NCBI RefSeq assembly: GCF_006345805.1
Contig: NC_042999.1
Coordinates: 18,042,001 to 18,106,000, forward strand
Reading direction: 5' to 3'
DNA from: Octopus sinensis
Taxonomy: Eukaryota
Length of the DNA stretch: 64,000 bases
Position numbers and translations under genes: made by a program. This document shows positions 1 to 64,000 of this stretch, one piece after another. Positions within the stretch are counted from its first letter, which is position 1; every line of letters begins with the position of its first letter. The notes below the pieces were generated by a model. That model did no database searches and was not told the origin of the DNA. It saw only the letters and a list, made by a program, of their open reading frames with translations.

Positions 1-859
1 AATAAGCGATACGCAGAAAGATGAAGTCCACTAGATGGTATACGGTGTAGGCGTAGAGTGGATTTGTTGAAGAACAAATCAATTAATCACCGATGATTGT
101 GATGGTTAGACAGATTTACTGATCGATACATCAGGCAAGCAACGCGATGACTGTGTAAAAGGACAGATCAATAGATAAAAGTCTAAGTAGCTGCCTGAAA
201 GAAAGACAGGGTGCTTCATGCCAAAACACCACTAAATAGAAGGACTAATCGATGTATAATACAAATAGGCAGTGATGAGTTGAGGGAAAGAAGCAATTAA
301 CGCGTAATATTGATACTGGTTTTATTGACTCAACAAACGCCTAGATATGTGTATAAATTAATCTCCGTATGGTTTCCTCGTGTTTTCCCTCTGTGCTTGC
401 ATTCACACATTTTCTCCTCTGCGTGTTAAATCGTGTCATCAAAGGGATGAATTTGGGTTACTTAAGCATAGGTTTCTGATGCATTTACATGTAGTGGACC
501 ATTAAAACCAGGAGTAAATCGAGTTGCTGCTTCTATTATCATGTGCGTCCTATCTGCTTGCCATATCTACTCAAATAAATCATCACTAACAGGCAACGTG
601 TAACTTGTAAATATATAATACACGTTGCTGCTGCATGATAGATTACATCTGATACCATATGGAAGTGTTGTACAGAATTACATAATATAAGCAACTACCA
701 ATGTATGTCAATGGTTGAGTTTACATAATTTATTTCAGCTATCGCAAGCATATAGCTATACACATTAGGCAGCAGGTCATTGATAACCAATAGAGATTTG
801 ATTATTTTTACGCTCAAAAATGTTAGCATTTCTTTTAGAAATTACGCATCGAAATATTA

Positions 860-1650
860 TTTTCTACTCCAGGCACAAAGCCCGAATTTTGGGGTGCGTG
901 GGAGAGTTAGATTAGATTAACTTCACTACGCAACTGGTATTTAATTTATCGACCCCGAGAGGATGAAACGCATAGTCGACCTCCGTAGAATTTGAACTCA
1001 GAACGTAAAAAACAGACGAAATGCTAAGAACTTCGTCCGGCGTGCTAACGTTTCTTATTTCTTTATTGTCCATAAGGAACTACACACAGAGGGGACAAAC
1101 AACGACAGATAAAGGAGTGAAGTCGATTACATCGACCCTAGTGCGGATCTGGTACTTAATTTATCAACCCCGAAAGAATGAAAGGCAAAGTCGACCTCGG
1201 CGGAATTTGATCTTAGAACATAGTGGCAGACGAGATAACTATTTCTTTACTACCCACAAGGGGCTAAACACAGAGGGGACAGACAGACAAATGGATCATG
1301 TTGATTATATCGACCCCAGTGCGTAACTGGTACATATTAAATCGACCCCGAAAGGATGAAAGGCAAAATCGACCTCGGCGGAATTTGAACTCAGAACGTA
1401 GCGGCAGACGAAATACCTATTTTTTTACTACCCATAAGGGGCTAAACACAGTGGGGACAAAAAAGGACAGACAAACGGATTAAGTCGATTACATCGACAC
1501 CAGTGCGTAACTGGTGCTTAATTTATCGACCCCGGAAGAATGAAAGGCAAAGTCGACCTCGGTGGAATTTGAACTTAGAACGTAAAAGCAGACGAAATAC
1601 TGCTAACCATTTTGCCAGGCGTGCTAACATTTCTGCCAGCTCGGCGCTTT
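860..1650 (-). mobile_element. Tandem cluster of four tRNA-derived SINE family A units
   Basis: Repeated ~180-190 bp blocks containing ATCGACCCCGAAAGGATGAAAGGCAAAGTCGACCTCGGCGGAATTTGAACTCAGAACG. The reverse complement gives the B-box GAGTTCAAATTCC. A complete A-box head is present only in the rightmost unit (~1600-1648). Confidence 0.85.
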
Positions 1651-2447
1651 TACGCTTCCAAATATTAAAAAAAAGGCGTATTGCATAGAATATATGACTT
1701 TGTTGAACTGATAGATGAACTTGAAGAACTGATAGATGTTCAGTAATATTTTCAGACTTATATTAAAATCTATACTCATATATAAGGATACTATATTCTA
1801 TAATACTAGGCCAAGATATATAATAATGATATTAGCATAAATATGTTAATTTTAAACGAGGGTCATTTGTAAGTAGACATAAAGTAATTGTTATGCAATT
1901 ATTAAGACAATAGTGTCTGAATTAAAAGAAAAGAACTTTTGTATTAGATTAAAATAAGATCAATCAATATATTTTCTAAAATTACTTTCACGCCCATATA
2001 AATTCACAATTTCTATAGTATTGAAAAATATTTCGGACAAATTAATAGGATTGAAGGCAACGCATCAATTATTCTATTACATACTGCTTTCTTGTTGGCT
2101 TATATAATGCCATTCCAGCCAAATGAGTTTGGTACGATAATGTGTGTGTATTTGTGCGTATGAGTATTTGTGTGTATTTGTGTGTGCGTGTATGTGTGCG
2201 TTTCTGAGTGTGCGTTAATGATTGTTTTTTTGTGTAAAGTTATATGTAGAATCAATTTAATATTATGACAAAGGATCATGCAATAGTTTGTAATAAAGGA
2301 TATATATTTGCCTTTCATCCTGTTGGGGTTGATAAAAGAAGTACTACTTAGGCACCAGGATAGACGTAATCATTTTAATTCCTTTATCTCTCCTTGTTTG
2401 TCCCGTCTATGTTTAGCCCCTTGTCAGCAATAAAGAAATAAATATTA

Positions 2448-2825
2448 AAGGTGACGAGCTGGCAGAAATGCTTAGCAGTAATTCGTCTGCCGCTACGTTC
2501 TGAGTTCAAATTCCGTCGGGGTAGACTTTGCCTTTCATCTTTTCGGAGTCAATTAAATAAGTACCAGTTACGCACTGGGGTCGGTGTAATCAACTGAATC
2601 TATTTGTCTGCCCTTGCCTGTCCCCTCTCTGTTTAGCCCCTTGTGTGAAGTAAAGAAATAGGTATTTCGTCTGCCTCTACGTTCTGAGTTCAAATTCCGC
2701 CGAGGTCGACTTTGCCATCCATCCTCTTGGGGTCGATAAATTAAGTACCGTTTGTGTACTGGGCTCGATCTAATCGACTGCCCCCGCCCCCAAAATGTCG
2801 GGCCTTGGGTCTACAGTAGAAAAGA
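2448..2825 (+). mobile_element. SINE family A dimer (head plus second headless unit)
   Basis: Head GGTGACGAGCTGGCAGAAA, B-box GAGTTCAAATTCC twice, junction AAAGAAATA|GGTATTTCGTCTG at ~2660; the second unit ends in the alternative tail ending AGTAGAAAAG. Confidence 0.85.
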
Positions 2826-4417
2826 ATATAATACTGTGAATGCTACTTTTTAAAATATATACTTTGTTTTTCATTGTCTAATTTTTATTTGATGTCTCAT
2901 TTCAAATGCCACTTAACTTTTATCTTTCACTTGACCATAACTATATGTTTAAGGAAGGGCAAACGTGAAATTGTAATTAGCAATTTCAAATTTATTTTCT
3001 AATTTAATTTGTCAAACATCGTTTTTAATGCCTGCATGACTATATGCTGTATGTCCAGGCGCTTGTAATCTGGCTCCTGATAAAAATATCACGAAACTAT
3101 TTCTCTCAAAATTATATTAGTTTCAATATGTAATTTTCTGCGTCCAATTTACCTTAGTACACTTAGATGTAAATAATGTAATGGAAATGACTTCCTGTTG
3201 TACAATTGAGTCATCAAATTAATTAGATATCACGCTAATGGAGAATTTTGACATGTATTTCTAATAGTACGCCTGTATTTAGTTCATAGGGTGTTTTCAC
3301 TAACTTTCAATGTCCATCATTTTATCACGTTCAAGTTAACGCTTCGTATATTTAACTGTTTTTGATTGATTTAAGAACGATCCTTTCATGCCACCAGTAA
3401 CATATGCATATTTTGTTCTTAAACATCTAACCATGAAATGCCGCTCACGCAAATTAATACCTTCCTGATTCTAGAGATGTCAGCTTACTTGAGGTCGCTG
3501 TATAACTGATTGTAGCAGCCACAATCAGGGACAAGCAGTACCCTAAAACGCGTTCAAATCGACAAGCCTTTACAGATTATACAGGCTCACCACGCCCACA
3601 AACATATACATAAATGGATATGTTGCCTCTTCGCATAATCAGTGTGCGAAGCATTTACATTATAAATTCAATAAATATGGAACGATGCTAACTTTATAGA
3701 TTGATAAAATATGCATCAATATTAATTAATTACCGGGGTCAATGTCATTAGCGTATACACACAGGTTAGGTCACAGCATATTTGTATTAGAATTAATGTA
3801 TGAAGCAGAAATTAATGAAACTATGAGATGCTGTGTACAAGTTTGTCCTTCGCAAAATCTTAGTCAGAAGTTTAAGATTATGTCCCCTGACCCTAAAACA
3901 AGTCTCTAGTTTCCCATCGTATTTTCTATTATACGATTCACTGTCATTAATAATGGCATCGCTAAAGTGAATAACGATTTACTAACCGAGATCAATAGTA
4001 TCGGGCCCATATATGAACGTGCATCTCATTCTCGAATAACTAGTTTCCTACTATAGGTAGAAAGCACTTAAGTCTTTCGAGGTTGATAGCTAGTAAATTT
4101 CAGCAAAGTGCTCGCCTGGTAGGTATTTTAGCAAAATGAAAGAAAAACAGCCAAAGTCAATCCTGCCTTAATTTGAACGCAGAATGTAAAGAGTTGTCAA
4201 ATTCTATATCCAGTGATCTAATGATTTTAACAAATCGCGACCTTCCTGCTCCCGAATAATGAAAAAGAAATTCAGTATTCACAGCCAAAATATTCTTAAA
4301 CGACGCCTATTTAAATAACCACAGATTATAAAGACAAATATATGAAATGTCCTCCTTACTGAAGGCAGACGAGAGAAGGATCATACAAATTCTTTCTGAA
4401 AGGTGAGTTATAGTACC

Positions 4418-4419
<2 letters not shown>

Positions 4420-4448
<29 letters not shown>

Positions 4449-4872
4449 TTCTTCTTCTTCTTCTTCTTCTTCTTCTCTTCTTCTATTCTTCTTTTCTTCT
4501 TCTTCTTCTTCTTCTTCTTCTATTCTTCTTCTCTCCTTCTTCTTTCTATTCTTCTTCTTTTCTTCTTCTCTCCTTATTCTTCTTCTTCGTCTATTCTTCT
4601 TCTTTCTTCTTCTTCTTCTCTCCTTATTCGTCTTCTTCTTCTTCTTCTCTCCTTTTTCTTCTTCTTCTTCTTCTTCTTCTCTTCTTCTTCTATTCTTCTT
4701 CTATTCTCCTTCTTCTTCTTCTTCTTCTATTCTTCTTCTTCTTCTTCTTCTTCTTCTTCTTCTTCTTCTTCTTCTTCTATTCTCCTATTCTTCTTCTTCT
4801 TCTTCTTCTTCTTCTTCTCTTCTCTCCTCTTCTTCTTCTTCTTCTTCTTCTTCTTATTATTATTATTATTAA
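4420..4872. repeat. Long imperfect (CTT)n microsatellite followed by (ATT)n
   Basis: Read directly; about 435 bp nearly pure pyrimidine on the + strand. Confidence 0.97.
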
Positions 4873-4873
4873 T

Positions 4874-5165
4874 CAATGGGCATGGTTCAGTGGTAAGATC
4901 GTCTATCTTACAATCATAAGGTTGTGAGTTCGTTTCCAGATCGAGTTGCGTGCTGTGTACTTGAGCAAGACACTTCATTTTTCTTTTCTCTAGGTCATTC
5001 AGCTGTAGAAATGAGTTGCGACTTCATGGTGCCAAACAGTTTTCCCCCCTTTTACATTTGTGTAACATCGGTGCTGTATAGAGGGAAGTCTAGTATGCAT
5101 ATGGGGCTGCTGGTATTCCGTACACAACAGGGGCCGTACTTGTGGATTGGCGGGTAGCTCCCAGA
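4874..5165 (+). mobile_element. Diverged tRNA-derived SINE (group C, V-domain-like centre)
   Basis: A-box-like TGGTTCAGTGG, B-box-like GAGTTCGTTTCC, central TGTGTACTTGAGCAAGACACTT; tail matches the reverse complement of 52492-52680. Confidence 0.7.
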
Positions 5166-5224
5166 TGGAATCCTATAGTCACTCATGATCAAGAGGTATC
5201 GATTTAATTTATTATTAGTTGTAA

Positions 5225-6300
5225 TTTTTCTTATTTCAACTTTGTTTCTTTTACTGAATTTGTTACCAATACTTAGGGCATAGAAAATCGCTATATACAT
5301 TCATAATTCATTAAAATATCTATATCAAATCAATATCTATAATTTATTAATAAATTGAAAAGGTTTCATTATAACATATTTACATGGAAGGATATCTTTC
5401 TCACCTCGGGAATGCTCTACTGGATATGTTTGTTTTACCAGTAAATTAATCCTTTTCACTTCTTGCCGGGATCATTCTTCAATCGTTTTCAATTCCTGTT
5501 TTTTTTTTTTTAATTTGTAATCATTCCTATTGCCTCTACAAACACTTGTATTTTGCGACGCCAGATTTCCGAGATTTCAAACAGTAAACCCGTAGAATTT
5601 CTGTGCTCGTTTAAGTTCCTTTGCTGCGGTATTATGATCACAAGGGATGATCATTTTAATCAATAAACAAATTTAATTAATTTTGTATTTTATAACAATA
5701 TCTGGTGCGTTAGATTTGATAGCTTTCTCTATATTAGGAAGAGTCCTAAGAAAACATTACATTTTCTTCCACCCACATTTACGGCCTCAGGGTGGTGCTT
5801 ATACCACTCGTAAGGGATTTTGATTTTATGGTGCTCACATATTAACCAGTTTAAATATTGATCATGTCTCTCATGCCTTGGATTATATTCCCCTTTTCGT
5901 ACAAAGATAAGTAACCCACTCTTTCATCATTTCATCATTGTAGAATCAACACTTTGAATCTACTTCTATTTACATTACATTGGTTTGGTAGTTCCTGTTT
6001 AATTTGCTCTGATCATTAGTAGCTGAACGGAAGTATTCAATCTCTTCTTTTAACCCTGAGCTTCGTAGTCACGGATGGGTGTTGTTCTTGTCCACCTCAG
6101 ATTTTTTCATACGGGCTACATTTTTATCATGCAGAAACCTATGCTCCCATCTACTAGCCAACTATTCATGCGCATTTTTTTTATTGTGATTAATATTAAT
6201 TTATTTGCAATAACATTTGACACATTTGCCTCGGGAGGTAGAACAGAATTGTCGTTCCTGAAATTAGTTTCACATTTCTTACTCTTCTTCAAGAGGGAAA
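5225..6300 (-). mobile_element. Heavily decayed R4/Dong-clade non-LTR retrotransposon, 3' part
   Basis: Minus-strand translation LHDKNVARMKKSEVDKNNTHP*LRSSGLKEEIEYFRSATNDQSKLNRNYQ resembles the R4 post-RT motif LHG..WLRSSGLKAETEG..AQDQ..TRNY. 5225-5290 resembles the 3' end of the R4 copy at 23392. Confidence 0.7.
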
Positions 6301-7029
6301 TATCACTGTTGAAGGTAATAGTTTTGGAACATTAATATTCCATTTAAATAAGATAATTGGAGATTCGTATTCCACAATGTTACATTATGCTTCAGAAAGT
6401 TTGAAATTACAGGAGAAATGTTAATGTTGTACAGCAATTAAAAGATCTATGAATGCAGTAGCTTCCCTATCATATGTATATATTTTCATACCTCTGTTGA
6501 TGTATATATTATATATATATATATATACACACAAAAATATATACATATATATGCATATATATATACATATATATATGTATATATATATATACATATACTT
6601 ACATATATTTATACACACACACACACACAAACACATATATATATGTATGTATGTGTGTGTGTGTGTGTATGTGTGTGTGTGTGTATTTCACGTTGCTCCA
6701 TTTCAATCAGCAATAGAAACGCGTGTCGAGGTCGCTATTTCAAGCTGTGTCAGCCTTTGCCTTTCCTTTGTGTAACATTGTTAACCTGGAGAGACGAGGC
6801 CGGTAGTGTCATTTTCCTCTTGAAGAAAACAAAGAAATGTGGAACTGATTTCATGAACGATACTTCTGTCGAATCGCCTCAGGGGAATGTGTCAACTGTT
6901 ATTGCAAATAAAGTAAAATTAATGACAAAATTTAAAAAAGCGTATGAACAATTGGCTTGTAGGTGAGAGCATAAATCTCTGCAAGATGAACATGTATTCC
7001 TTAACAAAAAAGCTGACGTAAAGTTCTAC

Positions 7030-7345
7030 TTCGGTCATGAATGATCATAAGATTGCACCTAGGTTGTTAACCGTCGAATTACAAGCCCGGCCAAGATTGT
7101 TCATGAAAATAAAAGCACTCACTCATGCATACCAACCTCGTCTCTCCACGTTACAAATATTATCCAAAAGAAAGGCAAATTCGGATGCAGTTTGAGCAAG
7201 CGACCTTGACACTCATTTCTATGGCTGATTGAGCTGGCGAAATGTAAAATATAATATCTTGCAGAAGAACACTACACACAACCTGGTCCGGGAATCGAAC
7301 TCGCTACCTCACGAAGTTTAGCCTGATGCCATAGACTGAGAGCCA
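7030..7345 (-). mobile_element. Diverged SINE, group C
   Basis: Colinear similarity to 52492-52815 (CTCATTTCTA..GCTGA, CCGGGAATCGAACTC, GAGCCATG). Confidence 0.6.
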
Positions 7346-7968
7346 TGTACCGGGGTTCTCAAGTATATGATGCTTCCATTATTTTCCATACATAGTCCTT
7401 AATGACTGGCATGTAAAATACTTATTGAAAATATAATAGAATTTTGTGCTGTTATTTTTTTGCTTTAGTCGAAACGTTGCATGATAGAACACATTAAAAT
7501 TGTATAACTGCGGCTGTTAATGACAACATTTATATTAAACGCGAAAGACATTGCGGCATTACGTGCATGAACGATATAGAGATGTCAGAGAATATAAATA
7601 AGCATTAGTTACATATCATAATCTGCTTCCGTTTTGTATGCCATGATGTAATTTCGTAATTAAGAACCACTGATCTTTGTAACCTGATTCATATTATGCA
7701 ATTTTGTGAGGGAGAAGAAGTTTGTTCGATCCTCTCGTTACTGATGGAAAACGCAATGTAAATTGCGTCCATATCTCCGTACATATTTTATGTTTACTAT
7801 GACGTTTTAAATATTTCTCGGCTAAATTTGATTATTTATATTCTACCATATATAAACTTATAAATATTTGCAAAAATGTAAATTGATGGTGGAGGTATTG
7901 GCTTCATGATGTTGATTATGAAACCAAGCTATATTTCACATATCAAAATTAACAGTTCATATATATAT

Positions 7969-7999
<31 letters not shown>

Positions 8000-8000
8000 T

Positions 8001-8294
8001 ACGGAGATTGTACTTGCATAGCAAGTGACCTAATCTGAGATCGTGTGCTGGAACGAAAACAATCGCAGCGTGGAAGGTGTTTATAAGCCATTTAAGAAAC
8101 AAACAAAACCCTTTAAATTTAATTTGTCAGAATATTTCCGTCATTTTGAGACCCCGACCTGTTCACTTAATTTCCATGCAGTACGGTATTTTGTCAGTGA
8201 CCAGGTCGCAAATATTTAACCAACTAAGACCTCTTTATAAATCTTCTTAAAAGAATTCAGTGCCTTACATTTTTTATCTCATTCCGTTAATCCA
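8001..8294. mobile_element. (TA)n-flanked insert with inverted, decayed G3-C8 hammerhead-like arms (Penelope-like terminal repeat)
   Basis: CGACCTGTTCACT (8155-8167) is the near reverse complement of AGTGACCAGGTCG (8196-8208). The arms carry GTGA(A/C)CA cores and TTTGTCA/TGACAAA stem I strands. Confidence 0.5.
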
Positions 8295-9059
8295 TATATA
8301 TATATATATATATATAATATATATATATATATATGTATGTGTGTGTATTTGTTTAAACATTAGACCTGTGTGACCTATTTGTTATCATTAGAAGAAACTC
8401 CCTCTCAGTTATATCCTTTTCTACTTGATGCAGACGATTTAAATTCATTGAAAGATCTAATAAACATTCACCCTAAACTCCTCATTTTCAATTAGTTCAG
8501 TTCAAAAATTCTAATTTCTTCATTTTTGTTGTCTTAAATACACGCGAATGAGACACTGAAATCCTAACTGTATATAAAGTGCTTACATATATATATATAC
8601 AATAATTTGAGCGATGTATTCTTAACTTGCAAATCAACACTTTAGCTACATTTGTTCATTCTCAAGGATATTCACATCGTCATTTCCTGATTCCATCTCC
8701 ACTTGAATTGATTACGTAAGAAAACATTTCAGACTATCAAATTCTCATTTCGACAAGATGGCCAATTGTTGATTTCTTATTCATGTTACACGTTTGCTGA
8801 TTATAGTATCTCTTGCTTGGTAGCATCATCGACACCATTTCGTAGACTAAATTATTGTTTAAGCAGGAAAGAAATTGCTATTAAGAGTAAGATTCCATAC
8901 TCTCAGGAATAGTTAATTAAAATGTTATTATATTGTCATTATATAAATGCTACTTTTGAATCTTCATTGAATAAATGAAGTTTAGGTGAAAAGAATTACA
9001 TAAGATCATATTTCCTTATATCCCACCTGAACATCTACATTTATACATATCATATAATA

Positions 9060-9860
9060 TTGTATTGAGTCAAAAGTTCTGCAATATGTTGATAACTTGT
9101 TTGCTTTTTATCGTACAGTTATGCAATATGTTGATAACGTATTTGCATTTTTATCGTCATTTTAGCACAAGATCAGCCTGTCATGAAAATTAGAGGCCAT
9201 TGTGTTGAACCATTTGAATCCCGTTTTTCTGCCAGTTGTTTGATCCCAGGCTGATATCAGTTCTCGTTCTTTCACTGAAGGTTCTACCTCCTCTTGGTTG
9301 AAGAATCGTCGTATGCGCGCGGAGTCAGCTATGGATCCGAATGAATATTATTCCGAGTGAGCTAGGTTCGGACTACATGCTGTGTGTCGAATCACTTTGA
9401 AGACCCTGCAATTTATTCTGGGTCACTTGGGTGATATGAGGTCTTATGTTGCTTTGCTACAGAAACAATGTTAAGCAACGCAATTATTTTTTGCCGCACA
9501 GTGATACATATCCATCAGATGCCGAGTTCGTCTGATACTTTTCAAGAGCTTGGCGCCGGATTTTGATTATAGCTTGCGTGCGGCAACGAAATCCACAATA
9601 TTAGACCTATACGATCTTCCCTGATCGTCAAGGTTCTTGCCATCTGAGCGAAAATTCTTGAGCCATTTGGTTACTTTACTGCTAGAAATCTCGTCTTCTC
9701 ATTTCGTACAACAAATGCTTCTGGATTCATCGGCAGTATTATGGCCCAGTACGAACACCTAACTGATAAGTTCCCGAATTAGAGTACGCTGCATTTTAAT
9801 CAGTGCGGCATACACATCACAAACGGTGTGAAGCAATGCACAACCACTAAGCGCACGAAG
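9060..9860 (-). mobile_element. Internally deleted, decayed mariner transposon
   Basis: Minus-strand remnants IRELIS*VFVLGHNTADESRSICCTK..VTKWLKNFRSDGKNLDDQGRS (mariner N-terminal HTH), QSNIRPH (HDNARPH-like) and HTACSPNLAHSE (HPAYSPDLAPSD-like). Confidence 0.75.
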
Positions 9861-9869
9861 TGTCACGAT

Positions 9870-9977
9870 TGTGGCTTAGTTGTTAGGGTGTCAGCACTAT
9901 GATCGTAAGATTGTGGTTTCGATTCCTGGACCGGGCGACAGGATGTGTTCATGAGCAAAACACTTCATTTCACGTTT
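9870..9977 (+). mobile_element. SINE group C head, interrupted by a family A array
   Basis: GTGGCTTAGTTGTTAGGG...GGTTTCGATTCC...TGTGTTCATGAGCAAAACACTTCATTTCACGTT; reverse complement of 40660-40775. Confidence 0.7.
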
Positions 9978-9982
9978 AAAAA

Positions 9983-10545
9983 AGGCGGTGAGCTGGCAGA
10001 ATCGTTAGCACGCCGGGTGAAATGCGTAGCGGTATTTCGTCTGCCGTTACGTTCTGAGTTCAAATTCCGCCGAGGTCGACTTTACCTTTAATCCTTTCGG
10101 CGTCGGTTAAATAAGTATCAGTTACGCACTGGGGTCGATATAATCGACTTGGTCCGTTTGTCTGTCCTTGTTTGTCCCCTCTGTGTTTAGCCCCTTGTGG
10201 GTAATAAAGAAATAGGTATTTCGCCTGTCTTACGTTCTGAGTTCAAATCCCGCCGAGGTCGACTGTGCCTTTCATCCTTTCGAGGTCGATTAAATAAGTA
10301 CAGGTTACGCACTGCGGTCGATATAATCGAATTGATATGTTTGTCCCCTCTGTGTTTAGCCCATTGTGGGTAATAAAGAAATAGGTATTTCGTCCTCCAT
10401 TACGTTCTGAGTTCAAATTCCGCCGAGGTCGACTTTGCCTTTCATCCTTTCAGGATCGATTACATAAGTACCATTTACACAGTGGAGTCGATATAATCGA
10501 TTTGATCCGTTTGTCTGTCCTTGTTTATCCCCTCTGTGTTTAGTA
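9983..10545 (+). mobile_element. SINE family A trimer
   Basis: One head (GGCGGTGAGCTGGCAGAATCGTTAGC) followed by three body units joined at AAAGAAATA|GGTATTTCG (~10213, ~10383). Confidence 0.9.
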
Positions 10546-12191
10546 AAGATATAGATTCCACCAACCTCAACATATACCTCCGGCAGATTCACCAGTATCG
10601 ACCAGGTGATATACACTGAAAACTAGCATGTATTTGAAATAATGCAAAGCTTTTGACTCTCCTCTATATTTGTGGGTGCACCAATTATAAAACTACATTT
10701 TACAATTCTTTATTTCAGAATGTAATTTGTTCTAAATGTATATCTTGTGCATTCCCTGCCCAAATCTCTTTACTTATTCATTACTTTGGCCATCTGACCA
10801 CACAAATGTTTGTTACATTAACGACAGCGTCATTTATACATCAGTATTAATATATTCATTCAACGATAACTCGTTATTTCTTTGTGTTCTGTACATGTAT
10901 CTCGCTATTGTTTCATACTAATTTTACTGCGTTATTTGTTGCGATGATAAAACGCGCGCGCGCACACAGAACCCCTAGCCACCCTCACTACCACACACCC
11001 ACCAAGGCACGGAGAACAGTGTGGTTGAGACAACATAATATATCACATCATTATAAATGAAGTTGTACTTATATTGCCCTGATGGAATAGTAAAAGATCT
11101 CTCAAATGAAACTGTTCCTATTAATTCTGAAACTTGCACATCGGATAATATATGCATACAGCTCTTAAACAGAGTCGCTAGTTGTCACGGATGGAACAGT
11201 TTTAATTATAAGTTTCCTCTGCTCAAATTGACGTCTTTCTAACTTTCCAAATCTTTCAGATATGGTATGTCTTTCTCTTAAAGTTCAAGTACTAAAATGT
11301 TATTATAATTTCTTACACTCTTGTTTCCCTTTGTTTTTATTAATGTTTTTCTGTCCTTTTGCTTTCGCTTTCCTATCCTGTCACTTATCTCTTACTATTA
11401 TTAAAGAGACACAAAGTTGAAACATTCAAAGATTAACTCTTGTCTTTCATTTATTTCTACTTTTTTGTTCATCGTTTCACGTACATTTTGATATCATTGT
11501 ACTTTTTTGGTGAGTGAAAGGAAGATATTTTGGAAGATTTTACAAATATTGATTACTGTCGTATACACTGGCTTTTTCTAGAAGTGATCTTTACTGGCTT
11601 CTTAACTAATAAGGTGGAGCCAATTCTCAAGCCTTTTATAAGATAGTGAATGATACAACCAAGTGAAGAGCTCTTAATATCATTGGAACGAACCAAGAGA
11701 TGATGAGATAATAAATATAACTTGAATTGCTCCTTTAGATAACTTAAATGTTTCTCTGTGAAAAGAACTGGGGAAAAGGGAATGCAGTTATTTAGTCAAT
11801 CCCCATGTTAATACAAGACATATAAATTTATCGTCTCATTTACTATAAACGTTCTGTTTACTGCTGCTATTTTATATGCACACATGTCACATGTTTGCAA
11901 TGCTTTGCCTAATTTTCAGATAATCCATTGTTCGTTGATTTCTGTTCAACCGACATTCGATGAAACATATTGAATTTTTTTTTTCAAATAGGAGAATTCA
12001 TACATCCTTAATTATTAGTTCTGGGGCATTATACGAATTATTTTCTTGATCTTCAGTTATAATTAGTTTAGTCGGTTGTTATATGATTAGTATTTAGGTC
12101 TCATTTATGCTAATCGATATCTGTTTGTACTAGCTGATAAAGAAGCAATACATTTCTCTTCACTATGCCCAACGAAAGTGTACATGTATAC

Positions 12192-12424
12192 CTATTTCTT
12201 TACTACCCACAAGAGGCTAAACACAGAGGGGACAAACAAGGACAGACATAGGTATTAAGTCGATTACATCGATCCAAGTGCGTAACTGGTGCCAAATTTA
12301 TCGACCCCGAAAGGATGAAAGGCAAAGTCGACTTCGGCAGAATTTGAACTCAGAACGTAACGACAGATGAAATACGGCTACGCATTTCGCCCGGCATGCA
12401 AACGTTTCTGCCAGCTTGCCGCCT
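12192..12424 (-). mobile_element. Full-length SINE family A
   Basis: Complete head and tail; flanked by near-identical TACATGTATACC / TACGTGTATACC, a probable TSD. Confidence 0.9.
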
Positions 12425-13004
12425 TATATACGTGTATACCATTAGGAGGTAATGAGAATACCGAAAACTTACATTCTTTAATGAACGCTTCTGACTTTAT
12501 ATTCAGACGTTAACAAAGCAGAACTATTTCCCATATCTCTTCCCCAGTCGCTAAAGCTACCTTCACAACATTGATTACAATTCACGAAATGTTCGACTGC
12601 AACTTCGAACAACTCACAAATAATTAATAGTAAAAGTTTACTTTTGACGATAGTGATTAAATTTAAGCTGTTAGAGATAATAGCAAAAGAATAGAATTAG
12701 GTTATTGCAAGCAGACAAGATTCGCTTTAAAGAGAAGGGATTTTTACAAGTGTTTCCTTTATCACGTGTTTATTACCACAGTGAGATACATTTTAAAATG
12801 TGGCAAGGTGTAAAATTAAGAGTAGACTGCTTCGCGGTAATGCCATGTTATTTGATTTGCATTACTTTCATTTTCATTTGTGGATAAGGACGAAAGAGGG
12901 TTTTAGTATGTAATGTATGCGTCAGTAGGTCTTCTTACTTTCAATCAATATCGTTTTCCGAATAACATGCAGCTATTCTGTTATTAATTATATACTTATA
13001 TAAT

Positions 13005-13740
13005 GCTGCGAGCTGGCAGAGTGGTTACCGGTTCGGGAAAACATGCTTAGCAGCATTTCTTTGGATTTTACGTTCCGGGTTCAAATGTTCCTGGAATCAA
13101 ATTTGCCTTTCAGCATTTCAATAATTACCAGTTGAAAACTGCGGTCTATGTAATTGAGTTGTCCCCTCTCCTGAATTTGCTGGCCTTGCGCCAAAATTTA
13201 AAATCAACAATTATATACGTATATAATAGGCCAAGTCTGAAGAATCTTTAGCGCGTCGAAAAATATGCTTAGCGGCCTTTCATCTTGGTTCTGAGGTCGA
13301 ATTTACCTGTTATCATTTACGGTTTGATTATATAAGCACTAATCAAGCAACTGTCGAAGCTATTGACTAGCCCCGTCCCAGCAAATTTCAGGACTTACGT
13401 TTATGAGAGAAAGATATAATTATGTGTGTATATCTCAAACTTCGAGGGAGCCTGAACTTAGTTAAGGATGTTGAACTCATCATCACGAGATGGTGGTTCC
13501 AGTCTCTAGGCAGGCGGCTTGCGGCGTTGTGTTATTGAGTATAACACTTCCTTTCATGTCGCTATGCGATCACTACGACTCCTGACGCGTGGAACAACGA
13601 GCACCTCTTCAGGCAACGACCATTTGATGGAGCAAATGCCCAGCACAAAGATTTGATCGCTGTAAAGAAATCATTGGTGCAGATTGTTCAGCAAGAAATC
13701 GCAGAGCCGCATTTCTTGGATTACTAGAGACTACCATCGC
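13005..13740 (+). mobile_element. Cluster of old diverged SINEs (two family A-like, one group C-like)
   Basis: GCGAGCTGGCAG head with GGGTTCAAAT B-box; GAGGTCGAATTT..GGTTTGAT; TGTGTTATTGAGTATAACACTT. Confidence 0.55.
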
Positions 13741-14529
13741 TAACTCGAACCGATTATGTCGAGGTTTTGTTATCTATATTCGTAGTTCTAAACATGCTTC
13801 ATATTTTATATTTATTTATATATGTATTTAAATATAACCAATTCATTGTTCGCATAATTCATTATGTTTAGAAAACAACATGTGATTGTCATGTCAGTCA
13901 CTGTACTACTGAAGTAAAAAATTATACAAGAAGTGATATAATCCAAGCAATGGACTATTCAAATTATATGGAGTTATAATAAAAGTAGGATATGTGTTGT
14001 TGACGAGAAAGGCTCCTCTTTTCCTCTTTTCAGTTAGATAAAAGAGTAATATTTATGCAGTCTTTTTTTAGATATACTGTACGATAATCTGCTGTAGGCG
14101 TACTGCAATATCTGTATGATATCAGTAGGCGTATTGTTCAAGTGTACAAACAGATTAGTTTGGATTAGTGTGTAGATTTGCGTCATAAAAGAAGTCGTAT
14201 AAATAAACACTTGTGGTCAAATTTACAAAACAAGAAGAAATAAAAAAAATAGAGCGACTGGTTGTACTGATACGCCGCGATTATTAGAAATAATCTATTT
14301 GTGATAAAAATGATATATTAGATCTACTTAAGACGGTGACGTGAGGACTACTTTTCTTGAATGACGTATATGTTCATAATGCTTATCTAGAGCTTCTGCT
14401 CCGCACAAGTTATTTGCATAAGCGTTAAATTTTAGATCTTTTAACCCTACTACAAATAAATATATAACTGTTCCTCTTAGAGATTTGAAGTGGTCAAAAA
14501 TAACGCGATCCAATTCAGGTACAGTTATT

Positions 14530-14955
14530 GGATCTTTTCTGTTTGAACGGTAGTTTTTAACATAATTTCCACGTAACTAAAAAATTTTAAACTCCGTTTA
14601 CTGGTAGAACGTGTTTATAAAACATATTTTTCTCTTGGCTTTATTGAGGAAATTCTATAGTTTGTAAAATATTTGTTGTTTTTTTGTCTTCGATTTCTGC
14701 AATTTCAACCAATCAATGACTATCTATTGAGGTGAAAACATTTTGTGCCGTATGAATATGTCCCTCGTTTGAGAAACAGATTGGGTTTATTTACATTTCT
14801 GAAGAAAAAAGATAACCTTCCCCCTGCTCCTAACCCTAACCCTAACCCTAAAACAGATTGAAATGCAATAGATCGATACTAGTGTCATAATTATGGGTGA
14901 CAATTTCATATGACACCGCTAGATAAAAAAACTGCCGTTCAAACCGAAAAGATCC
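14530..14955. mobile_element. 426-bp non-autonomous TIR DNA transposon (MITE) with 8-bp TSD
   Basis: 29-bp TIRs GGATCTTTTCTGTTTGAACGGTAGTTTTT / AAAAACTGCCGTTCAAACCGAAAAGATCC (2 mismatches); TSD CAGTTATT at 14522-14529 and 14956-14963. Confidence 0.92.
14829..14851. repeat. Interstitial telomere-type (CCCTAA) repeat, about 4 units, inside the MITE
   Basis: CCTAACCCTAACCCTAACCCTAA read directly. Confidence 0.9.
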
Positions 14956-16533
14956 CAGTTATTACTTTTTCTAAGAATTGAAATAATGTCGGAGATAGAA
15001 ATAGAAAAGTGTTACAACAAAGTCTATACTAGTAGCAATATAAAATATCAAAACCAAATGTATAGTCAGTATGAGAATGTTAGCAGACATATATACTTGA
15101 TGATAGAATAAATGTAATCTTATTCAAGAAATATATTTGACCTTCCATTGTATTCCCATGATTAAAGCTAAGGTTAAGCAGCTTGACTAATTTCCTGGGA
15201 ATTGTACAACACAATGGGAATTATTGTATTATTCATTTTTACAAAGTAAATTTGAATTAATTTTCCTCCTGGACATTTAGCATAATAAATTGCTTTATGA
15301 AAAACAAATTTTATTATGAATAAATATCGATTTTGTAGGGGATGTTGTATAGTCAATCAAATCTGTCTTGTTTATTTGATATTTTCCTCGTATATTGTCA
15401 CCCTTAAGAGGACAAAGAAAAAAAAAAGAAACTTAAAATCCGTGTTATCTGAATTTAAATCATAGATAGACATTGAAATTTTAGATTCGAAAGCCGTTCC
15501 GTTACTTATAAATAAGTTACTGTGAACAAATATTAAGAATTCAGCAATTAAAAATTTAACACATGTTGAATAATATATAAGTTGCTAATAACATCTACAC
15601 TTCGTGTCAGCGAATAAAATTTTAAGATATATAATTTATTTCTATCACAAGACAAATTTGATGTTCAACTGTCGTATACAACATTTTTCTGAACAGCTTC
15701 GAACGCTACTTTCATTAAAAGAAGGTATATAATCAACTACATATTGTCATGGACAAGTGTTTTTCATATGCAATATAGTGAGTAGAAAAACCGATAATAA
15801 ATCGTAATGTCCACAGTGAACAGCTTATATATTCATCCTTAACAATTTCTAGCGTGAGTAGTCAAATCACTATTATGGTTAGATATTGGAGAACAATTTC
15901 GATTGATCATTGTTCGCCGCCAGATATCAATATGCATCATCAGATAATTTGGTGCTGAATATATAATCAAGAGTCACAAAATGCTGTTACATTTATTATT
16001 CGAGGGAACTTTGTTTGGTAGAGTACAACGAAAGAGATGACGTCCTAAAGATTTTTATGCATCTCAATCGAGCGGGTTATGAACACACATTCATCTAAAC
16101 GGTGTATGTGCTCTCCGATGAGGAAACCCAATAGCGATTACCACATTCTGTCGGAAATTAAAATAAATGAATACGTAAGGAATCGTGTGCGTATGTATGG
16201 CACTATAAAGTAGAGTATCTTAAAGGTAGAATTACAAATAGAAAATAGTTACAAATATTTTAAAATTTCGTGTTCGGTGAAACAAGATAATAAGGACTAA
16301 CCGAAATTATGATAAACTCGAGGACTAGATTATCCACGCCTGGTTGTTCATATATCTGGTCTTCTTACTAGAGGTAAGATGATAATTTTTGTTCGTTGAC
16401 TGTACACATTTTTGCGAGTATATATTCAGTGAAGCTTTACATAGGGTCGTACTGTTATCGACTGCTATTTCCAACAAACATTAGTGGCGTGTATAACGAT
16501 TATATATATATATGTATATATATGTATATATAT

Positions 16534-16589
<56 letters not shown>

Positions 16590-18612
16590 ATATATATACA
16601 TATATTAGTACAGCCATAACTAATGCGATAGAAGGAGCTAGTAAGCACCAGCGTTGGTAGAGATAAGAGTCAAAACAAAACATAACCACGTGAGTGCAGT
16701 TTTCTAACGACTAACAAAGGATGGAAGCCCGCGCTACTACGGCGACCGTGATGCAGTTATATCAGTGTTGTTTTCAGATTTGATTAATCGTCATCGGTGA
16801 CGCATTATTCGTCGCCGAGTGTTGAAGAACCTGACTGACTTACCCTGTCAGTCATATTGGGTACAATATAGGAAACACTGACTGCTTCAGAAAGTGGTGA
16901 ATTGAGAATTATATATTATCAAGGTGGCTATTTGCACCCTGTAACTACATGGTCGATTCATACATACATTGTCTTATCGAATTACCTAAATATTTCTATA
17001 TGAATTTGAAGCCTTTATCTCTTTCGTGATTCCTCGGTTACATCTGTGAATCGATGACGTTTATGTCACATACCGTCCTTTACCAAAAAAGAGTTCACCA
17101 TTATATTTCGTTTTTTGATTTGGTTTACAAGATTCTTTATACGAGTTCGTGTGTCGAAGCATATTTCGTTGTGTCTGGGGAGAATCACTTTCTTTCTGTG
17201 CCTTATAATGTAACACACTCACCGGTAAAATGTCCACGTACTTTGATTATGATTTGCGTAAATAATAATTTGCGTTATTTCAAAAGATCTGATACCTATT
17301 TATATGCATTTATTGGCAGGATTATCATATTTCAGATTACGTTAAGGCATATACTTAATTATAATAACAGATAATGAGAGAAGAAAGAAACATCGGTAAA
17401 GAGCAATAATATTTCATTACAAGATATTTAAAAACAACAATTAATCAATCACTTGACGGTTAATTTTAACTCCGTTTTCCAAAACAGTTGCATCGTTTAC
17501 GATGGGCAATTATTACAAATGTAGCCATCAATAACAACATTGCACACAAAAGTGCAAAGAGTACAAACATAGAGAGTAAAGAAAATTATTTTTGAATAAT
17601 TTATTTATAATTATCGCAATTTCAATAATATATGTTATGCCTCATTTTGAACATAGAACATGACACCTCATGTCAAATATTTATGCTTGCAATAAAGTGT
17701 GAATAATAAACTATGTATCTTAATAAATTGCTTTGGATATATTTAGAATCAATCTTGGGAAATTATGAATTCTTAATATAATTTTTGAAATGTAAAACCC
17801 ACAAATAATTTGTAAAAGATTTAAAAAAAACAACAGTTTTTCATGAAATTTGAATATTTTGAATTGTTAACAATCCGATTCATGAATTTTAATTTAAATG
17901 TTAAAACAGATGAGTAAAAAAAAATATTTCAAGATATTACAATATAAATATTTGATGCTTGCCTTAATTTCTATTTCAAAATTTCATCGTTTATCACACA
18001 TTTTTTAATTGTTATTGAAGGAACTCTACCACCTGCGCGAGAACGCACCTATGTAAATAAAACATAAAATGCATATATTTTGCTGATACCCATAGCCAAT
18101 AATCTGCAATGGAAAACATACAGGAGCTTATAAATCGCTTATAAATATGCACATGTATGCACGTATCAGCTCATGGATATAAAGGATAATTGGTGCGCAC
18201 GACCGTATATCCATGATCAAAATCCTTGCGCACGTTATTCATGTTATAAGGTTAGGTATATTACTTACATACGTAAGCACAAGTTTCGTATAAATTATTT
18301 TGTAGCTGAAAAGAGACTTCTGAGATATTCTGATTGTTTTGAAATCTTTCCGCATGGTGATACGTTTTATCACGAAGTGTTTGGACTATGAAAATACTAT
18401 TAATGCTACAATGTCACATAAAGTTTGAGGTTTCCCTTACTTTTCGTATGAGATGCCAAATTCCTTTCTCTATTCATTCAGAATCCACAAATAATATAGC
18501 ATGCCACTTACCGATTCCAGGGAAGGTTAGATTCATTTGAGTAGAGTATTTTCATAGCGCTACCTCAGCCTCGACATATTCTATTGACTATTTCTCCCTC
18601 TCTCTCTCTCTC

Positions 18613-19455
18613 TCTTTGTATATATATATATATTATATACAATCCGTTCTGTCCGTGTGTGTGTCTTCTAGGATCTCTGTCATCCTCCATCCGATTGCGC
18701 TCAAATTTGATAGGTAGATACCGACGGTATCAGGGCGTATTTAAGTCTGGCAAAAATTACAAAAATCGATTCCAGGTGAGAATGCGATCTATAAAGCCGT
18801 GGCAACGTGTATTTGTACGCGCAAGTATATCAGGAATGCGGTTTACAAGGCTTCGTTCCACTAGCTTTCCCATGCTCTTGATCATCCCTTAAAGTAAGTT
18901 AGTTAAAATTAGTTACTTACTTCCCTAGGTTGTTGCATTACATCAAAATTCGCCCCAAGTTGTTTTCCGACATAGTTTATCGGATAAACCTATTATTGTC
19001 CCAGGTACGTTCTCATAAATTTATCATGCGTTTCCATCTAGATTTACCTCTAGCTAACCCATTTGCATGCATGGATTTTTCCTGCTTTGCTTCCGACAAT
19101 CTGTACATAACTGCACCTTCCATTTTTTTGTTGTTTTTGTGCTGCTTAAAGACACGTTTCTTTCCTGTCAAGCTTACTATTTAAACCATGTTTGTGTTCT
19201 CCCAGTTAACAGCCTTATTATTACTGGTACTTTAAACTTTTCCGGTGCATATTTGTGTGAATAAAATCGTTTTACTTTGGAATAGAAAAGAGTTTCTCTT
19301 TATTTCTTTTTTCGCTGGTGTCTCAAATTTAGGTTACATCAGTGTTTCTCAAAAGAGAGGCCTATGAGACGGTCGGACAAGTTGCTTTGAGAAAATTTGG
19401 TTTAAATGTTTGACAACTCAGCACCGTCCATTTGACGGGGAGGGGCGTTTTGCTC

Positions 19456-19457
<2 letters not shown>
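18613..19457 (+). mobile_element. Probable non-autonomous Helitron
   Basis: TA-rich 5' start followed by GTCCGTGTGTGTGTC..CCGATTGCGCTCAAATTTG; 3' hairpin CCGTC-CATTT-GACGG (19424-19438) followed by CTCG|T (CTRR-like end). The 5' boundary is approximate. Confidence 0.5.
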
Positions 19458-19501
<44 letters not shown>

Positions 19502-19505
<4 letters not shown>

Positions 19506-19745
19506 AAACATGTCAGAATAGAAAATGCTAAAATAATTTTATAAAGAACATTTCAGTACCGGTTTCATTCATACCTTTTCAACTGTAACAATTAAATAAT
19601 TAAATTTAGAAAAATTCAAAATAATTTTTTTTAAAAGAATATTTGTATAGTGTTCAAATATAAGTGGCATTTTCCTTGTTTCTGCCTTTCTCTGTCTCTC
19701 TTGTTTACACTTGTGGGTTCGAGGTCGTTGTGAATTCTTTGTTTA
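19502..19745 (-). mobile_element. (TA)n-flanked Penelope-like terminal-repeat fragment with decayed U3-A8 hammerhead
   Basis: Minus strand reads CAG-TTGAAAA-GGTATGAAT-GAAA-CCGG-TA-CTG (19554-19585); 19625-19725 recurs at ~38008-38110. Confidence 0.55.
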
Positions 19746-20554
19746 TATATGTATATATATATATATATAAACATATATATTAACACACACGAACACACAT
19801 ATACTCACACAAATATGTATATGGCTTTGTGCATCTGCGCATAACGCATACGTGTTCGTGAGAGTAGTTGTCCCTGAATATGTTTCAGTGTTTCTATTTT
19901 GTATAATAACGTAAATTTCTGTAAATAGCTGAAAGTGGTTGATCTCGTAAAAGTAATTTTATTGAACTGATCTATTAATAGAGATCGATAAAACAGGTAC
20001 CGTACAAAGTTATGTATCCCATATAATTGAGCAGAAGCATTAAATACAGAGAGAATGCCGAATTTTATTCATTAATCCGTTTTTCCTGGAACGAAAAATA
20101 ATTAGTATTCAGACAATCCGGCTCGGGATAAATTTTGCGCAGAACGGATAAATCGCTAGATTTTCATATTCGCGTGTGTAATTAAATATATTTGCAACGA
20201 GAATATTTACATAATCGCTGCACTCATGCTCCCAATTGATTTAGCATTTCTCTATCGTAAATAGAAGCGCCATTTATGTGCCCACATTGAATATGTTATA
20301 TAAATTGCATTAGAATGGTGCTCCTAAATGTAATAAAGCGGATTTTAAGCCAAGATGTATGAAGAACAGGAATGTATACATCCATTTAAATATATAGTAT
20401 ACTCCTTACTCGTAAGATGCAAAACTATGGCGCATTTATTTACACAGAAACTCCTTTCCATTAGGACGTATACGTATATCTTTTAAGGCATTGAATATTG
20501 ATGAGCCATTCTGCACACTATGTGATTAGACGCGTATACATAGAAAAATATATA

Positions 20555-20706
20555 TGGTTGTGTGGTAAGTAGATTCTTTACCAGCCACATGGTTCCGGGT
20601 TCAGTCCCACTGCGTGGCACCTTGGGCAAGTGTCTTCTACTATAGCCTCGGGCCGACCAAAGCCTTGTGAGTGGATTTGGTAGACGGAAACTGAAAGAAG
20701 CCCGTC

Positions 20707-20745
<39 letters not shown>

Positions 20746-20957
20746 TGTGTGTTTGTGTGTCTGTGTTTGTCCCCCTAGCATTGCTTGACAACCGATGCTT
20801 GTGTGTTTATGTCCCCGTTACTTAGCGGTTCGGCAAAAGAGACCGATAGAATAAGTACTGGGTTTACAAAAGAATAAGTCCCGGGGTCGATTTGCTCGAC
20901 TAAAAAGGTGGTGCTCCAGCATGGCCGCAGTCAAATGACTGAAACAAGTAAAAGAGT
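20555..20957 (+). mobile_element. SINE family B with internal (TA)n/(TG)n microsatellite
   Basis: tRNA-like head TGTGTGGTAAG..GGGTTCAGTCCC, CORE-like GCACCTTGGGCAAGTGTCTT, tail CATGGCCGCAGTCAAATGACTGAAACAAGTAAAAGAG; copies at 28174 and 61932. Confidence 0.9.
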
Positions 20958-21267
20958 ATATATATATATATATAAGTTTAAAATAATGATCATAACATAT
21001 AATTTCTATATTAAAGCAAACCTGTCTTACAGCTGTTTCCAGTAATCATTATAGGTATATTACTTATAGTTTTATTCAATTGATCAATTAAGGTAAATTG
21101 AAGAACCCAAGAAGATTTATGCTACTTTCGTCAGATCCATTGCTGGAAATAACAAGATGAGCACAATAAGAATGGTTATTTTATATAGAAGGTGGGGGAA
21201 GATTTCGATGTTTAAGCAGAATAGGTGAAGGCAGGTTACAATGTGTTGGGAGCAATCGAGGGAGTGA

Positions 21268-21438
21268 TAGCAACAACAGCAGCAGCAGCAGTAGCAATAG
21301 TAGTAGTAGTAGCAATAGTAGTAGCAGTAGCAATAGTAGTAGTAGTAGTAGTAGTGGCAGTAGTAGTAATCGTAGTAGTAGTAGTGGTGGTGGTAGTAGT
21401 TGTTGTTGTAGTAGTTGTAGTAGTAGTAGTAGTAGTAG
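21268..21438. repeat. (GTA/GCA)n trinucleotide microsatellite
   Basis: Read directly. Confidence 0.95.
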
Positions 21439-21714
21439 ATTGCCAAATTTGGAAGAGAGTCACAAACATAGGTCGGAAACCATTACACTATTAGCATTGT
21501 ATAGAGGTAATATATTCTCCAGTCGATGTGATGAAATTTAATATGGGCTTTTCATAAATGTGGATGAGTCTAAGTCAGTAATTTTGAGCTTTTAATGTAG
21601 AATTCTTTAACAGTCCTGTTAGAGAATTATAGTGAACTTGCAGAGTAAATTGTTATAAACAATTATGATGAACGTATCAGCAACAACAACAACAATATGA
21701 ATAATATCAATAAA

Positions 21715-21945
21715 TTGCTTTATTGCCCATCAGGGGCTAAAAATAGATGGGACAAACAAGGACAGACAAAGAATTTAAGTCGATTAAATCGACCCCAGTG
21801 CGAAACTGTTACTATATTTATGGACCCCGAAAGGATGAAAGGCAATGTCGACCTCGGCGTAATTTGAACGCAGAACGTAACTACAGACGCAATACCGCTA
21901 AGCATCTCACCCGGCGCGCTGACGTTTCTGCCAGCTCTCAGCCTT
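21715..21945 (-). mobile_element. SINE family A
   Basis: Same body and head as 12192-12424. Confidence 0.85.
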
Positions 21946-22774
21946 ATATCAATACCAATAATATTAACACAATCACCATCCGGTAATCTTATAAATTATA
22001 ACAGAAAGAACAATACAACTGGCCATGAGACAATAATATAACAACGATAAGAGAGTAATAGCTCCATATATTGGTTGAAAGTAGAAAATTCTAGTTAAAA
22101 TAAGATATTAAAATCTTAAAGGAATAAAATAAAACAGAAATAAATAATACTTTAAAAACATATTTTAAGGCTTCCGGTGCAATTTGGCATGAGTGTTAAT
22201 CTGAATTGTCAGGTTCTATGATTCAGAGTCGCACCTAAATTTCTATTACTTTTTACATTCTTGCAATATCGTCTCCTTTGTTATTATAATGACGTGTAGG
22301 TATTTTGTGTGTGGCTTTTGGTTAATCCTTCCGCGCAATCAGCAAGATATGAAACGGAATATTTTCACCTGTAGAATGTCCCCAGAAAAAAACCTTCAGC
22401 TGTTCAAAACACCACTCAGTATCATTCATATCTTGCGCAAAAGCTATTTCTGAGTCCAAATTCCGCCGAGGTCGACTTTGCCCATCATCGTTTCGGTATC
22501 GATAAATTAAGTACCAGTTGCATAGTAGTGTCGATCTAATTGACTAGACCCCTTCCCTCTAAATTTCGGGACTTGTGCCTAGAGTAGAAACGAAAACAGA
22601 AGCTGTTTGCCCGAACCTGCCTCTTACAAATGTTGCTTTAGAACTTATAGCAAAATGTCATTGCTACATGTTTTAACAGGTGTTACCAGACCTTCTAGGC
22701 TTTGGTCTTCTCTAGCAACCAGCTTCAGATAGACCATATAAAACAGATGGTTTATTGTCGTATTATTATTATTA

Positions 22775-22840
<66 letters not shown>

Positions 22841-22844
22841 TATT

Positions 22845-23293
22845 CAGTAGTTTTATTTTTATAGCGTGCTTTCACCTCACTACCGAGCGCAGCTCTGTGT
22901 GCCTTGGGTATGTGCTGTGGTTTGTTGTGATGCTCTGATGATTATTGTATGGAAAGTGTTCTGCGTAGGATGTGTGCAGTGCCTAGTAGTGCAATTTTCT
23001 GTATGTTATATGTGTTTGTAAGTCCTGGTGCTTTTGTTATGTATTTGCCTGAATATTTTTTATCATGCCTAATGCACCTACTATGATAGGAATTGTTTCT
23101 GTTATCAGATTCCACATTCTAGTTAGCTCTATTTCCAGGTTTTTGTATTTTGAGAGTTTCTCCATTTCTTTTAGAGACACGTTGTCATCAGCCGGTATTG
23201 ATACATCAATTAGAAAGCATTTTTTTCTTCATGGTCTCTGACAACTATATCTGGTCTGTTGGCCTTAATTTCTCTATCTGTGTGTATCGGCAT
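22845..23293 (-). mobile_element. 5'-truncated R4/Dong-clade retrotransposon (restriction-like endonuclease C-terminus plus 3' UTR)
   Basis: Minus strand, after correcting two 1-nt frameshifts in A-runs: MPIHTDREIKANRPDIVVRDHEEKKCFLIDVSIPADDNVSLKEMEKLSKYKNLEIELTRMW..IPIIVGALG..LLGTAHILRRTLSIQ*, a PD..D RLE motif. Flanked by TAA repeats on both sides. Confidence 0.9.
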
Positions 23294-23391
23294 TATTATT
23301 ATTATTATTATTATTATTACTACTATTATTATAATTATTATTATTATTATTATTATTATTAAAATTATCATTATTATTATTATTATTATTA

Positions 23392-23737
23392 CTTTTTTTT
23401 TCTTCTTTCAAATTTTCTTCCATTTCTTGCCGAGTGTCTTCCCGACTCCTAGGGCAAAGAAACTCATAGTGTATATTGGTAGGCCATTAAACCAAACTCA
23501 GTAGTTCGTTCATTTATTTTTTTTTTTTAAAGTTAAATTAAAATACATGAGCAGCAACAGTTCTCACATCGACAATGCTCTTCTCAATACGTGTGATGTA
23601 CCAGTTAAGACAATCTTTTGCACTTCTTGCAGGGATGGTAAGCCAGGGATCATTCTCATATAATTTTCGGTTCCCTTCTTGATCATTCCTAGTGCTCCTA
23701 CGATCACTGGTATTGTAACCGCCTTGAGATGCCACAT
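23392..23737 (-). mobile_element. 5'-truncated R4/Dong-clade retrotransposon, second subfamily
   Basis: MWHLKAVTIPVIVGALGMIKKG..IPGLPSLQEVQKIVLTGTSHVLRRALSM* (stop 23564-23566) plus ~170 bp 3' UTR, in TAA repeats. Confidence 0.9.
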
Positions 23738-23741
23738 TATT

Positions 23742-23784
<43 letters not shown>

Positions 23785-23848
23785 TTGTTATTATTAATAT
23801 CATTATTATCATAATTATTATTACTGCTACTACTATTATTATTATTAC

Positions 23849-23882
<34 letters not shown>

Positions 23883-23923
23883 TTTATTACTATTACTATT
23901 ACTATTATCATTATCATTATTAA

Positions 23924-23964
<41 letters not shown>

Positions 23965-23965
<1 letters not shown>

Positions 23966-24032
23966 TTTTTTTTCTTCTTTCAAATTTGCTTCCATTTCTT
24001 GCCGAGTGTCTTCCCGACTTCTAGGGCAAAGA
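23965..24032 (-). mobile_element. Extreme 3' end (68 bp) of the same R4/Dong subfamily
   Basis: Nearly identical to 23392-23460 (CTTCTTTCAAATT..CTTGCCGAGTGTCTTCCCGACT.CTAGGGCAAAGA). Confidence 0.85.
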
Positions 24033-24052
24033 GTAAATTATTATTATTATTA

Positions 24053-24086
<34 letters not shown>

Positions 24087-24108
24087 GTTATTGTTATTAT
24101 TATTATTA

Positions 24109-24143
<35 letters not shown>

Positions 24144-24152
24144 TACTATTAC

Positions 24153-24195
<43 letters not shown>

Positions 24196-25156
24196 TTCTG
24201 TATCGATGTTGCTCTTGTATTTGCATGAACTAATCGCCAAATCCACTTGTTCTTTGCATTTACTGTGGTTTACAGCAACGCTTTCGTAGATTTGTTCTGT
24301 ATATTTTTACCAGTAACCCGAAAAACTACCAGTTGCCATTTTGGTTTTCAATTTTGTTAAGGTCTTTATCGATGTTTTCTATTGAAATATATGTTCAAAA
24401 AATAGAAGCAACACTACATCGACAGGTATTTCGTCATGATATCAGAGAGGTATAAATAGTTTTTGGAACGGCATTTTTATCGCTCACTTCGTTTTGTGTT
24501 GCCATATCAGTAAAATATCTCCCATGGCAACAAACGTGCACGAGATAGAAGCAAAAAACCCACCCAGGTTGATATAAAAACTGCGGAAAATGCAAGATAG
24601 TAGTGGCTTCATCATATCTACCAACCCATCTGATAATTCACTACTATTGCCATCAACAACACTTCAAATATCAACACTGCCATCATAAATAACGCCAATG
24701 CTGCGCTTAGTAAACCAATTGTTGTTAACGGTTTAGGTGACGCGGCTAAAATAAAAATATCTATAAATCGATCGCTGTAGTATTTGAAGAACACCAGGAA
24801 TTTCCTAATTGAGTTAGATCAAGTTAGAAAGAACATTATTGTTAAGTATACCTCAGTACATTCAGGTGCACACAAATAAATGTATAATAGATAATTCTAT
24901 AATAGCGAACTCAAGGGAAAGTAGAGGGAGCGACAGAAATCCAAGTACATGAAATAATTTCAAACAAGGGTGCATCGCTTCAGATAAACATTTCGACACG
25001 CAAGATGTGAAACATCAAATCGATGATGAGGCTAACAATTATTCTTTAAAATCACTGAAGTGTGAGGAACTGCTACTCCTCACATATGTATAAATCGATC
25101 GGCATTTAGCAAACATAGATATATAGAAATAATGAAATATATGTATATACATATAG

Positions 25157-28056
25157 GTATTGAACAACACCCATATGGACGCCGAGGTGAAAATAAAAGA
25201 TTTCAGCATTGTTCGTGCGGATCGCACAGACCGAAATAAGGGAGGGACAGACATCTTTATCCATGACTCCTTTTCACTTGATGCCAAGGACATATTTTCC
25301 AATGGCTACTGTGAATCGGTATCACTATTCAGCAAGGCCAAGGACATAATCATTGTTGGTCTTTACAGGGCTCCCCAGGCACCTCTAAAGTGCTTTGAAG
25401 AGTGCCTTAGCAAAGTCAAGTCCTTCCTTCGGAAGTACCACTCCGGATACATACTAGTGATGGGTGATTTTAACCTCCCTCATGTGAACTGGCCCACAAA
25501 TACTCTGACGTTAGGCAAGTGCTCTACATCAGATAGAGCAGCAGCATAACTGCTCTTTAATCTGATGGATGAATACTTCCTGACTCAGCTAGTGCTCGAA
25601 CCAACGAGGCAGGATATAACAACCTTGGATCTGGTATTTACCAATCACTCTAGCTTCGTTCACAGTATTTCAGTTGCAAAAACTCTCCTCTCAGACCAAT
25701 TTTAATTCCCGACATATAAAAACCAAACCAGCCAATCCCACTCCATGGCACCAATTTGAAAACATAAACTTCCACAAAGCGGACTGGGGAGCAATTAGAA
25801 AAGATCTGTTTTCCATCGACTGGTCTTTTACCCTCAATTCCACCCATATTGAGACCGCGTGGCAGCACTTTGAACACATTGTCACCTATACATGCTCTAA
25901 ACACGCTCCCACGAAATCTACTAAGACAAACAGAAACCGGCTCCCTAAAAAGAAAAAAACACTCATCAGGCGCATCAAAAGACTCAACAAAAAAATCAAC
26001 TAATTAAAATATTCCAACACACAACATCCATATTCAACAACAAAGAAAAGGCTAGAGCTGGAAACACTTCATCTGCAGACCGACATGAAAACCTCCATTG
26101 AAAATCAAAGAGCTGTGGAGGAACAGTGGGTAATCAAAAACATCAAACAGAACCCAAAACTGTTCAATTCTTATGCAAATAAGCATAGAACCAGTGTCCC
26201 ACCCATTGGGCCAATGATTGATGATAACGGCATTCCCCAACACGATGCTAAAGAAATGGCAGAAATACTGCAGAAACAATAATTCTCTGTCTTTAGTGTT
26301 CCCAATGACATTGACGTAAGAGAAGCGAACGAAGATGACTCTCAACATAAAATCTCAGACATAACCTTCACTGCCACTGACATCGTAGCAGCAATAAACG
26401 AGGTCACATACTACTCTGCTGTAGGCCCTGATAGATTCCCCGCTAGTCTCCTGAAGGGAATTAGACACCAACTTGCAGTCCCTCTGACCAACCTCTGGAG
26501 AAATTCGTTAGATGCAGGTTATATACCGAAACAGTTTCTATCCCAGTCAGTCATCCCGGTTGACAGGGAAACAGGGAAACAGATCACTCGCAGTCAACTA
26601 TCGCCCAATCTCACTCACCTGCCACATCATTAAAGTGTTTGAAAGAGTGTTAAGATCAAGGATAGCTGACTTCCTGGAGACCCACAAACTCCTAAATGCA
26701 AATCAGCATGGCTTTCGCTGTGGCAGGGACTGTCTAACGCAGATCTTACCCAACATTGAAGATGTACTCAAAGCCTTGGGAACAGGTTCGAACTCTGACG
26801 TCATATATCTTGACTTCAGTAAAGCGTTCGACAGGGTAGACCATAATATCCTACTCTCAAAATTGGCAAATGTTGGAATCCGTGGAAAAGTTATACACTG
26901 GATTAAGTATTTCCTGGCGAATAGAACACAACATGTTGTAGTTGATGGAGTCCACTCAAGCCCAGCAAAAGTCACCAGCGGTGTTCCCCAGGGGACTGTC
27001 TTGGGTCTGCTACTCTTCATAATTTACATAAACGACCTTTCCAGTGTCGTACATTACTGCAAAGTGAAAATATTTGCTGATGACACTAAGCTCCAGCAAA
27101 TCGTCAATGAAGAAGCAGAACGAACTCAACTCCAGTCTGATCTATATGCTGTGAGTCGATGGGCAGACAGAAACAAAATGCAACTGAACGAGGGAAATTT
27201 TGAGCTGATGCATTTTGGAAGAAAAATCTCACTAAAACAGCCATACTCTCTTCCTTCAGGAGAACCGCTCACAGCCTCTAGCAATATCAGAGACCTGGGT
27301 GTAATTGATAATGACGATTTCATTTGGAGTGCACACATCAACAAGAAGGTCGATATAGCTCGTAGGATGAGTTCCTGGATCTTAAGAACTTTCCGGTCCT
27401 GAGAGCAAGGTGTCATCATACCACTTTTCTCCTCCTTTGTACGATGACACCTTGAATATTGCTGTCCACTGTGGTCTCCCCATACAAGACAAAACATCTC
27501 CAGGTTTAAGTCGCCCCAGAGGGCACTCACTAAACTAATTGAAGGCATGGCTGCTCTCGATTATTGGGATCGCCTTAAGGCCTTGAAACTTTACTCTCTC
27601 CAGCGTCGCCGTGAGCAGTACATCATTTGTACGATGTGGAGAATATACCGCCAACTTTGCCCAAACGACCTTAACATTAGCTTCAAGGTTCATCCAAGAC
27701 TGGGACCACAGGCCATACGTCCCCTGCCCAATTCAAGATCACAGCATACATGTACACTGCAATATAATTTCTTTTTATCAACAGGCCCTGCCCTATTTAA
27801 CATTGTCCCGAGGGAGATCAAAGAGGAAAAGGATCCCATCAACTTTAAACGGAGTCTGGATAGAATCCTTCAAAGAATACCAGATAAGCCACCCATAATT
27901 GGATACAACTCACCCAACAAGAACTCACTACTTAAATGGACCATAAACCAAACTTGACTTAAACAGGATTCGAATAATCCTATCAGGTGGTGCTATTAAG
28001 TTAGACATGGCCTGGACCAATCTTTGGTCGAAACATATCTAAGTTTATCTAAGTTT
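25157..28056 (+). mobile_element. 5'-truncated, decayed CR1-clade LINE
   Basis: APE endonuclease and RT motifs, short 3' UTR with stem-loop, (TATCTAAGTT)2 tail at 28036-28055, TA-rich flanks on both sides. Confidence 0.93.
25160..27957 (+). pseudogene. LINE ORF2 (APE endonuclease plus reverse transcriptase) disrupted by stops and frameshifts
   Basis: Motifs RADR..GG, GLYRAP, MGDFN, LDLVFT (endonuclease); NYRPISLT, QHGFR, IYLDFSKAFDRV, SGVPQGTVLG, IFADDTK, RDLGV (RT); RLKALKLYSLQRRR (C-terminus), spread over several ORF pieces. Confidence 0.93.
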
Positions 28057-28173
28057 ATATATATATATATATACATCATAACAAGAATAAACGTGTATAT
28101 GCGTGTGTCTATGTTGCATGTGTTTATGTGTGTGTGTGTGCATTTGTGCGAGTTAAATTAAAAATACATTTCT

Positions 28174-28335
28174 ATAGGAGTGGGTGTGTGGTAAGTAGCT
28201 TGCTAACGAACCACATGGTTCCGGGTTCAGTCCCACTGCGTAGCAACTTGGGCAAGTGTCTTCTACTATAATCTCGGGCCGACCAATGCCTTATGAGTGG
28301 ATTTGGTAGACGGAAACTGAAAGAATCCAGTCGTA

Positions 28336-28390
<55 letters not shown>

Positions 28391-28613
28391 ATGTATGTGT
28401 ATGTGTGGGTGTATGTTTGTGTCTGTGTTTGTCCCCCACAACATCGCTACTGGTGTTTACGTTCCCGTCCCGTAGCGGTTCGGCAAAAGAGAACGATAGA
28501 ATAAGTACTAGGCGTACAACGAATAAGTCCTAGGGTTGATTTGGTAGACTAAAGGCGGTGATCAAGTATGGCCACAGTTAAATGACTCAAACAAGTAAAA
28601 GAGTAAAAGAGTA
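28174..28613 (+). mobile_element. SINE family B
   Basis: Colinear with 20555-20957; duplicated GTAAAAGA tail. Confidence 0.9.
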
Positions 28614-30599
28614 TGAAAATATTAAATCAAAGAAAAACTCGGCAGCCTGTTCACTGTACCTAGATTGGTAAAATGGTAAGAAATTGTCGAAGAAAAGAAA
28701 CTTATTTCATGCTACAGCACTTCATATTGATAGAGTAACGCAATTATATTATTAAGTTGGCAGAATGCCTTTTTAACACCAATGAATATTTCTCAAGTTG
28801 CGCTTCGTTGCCCTTAGTCAAAACTCATATGCATGTAACGATGTCTTAATTTCAATTTGTTTATCATGTACGACTTATTTGTTCTAGTGACGCTTATTGT
28901 GTTAAACTGACAAACATACTCATTCAAGAAAAGATGTATTTATAGCATAACTGTTTATGAAGCGAGAGAAAAAAAATTTCAAAATAGTGTTGTCTAAGTA
29001 TGAATCAATATCTTGTTATACACTATTCGCGTTCATTCGCAAAGTATCACTATCTATAACTTTGCGATCTTTTTATCTTTCGTCCTCACCAATGGGTGAA
29101 TGATATTCTTGAGGTCAGCACTTTCTTTACAACAACCAATTCCATACCTTTATACAAATCCAATTTTCGGTCAACTGAATCATGCTTAATCTGACGATAA
29201 AATACCATTCTACACAGTAGTTTGAGTTGTAACAGTTTATGACTCGAATACTACGGTATTATGATTATCAAAAAGTGGAAGTGTAACGCATGGAAACAAG
29301 TTATGTGAGGAATGATTTATTGATTTCTGTTATTTGATCTATCTTATACATAAATAAAGAAGTATCATTGTGTATATGTCGCTAAAATCAGTGCCGTGGG
29401 AAAATTTAGAAGATAAAAAGTAGTCAAATCTAAAGAGAGTTACTTCTGTTTGATACTTTAATTTAGTAACGATTTCCGAAAAGAAACAAGCATAAATCGC
29501 TGCGAGTGTACAAAAACTGAAATTTATAAACGGAACATTATAGAATAAATGTACAGTTTGAGGCTTAAATTCATATTTAAGCCATTTTATCTCTAGTATT
29601 ATTTTAAAAATGTTGTATAATGTATGTCACGTGTACTACCGTAATAAGAATAATAGTGTACAAAATCCCAGTCGACATTTCAATATTGTAAATGTAGGAA
29701 AATTAGGTGTTCACTGAGGTATCAATTTGCAGGTATGAGGAACAAACACACACACACATACATACGAATCGTACCACACGCGTGTGTGTGTATACATGCG
29801 TCTGTGTAACATTTTATGTATGTGTGTGTATACGCACAGACGGGTGCATGTTTAATTTAAATAGTAGGATCGTATCTAAATCATGTTGCTTTATGTTGCT
29901 TTCTTTCGGCAGTTAAGGAATTCACACAGCTTAAAGGTGTAAAGAAAAACACATTGGGGTGATCGTGTTTAATGTGAGCATTATCTCTGAGTTTTCTTAA
30001 TTTCAAAACATTTTTTGGATTTCCCTGTTTACAATAATGAAGACTGCGAATTTATCACTGAAGCAAGTGTTCAAAATCTGAAAAACACCTGAGTCTATTT
30101 TTTCTCTTTTTCAATTGTTTGTTGCTCTTTCCACTAGATGCAATATACATCACGATTCTCTCAAAGAAACGTACAAAATTTTCAATTTAAAAAACAAATA
30201 TCGTCCATTTCTTTTGAAGATTTCCTACCGCCACAATATCTTAAATTCAACATCTCATTTACAAGCGCTTGAATGCTCGTTTAATGAGGGGAAGATATCG
30301 GGGAATGAGGCCTCATTATACATTTACTCGCCATACTAAGATAATAAGCAAGTTGGCTCATTTTTTACTCTTCAGCAATAAATCTCATTCGGGTTACATT
30401 ATACCCTGAATGGTACGTTTATGTAACTGAATTTTGTTAATTTATCAAATTTAGTTTTAATAATGATAAGATATTTTGCACAATTTCCATGCTTTCATTC
30501 TTTATAATTCTGAATTTCGATTCGGTAATGGGGGATATATGAAAGTGTTACCACTAAGATGTGTTAATTACTTGGAAAATACGAATGCAGGTTTGTTAA

Positions 30600-30937
30600 T
30601 ATCATGGATGGAAGAACTCCGTCGGTTACGACGACGAGGGTTCCGGTTGATCCGAATCAACGGAACAGCCTGCTCGTGAAATTAACGTGTAAGTGGCTGA
30701 GCACTCTACAGACACGTGTACCCTTAACGTAGTTCTCGGGGATATTCAGCGTGACACAGAGAGTGACAAGGCCGGCCCTTTGAAATACAGGTACAACAGA
30801 AACAGGAAGTAAGAGTGAGAGAAAGTTGTGGTGAAAGAGTACAGCAGGGATGACCACCATCCCCTGCGGGAGCCTCGTGGAGCTTTGGGTGTTTTCGCTC
30901 AATAAACACCCACAACGCCCGGTCTGGGAATCGAAAT
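30600..30937 (-). mobile_element. SINE group C with alternative 3' tail, head truncated
   Basis: 30798-30935 matches the 60921-61847 units (GAAACAGGAAG..CGCTCAATAAACAC..CGCCCGGTCTGGGAATCGAAA); 30600-30797 is a different tail. Confidence 0.8.
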
Positions 30938-31409
30938 GTTAATATCATAACTGATCGTAGAAAACATTGGAAACTTAAAATTGGAAACTTAACAATATTA
31001 GAGCTGAAACCTGAATTGGAAAGCAAAATGCTGTGTTTAGGTTAATTCAAATGTAAAAGAAAACGATGTCTTTAGATTCTAACTCCTATGAATTCTATAT
31101 CAAACATATGTATATACGTATATTTAGTCCTTTTACAATAAAGTATAGTTCGTGATGAGACGCGGGGCGAGATAAAGCATTAACTTATCTTTGTAACTTA
31201 TCTTTCAGGATTTAAAATTACACAGCTACGTTTGTTTGATGTGCTCCCACTACAGCTAAGATGTTATTTACGCATACAAAATATAAGATCATGTCAGGGT
31301 GGGACAGTGAATAGGGTGCATTTAAATGAAATGGTAAAAATTAAATTGGCAATAGTATCATGTAAGCTCTAAATCTCCACAAAAACACGTGGCATTATTA
31401 GGATCTAAG

Positions 31410-31820
31410 TACATGAACCTTAGAAAATCCAGGAGTCTTCAGTGTTCCAACCAAACATCTTGTCTTCTAATTCTGCATCAGCTTCCTTTATCTAAAGTAC
31501 AGAACGTGTAATTTATTCTCCGCAGAATCAGCATAAACCACTGCATATTATCGTAATTAGTCACTGAAAATGTAAATGCACCCTAACTAGAACCTACAAA
31601 CATGACCCTTAGGAAATTCAACAACCTTCAGTGTTGAGATTCTACAATTATTGTCATCAGTTAAGCTTGAGAATCAGCCTCCAAAGGGAAGAATATTTGC
31701 TTTCTCTTTTTGCGCTGTCTCAGCATAAACCATTGAATATTACTCTTTCACACACGAATTTGCTATGGGGAATAAAATTGGTTATTCACACATATGGACT
31801 TTACCAGAGTGTTCCACATC
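31410..31820. repeat. Old diverged tandem repeat, period ~190 bp
   Basis: ACATGA.CCTTAG.AAAT.CA...CTTCAGTGTT at ~31411 and ~31600; CAGCATAAACCA.TG.ATATTA at ~31529 and ~31721. Confidence 0.6.
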
Positions 31821-34800
31821 AGAAGCTGAGTCTCCATTTTAAACTTCTCTTAACTATATTTTATATGAACCACACCCACGTTATATTATTTTAATTCACA
31901 TATTCACATTCTGATTTCAAATGCAATATTTCGCATTTTTCTAATAGGTGGACACTACTTTTGTACTCTACCATTCCATGTTAACATAGAACATTGTATT
32001 TCATGCTCCCACAGTTCCCTTCTTGTATTAAATGTCTGATTGTGTATGAGCCTATCTGTGTCTGCATATATATTCGACGTGATCTAATATACATTGGAGG
32101 ATTTAAGAAAATTATTTACATTTATTACGTGTGAAACATTGCCTTTTCCATTCATCCTACAGGAGTCTTCAACGGGATTAAGCAGACACTTGAAGCGAAG
32201 CCTTTTGTGTTACCCAGCCAAACCTTTATTATTTCATTCATAGAGTACTCAATGCGTATTTTCTCTGTGCATATATTTATTTATAATCAGTATGAAACGG
32301 TCGGTGTAGGAAATGGCAAATATTTCATGTATCTGTGGTTCTATTCATGATACAGATGACAATCAATCTAGTTGATCCATTTCTTCATCTCACGGTTATT
32401 TTCCCTCCATTTCGACCAAACGCAATTATCATGAAGAGGAGTGTCCCTTGTTTATCTGAGTAAATGCTTATAGCGAACGTTAAGATCTTTTGCACTATTA
32501 AACTTGTTCCCATGTAAGCACTCTCCAGCGTGTAATATCCCTCCATTTTGTTCTGTCGCACACACTGATAATTCATTCATTTTCTGGATATAAACATGCC
32601 CTGTATTATGGCATTAATATATGTGTGATTGTGCATAGGAGAGTTTGGGACTTTAGTAGCATGTATCTATCTATATATTGAAGAGCCTGCATCAGTGAAT
32701 TTCTATTCAAATCAATGCAATACAATTTATATTCATTGCAAGCAAATAAAATGAGACGTAGATTCGGGACCAGTTAAAGTAAATGCATAAATGAAAACGC
32801 GATAACCGTTACATTACAAATACACATCGTAAATTATAACTGACACACACAGAATACAATCACAAATACAAAATCAACAGGAGAAATTAGAGAATGTCAT
32901 ACATGATCAGCGTGCACTGTTGTCGCAAACGGTAGTATACAGGAATGTAACCATTGTAATTCCAAGAGATTACATAGTCTTCATCAGGCTTAACTTCGTA
33001 TAAAATTTTATTCCATTGACTTCTATTTAGTGAAATTATTAGTGATTAGTTATCCCGAATCATCGAATTTGAAGGTGAGACTGGAGTAGATTACATTTAA
33101 CGCATTGTTTGAATCTAATAAACTGGATTTCAATGCTCACCGTTTTTGCTCTGACTGCGAAGATTAAGAGCAGGTAACTACGTGGATAAGACGAGTTGCT
33201 AGCACTCCGGAGAAAATGCGGTTATAGCTCTTTATTTTTATGTGGAAAATTACGTTCTGGTCTATGATCTTTGTCATCTTTCCGGTGTCGTTAGGAAATA
33301 ATAGCCGCTAAATGTTGGAATCGATATAAACACCAATTCCCAAATTTAGTTTTATTTACTGGTTTATATGTTAGAAATTATTATTTCAGCTTATGATCCT
33401 GCCCTCGAACATTTTATTCCGCACCAGCTAAGCAATAATTAGGATGTATTTTCTCTAAGTGTGAAGCTAATTTACCTACACTGATGTCACTACCAAGAAT
33501 AAACGTTCGCATTTCTTCACAATAGGTTTTTATTTTGTTTCCTTGAGACAGAAACAAAATGGATTGCTTACAATGCCTCTAAATAATTTCCTTTAAATTT
33601 CTTTCTTTCGTTTCGTGTTTCTTTACCATGCGATATTGAATAATGTTTTGAAACGCTTCTAACTATTGTACATAACGTTTTGCATACATAAAAAGCTACT
33701 TCTATATTTACATTACAAAATAAAACGTAGAGGTAAGGCGAAGAGAAACGGTGATAAAACGTATAAAATATGAAACGCAACAGAGAAAATTAAAGAAATA
33801 TAAAATACAGATAATATAGTGTATCATAACACATAAATGTTCATGATTTAGAAAACTATATTGCCAAAACTTCGAACGTATATTTTATCCTCAAATGCAT
33901 AACATCGATTATAATATTTATTTCCAGTTACCGCACGCTATAAATTTTAATGTGAACTGTTTGGAGTTTCAAATCACAATATTTTTGAAATAAAGAATTG
34001 GTTCTCCGAAGACGTGTTGATGATTATTTCATTATAAGCCATGAAATAGAAATGCAATCGCATAATACGCAGTTATATATTGATAAGATTATATTGAATC
34101 CAATATCTATAACTGAAATTGAAATCTGTGTATATATTCAACTTAAGATCCTTCCTTGTATTAAAATACGAGATCTTTTACCAAAATGTTTTCATAAATA
34201 ACTTATGATATGCTGAAACAAATTTTACAAAATGGAAAATGGAAGAAAATTAGAGCATGCATAGGTAGAAAAAAATGAAAGAAAAAACGGGAATGATAAC
34301 ATATGTACGTGTGCATTTATTTTCAAAGAAATACAAAATATACTGTCCAAGTTAATGTAATTTTTTACACGAAACAATAAATGATGAAATTTTAGGAAAA
34401 AATCTATCTATCAATCTATCAACAATCTATCAACGGGTGCAATTTCGTGTTACGTACTGTACATATAATATTTAAACAGTATGGCAATTCATCGTAAATT
34501 TGATCTGGTTTGGCTGAAAACGTATGCAGGGAAAACGAACCGTCTCCTGCATCAACACCAATCTATTTTTCATGTCTAAAATCTGGCATTTACTCTCATG
34601 TGAGTTTAAACATGAACAACACAGGATGATTCCGGGTTCAGCTCTTTCTCTTGGAAAGGAACAACAATACCAGCTGTTGTCACGTAATAAATGACCGCCG
34701 GCTTCAATGATAAATGTTTGAATTATCTAGAGAATAGGTAGTAGAGTAAATTGATACAATAAAATTGTGCTTACATGTAAATCTAAATGCATCACAAATT

Positions 34801-37800
34801 CCATTGCCTCCCACATAATTCAGGTCTGTATAAAAACTCGTTTAAAACATGAGTAATCCAGAACAACTTCCAATTCTTCACCTTGTTGGTGGCTATCTCA
34901 TCAAAATTTAGTGATCACAAGTCACTCAGTAATTCTCCCTGAGTCTACCCTCTCATAAGTTCACGGAAACTAATATATTCTACTCTTGCACTGTTATATT
35001 TTGCATCGCAAAATGATGTAACATACATCGTTATTTACGTTTGGTAACATTAATTCATTCGGCAGATTTCATCACTCCTATCTACCGTGCGCCTCAAACA
35101 CTTTCGATATGTAATTGCTACTAATCCATCCAAATTAGAGCTTAGAACACTTTCCTAGTGACTCTGTACAGTCCTCCCATTTTATTTAAAAGAAAGCGAT
35201 CTATTTTTCCATTTCTGGAATCGAAAATGATTTGATGCCCACCTTCACTAGAATACCTGCAATTTTTTCCTTGCCATTTAATGAAATATAAAACATGAAA
35301 TTATAATTGTTATAATACCTGTTCTATTTTTTGTTTGTTTTGCCTTTTCTCTCGTTATTATGTTAATTGTTCATATAAACAGGTTTACTGTTCTTTATGC
35401 GATAGGTGTATCTATTCTTGCAGCTGGTGGAGTTGCTGATGTGTTAGTCGAGATACACGTAATGTCAGCCTGAGCCCTGATGGTACTGGTGTATTTGAGA
35501 CATTGAATAGCTGAGAGCGGATTTCCCTTATCTCATCATTCCTATTCCTCGACAATTCGACATATAGTCCAATCAATAGCAGAGCTAATAACAGCTCGCA
35601 AATAAATCTCCTTTCAATATAATAGCAAATCTCACTTTATGCAATTATCTTACTTTTAACAAGCAAAACATAACCTACACTATTCCGACGCATTAGGTAT
35701 CAACTAAATACAAAATAAGTTGTACGATATAAATGGTATTACCATCGCAACAGTGCACAATAAAAACATTAAATAATAGAAACTGGATAATATAAGAATA
35801 TGTGAAATACACCCAACTCCATCCAACATAAATGCCGAGCATAAGATAACGAACCGCAACTAGTACATCGTGAACAACACGTTCAGCCAATACAATAAGC
35901 TATAAAATTCATTATATATTAAACCCAACTCAATTATAAAGCATTAAGAAAAATTAAGAAGCTATGAAACAACGCCCCACCAAAGCTAAACATATCAAAT
36001 ATGACAACAATAGCGGTGAGGAACAAATTGGTTTCTAGTTTCTATAATGATCATGACAACGACAGCAGAGATTAAGATGAATATTTGCCCCAATTTCAAT
36101 TCTAAAATATCTGGAAAATTGTGAGCTTATTTACAAATTTCTGGGGAGCCACCTAAAACAATAATCACTCTGACCTCCAATGCAAGTGTCCTTTCCCTGT
36201 AGTTCTCTAATTTACATGAGTATGCCCGGTAAAACGTTCACTGAGACCAGGCCCTCTGCTTTCATCTAGCTTCCAATTAATTTGTTTGGCAGCTGCACAT
36301 CCGTCTACATTCACAGCTTCCTTTTGAAATGAAATTTTAAAATTTCAACACGAACTTGGCTAACGAAGAAAGCGTTTGTCCACCAGACATTTTACTGATG
36401 TCCACCACAAAGATGTTTCGTCAAAATCAGCAGACAATTATGACAAGTACACTTTGCTAGAGAAACCTCAATAGCAAGCTATATTAAGATTAATCTTACC
36501 ATTGCTACACAACACGATATCAGAATAATGTTAGCTAATGGTTAACAACATTATCATACAAGCCTGCAAAATCGAGGTATTATCACGGCTTGGAGATCGT
36601 TTAATGACATACTAAGCATTTACTAAGTGAAAACACTTCACTTAATTAAATCGTCTCCAATATCAGGCGCACACTGTGACGTCTGTATCTAATATCAAGA
36701 TATACGTACTGCAAATTAATCACGCTGGGAGTAGGTAAATAGAAGCTCGAAAGTTGGAACCTGATTGGTATTGTAAAAAACAAATATTAAATACGATAAA
36801 ATTACCTGTATACATTCAATCAATAAAGGAAACATTAGTGTTAATTTTGATGAAAAAATAAGATTAAACGACACGTTTCTTTTTATTTTAAATGAGTACA
36901 GAACGGAAATGTAAGCCACAGGAAGAGTAGAGGGGAAAATATATTGGAAAGAATTACACTGCACCGGAATGAAAGCCAAAACTGCCTGAAGGATTTGGGG
37001 TCTAAAATGAGAATCAAAACAGTTTATTTTGGCTGCTTGCTAACACCGAATATATATGACGTAATACGAAAATCGGATAATGTAAACAAAATAATGTTTT
37101 ACATGTAGACAAACATCACAGAACAAAATGTTAATTCAAATCAAATTTTTGCTTACACACTGCTTGTGTATACCTAAAGATTATCGACTCAAAGCGATTT
37201 ATATTCTCCGAATTCTGGCATTGTGTTTGGGAAAAGAAGGGAAAAGGGCTATAGACACTGTAAATCCGTTCCATTACTTTCTTCCTCGCACGTTAATTTC
37301 TTGTTAATATGTGTTTGTAATCTTATCTAGTGTCTGCAAACATATCAAATCATATACAATGAATCATATTGTATACAAATACATATGTATCGAATGAACG
37401 CTATAAGGTTATCATTGTATAATGCTGATTGCGATTTACATAATTAATTGTTGCTTAACTTCCAAAACCAGGAAAAACCACAAATATTATTTACTGAAAA
37501 ATACAGGCTATTAACAGTTCAAAAGTATTATAGAGATGAAGAGAAACATCTAGGAATAACATTCAACATTAGCCGACCATTATATTTTCATTCCTACATT
37601 ATAATACCATTGTACGAAGGAAAACTAGACGGGGTCTTCTTTAGTGATCCCTTATAATACCGAAATCTTTAAAAGCCAACAACCAAATTGTAACTGATAT
37701 TTATTATAAACCGACGAATTCGAAATATCTGTATAGCTCATGCCACCCGAAACACATCAAAAGATATATACCCTTTAATTTATCAAAAAGGATTTATACA

Positions 37801-38115
37801 ATAGTGTCTCATGAAAATACCTGCGACCCTCGTTTTCAATACTTTAGATAAACAATGAGAGACAATATCCACCCTCACTTATAGACGATGGAATTAAGCG
37901 TGCCACGAAATTAGATACTGAAATGATAAAACGTTACACTACATCTCATTTCAAATCACCACTGTTTTTATCAACTCACAAAATTAAAAGAAAAACTTAA
38001 AGAAAAGTTTTTTTTAAAGAATATTTGCACAGTGTTCAAATACAAGTGGTATTTTCCTTGTTTCTGCCTATCTCTGTTTCTCTTGTTTACTCTCGCGGGT
38101 TCGTGGTCCGAAGTT

Positions 38116-38149
<34 letters not shown>

Positions 38150-38166
38150 ATATATTATATATATAT

Positions 38167-38231
<65 letters not shown>

Positions 38232-38436
38232 TAAACAGAAAGGAAGCGAGCACTGAAAGTTTTTAGATGATGAATATTTAAGTATAAATTTCCCTGCTTC
38301 ATGTTCTGAAATGTGAGATTCTTTTCTACCATGAAGATGGAGGCTGGAAGTATTCAAAGTTTATTTGATTTTCCATTATTGGTTGCATATCTTGGGGAGC
38401 TGCATCTACCAACACTGTGATACTTCTCTGAGCCAC

Positions 38437-38720
38437 AAGAAACAGCTGTTCGACATATAAGTCCTTGTATATTCCCCTTTCATTTTCTCTGTAGTTTGCA
38501 CACAATGTAATTTTGAACAATTAATATATAAATATCTATATATTTAAGCTTATATTTTCATCGTCTACAAATCTTAAGAAACAGCTGTTGGACATATAAA
38601 ATCTTGTAATCACCCCTTTCGTTTTCTCTGTCGTTTTTGCTCACTGTAATTTTGATCTATTAATACATAAATGTCGATATATTTATGCTTAAATTTTCAT
38701 TATCTGCAAATATCTTCAGC
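38437..38720. repeat. Diverged tandem duplication, period ~139 bp
   Basis: AAGAAACAGCTGTT.GACATATAA...CCCCTTTC.TTTTCTCTGT...TGTAATTTTGA occurs twice. Confidence 0.8.
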
Positions 38721-38764
38721 CTTTACTTTCTTACTGTTTATACGTACACATATTATGTTATATT

Positions 38765-38985
38765 CATACTTCTTTCAGTCATTTGACTGCGGCTATGCTG
38801 GAGCAACGCATTTAGTCGAAACCAGCTGTATGCCCCCGAAAATACTTATCATTTGTAAGCCTAGTATTTATTATATCCATCTCTTTTGCCGAACCGCTAA
38901 GTGACGGGGCTGTAACTACGCCAATACTAGCTGTCGAGCGATGGTGGTGGTGGGGGGACAAACACAAATGCATAGATACGTACAT
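38765..38985 (-). mobile_element. SINE family B, 3' half
   Basis: TTTCAGTCATTTGACTGCGGCTATGCTGGAGCA..CTCTTTTGCCGAACCGCTAAGT, ending at the internal microsatellite. Confidence 0.8.
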
Positions 38986-38992
38986 ATATATA

Positions 38993-39036
<44 letters not shown>

Positions 39037-39224
39037 TGTACGTATGCATCGTCGAATAAAGCGTGTGGGATTGTCACTGTTGGTTCCAGTGATATCATGA
39101 TATCTGCGTCATAAATTCTTTAAATTTTTGTTTCGATCACAACATCCCGCAACTATGAAAGTAAGTTGTCAAAATATGTTCTGGAAATATGTTCGACTAC
39201 TGATATATTTATTTTTTAATTGAG

Positions 39225-39432
39225 CACAAGGGTCTAAAGGTAGAGGGGACAAACAATGACAGATAAATGGTTTCAGTCGATTACATCGACCGCAGTGCGT
39301 AACGAGTAATTATTAATCGCCCTCGAAAAGATGAAAGGCAAAGTCGACCTCGGCGGAATTTGAACTCAGAACGTAATACTAGACGATATACCGCTAGGCA
39401 TTTCGCCCGGCGTGTTAACGATTCTGCCAGCT
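39225..39432 (-). mobile_element. SINE family A
   Basis: Family A body and head motifs. Confidence 0.85.
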
Positions 39433-39624
39433 CTAGCTGCACTCATCTGTTTGAAATGTATTACAATTATACGATTTTACGCTGATATTTTCTTACATCT
39501 GCCAATTTTGTATATATTTATGTGTGCATTCAAAGATGGTATACTGACGGTTTCTTTCGTGTTGTTGAAAGTGAAACTCAAAATAGCAACTACAAACGAT
39601 ACTCTAGGTCATATACTGCTCGCT

Positions 39625-39892
39625 ATGACCATCATCGTTATCATCGTCGACATCATCACCACCGTGATCATCATTATCATAAACCTTATTATGGGTAGAA
39701 TTAAGAGCAGCAGCAACATCGTCATCAGCATGGTCATCATCACCGGTACCAGAGTTGTTTCGGTGACAATTATAGTCATCGTCAAAATCATTACCACCAG
39801 TACCACCATCACTACCAAGTCATAAGTACCACCAACATCACCATCATCATCATCACCATCACCATCACCATCACCATCACCATCATCATCAC

Positions 39893-39935
<43 letters not shown>

Positions 39936-40130
39936 GTCGTCGTCATCATCATCGTCATCATCTTCCTCCTCGTCATCATCACCATCGTCATCACTGCCGT
40001 TGTCATCGATGCATCCGTTGTCGTGGCCGACCACAAAGTCGCTTTCTTCATCGTCGTCTTTGTTCTCTTAATGATTATTTTCTTCATCGCCATCCCTGCT
40101 GCCGTCGCCATCGACATTATCGTCATCATA
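39625..40130. repeat. Degenerate (CAT/CAC/CGT)n microsatellite region
   Basis: Read directly; explains the poly-D and poly-M ORFs. Confidence 0.9.
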
Positions 40131-40524
40131 TCAATATGATGTTATTCACCAAAATAATACATCACTATATTAATCCACCATATTAATGACTTCAATTTTT
40201 TTAAAACGAAAAAATCTAATCTAAATTTTATATTGAACAACTAAATAACCTCCTGTTTTGTGATTAGAATCTCGTTCCATTGCAATTAAATCGTCTGGAG
40301 AAACACGTGTGAAAGCCGCCAAAACTAGTTGTCTTCTTTTTTTCCTAAGACCAAAATAGTTCGATTAGTTCTGCTATGTCAGTAGACAGCCGAAAACATT
40401 CTGAGAAAAATTTACTCTATACTGGACGGCATGAACTAAAGTCATTGCCATAAACATAATCTACTCTCTGTGTCCGTCTCTTTTAGTCTGTCTGTCTATC
40501 TGTCTGTCTCTCTGTCTGTACATA

Positions 40525-40776
40525 AATGCGCCCTTTTAAACCCTAACCAGGCGCATGGGACCAGTTTCCCTGTTTCAATGGCATATGTGTTCCCCCCCAG
40601 ATGGACGGGACGACAGTCCATCACAGCGCTACTCATTATTGCCAGCTGAGTGGACTGGAGCAACGTGAAATGAAATGTTTTGCTCAAGAACACAACGCGT
40701 CGCCCGAGCCACGAATCGAAACGACAATCTTACGATCATGATGCGGACACCATAACCACTACGCCAAACGCCTCAA
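40525..40776 (-). mobile_element. SINE group C (V-domain-like centre, tail shared with the 61 kb units)
   Basis: Minus-strand head GAGGCGTTTGGCGTAGTGGTTATGG..GTTTCGATTC, centre TGTGTTCTTGAGCAAAACATTTCATTTCACGTTGCTCCAGTCCACTCAGCTGGC. Confidence 0.8.
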
Positions 40777-41084
40777 CATATTCCTATTTTGTGGATTTTT
40801 GTATTAGTTTTCCTCCCTTCTGAAGTAGGCATTTCTGTAGTCCTGTGGTGTATATTTTGTAATCGTTTTGTAGAAGCATAAGTCCCCTACCACTTTCAAT
40901 ACGTTGTATATATATATAATCTTTCTGGCATATGCTGAGTGGTGTACCTAAATTCTGACATTATTTTTCTTGTTTTCTTGTCCATTTTGATTAGTTCATT
41001 TTGAGTCTAGTTAAGAATATTGTAGCTGTATCTTATAACTAGGACGGCTATACTGCTGATACCTATTATTTTGTTTTTTTCAAC

Positions 41085-41110
41085 ATTATTATTATTATTA
41101 TTATTATTAC

Positions 41111-41165
<55 letters not shown>

Positions 41166-41232
41166 ATTATTATTATTATTATTGTTGTTGTTGTTATTAT
41201 CATCATCATTATTATTATTATGAATATTATTA
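41085..41232. repeat. (ATT)n microsatellite
   Basis: Read directly. Confidence 0.95.
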
Positions 41233-42585
41233 CTAACAGGTACTGTTCCTATGATACTTATAGGTCTAGCTGTATTGATCGTTACTTTCTCTAAACTCCA
41301 TTTTTTTCTAAGTGGTCCTCGGAAACGTCTCAGCAATGGAAGTATTAATATGGATTTCTTCACATCAGGAAGTTTTAAAATTTCTCAACTTTTAACTAGT
41401 CTCGCCCCTGTTCTTGTATGTAAAGCATTTCATTCTGTTGAGATGAAAAATTTGTTAATGATATATCAACGGATAAAGCGGCGAACTGGCAGAAACGTTA
41501 GCACGCCGGGAGTATTTCGTCTGCCTTTACGTTTTGAGTTCAAATTCTGCCGAGTTCAATAAATTAAGCACCAAATTAGTAGAAAAGGATATATCAGCAT
41601 GTGTCTCATCTGACTTTGTGAAACTACAAATGCGGTTTTTTTTTTGTTTTTCAAAAGGGGCGCTTTATTTTAAAGTACTTTGTGGTTCGTTGTTGACATT
41701 GTGGCAGTTTTTCTCTTTCTTTTTTGTTCCCTAATCGAATCATACTCAGTGACAATGCCATGAGCGATAATAGACTATATCCACATGAATTAAATAAGGT
41801 AATTGGCTGTTAGCTGCAGAACTGTAAATGAGTGTTTGATCTATATATTGAATAGAACATCGATTAGTTAACAAAATCGACTCACAGAAATTGTTTTACT
41901 CCACATTTTAGGAGGATTTTTACACTGTATCTTTTACGCTTGTTTTGTTTTCCTGCAAGTAACACGCAGTGCGTGATAGCATTAATATATATCCTCGAAT
42001 GTTTCTACACATTTTATTATTTAATTGCGCTAGAGTTAATTGAATCAACATGATAAATGTAACTATCTTTGATTAAAGTGTAGTCTCCTTAATGTAATGT
42101 ATCCGGTATAAAATAAAAAAACACTAAGACATCACCTGTGGTGTTAATACCTATCAGCTATACACCTGTAATGAAAACACTTAAAACATTAGCATAGAAT
42201 TTATTTATTTATTTATTTATTTCAATATTTTGTTGTTAGAATGTAAATGATCAAAGTAAATCAGAGCCTCGAGTATGGATATTGTGATTCGGATCATATA
42301 ATCAATTGTTGAAAATTAAATATATTCACACATTTGAATATTCTAAAATACTAATATTTTAAAATTTCTTAGATATAACACACTGAGTGGAGACGGAAAA
42401 AGTTGGCATCTAGTGGCTTTAGAAATACATTCAAATAAATTTCTCTTTTGATTCTGTAACATTTACGTTGCTTTGTTTGTTGACCATACATAGAGTTACC
42501 CCAAATAAATCATGCATCTTGATTCACTGATAATTTTGCTGTGTGCAATAAAATTATATTTATCAAGCTGATGCTGTATGAGGGC

Positions 42586-42950
42586 CTATGATATTTCGAG
42601 ATTTCCGGCAGTTACATGTTTTTGGTAATTTCTGTTAGCGAGGCCTTGGTCTAGTACTGCAATTAAAAACCCTTCAGTCTTTCCTTCTCGGTCTGAGCTT
42701 CTCAGCCAGTGTTGGGATTTGTCTATTTCTTCTCTGTTTAGTTTAACCCAGTATTTGCCATGAAGGAGATTATCTTGCCATTGTTTTATCATTACTCGTT
42801 TCCATTCCAGTTTTAGTTTGGATTTCAGTTTTTTTTCTTTTACACTGCTTTTGTTTCTTGTTTTTCTTCCTAGTTCTGAGGTACTATGAATTCTGTTTTG
42901 TATTTGTCACCTTCTTTAAAGACTGAAAATAGTCTCTTGTCGTTTTCGCG
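42586..42950 (-). mobile_element. R4/Dong-clade ORF internal fragment
   Basis: WQDNLLHGKYWVKLNREEIDKSQHWLRSSDREGKTEGFLIAVLDQGLANRNYQKH matches the R4 region between RT and the CCHC knuckle. Confidence 0.8.
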
Positions 42951-44757
42951 TTTTGTTGTGAATAACGAAGTGAACTTATATATGTTGACGCATTATTATT
43001 AGTCCTTCGTTGGTTAACTTAAATAAAGAATGTGAAATACGACTCACAGTAATGGAAAATTATAAAAATTTGAGAAAAATTTAATAAATATCATACATTT
43101 TGATGAAGACGACTTTACATTATTTGCGTCTGCATCTGTATCAGCAGGCGCAAATATATTTTCGTTAAAATTTTCAATGGCGAACCAACCTATGAGTTGT
43201 GCAGCAACAGGTTTTATTTATACGAGTTGCCTAGCTCTGATCGGCGTCATAATTAAACGCTTTCATTTTTATTCGGTTCTATAATATTTGTGTGTTATTT
43301 TTCCGGTCGGAAGCTGTCACACAGCATTAAAAATTCTGTATTTAGGTTTCACTCATTATTTTTTTAAATCGATTTAATCCACCTCGCTCAAATCATTAAT
43401 TAGTTTTATTACATTATGTTAGAAATGTTTCCGATATTGTCTAGATAGGGTTTCCCCATTCTTGACTAATAATGAATTCTTTATTCGTATGGTTAAACCA
43501 TAATCTCACTAATAGCAATTTACATTCCTTGTTGACTCTGGTATGATATGAAGGATAACCTTTATTGAAACTGTGAGCCGGTGAGGTGAAATCTCCCTGT
43601 CAAAACCCTTATGACGTCTTTCATCAAAAATAATGAATTTTAAATTTAATATTATACATATTTTTAAGGGTGCCTCAAACTATCAGTGATGCAAGGAGAG
43701 AATGTGGGGGACCTCATTACAATTTCTACTATATGGAAATAATCCATGTAGACGACTTAAATGTAATCAGAATGGGATTACATTTCAAATATGTTTACAT
43801 GGGGAATGGCTACCAGTTAGAGCTAGGACTTGGGCTGCTAAACAGGAGTACGCAAAAACCGGTCAATCGTATCGGATGCAGAAGGGGCAATTTGGAAACA
43901 AGATAATATTCAAGCATAGAAGGAGGAAATGAGTTCGTACAATGTAATATCAGGCAGATCTGTGGGGTTGTTCTAAAGCGGCTAACCTTCACTCTCGGTC
44001 GAAGACGGAGAGTAAGGCGAAAAGCCGTTAAATCTGAAATATGTGAGGTGGCAAGTGCACAAGACGTCTGATTCAGTTAATCTACGTTAAGAATATACAC
44101 TTATGATCCAGGCTCGTTTGGTGATTTCTTGAAATACGTCAATTCTACTGCAGGTGAACCAGTGTATGCTCAGTGCAATGAGGTGTAGAATGGTTGAACT
44201 GATGAAGGACGCCAAGTACCAAAACATCAGTAGTAATGTGTATCTAATAACTGTCCTAAATATAGGTTGGCATGTTGATCTCATAATTAATGAAAAGACG
44301 GATGACATGTTTCAAGTAGTTATGTAATAACCAGGTTAAGAACCGAAGTGCTTAAATATTTCGTCACATATCTATTGTTAAGTTAACCAAGTCGACAGAA
44401 ATTCCTCCCTTCCTGGCGTTTTAGAGTCAGGAAAAATTCAACAAATTTATTAAGCTGTAATAAAAAATAGTAAAAGATACAAAGAGGGTGTGCTTTTTCT
44501 CAACTTATCAAGACAGGAAGATAGCTTTCAATGGTAAGTTAACTTACATATAGCCCTCTAGCTATTGCGGTCTTTAAACAAATATACACGAATAGATCTA
44601 CCAGCAACAGCACGAAAAACGATAGTAATATAACAGAAATAAAAAACAGCAATCGCTTATGTAAAGCTGCTCGAAATAACACAGTACATGCTGTCACACG
44701 AAGCGCTAGTAAAAGCAGCAGTAACACACACATACACAGACGCACACTCACACAAAC

Positions 44758-44829
<72 letters not shown>

Positions 44830-44889
44830 GGTGTGTGTGTGTATGTATATAATGAGAGAGAGGGAGAGAGAGACAGACAGACAGACATA

Positions 44890-45724
44890 GATACGTTGAA
44901 TAAAATAATGGAAATACCTTAAAATTTCAAACAAATTTATTTTAATATGCGGTAGGACCGCCTTTGGCAGTCATTACAATTTGAATTCTACGAGGTATTC
45001 ACTCGAAGAAAATTTAATTGCTTCCAAAGGATTTTGTGTCCACTCCTCAGCTAAAACTGTCTCCAGTTCTTGTAGTGATGATGGTGGAGGATATAGTCTC
45101 CGTAATTGTCTTTCTGAAATGTACCATTAATGTTCAATAATGTGGAGATCTGCGGCTGTGGTGGCCAGATAAGTTGTTCAACTTCACTAGAATTTTCCTT
45201 GTGCAATTGAGTAAAACCTTTTTAGATTTGTGACTTGATGCATTGTAATCCTGGACGATTCCGGAAACAGTTCCGAAAACTTAGGATGAATTTTATCAGA
45301 TGAAATGCTTACATTGTCTTCAGTAATAATTTTGCCATGAAGAGAAACCATTGGATCGGAGGATTTCCAAGATATAGCACCCCAGCCCAGATCATCACAG
45401 ACCTTCCACCATGTTCAATAGTTGGAAGAAAGCAGTCTGGGTCAAATGCTTCTTTTGGTTTGGCTGTCGCCACATGTATACTCGACCGGTGATCAGAAAT
45501 AAGGTAAATGATAACTTGTCCGAGAAAATAACATGCTTCCACTGTTCTTCCACTGCAATTCTGTAGGTTGTTTACTCCACGCTAAACGCTTTGCAACGTT
45601 TGTTTTTGAAAGTAGTGGTTTTCTAATTGCAGCCCTCCTTTGAAATCGGTTTTGTTGCAGCTACTGGTGAAAAGTTTTTATGGAAACTAGGTTCACAAGT
45701 TGTTAATTAAAATCTGCAGTAATG
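44890..45724 (-). mobile_element. Decayed Tc1-family transposon (transposase pseudogene plus right-end remnant)
   Basis: Minus-strand RAAIRKPLLSKTNVAKRL, WKHVIFSD, WRQPKEAFDPDCFLPTIEHGGRSVMIW, WPPQP, YPPPSSLQELETVLAEEW, IPRRIQIVMTAKGGPTAY* (stop 44942-44944). Confidence 0.9.
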
Positions 45725-45976
45725 CCTCTGCATGGCCGCAGCTCGTGAGTTTAAAATAGATAAAATAAAACATGAAATATAAAAATTATATAGATAGATA
45801 GATAGATAGATCTATCATGGCGTCTGACGTGGCTTTAAACACCCAAACCAGACACCAAGATAGATCTAAGATATTGGTACAGGAGGTGGTCTGAATCTGG
45901 ATACGGATGAGACAACCACTACACACACACACACATACATACATATGTATATGTCTATATATATATATATATATAT

Positions 45977-46588
45977 ATAATAATTCTCTAAACGAGATAT
46001 AGACAGTAACTGCTCCATAACATAAGGGACGTTAGCCATCTGAATGTGGCTAGGGACAGGGCAGGGCGGTGGGGGTGTTACTGATGCATTTAGCCCCAGG
46101 CGATCATCAACGTCACCAGGAGGGCTGACGCCATCACGGCGTCCTCTAACCTGCAAAGGGAGATCATTCCCCGAAGAAGCGGATGCCACATACGGACCTA
46201 GTGCCCTGTCCCTAGCCACATTCAGATGGCTAACGTTATGTTATGGAGCAGTTACTGTCTATATCTCGTTTAGAGAATTATTATTGCTGTCGAACGGATT
46301 TTCTACATCAGTAAATGTATTTACTGTGAAAATCTTTATATATAGCCTGCACAGAGAGTCGTTCGTCGAGGCGCGGTGCCTGTCATTCGTTGATAATAGG
46401 CAAACACCTTGAAACGTATGTGGCATCCGCTTCTTCGGGGAATGATCTCCCTTTGCAGGCTAGAGGACGCCTTGATGGCGTCAGCCCTCCTGGTGACGTT
46501 GATGATCGCCTGGGGCTAAATGCATCAGTAACACCCCCACCGCCCTGCCCTGTCCCTAGCCACATTCAGATGGCTAACGTCCCTTATG

Positions 46589-46592
<4 letters not shown>
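45977..46592. mobile_element. Retrozyme-like element: ~345-nt structured unit as a partial tandem (+, 46202-46592) and an inverted partial copy (-, 45977-46194)
   Basis: Direct repeat 46202-46245 / 46546-46592 (period 344). 46017-46194 is the reverse complement of 46415-46592 with 2 mismatches seen. 45977-46065 is the reverse complement of 46202-46284. (TA)n lies on both sides. Confidence 0.75.
46343..46462 (+). ncRNA. Minimal type I hammerhead ribozyme, U3-A8 core variant, at the tip of a long stem I
   Basis: Core TTGATAA 46390-46396, stem II AGG/CCT, GAAA 46411-46414, palindromic stem III ACGT, predicted cleavage after GTA at 46418; stem I closed by TAGCCTGCA/TGCAGGCTA. Confidence 0.65.
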
Positions 46593-46628
<36 letters not shown>

Positions 46629-48479
46629 ATACTAAGTAATTAAGGATTTAGCAACGATTTGCCTCACCACACACACATATATATATATATATATGTATGT
46701 ATATCTGTGTGTGTCTATGTATGTATGTATGTATGTATAGTTTCTTGTGCAAAGACAACGATCCGGAGAGAGAGAGAAAGAGAGAGAGAACACAAACTTA
46801 TAGATATTCATTAAGCCGCTGAACCTAAGCTTCCCTGTTTAGAACATGGACTAAATAGGCACGTGGCTTATGGCCATTTTCGAAGCAGGGCCACTCGATG
46901 CAGATTCATTGACCAACGCCGCTGCTCATATTCCGAATCTACATAGTGCTATGTTCATATTCGGTGCATGCATCTCCCAGTTGACTGGGATAGGAAAGTG
47001 GAATGCGACACACTTTTACTTCAGTCTTGATTCTCCCAATACTGACTATGTTGTGAGACACAGAAATATGTCTGGCAGTGAAGACAATGTTTTCATAATA
47101 GTATTTGTTCATGTTTCAACAGGGAGAAACTTACTTCTTTTGACGCTGAGAGTATTTCATGCTAACTTTAGGTCCCTTAGAGCTAGTGTCCAATTGGAAA
47201 ACCATTACAACAGCGCACTTGTGTCTTCACTTTTATTTGACATCAGTGGGTTTGCAATAGCCTTGCAAATCAATTTTCTGACAGGTGAAACATGCATTTT
47301 ATACAGTTCCCACGCGGATATCGACAAACTACAAAAGTTCATCCATATCGTGACTAGATAAAATGAAATGTATAAAAATGTTGTCAATCTAGATTTATAT
47401 CCGTTGCTCAAAACTACCAGTCTTGTATCTAAATCAAAATGCATCAACACGAGCTCCCATCTCCTCATTGTCGTAAACTCATCATCGCAAACATCAGCAA
47501 CCTCATCATCGTGGCGTCGTCGTCGCCAAAGTTTCTCTTCATATTCAGATGTCGATAAAGCGTAGATGTGTCAAAGCACTGATTAAATATATAGCACTTC
47601 AAATTCTGTTTTCAAAATCTGAATAAAAATATAGAAACGTATCAGAATCTGTCCTTCAGAAGTCAAAATATATTCTATGATATTATTTAGAATATAAATC
47701 AAAATACTTGTACTCCGTTTTTAGCTTCTTTAATCTTCAATTCCCTCGCAGGCAAAATGCTATTTCCTATATTCTCTTTTTCAATTAGCAGTGTTATTAG
47801 CATAACGTCAGCAATGCAACTAAAGTTACCATTAATCTCTTTTTCACTTACTGTACGAAATAACACAATAACTTAATCAAGAATATAACCCAAAAGTATT
47901 AATATACTAAGTAATAAGATGTCTGTTTATTATTTAAATTCATACGTTTCAATACTTGTTACATTTTCAATTAAATATACATCTTTGAAATATGTATGTA
48001 CAATTTCATATCATATTCCTTACCTATTTAACTATACTCTTCCGTTGCATCTTTTGAACTATCTGTGCTTCGCTTCGTTCAAAAGACATTCTAAAATTAA
48101 TTATATTATGCATTGTTCACGTTTATGTATTTGAAGTGGTTTTCGGGTATTTAAGAACAACGGCAAAAAGTATTTCAAACAGAATCTGGAAGGTAACATG
48201 TTAGAAACATGTACTAGAAGAACCTCTGTCGAATGTCTCTAGGTAGTTTATTCGCTAAATAAGCAGACATTTTAAAAATAATATCCAGTGTGCAATATTC
48301 TAAATTTAATTAATTATTCATTACTAAAAAAAAAAGTTGTAAAACGTAGTGATATTTATGTTTCATAGAGGATTCCAACTAAGAGCAATGCATAACAGCA
48401 TATTATCAAGATTAAATGAAGTTCAATTGAAATATTAAATTCTATATATCAATAGTCGACTTATATGTTCTTAATATAG

Positions 48480-50115
48480 ATTTCAAGTTTTGTCACTGAG
48501 CCAGTGATTTCAGGGGAGTGGGTAAACCGATTACGTCCACCAGTTTGTCTACTTGAAATGATGCTAAGCAAATTCGATCTCCGCGCTCTTTGAACTTAGA
48601 ACGTGAAGACGAACGTGATGTGGCTGAGCATTTTACCTGATGTTCTAACGTTTCTGCCAGCTTGTTGCCTTCTAGGTTTTTAATATATCTCTTTCTTTAT
48701 TACCCACAAGGGGCTAAACATAGAGAGGGAAAAAGGACAGACATGAGTATTAAGTCGATTACATCGACCCCATTCTGCGACTAGTACTTTTTAAATTGAC
48801 CCCGAATGGATGAAAGGCAAAGTCGACCTGGACGGAACTCGAAATCAGAACGTGCAGACGACGTGACGCGGCATTTTGCAATGTATTACTAACGTCTCTG
48901 CCACCTTGTCGCCTTCTACGTTTTTAATATAATGTCGAAGGTGGCGTGGTGGCATAAATATTACAGCACCGAAAAAGATGCTCGTCGACATTTCATCATA
49001 AAGTAAGTGCCAGTTCAAGACTGAGGTAGATGTAATTGACTTACACATCCCGCAAAATTGAAAATTATACCCAAATACTATCAAGAATTGCGACATGGCA
49101 GAATCTTTACAGAGTTATTTCTGAGATAAAATACCGCAGGGGCCGATTTGACTTCCATCCTATCGGGGTCAATAAAATAATCATCAGCTGAGCAGCGAGG
49201 TGTGATCGATGTAATCAACTTACATCGTCTCCCGAACCGGCTGGTCTTGTGCCAACATTTGAAATCATTTTTAGAATACTATCAAGGTGGTTAACTTGCA
49301 GAATTGTTACCGTCCCGGCCAAAACACTTAGCAACATTGCTTCTCCTCTTACGTTTTGATTTCAAATGCCATCGGTGTCGCTTCTGCTTTCCTGATTTGC
49401 GATTGGTCTAATAAGTACCAGCTGAGCAGTGGGATCGATGTAGTCGATATGCCTTTTCCTCAAATTTGCTGGCGTTGTGTGAAAATATGAAGTCAATACT
49501 AAAGTACTATCAACGTTAACATTAATATATTTTTGAAGATTATATCAAACGAAATTTTATGTATTTAGTTTTCTTTAATTATCCCCTAGGGATAATAAAC
49601 CTTATCAGAATTCGGTCTCTCTTACTTGAACTATTGGTTACTCCCGTCTCACGACCGAACATGCTTGATGACGCAAATAAATATATCAATTTTGCCAACG
49701 AAATACCTGAATAACGCTTCCGTTCCTACTTCCTGATACCAAAGCAAAATGCAGTGTGGTGACAATAACGTTAGAGCATCGAGGCAAATGGGTTTCCTTA
49801 ATGTTTATGTAGCTGAACTTCAAATCCTAGTGCCGACAACATTGGCATTCATCCGTAGTCGATAAAATAAAGTGCAATATAAGGCAGCGAGCTGGCAGAA
49901 CCGTTAGCATGCCGGGCGAAATGCGTAGCCGTATTTCGTCTGCCGTTACGTTCTGAGTTCAAATTCCGCTGAGGTCGACTTTTCCTTTCATCTTTTCGGG
50001 GTCGATTAATTAAGTACCAGTTATGCACTGCGGTCGATGTAATCGACTAAATCCGTTTGTCTGTGCTTGTTTTTCCCCCTCTATGTTTAGCCCCTTGTGG
50101 GTAGTAAAGAAACAG
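48480..50115. mobile_element. Dense cluster of about seven family A-related SINE copies of different ages, both orientations
   Basis: Minus copies ~48480-48670 and 48690-48915; diverged plus copies 48940-49875; well-conserved full plus copy 49882-50115. Confidence 0.8.
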
Positions 50116-50404
50116 ATAAAATAAAGTGGGAGTCAACAACGGGACCTAAGTTTACCGAAACTCTCTCCCCAGAAAATACAAGCTCTGCACCTGTTTATGA
50201 AGCTATAATTGATGCTGAATTATGTTGGGTGACATCGATTTAGTTGCTGCTTGATTCAAATCAAGCAGCTACAGAGTGCAGCCTTGGTTCGATAAAATTT
50301 CTGCTTGCTTTTACTATAATATCAGTGAGTAAAGTATGTTAACATATGTAATCTTTTGTTGAAAATTTACTTACACAGTGTATACTAATCGGCAACATTG
50401 TGTC

Positions 50405-50600
50405 TGTGCCAGTTATCACATCAGCACCATACTCTCCATAACTATTCTTACTCTCCTCATCATCATTATCATCATCATCATCATAGTAGTGGTAGTCTTT
50501 GTCGTTGTCATCGTCATCGTTATCGTCGACGTCCTTCTCGTTATCGCCGTCATCAACAACACATAATTATTATTCACCTCATTATAATGATCATCTCCAT
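50405..50600. repeat. Degenerate (CAT/CGT)n microsatellite
   Basis: Read directly. Confidence 0.85.
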
Positions 50601-51406
50601 AAATCTCAGGAAACAACACTATCGGTATAATTCAGAGCACTGTCTATTAACTATCTTCGTTTCAATGAAGTTTTGCAGACATCGATTTTATTTTTATTTC
50701 GTTGCACCCTTTCGTATACCAACCTCATATCAACCTCTTCCTTTGTCGTTCAGCTAATTTTAGCACAAAGAATTCTATTGATTTTAATTAAAAATTAATA
50801 TATTTATTGGGGATTTAAGCATTTAAATATTTTATCAGAAAATGAAACTTAATTTCACACCAATAATTGAGTCGGCTCTAAAGATTCTATAATGTATGAA
50901 AACGTTCAGCATGATTACTAAATATGTTAGTTCTTTTAAAGATAAAGAAAGAAATAAACTATATAAAACTATGTGAAATCTATTTTTTGTTCCTCCTTAG
51001 CTGTCTTGAAGTATAATGATTTTAATATCAACATATGTCAAATTTAGCAACACTTTCTACATTGTAGTTTTCTTTTTCTGTCTGTAATCTGATGGGTCAT
51101 ATTTTCTTTTTCTTATTTTTCTATTTTCTTAAAGAAGATTATCACCGACGAAACAGTAATTAATAAAAAGCAATTACTATCAGGACTTTCAGGAATTCCG
51201 GATAAATATGACCTACATGGTAGTATGAAAGATATTTTGGTTAACAACGAAGACCATGGCAACGACGGGAACAGAAATAACAAAATCCACATCAATTAGG
51301 TAGATGCCTATTTTAAATTGTGACCCCACAGCAAAATGTCGATGGAGGGTCAATTCAATTATACCGACCCCAGTCCTTAAATATTGTTATTTTATAGGGC
51401 ATAACG

Positions 51407-51665
51407 AGGCGAGCTGGCAGATTAGTTAGCACACCAGGCGAAATGCTTGGCTCATCGCTTTAATGATAATAATACTTGGCTTTGTGCTGGATATTTGAAG
51501 GGAATTGTGTGACTCGATTGCATAGACCTTAGCGCTCATTTCGTACTAATTTTATCAACCTCGAGAGGAGGAAAGGAAAATTCGACCTCGGCAGGATTAG
51601 AACCTGGAATGTAAAAGTTTGACGGAATGCCACAAAACATTTTGTCCGACGCATAGCACTAACAA
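51407..51665. mobile_element. Family A SINE head (+) abutting a diverged minus-strand family A body
   Basis: GGCGAGCTGGCAGATTAGTTAGCACACCAGGCGAAATGCTT followed by TTTATCAACCTCGAGAGGAGGAAAGG..CGACCTCGGCAGGATT. Confidence 0.65.
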
Positions 51666-52491
51666 CCAAAATCGAGATATATATCAGAGAAATCGGAAAT
51701 GATATGAGAGCAAAGCAGGCACAAAATTTTATTCTGTAGGGGAGAGCCAGGGTTTTGAAAGTGGTACTTGTATGTGGAATGCCTCCCACAATAATTAACA
51801 ACCAAGTATCGAATATTATAATGTGCAGAAAGAGACTCTATGAGACCTCTGAAAGGCGGCTTCTGTCCGCTCTCACAACATCAAGCAGAGAAAACAAGAC
51901 CAAGCACTTTGAGAAGTAAAACAAAAAAAGAAGAAAAAGAAGAACTTAACTCAACAGAGGCATGGGTTAATGGATAAAAGTTTTATTTATAAATATTGCC
52001 TTCTCTGTTAAGTTACGAATTCGGGAAAAGAGGTTCCATCTTTTAAAAAGCATGTTGTACATAATTTACTATTTTCACAAAAGGTTCATATCCAATATTT
52101 GACTTTAAATATATATGGTTTCATTTGTTTGTACTCGTGTCGATGCTCTCTTCACTATTGTTACCGATACTATTGTGGTTATGAATCCGGTTTGCAGTAT
52201 TTAAACTAAATATACAACTATGTATCATAATTAATGTTTCTAATCCGTGCAGTATTCATCCTGAGATACCATCTCCCATGGGAATATTGTGCTAAAATAA
52301 TAATATACATCAGAGTTCATTCACATCATATACGCATCATATTTCCGACATAGGAAATAGTGACTAAATCATTAGCGTTAATGGTTACCAGTATTAGATA
52401 TGAGCCAAGTAACTACAGTAAACTTAGAGATGTTACATCTGCAAATTTTTAATATAATACGCTTTTCATAATCAACTTAAACAAATGCTGA

Positions 52492-52815
52492 GACCCCTTT
52501 AAGTAATGATTGGCCTACAAAGTTACCCTCGCAGGCACAAGTCCGGGCAATGATGCTTATGGAAGACCAGCAGTCGCCCATGCATACCGGCCTCCCCTCT
52601 CCATGCCACAGTTGTTACCCAAGGGGAAGGCAAAGGGGCCGATATAGCTTGGCACCTGTGACGTCGCAACTCATTTCTAAAGCTGAGTGAACAGGAACAA
52701 CGTGAAATAAAGAGTCTTTCTCAAGAATACAACACGAAGACCGGTCCAGGATTCCAACTCACAAATTAATGATCGTAAGCGCGACGCTCTAACCACTGAG
52801 CCATGCGCCTTCACA
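52492..52815 (-). mobile_element. SINE group C, full length
   Basis: Minus-strand head GTGAAGGCGCATGGCTCAGTGGTTAGAGCG..GAGTTGGAATCC, V-like centre TGTATTCTTGAGAAAGACTCTTTATTTCACGTTG. Confidence 0.8.
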
Positions 52816-54321
52816 TCTTAAACATATTTTTCAATATATATCTGTTTGTCTTGGAATATCTGACTGTTGACATGGCATAACATTTTTTATTTTAATGTGT
52901 TTGTCTTTAAATATGATTAGTCTAGTAGATACAAATGTGTCCACCGATAAACCTAATGCCATTGAGGCAGTTAATATCAATGATAACTGAAATGGAATAA
53001 CAAAAATTGCAGCTGCATAAATAATACGTAGTACATAGAACTATTATTTTCAAAGTCGAAATACTTTTCTCCTGAAAATGTTGTGTAGACAAAAGTATCC
53101 CATATATCTGTCTGCAAATACAACAAGACTATAAGAAAAGAAATAAAACCAGACCATTTTCCCATTATAATCACAACATCAATAACAGAAACAAGATATT
53201 ATTTAAATAATAGAACTTTAACATAGTATATAAAAATGAACATGAATGATGAGGCGCTTTTAAGAAAGTGAAACTTTCTACTGAGTGGGAAAGCGTATCA
53301 AATACTAGTAGCATTTACACAGGTGTTATGAATATGCTTCTATAGTGAAGGGAACACGAACATCAACACCAATTTAGCCGTATTAGAAAGCCCGATGCGA
53401 CAATGAAATTTTGTGCAATAATGCATTTTGGGTCATAAAAGAAGACATAATCTAAAATCTGTACATAGTTGTTCAAACATATCCGGGAGCGCATACAACT
53501 AATATTGCCTATATACAGAAACAGACTAGGAATCCCAAGGTCTCTGAATTCATGGTACATTGTATGAAAAAATGAATAAACAGGACACTCTCTGCTGGAA
53601 GAAAACAAAAATAATACAAAGGGAACAAACTACGAAATCCCAAACTATAGGCCAATGAACTGATTGTTAAAAACCAAACAAAAACGCGCTTTCCAAATTC
53701 AACAGAAGGCTAAAACTAAACAGAATGGGTGAACGTGAGGTAATGTGGGACACAAAACAGAAAGTGATGAGAAAGCCATTGCGACAGAATAAGATCAATA
53801 TTGAAATAAAATGTAACTTACGTTTTGAGTGTAAATCATTTTGTCATCCAGAGACTGAAGCGTCTATCACCTTTCAGAATAACAGAAGGAAAACTACCAT
53901 CTGCGCACAAGATGGCGCTGTGTGTGGAAAGATAACAGTTCTATGACTAAATACCAATTATAAAGATACAAACAGAAACTAATTACTATACAAATCAAAG
54001 TGTATGAAACAAAACTAACATTTTCTGTTTATCAAAAAATATTTGAATATACGTTTTCTTACATTGTGCATTTGGTCACTACATGACATGACCAGGGGTG
54101 CTTTACAAACGATCTTATGTAAAGTGACAATGCAATAAGCATGTGGCTACGTTTTACTTGATGCTGACGATTAAAATCTCTGCCAGGAAATTTAATCTGA
54201 ATGTAAGAATAACTTCAAGCAATAATTATATAATGAAATATTGAAAGAGCACCTGCAGAGGTTCAGATAGGTGTGGGTATATATATTATATGTGTGTGTG
54301 TTTGCGGGGGGAGTGTTTATA

Positions 54322-54546
54322 TATGAGAGGAGGCTAAAAAGATACTGGCCTTGGGTAAAAGAAAACAGAGGAGGATTAGTGAATTATGATTTTATTCAAC
54401 ATATTCCCCTCTGAGATGCACACACATCACATTATCGCAGAAAAATTTTACCGTATTCCTAAGCGCTGAAAAACTGGTCTGAAATTTGGACGTCCATCCA
54501 GGAATTTAGCGGTACCATTAAAGCCACGAACTTTCAGAGAGCTCCA
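54322..54546. mobile_element. Degenerate mariner-type MITE
   Basis: Imperfect inverted ends GCTAAAAAGATACTGGCCTT / AAAGCCACGAACTTTCAG in a TA-rich context. Confidence 0.45.
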
Positions 54547-54577
54547 CACACACACACACATATATAATATATATATA

Positions 54578-54644
<67 letters not shown>

Positions 54645-55146
54645 GTAACAAGTATGGGGGTTGTTTGCATGGCCTTAATGTGTTATTGTCCTTTTAACAA
54701 TTATATGTATGTATATATATATATATATATTTTTATATGTATGTATATATATATAATATATATATATATATATACATATATATATGTGTATATATGTATA
54801 TATAGAGATAGATAGATAGATAGATAGATATAGATATAGATATAGATATACATGTATGTATACATATGTGTGTGCGTGTGTGTGTGTAGTATATACAGAC
54901 AAATTTTTGATATCTTTGCAGCTGTCGTAAAGATGTTTTTAGAAATGTGTCCTCTTCAAGCGCTACCTATTGGAAAACAGTGCCTCACCATTTGCTCGTT
55001 AGAACTTTTCGCGTATGTAAGTGGTTTTCTTTTCTCTCATTCAGGGACGACAGCCTGTCCCCATTAACGTCTTCATACTTTAGGCCTTATATCTTGATAT
55101 CTGAGTGTTTCCTTACGTCCGTGTGGTAGAAAGTTAGATTCTGTTC

Positions 55147-55224
55147 TGTTTGTATAGAGTCTGACGAGCTGTTCACAAGGCTATGTCTTTCGTGGATAGG
55201 AAACCTCTGGTAACTCTATAAACA
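55147..55224 (+). ncRNA. Type I hammerhead ribozyme with canonical core
   Basis: Stem I TATAGAGT/ACTCTATA (55153-55160/55213-55220), CTGACGA 55161-55167, stem II CTGTTCAC/GTGGATAG, GAAA 55200-55203, stem III CC/GG, GTA cleavage triplet ending at 55212. Confidence 0.8.
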
Positions 55225-55322
55225 AAATTCAAATTACTTTTAATAAGTATACATATATATATATATATATATATGAACATATATATATATATATATAATA
55301 TATATATAATATATATATATAT

Positions 55323-55353
<31 letters not shown>

Positions 55354-55484
55354 GTCTATAATGGTTTTTTATTTCTAATTCTTGTTCTTGCGATCAAGTT
55401 ATGTTTTGTAACGAGCACATAACACTACATAACTTGCTCAAAAAAGTTAGAATGAGAAGTAGACAAATAATAAACACACATATA

Positions 55485-55541
<57 letters not shown>

Positions 55542-56910
55542 AACAAATATATATTGCAAATTACGTAATGCAATACAATTATCAAACTTCAGATTGTCTA
55601 CATAGGACGAAGGCACCAACCACGCACAAATGGGTGCGTCGTAACTGTAATACAGACTTCGATTTTCAGTATGACTGTGCCTCACAGTCTGGGATCTGGG
55701 GGTATGTACTTCAGAATAATTAATATTTTTCAACAAATATAATACAGAGATGAATAGCAGAGTGCAATTTTAATTGTCACTTGCAATTTTTCAGGAGTTA
55801 ATTATATATTTGACTGATATTAATTTTTGAAGGAAAAATGCTAAGAATAAGTTAATATATGACATCTACAAGATAATAACTTACAGAATATGTTCGAAAT
55901 AGTTTCCTTTTTTCTTTGTGCAACAAACTTATGACGACTGTTCAACTATTTTAGACTGAGCTGTCACCAGACATGACATTTTCAGCCACATCCTCATATT
56001 TCGAAATATATTAATGACAATATGTAATTAAAATGGTGATTTCAAAACCAATTAATTTATCTTCAAAAATGAAACAAAACAATAAAAATGTAGCTATTAA
56101 ACAGTTACGTAATTGCAATTCTCTTTCTTCGAATTCTTTTCCCAATATATACTCCAAAAATTAATTCGGTTTTCATTTTAAGAGTTAAAATTAATGTATA
56201 TGCTCTATACGTCATTAATAGAAAGCACATCCATACAGAAAAAAAAAACACACACACAAAACACACCTGTATTGATATCAGTAAAGTAATTTTGAGCCCC
56301 CAAATTAACAAACATTAATTCCTTGCGAGCTTTAAGTTGCTTTGCTGGAAGACCAGATCGTGATGTAGAGAACACATTGATTTTCAAGAAAGTCTGAGTT
56401 TGGTGAAGCGTGCTCCAGTGCAAAACGGTATACGGTATAAGAAACACAATGCTGAAGCTAGAATGAAAGATATCTACACAAACGATATCCAGTTTATCAA
56501 AAACACGGTTTTGTGTAGAAGCAAACAATTGAGATATAGGAAACTTCATTGTATATACACTATGACGTTCACAGTAAGGTGCAGGATGAGGTGCACAATG
56601 AGGTGTTTGATAAGTCGATATATAGATAATATAACATAAGTTATAAATAATATGATGAATATTTGTAGGTGAGTCTAATGTGCAATCATTCATCATAAAA
56701 TAATTTTAACAACTAACCCTCAAATTTTGAAGCCAAAAGTGAACAAATATCTAAGTATTACTATCAGTTTCATGGGATGAAAACGGACGAGTGAGCCTTT
56801 TTTAACGTCCGGTGTCTGAGTTGGTTTCATCGCATGAAATTTATAGTAGCTCATAAAAATATATATTGTGTTTATAAAACTTTATGAAACTCTCTCTCTC
56901 TCTCTGTCTC

Positions 56911-56989
<79 letters not shown>

Positions 56990-57389
56990 TTATGTGTTTA
57001 TTATGACGATATTTTTGCTTTGTCTATGTTTACAGTTTCCTTGTTTTATCAAGTGAATTGACACTTCATATTACATCTTTTCCATACACTAGTACACGTG
57101 CACACACATATATATATATATGCGTGTGTGTGTGTGTGTGTGAGTGTCAGTGAGTGTGTGTATGTGTGTGTTAGTGTGCGTATGTGTGTGTTAGTGTTAG
57201 TGTGTGTGTCTGTGCGTGCATGTGTATGTTGCTGTAGACATTGTATGATGCCGATACTATATTCAACTTTATCAATTTTATTATGGTAATAGTGTCAAAT
57301 TTATATGTTTATCTCAGATAACATTAGGAAATTATGTTTCTGTGTATTTATAAACGTACATATCGAATTAAAATTTTGTATATAATGTA

Positions 57390-57720
57390 ACTTATACATA
57401 CATACATTGAAACATGTACGTATAAATATATATACATATATATATGTATATATATATATACATATATATGTGTATATATATATATACAAATATCTGTATA
57501 TGTAGATATGTATATACATATATATATATGTATATATATATATATATGTATATTAATATATATATATATATATATGTATATTTGTATGTACATATATATC
57601 TATATATATATATTTGTATGTATGTATATATATATACGCATATATATGCATATTTATATATGTGTATGTGTGTGTGTATATATATGTATATATGTGTGTG
57701 TGTGACTGTGTGTCTGTGCA
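57390..57720. repeat. Long imperfect (TA)n/(TG)n microsatellite, one of many such tracts in the window
   Basis: Read directly; explains the YIYIYI ORFs. Confidence 0.95.
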
Positions 57721-57944
57721 TATCTACGTATGTATATGTGCAATGGAAATTTTCTTTCCTTTGAAGTTCTGAAGCATTTTTGATATTGTTCGAAATGATT
57801 TTATAATATTTATGTCAATAAAAATAATTTGACAGTAAACTACGTTCCCTGCAGCTAATCAGTTTCATTTAGGAACTTTTCTTCAACATTCATACAAACA
57901 CATACTCACACACATATATGCAAATATATATATGTGTATATTTG

Positions 57945-58020
<76 letters not shown>

Positions 58021-58064
58021 TGTGTGTATGTATGTGAATATATATATTCTTTATCATTGTTATT

Positions 58065-58270
58065 TTTTTCAGTTACTTGAGTGTAGCCATGCTGGAGCAC
58101 CGCCTTTTAGTTGAAGCAATGGACCCCTGAACTTCTTCTTTGTAAGCCTGCTGCTTAGTCTATCGATCTCTTCTGCCGCACAACTAGGTTACGGGGTTGT
58201 AAACCCGCCAACATCGGTTGTCAAGAGATAGTGGTGGAACAACCACAGACTCACAAACATTTACACACGT
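58065..58270 (-). mobile_element. SINE family B, diverged 3' half
   Basis: GCCATGCTGGAGCACCGCCTTTTAG..TTTGTAAGCCTG..CAACATCGGTTGTCAAG. Confidence 0.75.
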
Positions 58271-58295
58271 ATATATATATATATTATATATAATG

Positions 58296-58364
<69 letters not shown>

Positions 58365-58886
58365 GCATGGTATAAAAGATGGGCTACAACATGGTATAAA
58401 AGATGGGCTACACCATGGTATAAAATATGGGCTACAGCAAATATTCTGCGCAATACCACAGATTTGCTTGTCAGTTGTTTGACCTTAACTAGTTGAGTAT
58501 GTCCCTTAGTGGCTGACGATATGTGCATCTCTGATCACGAGCAGACGTAGTGGGGGAGCATCATAGCCGTGTGTTGAGAGGGATTCTTTGGGATTTGAAT
58601 AATTCACCTCTGGAAACATGGCTGTTTTGTTCAACATCCTTAAACAACCCTTATTCAGGGACCTTTCGAGTGGGATGGGTTACTCGACCTGAAGAAAATT
58701 CTAACTGGGCCCCACCTGCAAGGTCATGAGCTGTTTATCTTGATATGACATCACCATGTTGCGCACATATGGTTGTGATGCATGTGCCTAGTGTGCCGTT
58801 ATCAGACGGGTAGTCATGATGGGCATACTGGGCTTCGTATATTTTACCCCAGTGTCACTTTGATGGCATGCACTGCTCTCTCACTC
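58365..58886 (+). mobile_element. (AAT)n-embedded element, copy 1; probable R4/Dong ORF end plus long 3' UTR
   Basis: Starts with three 24-bp repeats; translation ATANILRNT resembles the GTAHILRRT terminus of the R4 ORF; near-identical to 58994-59467. Confidence 0.6.
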
Positions 58887-58923
<37 letters not shown>

Positions 58924-58943
58924 TAATAATAATAATAATAATA

Positions 58944-58993
<50 letters not shown>

Positions 58994-59467
58994 GCATGGT
59001 ATAAAATATGGGCTACAGCAAATATTCTGCGCAATACCACAGATTTGCTTGTCAGTTGTTTGACCTTAACTAGTTGAGTATGTCCCTTAGTGGCTGACGA
59101 TATGTGCATCTCTGATCACGAGCAGACGTAGTGGGGGAGCATCATAGCCGTGTGTTGAGAGGGATTCTTTGGGATTTGAATAATTCACCTCTGGAAACAT
59201 GGGTGTTTTGTTCAACATCCTTAAACAACCCTTATTCAGGGACCTTTCGAGTGGGATGGGTTACTCGACCTGAAGAAAATTCTAACTGGGCCCCACCTGC
59301 AAGGTCATGAGCTGTTTATCTTGATATGACATCACCATGTTGCGCACATATGGTTGTGATGCATGTGCCTAGTGTGCCGTTATCAGACGGGTAGTCATGA
59401 TGGGCATACTGGGCTTCGTATATTTTACCCCAGTGTCACTTTGATGGCATGCACTGCTCTCTCACTC
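58994..59467 (+). mobile_element. (AAT)n-embedded element, copy 2
   Basis: 473 bp matching 58414-58886 with one mismatch seen; flanked by AAT arrays. Confidence 0.6.
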
Positions 59468-59489
59468 AATAATAATAATAATAATAATA

Positions 59490-59536
<47 letters not shown>

Positions 59537-59977
59537 TTGTTAGAGTTCGTTGAGAGTTCTTTTGGATTTGTTACAGATGTTGGCATAGTATAAAATGGGA
59601 ATAAAATAAGCGAAGAGTGTTGGTGTCTTTCCCGTTCCGGGGTACTATACATCACACTAACTTAGTGCATGTCACTAAAGTGATATATATAGAAACCATG
59701 TTATAAATGTTATACGGAAAAACAATTTTACATTTATCTGAGATATTATATTTTTCGGTCGGTTTAAACCTCGCCAAACGAGAGCTATCTGGCCTAATCT
59801 TCGACATCACAGTCAACAATATGCTCCCTTAAGAATAAATACACAGATACACACAACTAAACAGACATAGTCATATGCTATTCATGCATCCAGATTTAAC
59901 AAGACAGCCCTTTGTCTAAATCATTTTCATTCCCTTAAAAGTTTCCGCCTACTTTGAATGTAAATTCTTATATAAGT

Positions 59978-60291
59978 TGTTTGTTTGTTCCTTCTCGAGA
60001 CACGCCTGGCTCATACGGCCGGTTTTCCGGTTTCCTTGGTGTATAGGGTTCCCCACCTGGACGGGACGCCACTCCGTAGCAGGTGAGCTGCAAGATGCAG
60101 GAGGAAAGAGTGAGAGAAAATTGTGGCGAAAATGTCAGCAGAGGTTCGTCGTTACCTTATGCCGGAACCGCGTGGAGCTTAGGTATTTCACTCATAAACA
60201 CACACATCACCCGGTCTAATATTCGAACCCGCGATCCCACGATGCTTCGACCGCGAGTCCGCCGCTCTAACCACTAGGCCATGTGCCTCCA
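59978..60291 (-). mobile_element. SINE group C, full length with TSD
   Basis: Minus-strand head TGGAGGCACATGGCCTAGTGGTTAGAGCGGCGGACTCGCGGTCG..GGGTTCGAAT; TTATATAAGT at 59968-59977 and 60294-60303. Confidence 0.85.
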
Positions 60292-60920
60292 ATTTATATA
60301 AGTAGTTTCTAGAAATATTACTAAAAACACTTTGTCCAAGGAATTTCCTTCATTTTAATTTTTCAATTTTGTAATAGGATTAAAAGACGCTGTGGCATCT
60401 ATTTTCATTCCACATCGTAGGTATTCAAATTCCGTGTATTGCCATATTCCATTATTTCAGGTACATACACACCAACGTATAAATTTTCACATGCATGAGC
60501 ACACAAACAGGTATACACATCCGTGGTTAGAGCAGCATTGCATACGCTAAAATTACGTTAATATTTACGTATTAGAATAATTTCCGAACTGTATCTGCTA
60601 TGCTTACGGTAGAAAATAAATTTATCTGCTGTTTGATATTTGAGATTGTGCTCCATTGATTTCAGTATGAGCTAATATCTGTTTTTAATCAATTCAATCA
60701 ATAAATATTTTCAAGTTGTTTACTCTTCCAAATTATATTAAATATATTTCTTTACAATGTTGTTACAATACCCGACATAATATTTTGTAAAATATTAAGT
60801 TTTCCACATTGTTCTACTTTAATAGGAAAAGCTCGAACAACGTCAAAAGATATCAGCCATTGCTGTACATTTATGCAAGCTTAAATATAAATAAAAACAT
60901 ACATATATTTATTTTTATTT

Positions 60921-61847
60921 ATGCACCATTTTAAAGACTAGCCAGGCTCATGGGCCTGGTTTCCCGGTTTCTATGGCGTATGTGTTCCCCCCAGTTTGAC
61001 GGGATGCCATTCTATCGCAGGCTTACTCAAGAAACAGGAAGAAAGAGTAAGAGAAGGTTGGGGCGAAAGAATATAACCAGGTCGCTACCACCGATACCGG
61101 AGCCTCGTAGAGCTTTAGAAGTTTTCGCTCAATAAACACACACAACGCCCGGTCTGGGAATTGAAACCGCGATTATCCGATCGCGAGTCTGCTGCCCTAA
61201 CCATGGGGCCATAGCGCATCCACACATACATGCATACATACATACATTTAAAAAAAATTATGCGCCATTTTCAAGACTAGCCAGGCGCAGGGGCCCGGTT
61301 TGTATGGCGTATGTGTTCACTCCTCCCGCCAAACGGGGCGCCAGTCCATCGCAGCGTTACTCAAGAAACAAGAAGAAAGAGTAAGAGAAAGTTTGGGCGA
61401 AAGAATACGACCTGGTCGCCACCAGCCCCTGTCGAAGCCTCTTGGAGCTTTAGATGTTTTCGCTCAATAAACACGCTGAACACCCGATCTGGGAATCGAA
61501 ACCGCGATCCTCCGACTATGGATCCGCTGCCCTAACCATGGGGCACACATACATGCATACATACATACATTTTTTTTTATTTATGCGCCCTTTTCAAGCC
61601 TAGCCCGACTCATGGGATCGGTTTCCCGGTTTCTATGGCGTATGTGTTCCCCGCAGACGGACGGGGCGCCAGTCCATCGCAGCGTTACTTGTGAAACAGG
61701 AAGAAAGAGTGAGGGAAAGTTGGGGCGAAAGAGTACAACAGGGGTCGCCACTACCCGCTGTCGATGCCTCGTGGGGGTTTCGGTCTTTTCGCTCAATAAA
61801 CACACAACGCCCGGTCTGGGAGTCGAAAGCGCCATCCTCCGACCGCG
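60921..61847 (-). mobile_element. Three head-to-tail SINE group C copies
   Basis: Units 60921-61223, 61260-61544 and 61583-61847, separated by a shared CACACATACATGCATACATACATACATT spacer. Confidence 0.9.
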
Positions 61848-61931
61848 TGTCATATATTATGAGTCAGTGTATGTAATTATGCAGAAGTATAGGATCTCCA
61901 TAAAGCGAAACAGACATTTCCAAGTAGTTTT

Positions 61932-62309
61932 TATCTTTTATTAATTCATTTGACTGCGGCCATGCTGGAGCGCCGCCTTTAGTCGACCAAATCGAGTCTG
62001 GGACTTCTTCTTCGTAAGCCTAGTACTTATTCTATCGGAGTCTTTTGCCGAACCGTTAGGTTGCTGGGACGTAAACACGCCAGCATCGGTTGTCAAGCGA
62101 AGTTGAGGGGACGCACACAGATACACAAACACACACATATATATACATATACATATATACGGCGGGCTTCCTTTCAGTATCCGTCTACCAAATCCACTCA
62201 CAATGCTTTGGTCGGCCCGATGCTATAGTAGAAGACACCGGCTGAAGGTGCCACGCAGTGGGACCGAACCTGTAACCATGTGGTTGGTAAGCAAGCTACT
62301 TACCACACT
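61932..62309 (-). mobile_element. SINE family B
   Basis: Reverse complement of 20555-20957. Confidence 0.88.
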
Positions 62310-62511
62310 GGGAAACATTAGGAAGGATGTCTCAACAAGCATACCGAATTCTTATCATAGGTTTATATCCTGAAAATATTAGGCATTAATATATAAACAT
62401 ATGTATGTGTATACACACACACACACACACACACACACAAGAACACATACGCTCACAGACACAAGTAGGCACACTCTCACACATGCAAGCACACACACTT
62501 ATATATTTATA

Positions 62512-62907
62512 CTAGCAGTATCGCCCGGCGTTGCTCGGGTTTGTAAGGGAAATAACTATATAAGCATTTTTAGAGAGTTATAGCCAAAAAATAGCAAAAA
62601 AATGCATTAAAAATGGAAAACCAACGATGGTAAATTTTGTTTTAAATCGTTGACTCATCGTAGGCATTTTAGAGAGTTACTTCCCTTATATAATAGCGAA
62701 AAAATGCATTAAAATGGAAAACAATGATGGTAATTTTTTTTTAAATCGTAGACTCATCGTAGACGCACGCTAATACCCAGAAGGGCTCGATATGAATCAC
62801 GACTATAAGATACCCGGTTTTGGTTAAACTGCACCGCAAAATGTGGGAGTATTTAGGAATCTAAATCGTAGGAGACAGACACACAACTTCTCTTTTATAT
62901 ATAAAGG
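62512..62907 (-). mobile_element. Non-autonomous Helitron (~396 bp)
   Basis: Minus strand: A|CCTTTATATATAAAA 5' end (TC mutated to CC), 3' hairpin CCCGAGCAACGCCGGG then CTAG|T. A|T target with no TSD; internal ~100-bp direct repeat. Confidence 0.85.
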
Positions 62908-63318
62908 TGTAAAGTGGTATAAACGAGAAGAGCGATAAACTAGTGCATCTTATAATTCAGTTTTTGACAATGAATTTTCAAGTGTTAACAAATGCATATT
63001 GGTGGGAGGAAAACTCTGTAGAAATTACGCTAAGTCAAAATTAATTAATTCCCATTTGTTAACTACCGTGGACTCTCCAGTAAAGAAGATTCGTAACTTT
63101 CTAAATATGTGTCTTTGAAAATTAGAATTCAATTTAATTACTAACAATAAGATGAGCAAATATTCAAGCATAAAAGCTGCAAGTGAAATATGATCCAAAA
63201 TTAGACCGAAACACTATATTTGCTATGGAAACGAGATCCTTGGCTGATCTAGTGTACGAGATTGAAGCTAGCTATTTATAAAAGATTCGTATGCAATCAA
63301 TATTAGGTTAATTTTGTT

Positions 63319-63549
63319 GGCGGCGAGCCGGCAGAAACGTTAGCGCGCCGGGCGAAATGCCTAGCGGTATTTCGTCTGTCGCTACGTTCTGAGTTCAAAT
63401 TCTGCCGCAGTCGACTTTGCCTTTTATACTTTCGGGGTCGGTAAATAAAGTACCTGTTTCGCACTGGGGTCGATGTAATCGACTTAATCCCTTTGTCTGT
63501 CCTCGTTTGTCCCCTCTGTGTTTAGCCCCATGTGGGCAGTAAAGAAATA
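63319..63549 (+). mobile_element. Full-length SINE family A with imperfect TSD
   Basis: Head GGCGGCGAGCCGGCAGAAACGTTAGC, B-box GAGTTCAAATTC; flanks TATTAGGTTAATTTTGT / TATGAGGTTAATTTTTGT. Confidence 0.9.
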
Positions 63550-64000
63550 TATGAGGTTAATTTTTGTCGCCACTATCTACTCATGATACCGAAGGTTATA
63601 TGGTCGTTAAGGAATCCCAAGTTAACTCGCGGAGATATAGTTTAGAAAGAAATTTGTTGGCCCTGGGGCGTACATACGCACACGCACAAACACACAAAAA
63701 TACATGTACATACACACACGCACACGCATGTATATGTAAGGTGCGATGGGAAAATTGTTATATTTTTAATTTCGCTCATGCGGATTGATTGTTTTCACTA
63801 TTGTTGACTAGACTGTAGGATCAGTTGCTCACCGTCTGTGAGAAAAACAGTTCTATGACGCAATTCACTCTGACAGAAATTTGGAAACAACATGCTGTAC
63901 TTCTTAGCTCCAATACGAATATTTCAGAGTGTTTGGGTGACACTCTGATGACAGTGCAATATGAGGACATGTACCGAAAATGATAAAAATCAAACATCCA

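What the first reader, a model, noticed from the sequence alone, without database searches (positions are those of the whole stretch)
46343..46462. U3-A8 minimal hammerhead whose predicted cut site nearly coincides with the end of the inverted copy
Seen: ..TGTCATTCG-TTGATAA-tAGGcaaacaCCTt-GAAA-CG-TA-TGTGGCA.. The usual CUGANGA is UUGAUAA, a compensatory swap of the C3-G8 tertiary pair to U3-A8. Stem III is only the palindrome ACGT. Stem I continues through GCGG/CCGC, TCGAGG/CTTCGG, TCGTTC/GAATGA, GAGA/TCTC and a perfect 9-bp TAGCCTGCA/TGCAGGCTA. The inverted copy stops at the position equivalent to 46415, 4 nt from the predicted cut after 46418. Established: minimal hammerheads with palindromic stem III cleave better as dimers, and 3-8 pair swaps can keep activity. 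Inference: the reverse-transcribed RNA had a ribozyme-made 5' end. Caveat: the first stem II position is a U-U mismatch. A standard CTGANGA motif search would miss this site.
Basis: partly seen in the sequence, partly recalled or inferred. Interest (0 to 1): 0.75.

Follow-up and report, generated by a model that had tools for sequence, protein, structure and literature searches.

The report
Broken copy of a hammerhead retrozyme
This is one damaged copy of a 355-letter jumping repeat whose intact sister copies carry a predicted self-cutting RNA motif; this copy has lost the eight letters that hold the predicted cut site, so it likely cannot cut, and the repeat is an ordinary member of a known class that is likely pasted into the genome by Penelope-type enzymes.

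Summary
The stretch belongs to a ~355-nt non-coding repeat family whose hammerhead reads UUGAUAA-stem II-GAAA-CCUAGGUC/CGUAUG. This copy lacks those 8 nt (1 match genome-wide; 472 intact-core matches), so the real stem III (palindrome ACCUAGGU) and GUC site are gone. The ACGU/GUA reading needs a stem I of probability ~1e-5. The inverted arm does not stop at 46415: it runs 7 nt further, across the true cut site. Arm 5' ends do not pile up at the cut (5 seen, 4.8 expected). The family itself has a well-covarying type I hammerhead and Penelope-type insertion anatomy: a non-LTR retrozyme. U3-A8 and the U-U mismatch have published precedent, and this scan already reported sister families in this genome. 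One lead remains: 4 of 6 larger deletions in the ribozyme, this one included, end exactly at the cut site, possibly scars of cleavage. No activity or expression was shown.

The parts
45977..46201 (-). Inverted arm of the insertion: monomer positions 350->356->218 (numbered from the true cut). Holds the last 7 nt before the cut site and the 3' half of stem I but no catalytic core; ends at the long (tail-bearing) 3' end
   Evidence: 225 nt, 99.6% to an intact monomer; class of 3' end
46202..46592 (+). Forward arm: monomer 132->356->178, about 1.1 units, ends at the short 3' end; 4-nt deletion after 46235 and 8-nt deletion after 46414
46343..46462 (+). Long imperfect hairpin that carries the hammerhead at its tip (extension of stem I)
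   Evidence: z -5.63; for compensatory changes in the inner part across subfamilies
46384..46389 (+). 5' strand of stem I (one substitution against the family at 46387, another next to it at 46383)
46390..46396 (+). Core U3 U4 G5 A6 U7 A8 A9 (U3-A8 variant)
46397..46410 (+). Stem II: U-U at the base, 3 bp, 6-nt loop
46411..46414 (+). Core G12 A13 A14 and A15.1
46414..46415 (+). Site of the 8-nt deletion that removes stem III and the GUC triplet; 46415 is the first base after the family's predicted cut
46415..46420 (+).
45956..45981 (.). Left (TA)n flank, target microsatellite
46590..46625 (.). Right (TA)n flank, target microsatellite

Best explanation
The stretch is a deletion-damaged, predicted inactive copy of the hammerhead of a ~355-nt non-coding repeat family, a non-LTR retrozyme that was likely inserted by the enzyme of a Penelope-like element (PLE). 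Shown: family membership, the 8-nt loss, two back-to-back arms in (TA)n, two fixed 3' ends 44 nt apart, scattered 5' ends, covariation of stems I, II, III and the 3-8 pair. Inferred: intact tandem copies are transcribed; their hammerheads cut after GUC as dimers through the 8-nt palindrome; the monomer is ligated to a circle or stays multimeric; a PLE reverse transcriptase-endonuclease nicks (TA)n, starts copying inside the RNA at monomer position ~178 on one target strand and ~222 on the other, reads through the cut junction, and the two truncated cDNAs are joined 5' to 5'. This copy lost stem III and the cut triplet during or after that event.
For: Family: 93 matches from 40 of 1,728 candidates scored; 472 and 1,760 matches to two disjoint intact-core patterns, reversed controls 0; cut-to-cut monomers of 347-358 nt. 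Deletion allele unique; covariance model places the loss on stem III. Covariation on 27 representatives: 92.8% of cells paired, 8 of 15 pairs with changes on both sides, score 0.441 against 0.251 shuffled and at most 0.187 slid; central palindrome pair CG 9, GC 5, UG 5, UA 4, AU 3, unpaired 1. Palindrome duplex -8.9 to -11.4 kcal/mol for the five commonest full-length forms against -1.7 for ACGU. Anatomy: 55 arm ends at 172-179, 48 at 217-226, 15 elsewhere of 118 arm records; 31 of 40 two-armed loci classifiable and all 31 have one short and one long end; 90 of 103 such ends flanked by TA-rich sequence; 63 of 121 arms longer than one monomer. Literature: inverted 5'-truncated copy and tail at one end in PLEs (PMC8557442); two internal RT start sites define the tail (PMC11167929); retrozymes of 350-390 bp in mussel and dimer cleavage with a U-U stem II base in axolotl (PMC7229834); U3-A8 in PLE hammerheads (PMC4209133).
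Against: No cleavage or expression was shown. No autonomous PLE sharing sequence with the monomer was found in 15 long PLE regions and 30 shorter loci. Rfam reports no hammerhead for the window or for four loci with intact copies, even at E<=1. The tail is 44 nt against 30-40 in the papers; G+C of three monomers is 45-49% against <45% given for retrozymes. Loci were chosen for holding the hammerhead, which biases arm lengths upward. In Xenopus only 1 of 9 predicted retrozyme dimers cleaved in vitro (bioRxiv 10.64898/2026.07.22.740005), so intact-looking copies need not be active. The window allele rests on this assembly alone.
Confidence: 0.85

Rival explanations
1. One reading: the window allele is itself an active minimal hammerhead (ACGU stem III, GUA site) and the inverted arm marks a ribozyme-made 5' end.
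For: GAAAC-GUA matches the minimal-core layout described in PMC4209133; the arm-to-arm match does break at 46415.
Against: Allele is single-copy; required stem I has p about 1e-5 and CGUA is held in the family stem I; ACGU duplex only -1.7 kcal/mol; no second core on either strand at this locus; inverted arm continues 7 nt past the true cut; no excess of arm 5' ends at the cut.
Confidence: 0.03
2. The 8-nt deletion is a scar of ribozyme cleavage: the RNA was cut after GUC, its 3' end was trimmed, and the ends were ligated or bridged by a template jump of the reverse transcriptase before insertion. This adds to the best explanation and concerns only how the deletion arose.
For: Of 36 shortened copies in the first family, 3 have deletions of 5 nt or more and all 3 end at the cut (8, 7 and 28 nt; the last without microhomology). 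Of 59 in the sister families, 3 such deletions: 1 ends at the cut, 1 spans it, 1 lies elsewhere. Leaving out the window, 3 of 5 end at the cut, rough p 0.003. Only 4 deletions of 4 nt or more elsewhere in 44 kb of aligned arms.
Against: Post hoc, tiny numbers, hand-set probabilities. Three of the four have 1-2 nt of microhomology around a palindrome, which DNA slippage or repair would also produce. Single-base losses at the junction (10 of 59) are no commoner than at other homopolymers (counted by eye). Arm 5' ends show no excess at the cut. HHR mutants did not change insertion in the Anolis PLE in vitro (PMC11167929).
Confidence: 0.45
3. The deletion is ordinary DNA-level decay (slippage across the palindrome) or an assembly error inside a 178-225 bp inverted repeat, unrelated to cleavage.
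For: 1-nt microhomology at the junction; the same arm also has a 4-nt deletion and three nearby substitutions; many copies in this assembly show single-base homopolymer losses.
Against: Larger deletions favour the cut site; a 28-nt deletion ends there with no microhomology.
Confidence: 0.5
4. The arms are truncated pseudo-LTRs of an autonomous PLE rather than a separate non-autonomous retrozyme.
For: PLE anatomy is identical; PLE ORF fragments lie near some copies.
Against: Arms longer than one unit continue into another monomer, not into an ORF; tandem arrays at 347-358 nt spacing; the four PLE ORF families examined end in unrelated sequence.
Confidence: 0.05

Closest known systems
Metazoan non-LTR retrozymes (coral, mussel, axolotl; PMC7229834; bioRxiv 10.64898/2026.07.22.740005)
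   Same: Non-coding 350-nt tandem units, one type I hammerhead per unit, palindromic weak helix III, U-U at the base of helix II as in axolotl HHR_Amex2, PLEs in the same genome.
   Different: Mostly dispersed two-armed insertions of 1-2 units with two fixed 3' ends; U3-A8, U3-G8 and U4C cores and U-U, C-A or G-C at 10.1-11.1 in sister subfamilies; G+C 45-49%; circular RNA not tested; this copy lacks helix III.
Minimal hammerheads in pLTRs of Penelope-like elements (PMC4209133)
   Same: U3-A8 core variant (about 1,300 hits in Schistosoma mansoni), palindromic 15.2-16.2 region, dimer model, pairs of motifs on opposite strands 100-700 bp apart.
   Different: Here helix I is 6 bp and helix II 3-4 bp, there is no extra base between 9 and 10.1 in the G-C subfamilies, and no RT-endonuclease ORF is attached.
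Penelope-like element insertions (PMC8557442; Anolis Poseidon, PMC11167929)
   Same: Inverted 5'-truncated copy, tail at one end, AT-rich or (TA)n targets, two internal start sites, read-through of the ribozyme site.
   Different: No protein; tail 44 nt; the partner element was not identified.

Membership tests
Type I hammerhead (window allele) | Core N3 U4 G5 A6 N7 N8 A9 with paired 3-8, and G12 A13 A14 | tested here: met
   UUGAUAA and GAAA present
Type I hammerhead (window allele) | Helix III and an NUH triplet 5' of the 3' strand of helix I | tested here: not met
   8 nt deleted; alternative register p about 1e-5
Type I hammerhead (intact family copies) | Invariant core and covarying helices I, II, III | tested here: met
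   G5, A6, A9, G12-A14, GUC invariant in 27 of 27; covariation
Type I hammerhead (intact family copies) | Match to an Rfam hammerhead model | tested here: not met
   no hammerhead family among hits
Type I hammerhead (intact family copies) | Self-cleavage | not testable with these tools
   needs in vitro assay
Non-LTR retrozyme | Tandem units of about 170-400 nt, one type I hammerhead each | tested here: met
   cut-to-cut monomers 347-358 nt; arrays of up to 5 listed units. The window copy itself is 1.1 unit plus an inverted arm
Non-LTR retrozyme | No protein coding | tested here: met
   only incidental stop-to-stop frames cross the element, none RT-like by eye; no ORF of 130 aa or more over it in the window
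Non-LTR retrozyme | G+C below 45% | tested here: inconclusive
   45-49% in three monomers
Non-LTR retrozyme | Expression as linear and circular monomer RNA | not testable with these tools
   only assembled contigs of runs guessed to be RNA were available
Minimal PLE hammerhead | Long helix II (7-8 bp), short helix I, extra base after A9, location in a pLTR | tested here: not met
   helix II 3-4 bp, helix I 6 bp, no ORF
PLE-type insertion | Inverted 5'-truncated copy at the 5' end | tested here: met
   window and 40 two-armed loci
PLE-type insertion | Tail present at one end (two start sites) | tested here: met
   ends at ~178 and ~222; 31 of 31 classifiable pairs have one of each
PLE-type insertion | AT-rich or microsatellite target | tested here: met
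   90 of 103
Autonomous PLE | RT plus GIY-YIG ORF within the unit, or sequence shared with a PLE pLTR | tested here: not met
   none in unit; no shared pLTR in the PLE regions examined; search not exhaustive

The most novel reading that the evidence does not exclude
Deletions that end exactly at the GUC site, this one included, are genomic fossils of in vivo self-cleavage by a U3-A8, U-U hammerhead followed by 3' trimming and rejoining, and the two-armed insertions record a PLE enzyme copying a circular retrozyme RNA from two fixed start sites, one per target strand. The family would then offer a natural mutational series (C3-G8, U3-G8, U3-A8, U4C; G-C, U-U, C-A at 10.1-11.1; at least eight palindromes) with a genomic read-out of cleavage.
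Probability: 0.35. Interest if true: 0.55.

Novelty: new member of a known kind. Interest (0 to 1): 0.27.

Why it matters
The site itself is a dead copy and the core variant is published, so little hangs on it. The family is a usable test case for two open points: whether animal retrozymes are mobilised by PLE enzymes from a circular template, and whether their hammerheads cut in vivo. The strict pairing of one short and one long 3' end per two-armed insertion and the deletions ending at the cut are genomic traces that can be counted and tested. It is also a caution for motif scans: CUGANGA searches and Rfam miss these ribozymes, and single copies mislead without the family alignment.

Tried and rejected
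Rfam at gathering threshold (window) and at E<=1 (five loci): no hammerhead, only microsatellite-driven miRNA hits. Ribozyme-made 5' ends of arms: hand-scored from the listings (29 breakpoints of 69 matches; 2 internal deletions, 1 duplicate and 37 small variants dropped; 69 of 86; 17 indel variants and duplicates dropped): 3 and 2 at the cut, 5 against 4.8 expected; 5' ends of 118 arm records are spread over the whole monomer. Autonomous partner: a PLE RT next to L024/L030 proved to be a neighbour with unrelated ends; four PLE ORF families checked by BLAST, pattern and covariance model gave no shared sequence; Pfam did not recognise the two ORF pieces tried. RNA: no RNA holder listed on record; contigs of four runs guessed to be RNA cover the monomer but cannot show ends, strand or level. 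Independent check of the window allele: no contig of four runs bridged the junction, so it is neither confirmed nor contradicted. RNAalifold on the longer alignment recovered helices I and II but not the outermost 9-bp stem, which aligns poorly between families. A paper on dimer cleavage by small PLE hammerheads that I recalled is not held and is not used. No host gene was evident in the window (ORF list only).

Full report
Observation. An inverted repeat of 178 nt joins 46017-46194 to 46415-46592. Rfam finds nothing in the window at gathering thresholds.

The family. The stretch is one copy of a dispersed repeat in the 2.7-Gb genome G000: 93 matches from 40 of 1,728 candidates scored. In 28 of the other 29 fetched loci (25 of 26 distinct places) GAAA is followed by 8 more nt, CCTAGGTC or a variant, before CGTATG; one locus lacks 7 of them. 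The window's junction occurs once in the genome, while an intact-core pattern with U-U at the base of stem II gives 472 matches and one with other bases there gives 1,760, reversed controls 0 (only the first 100 of each were listed). Cut-to-cut monomers measure 347-358 nt. The family hammerhead is therefore stem I CAUACG, core UUGAUAA, stem II, GAAA, palindrome ACCUAGGU, cut after GUC, stem I CGUAUG.

Evidence that the family motif is a selected hammerhead. In 27 representatives chosen by me from the fetched subfamilies, G5, A6, A9, G12-A14, A15.1-C15.2 and GUC are invariant. 92.8% of cells pair; 8 of 15 pairs change on both sides; score 0.441 against 0.251 for shuffles and at most 0.187 for slid structures (related sequences inflate such scores, and the structure was mine). 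The 3-8 pair is C-G 13, U-A 8, U-G 6. The two central bases of the palindrome, which would be a 2-nt loop in a monomer, are self-complementary in 26 of 27 (CG, GC, UG, UA, AU), as the dimer model requires. The 10.1-11.1 position is G-C in 7 and unpaired (U-U or C-A) in 20.

This copy. Against an intact monomer the insertion is a minus arm 45977-46201 and a plus arm 46202-46592, joined 5' to 5', with both 3' ends in (TA)n. The plus arm lacks 8 nt after 46414 and 4 nt after 46235. The deletion removes stem III and GUC; a covariance model built without the window puts the loss there (45.2 bits against about 75 for intact copies). The minus arm carries 7 of the 8 missing bases, so it crosses the true cut; the arm-to-arm match stops at 46415 because of the deletion.

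Insertion anatomy. Among 118 arm records (some duplicated by overlapping loci, loci chosen for holding the ribozyme), 3' ends fall at monomer 172-179 (55) or 217-226 (48), 15 elsewhere; 5' ends are scattered. Of 40 two-armed loci, 31 have both ends classifiable and all 31, the window among them, pair one short with one long end; 90 of 103 classified ends have TA-rich flanks. 63 of 121 arms exceed one monomer and 4 exceed two. This matches PLE insertions: inverted 5'-truncated copy and a tail at one end (PMC8557442, passages) and two internal RT start sites that define the tail (PMC11167929, parts 1-2 of 4). No partner was found among four PLE ORF families examined.

Did the ribozyme make the 5' ends? 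No excess: 3 of 29 breakpoints within a 24-nt span at the cut in the first family and 2 of 69 within 19 nt in the sister families, 5 against 4.8 expected (scored by hand, dropped rows listed under Tried and rejected). Internal deletions are different: all 3 deletions of 5 nt or more among 36 shortened copies end at the cut, and 1 of 3 among 59 in the sister families, with 1 more spanning it. Without the window, 3 of 5, rough p 0.003. This is post hoc, and microhomology around a palindrome is a fair rival, so I rate a cleavage scar at about even odds. The allele was not confirmed outside the assembly.

Mechanism. Shown: structure, covariation, copy anatomy, deletion. Inferred: transcription of tandem copies, dimer cleavage after GUC, circularisation, and copying by a PLE enzyme from two start sites on the two target strands with read-through of the junction. 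The window copy is a dead end of that cycle; a plus-strand transcript through the locus would also fold back on the inverted arm (inference).

Comparison with what is known. The family works like, and fits the testable features of, metazoan non-LTR retrozymes (PMC7229834: passages and sections 14, 15, 17; bioRxiv 10.64898/2026.07.22.740005: parts 1-3 of 5, supplements closed). U3-A8 is reported in natural hammerheads (PMC3088659, passages) and in Schistosoma PLEs (PMC4209133, parts 1-2 of 4); U-U at the base of helix II in axolotl. Searches listed no paper on this family or on deletions at retrozyme cut sites (listings only; supplements not seen may name such repeats). Earlier notes of this scan describe sister families in this genome with the same two-armed anatomy and call it an octopus genome (organism not tested here), and one unreviewed note reports indels at a cut site in another genome; I reached my reading before opening them and count them as leads only.

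Verdict. Real motif, misread copy, known class: new member of a known kind, interest 0.27.

Noticed in passing
L207 about 5615-5665 and L209 (3' UTR of a young Poseidon-like PLE family with a 775-777 aa ORF): Hammerhead-like motif with a U4C core, U-U at the base of stem II and a 6-nt palindromic stem III, read by eye; no BLAST or model match to the retrozyme. A candidate to test as partner.
   Followed up: partly
L145-L174, L115-L144 (G000): Many sister subfamilies with C3-G8, U3-G8, U3-A8 or U4C cores and G-C, U-U or C-A at the base of stem II; shared 3' segment and the same kind of paired ends; the C3-G8/G-C family forms longer tandem arrays.
   Followed up: partly
L087-L110 (G000, about a dozen copies): A subfamily with a 7-nt, one-base-shorter stem III palindrome (duplex -5.5 kcal/mol) that still multiplied, suggesting that strong cleavage is not needed for spread.
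   Followed up: no
L082 minus strand about 1995-2230: A more distant retrozyme-like element with a CUGAGGA core, 68% over 154 nt to L160.
   Followed up: no
L077, L078, L079, L083: Two PLE families with ORFs over 1,000 aa (RT plus GIY-YIG by eye); one shows the same inverted upstream arm in (TA)n.
   Followed up: partly
window 25157-27957 (+): Frameshifted LINE-like endonuclease and reverse transcriptase frames, judged by eye from translations.
   Followed up: no
window 39252-39433, 48540-48931, 49878-50071, 51401-51612: Copies of a dispersed SINE-like repeat in both orientations.
   Followed up: no
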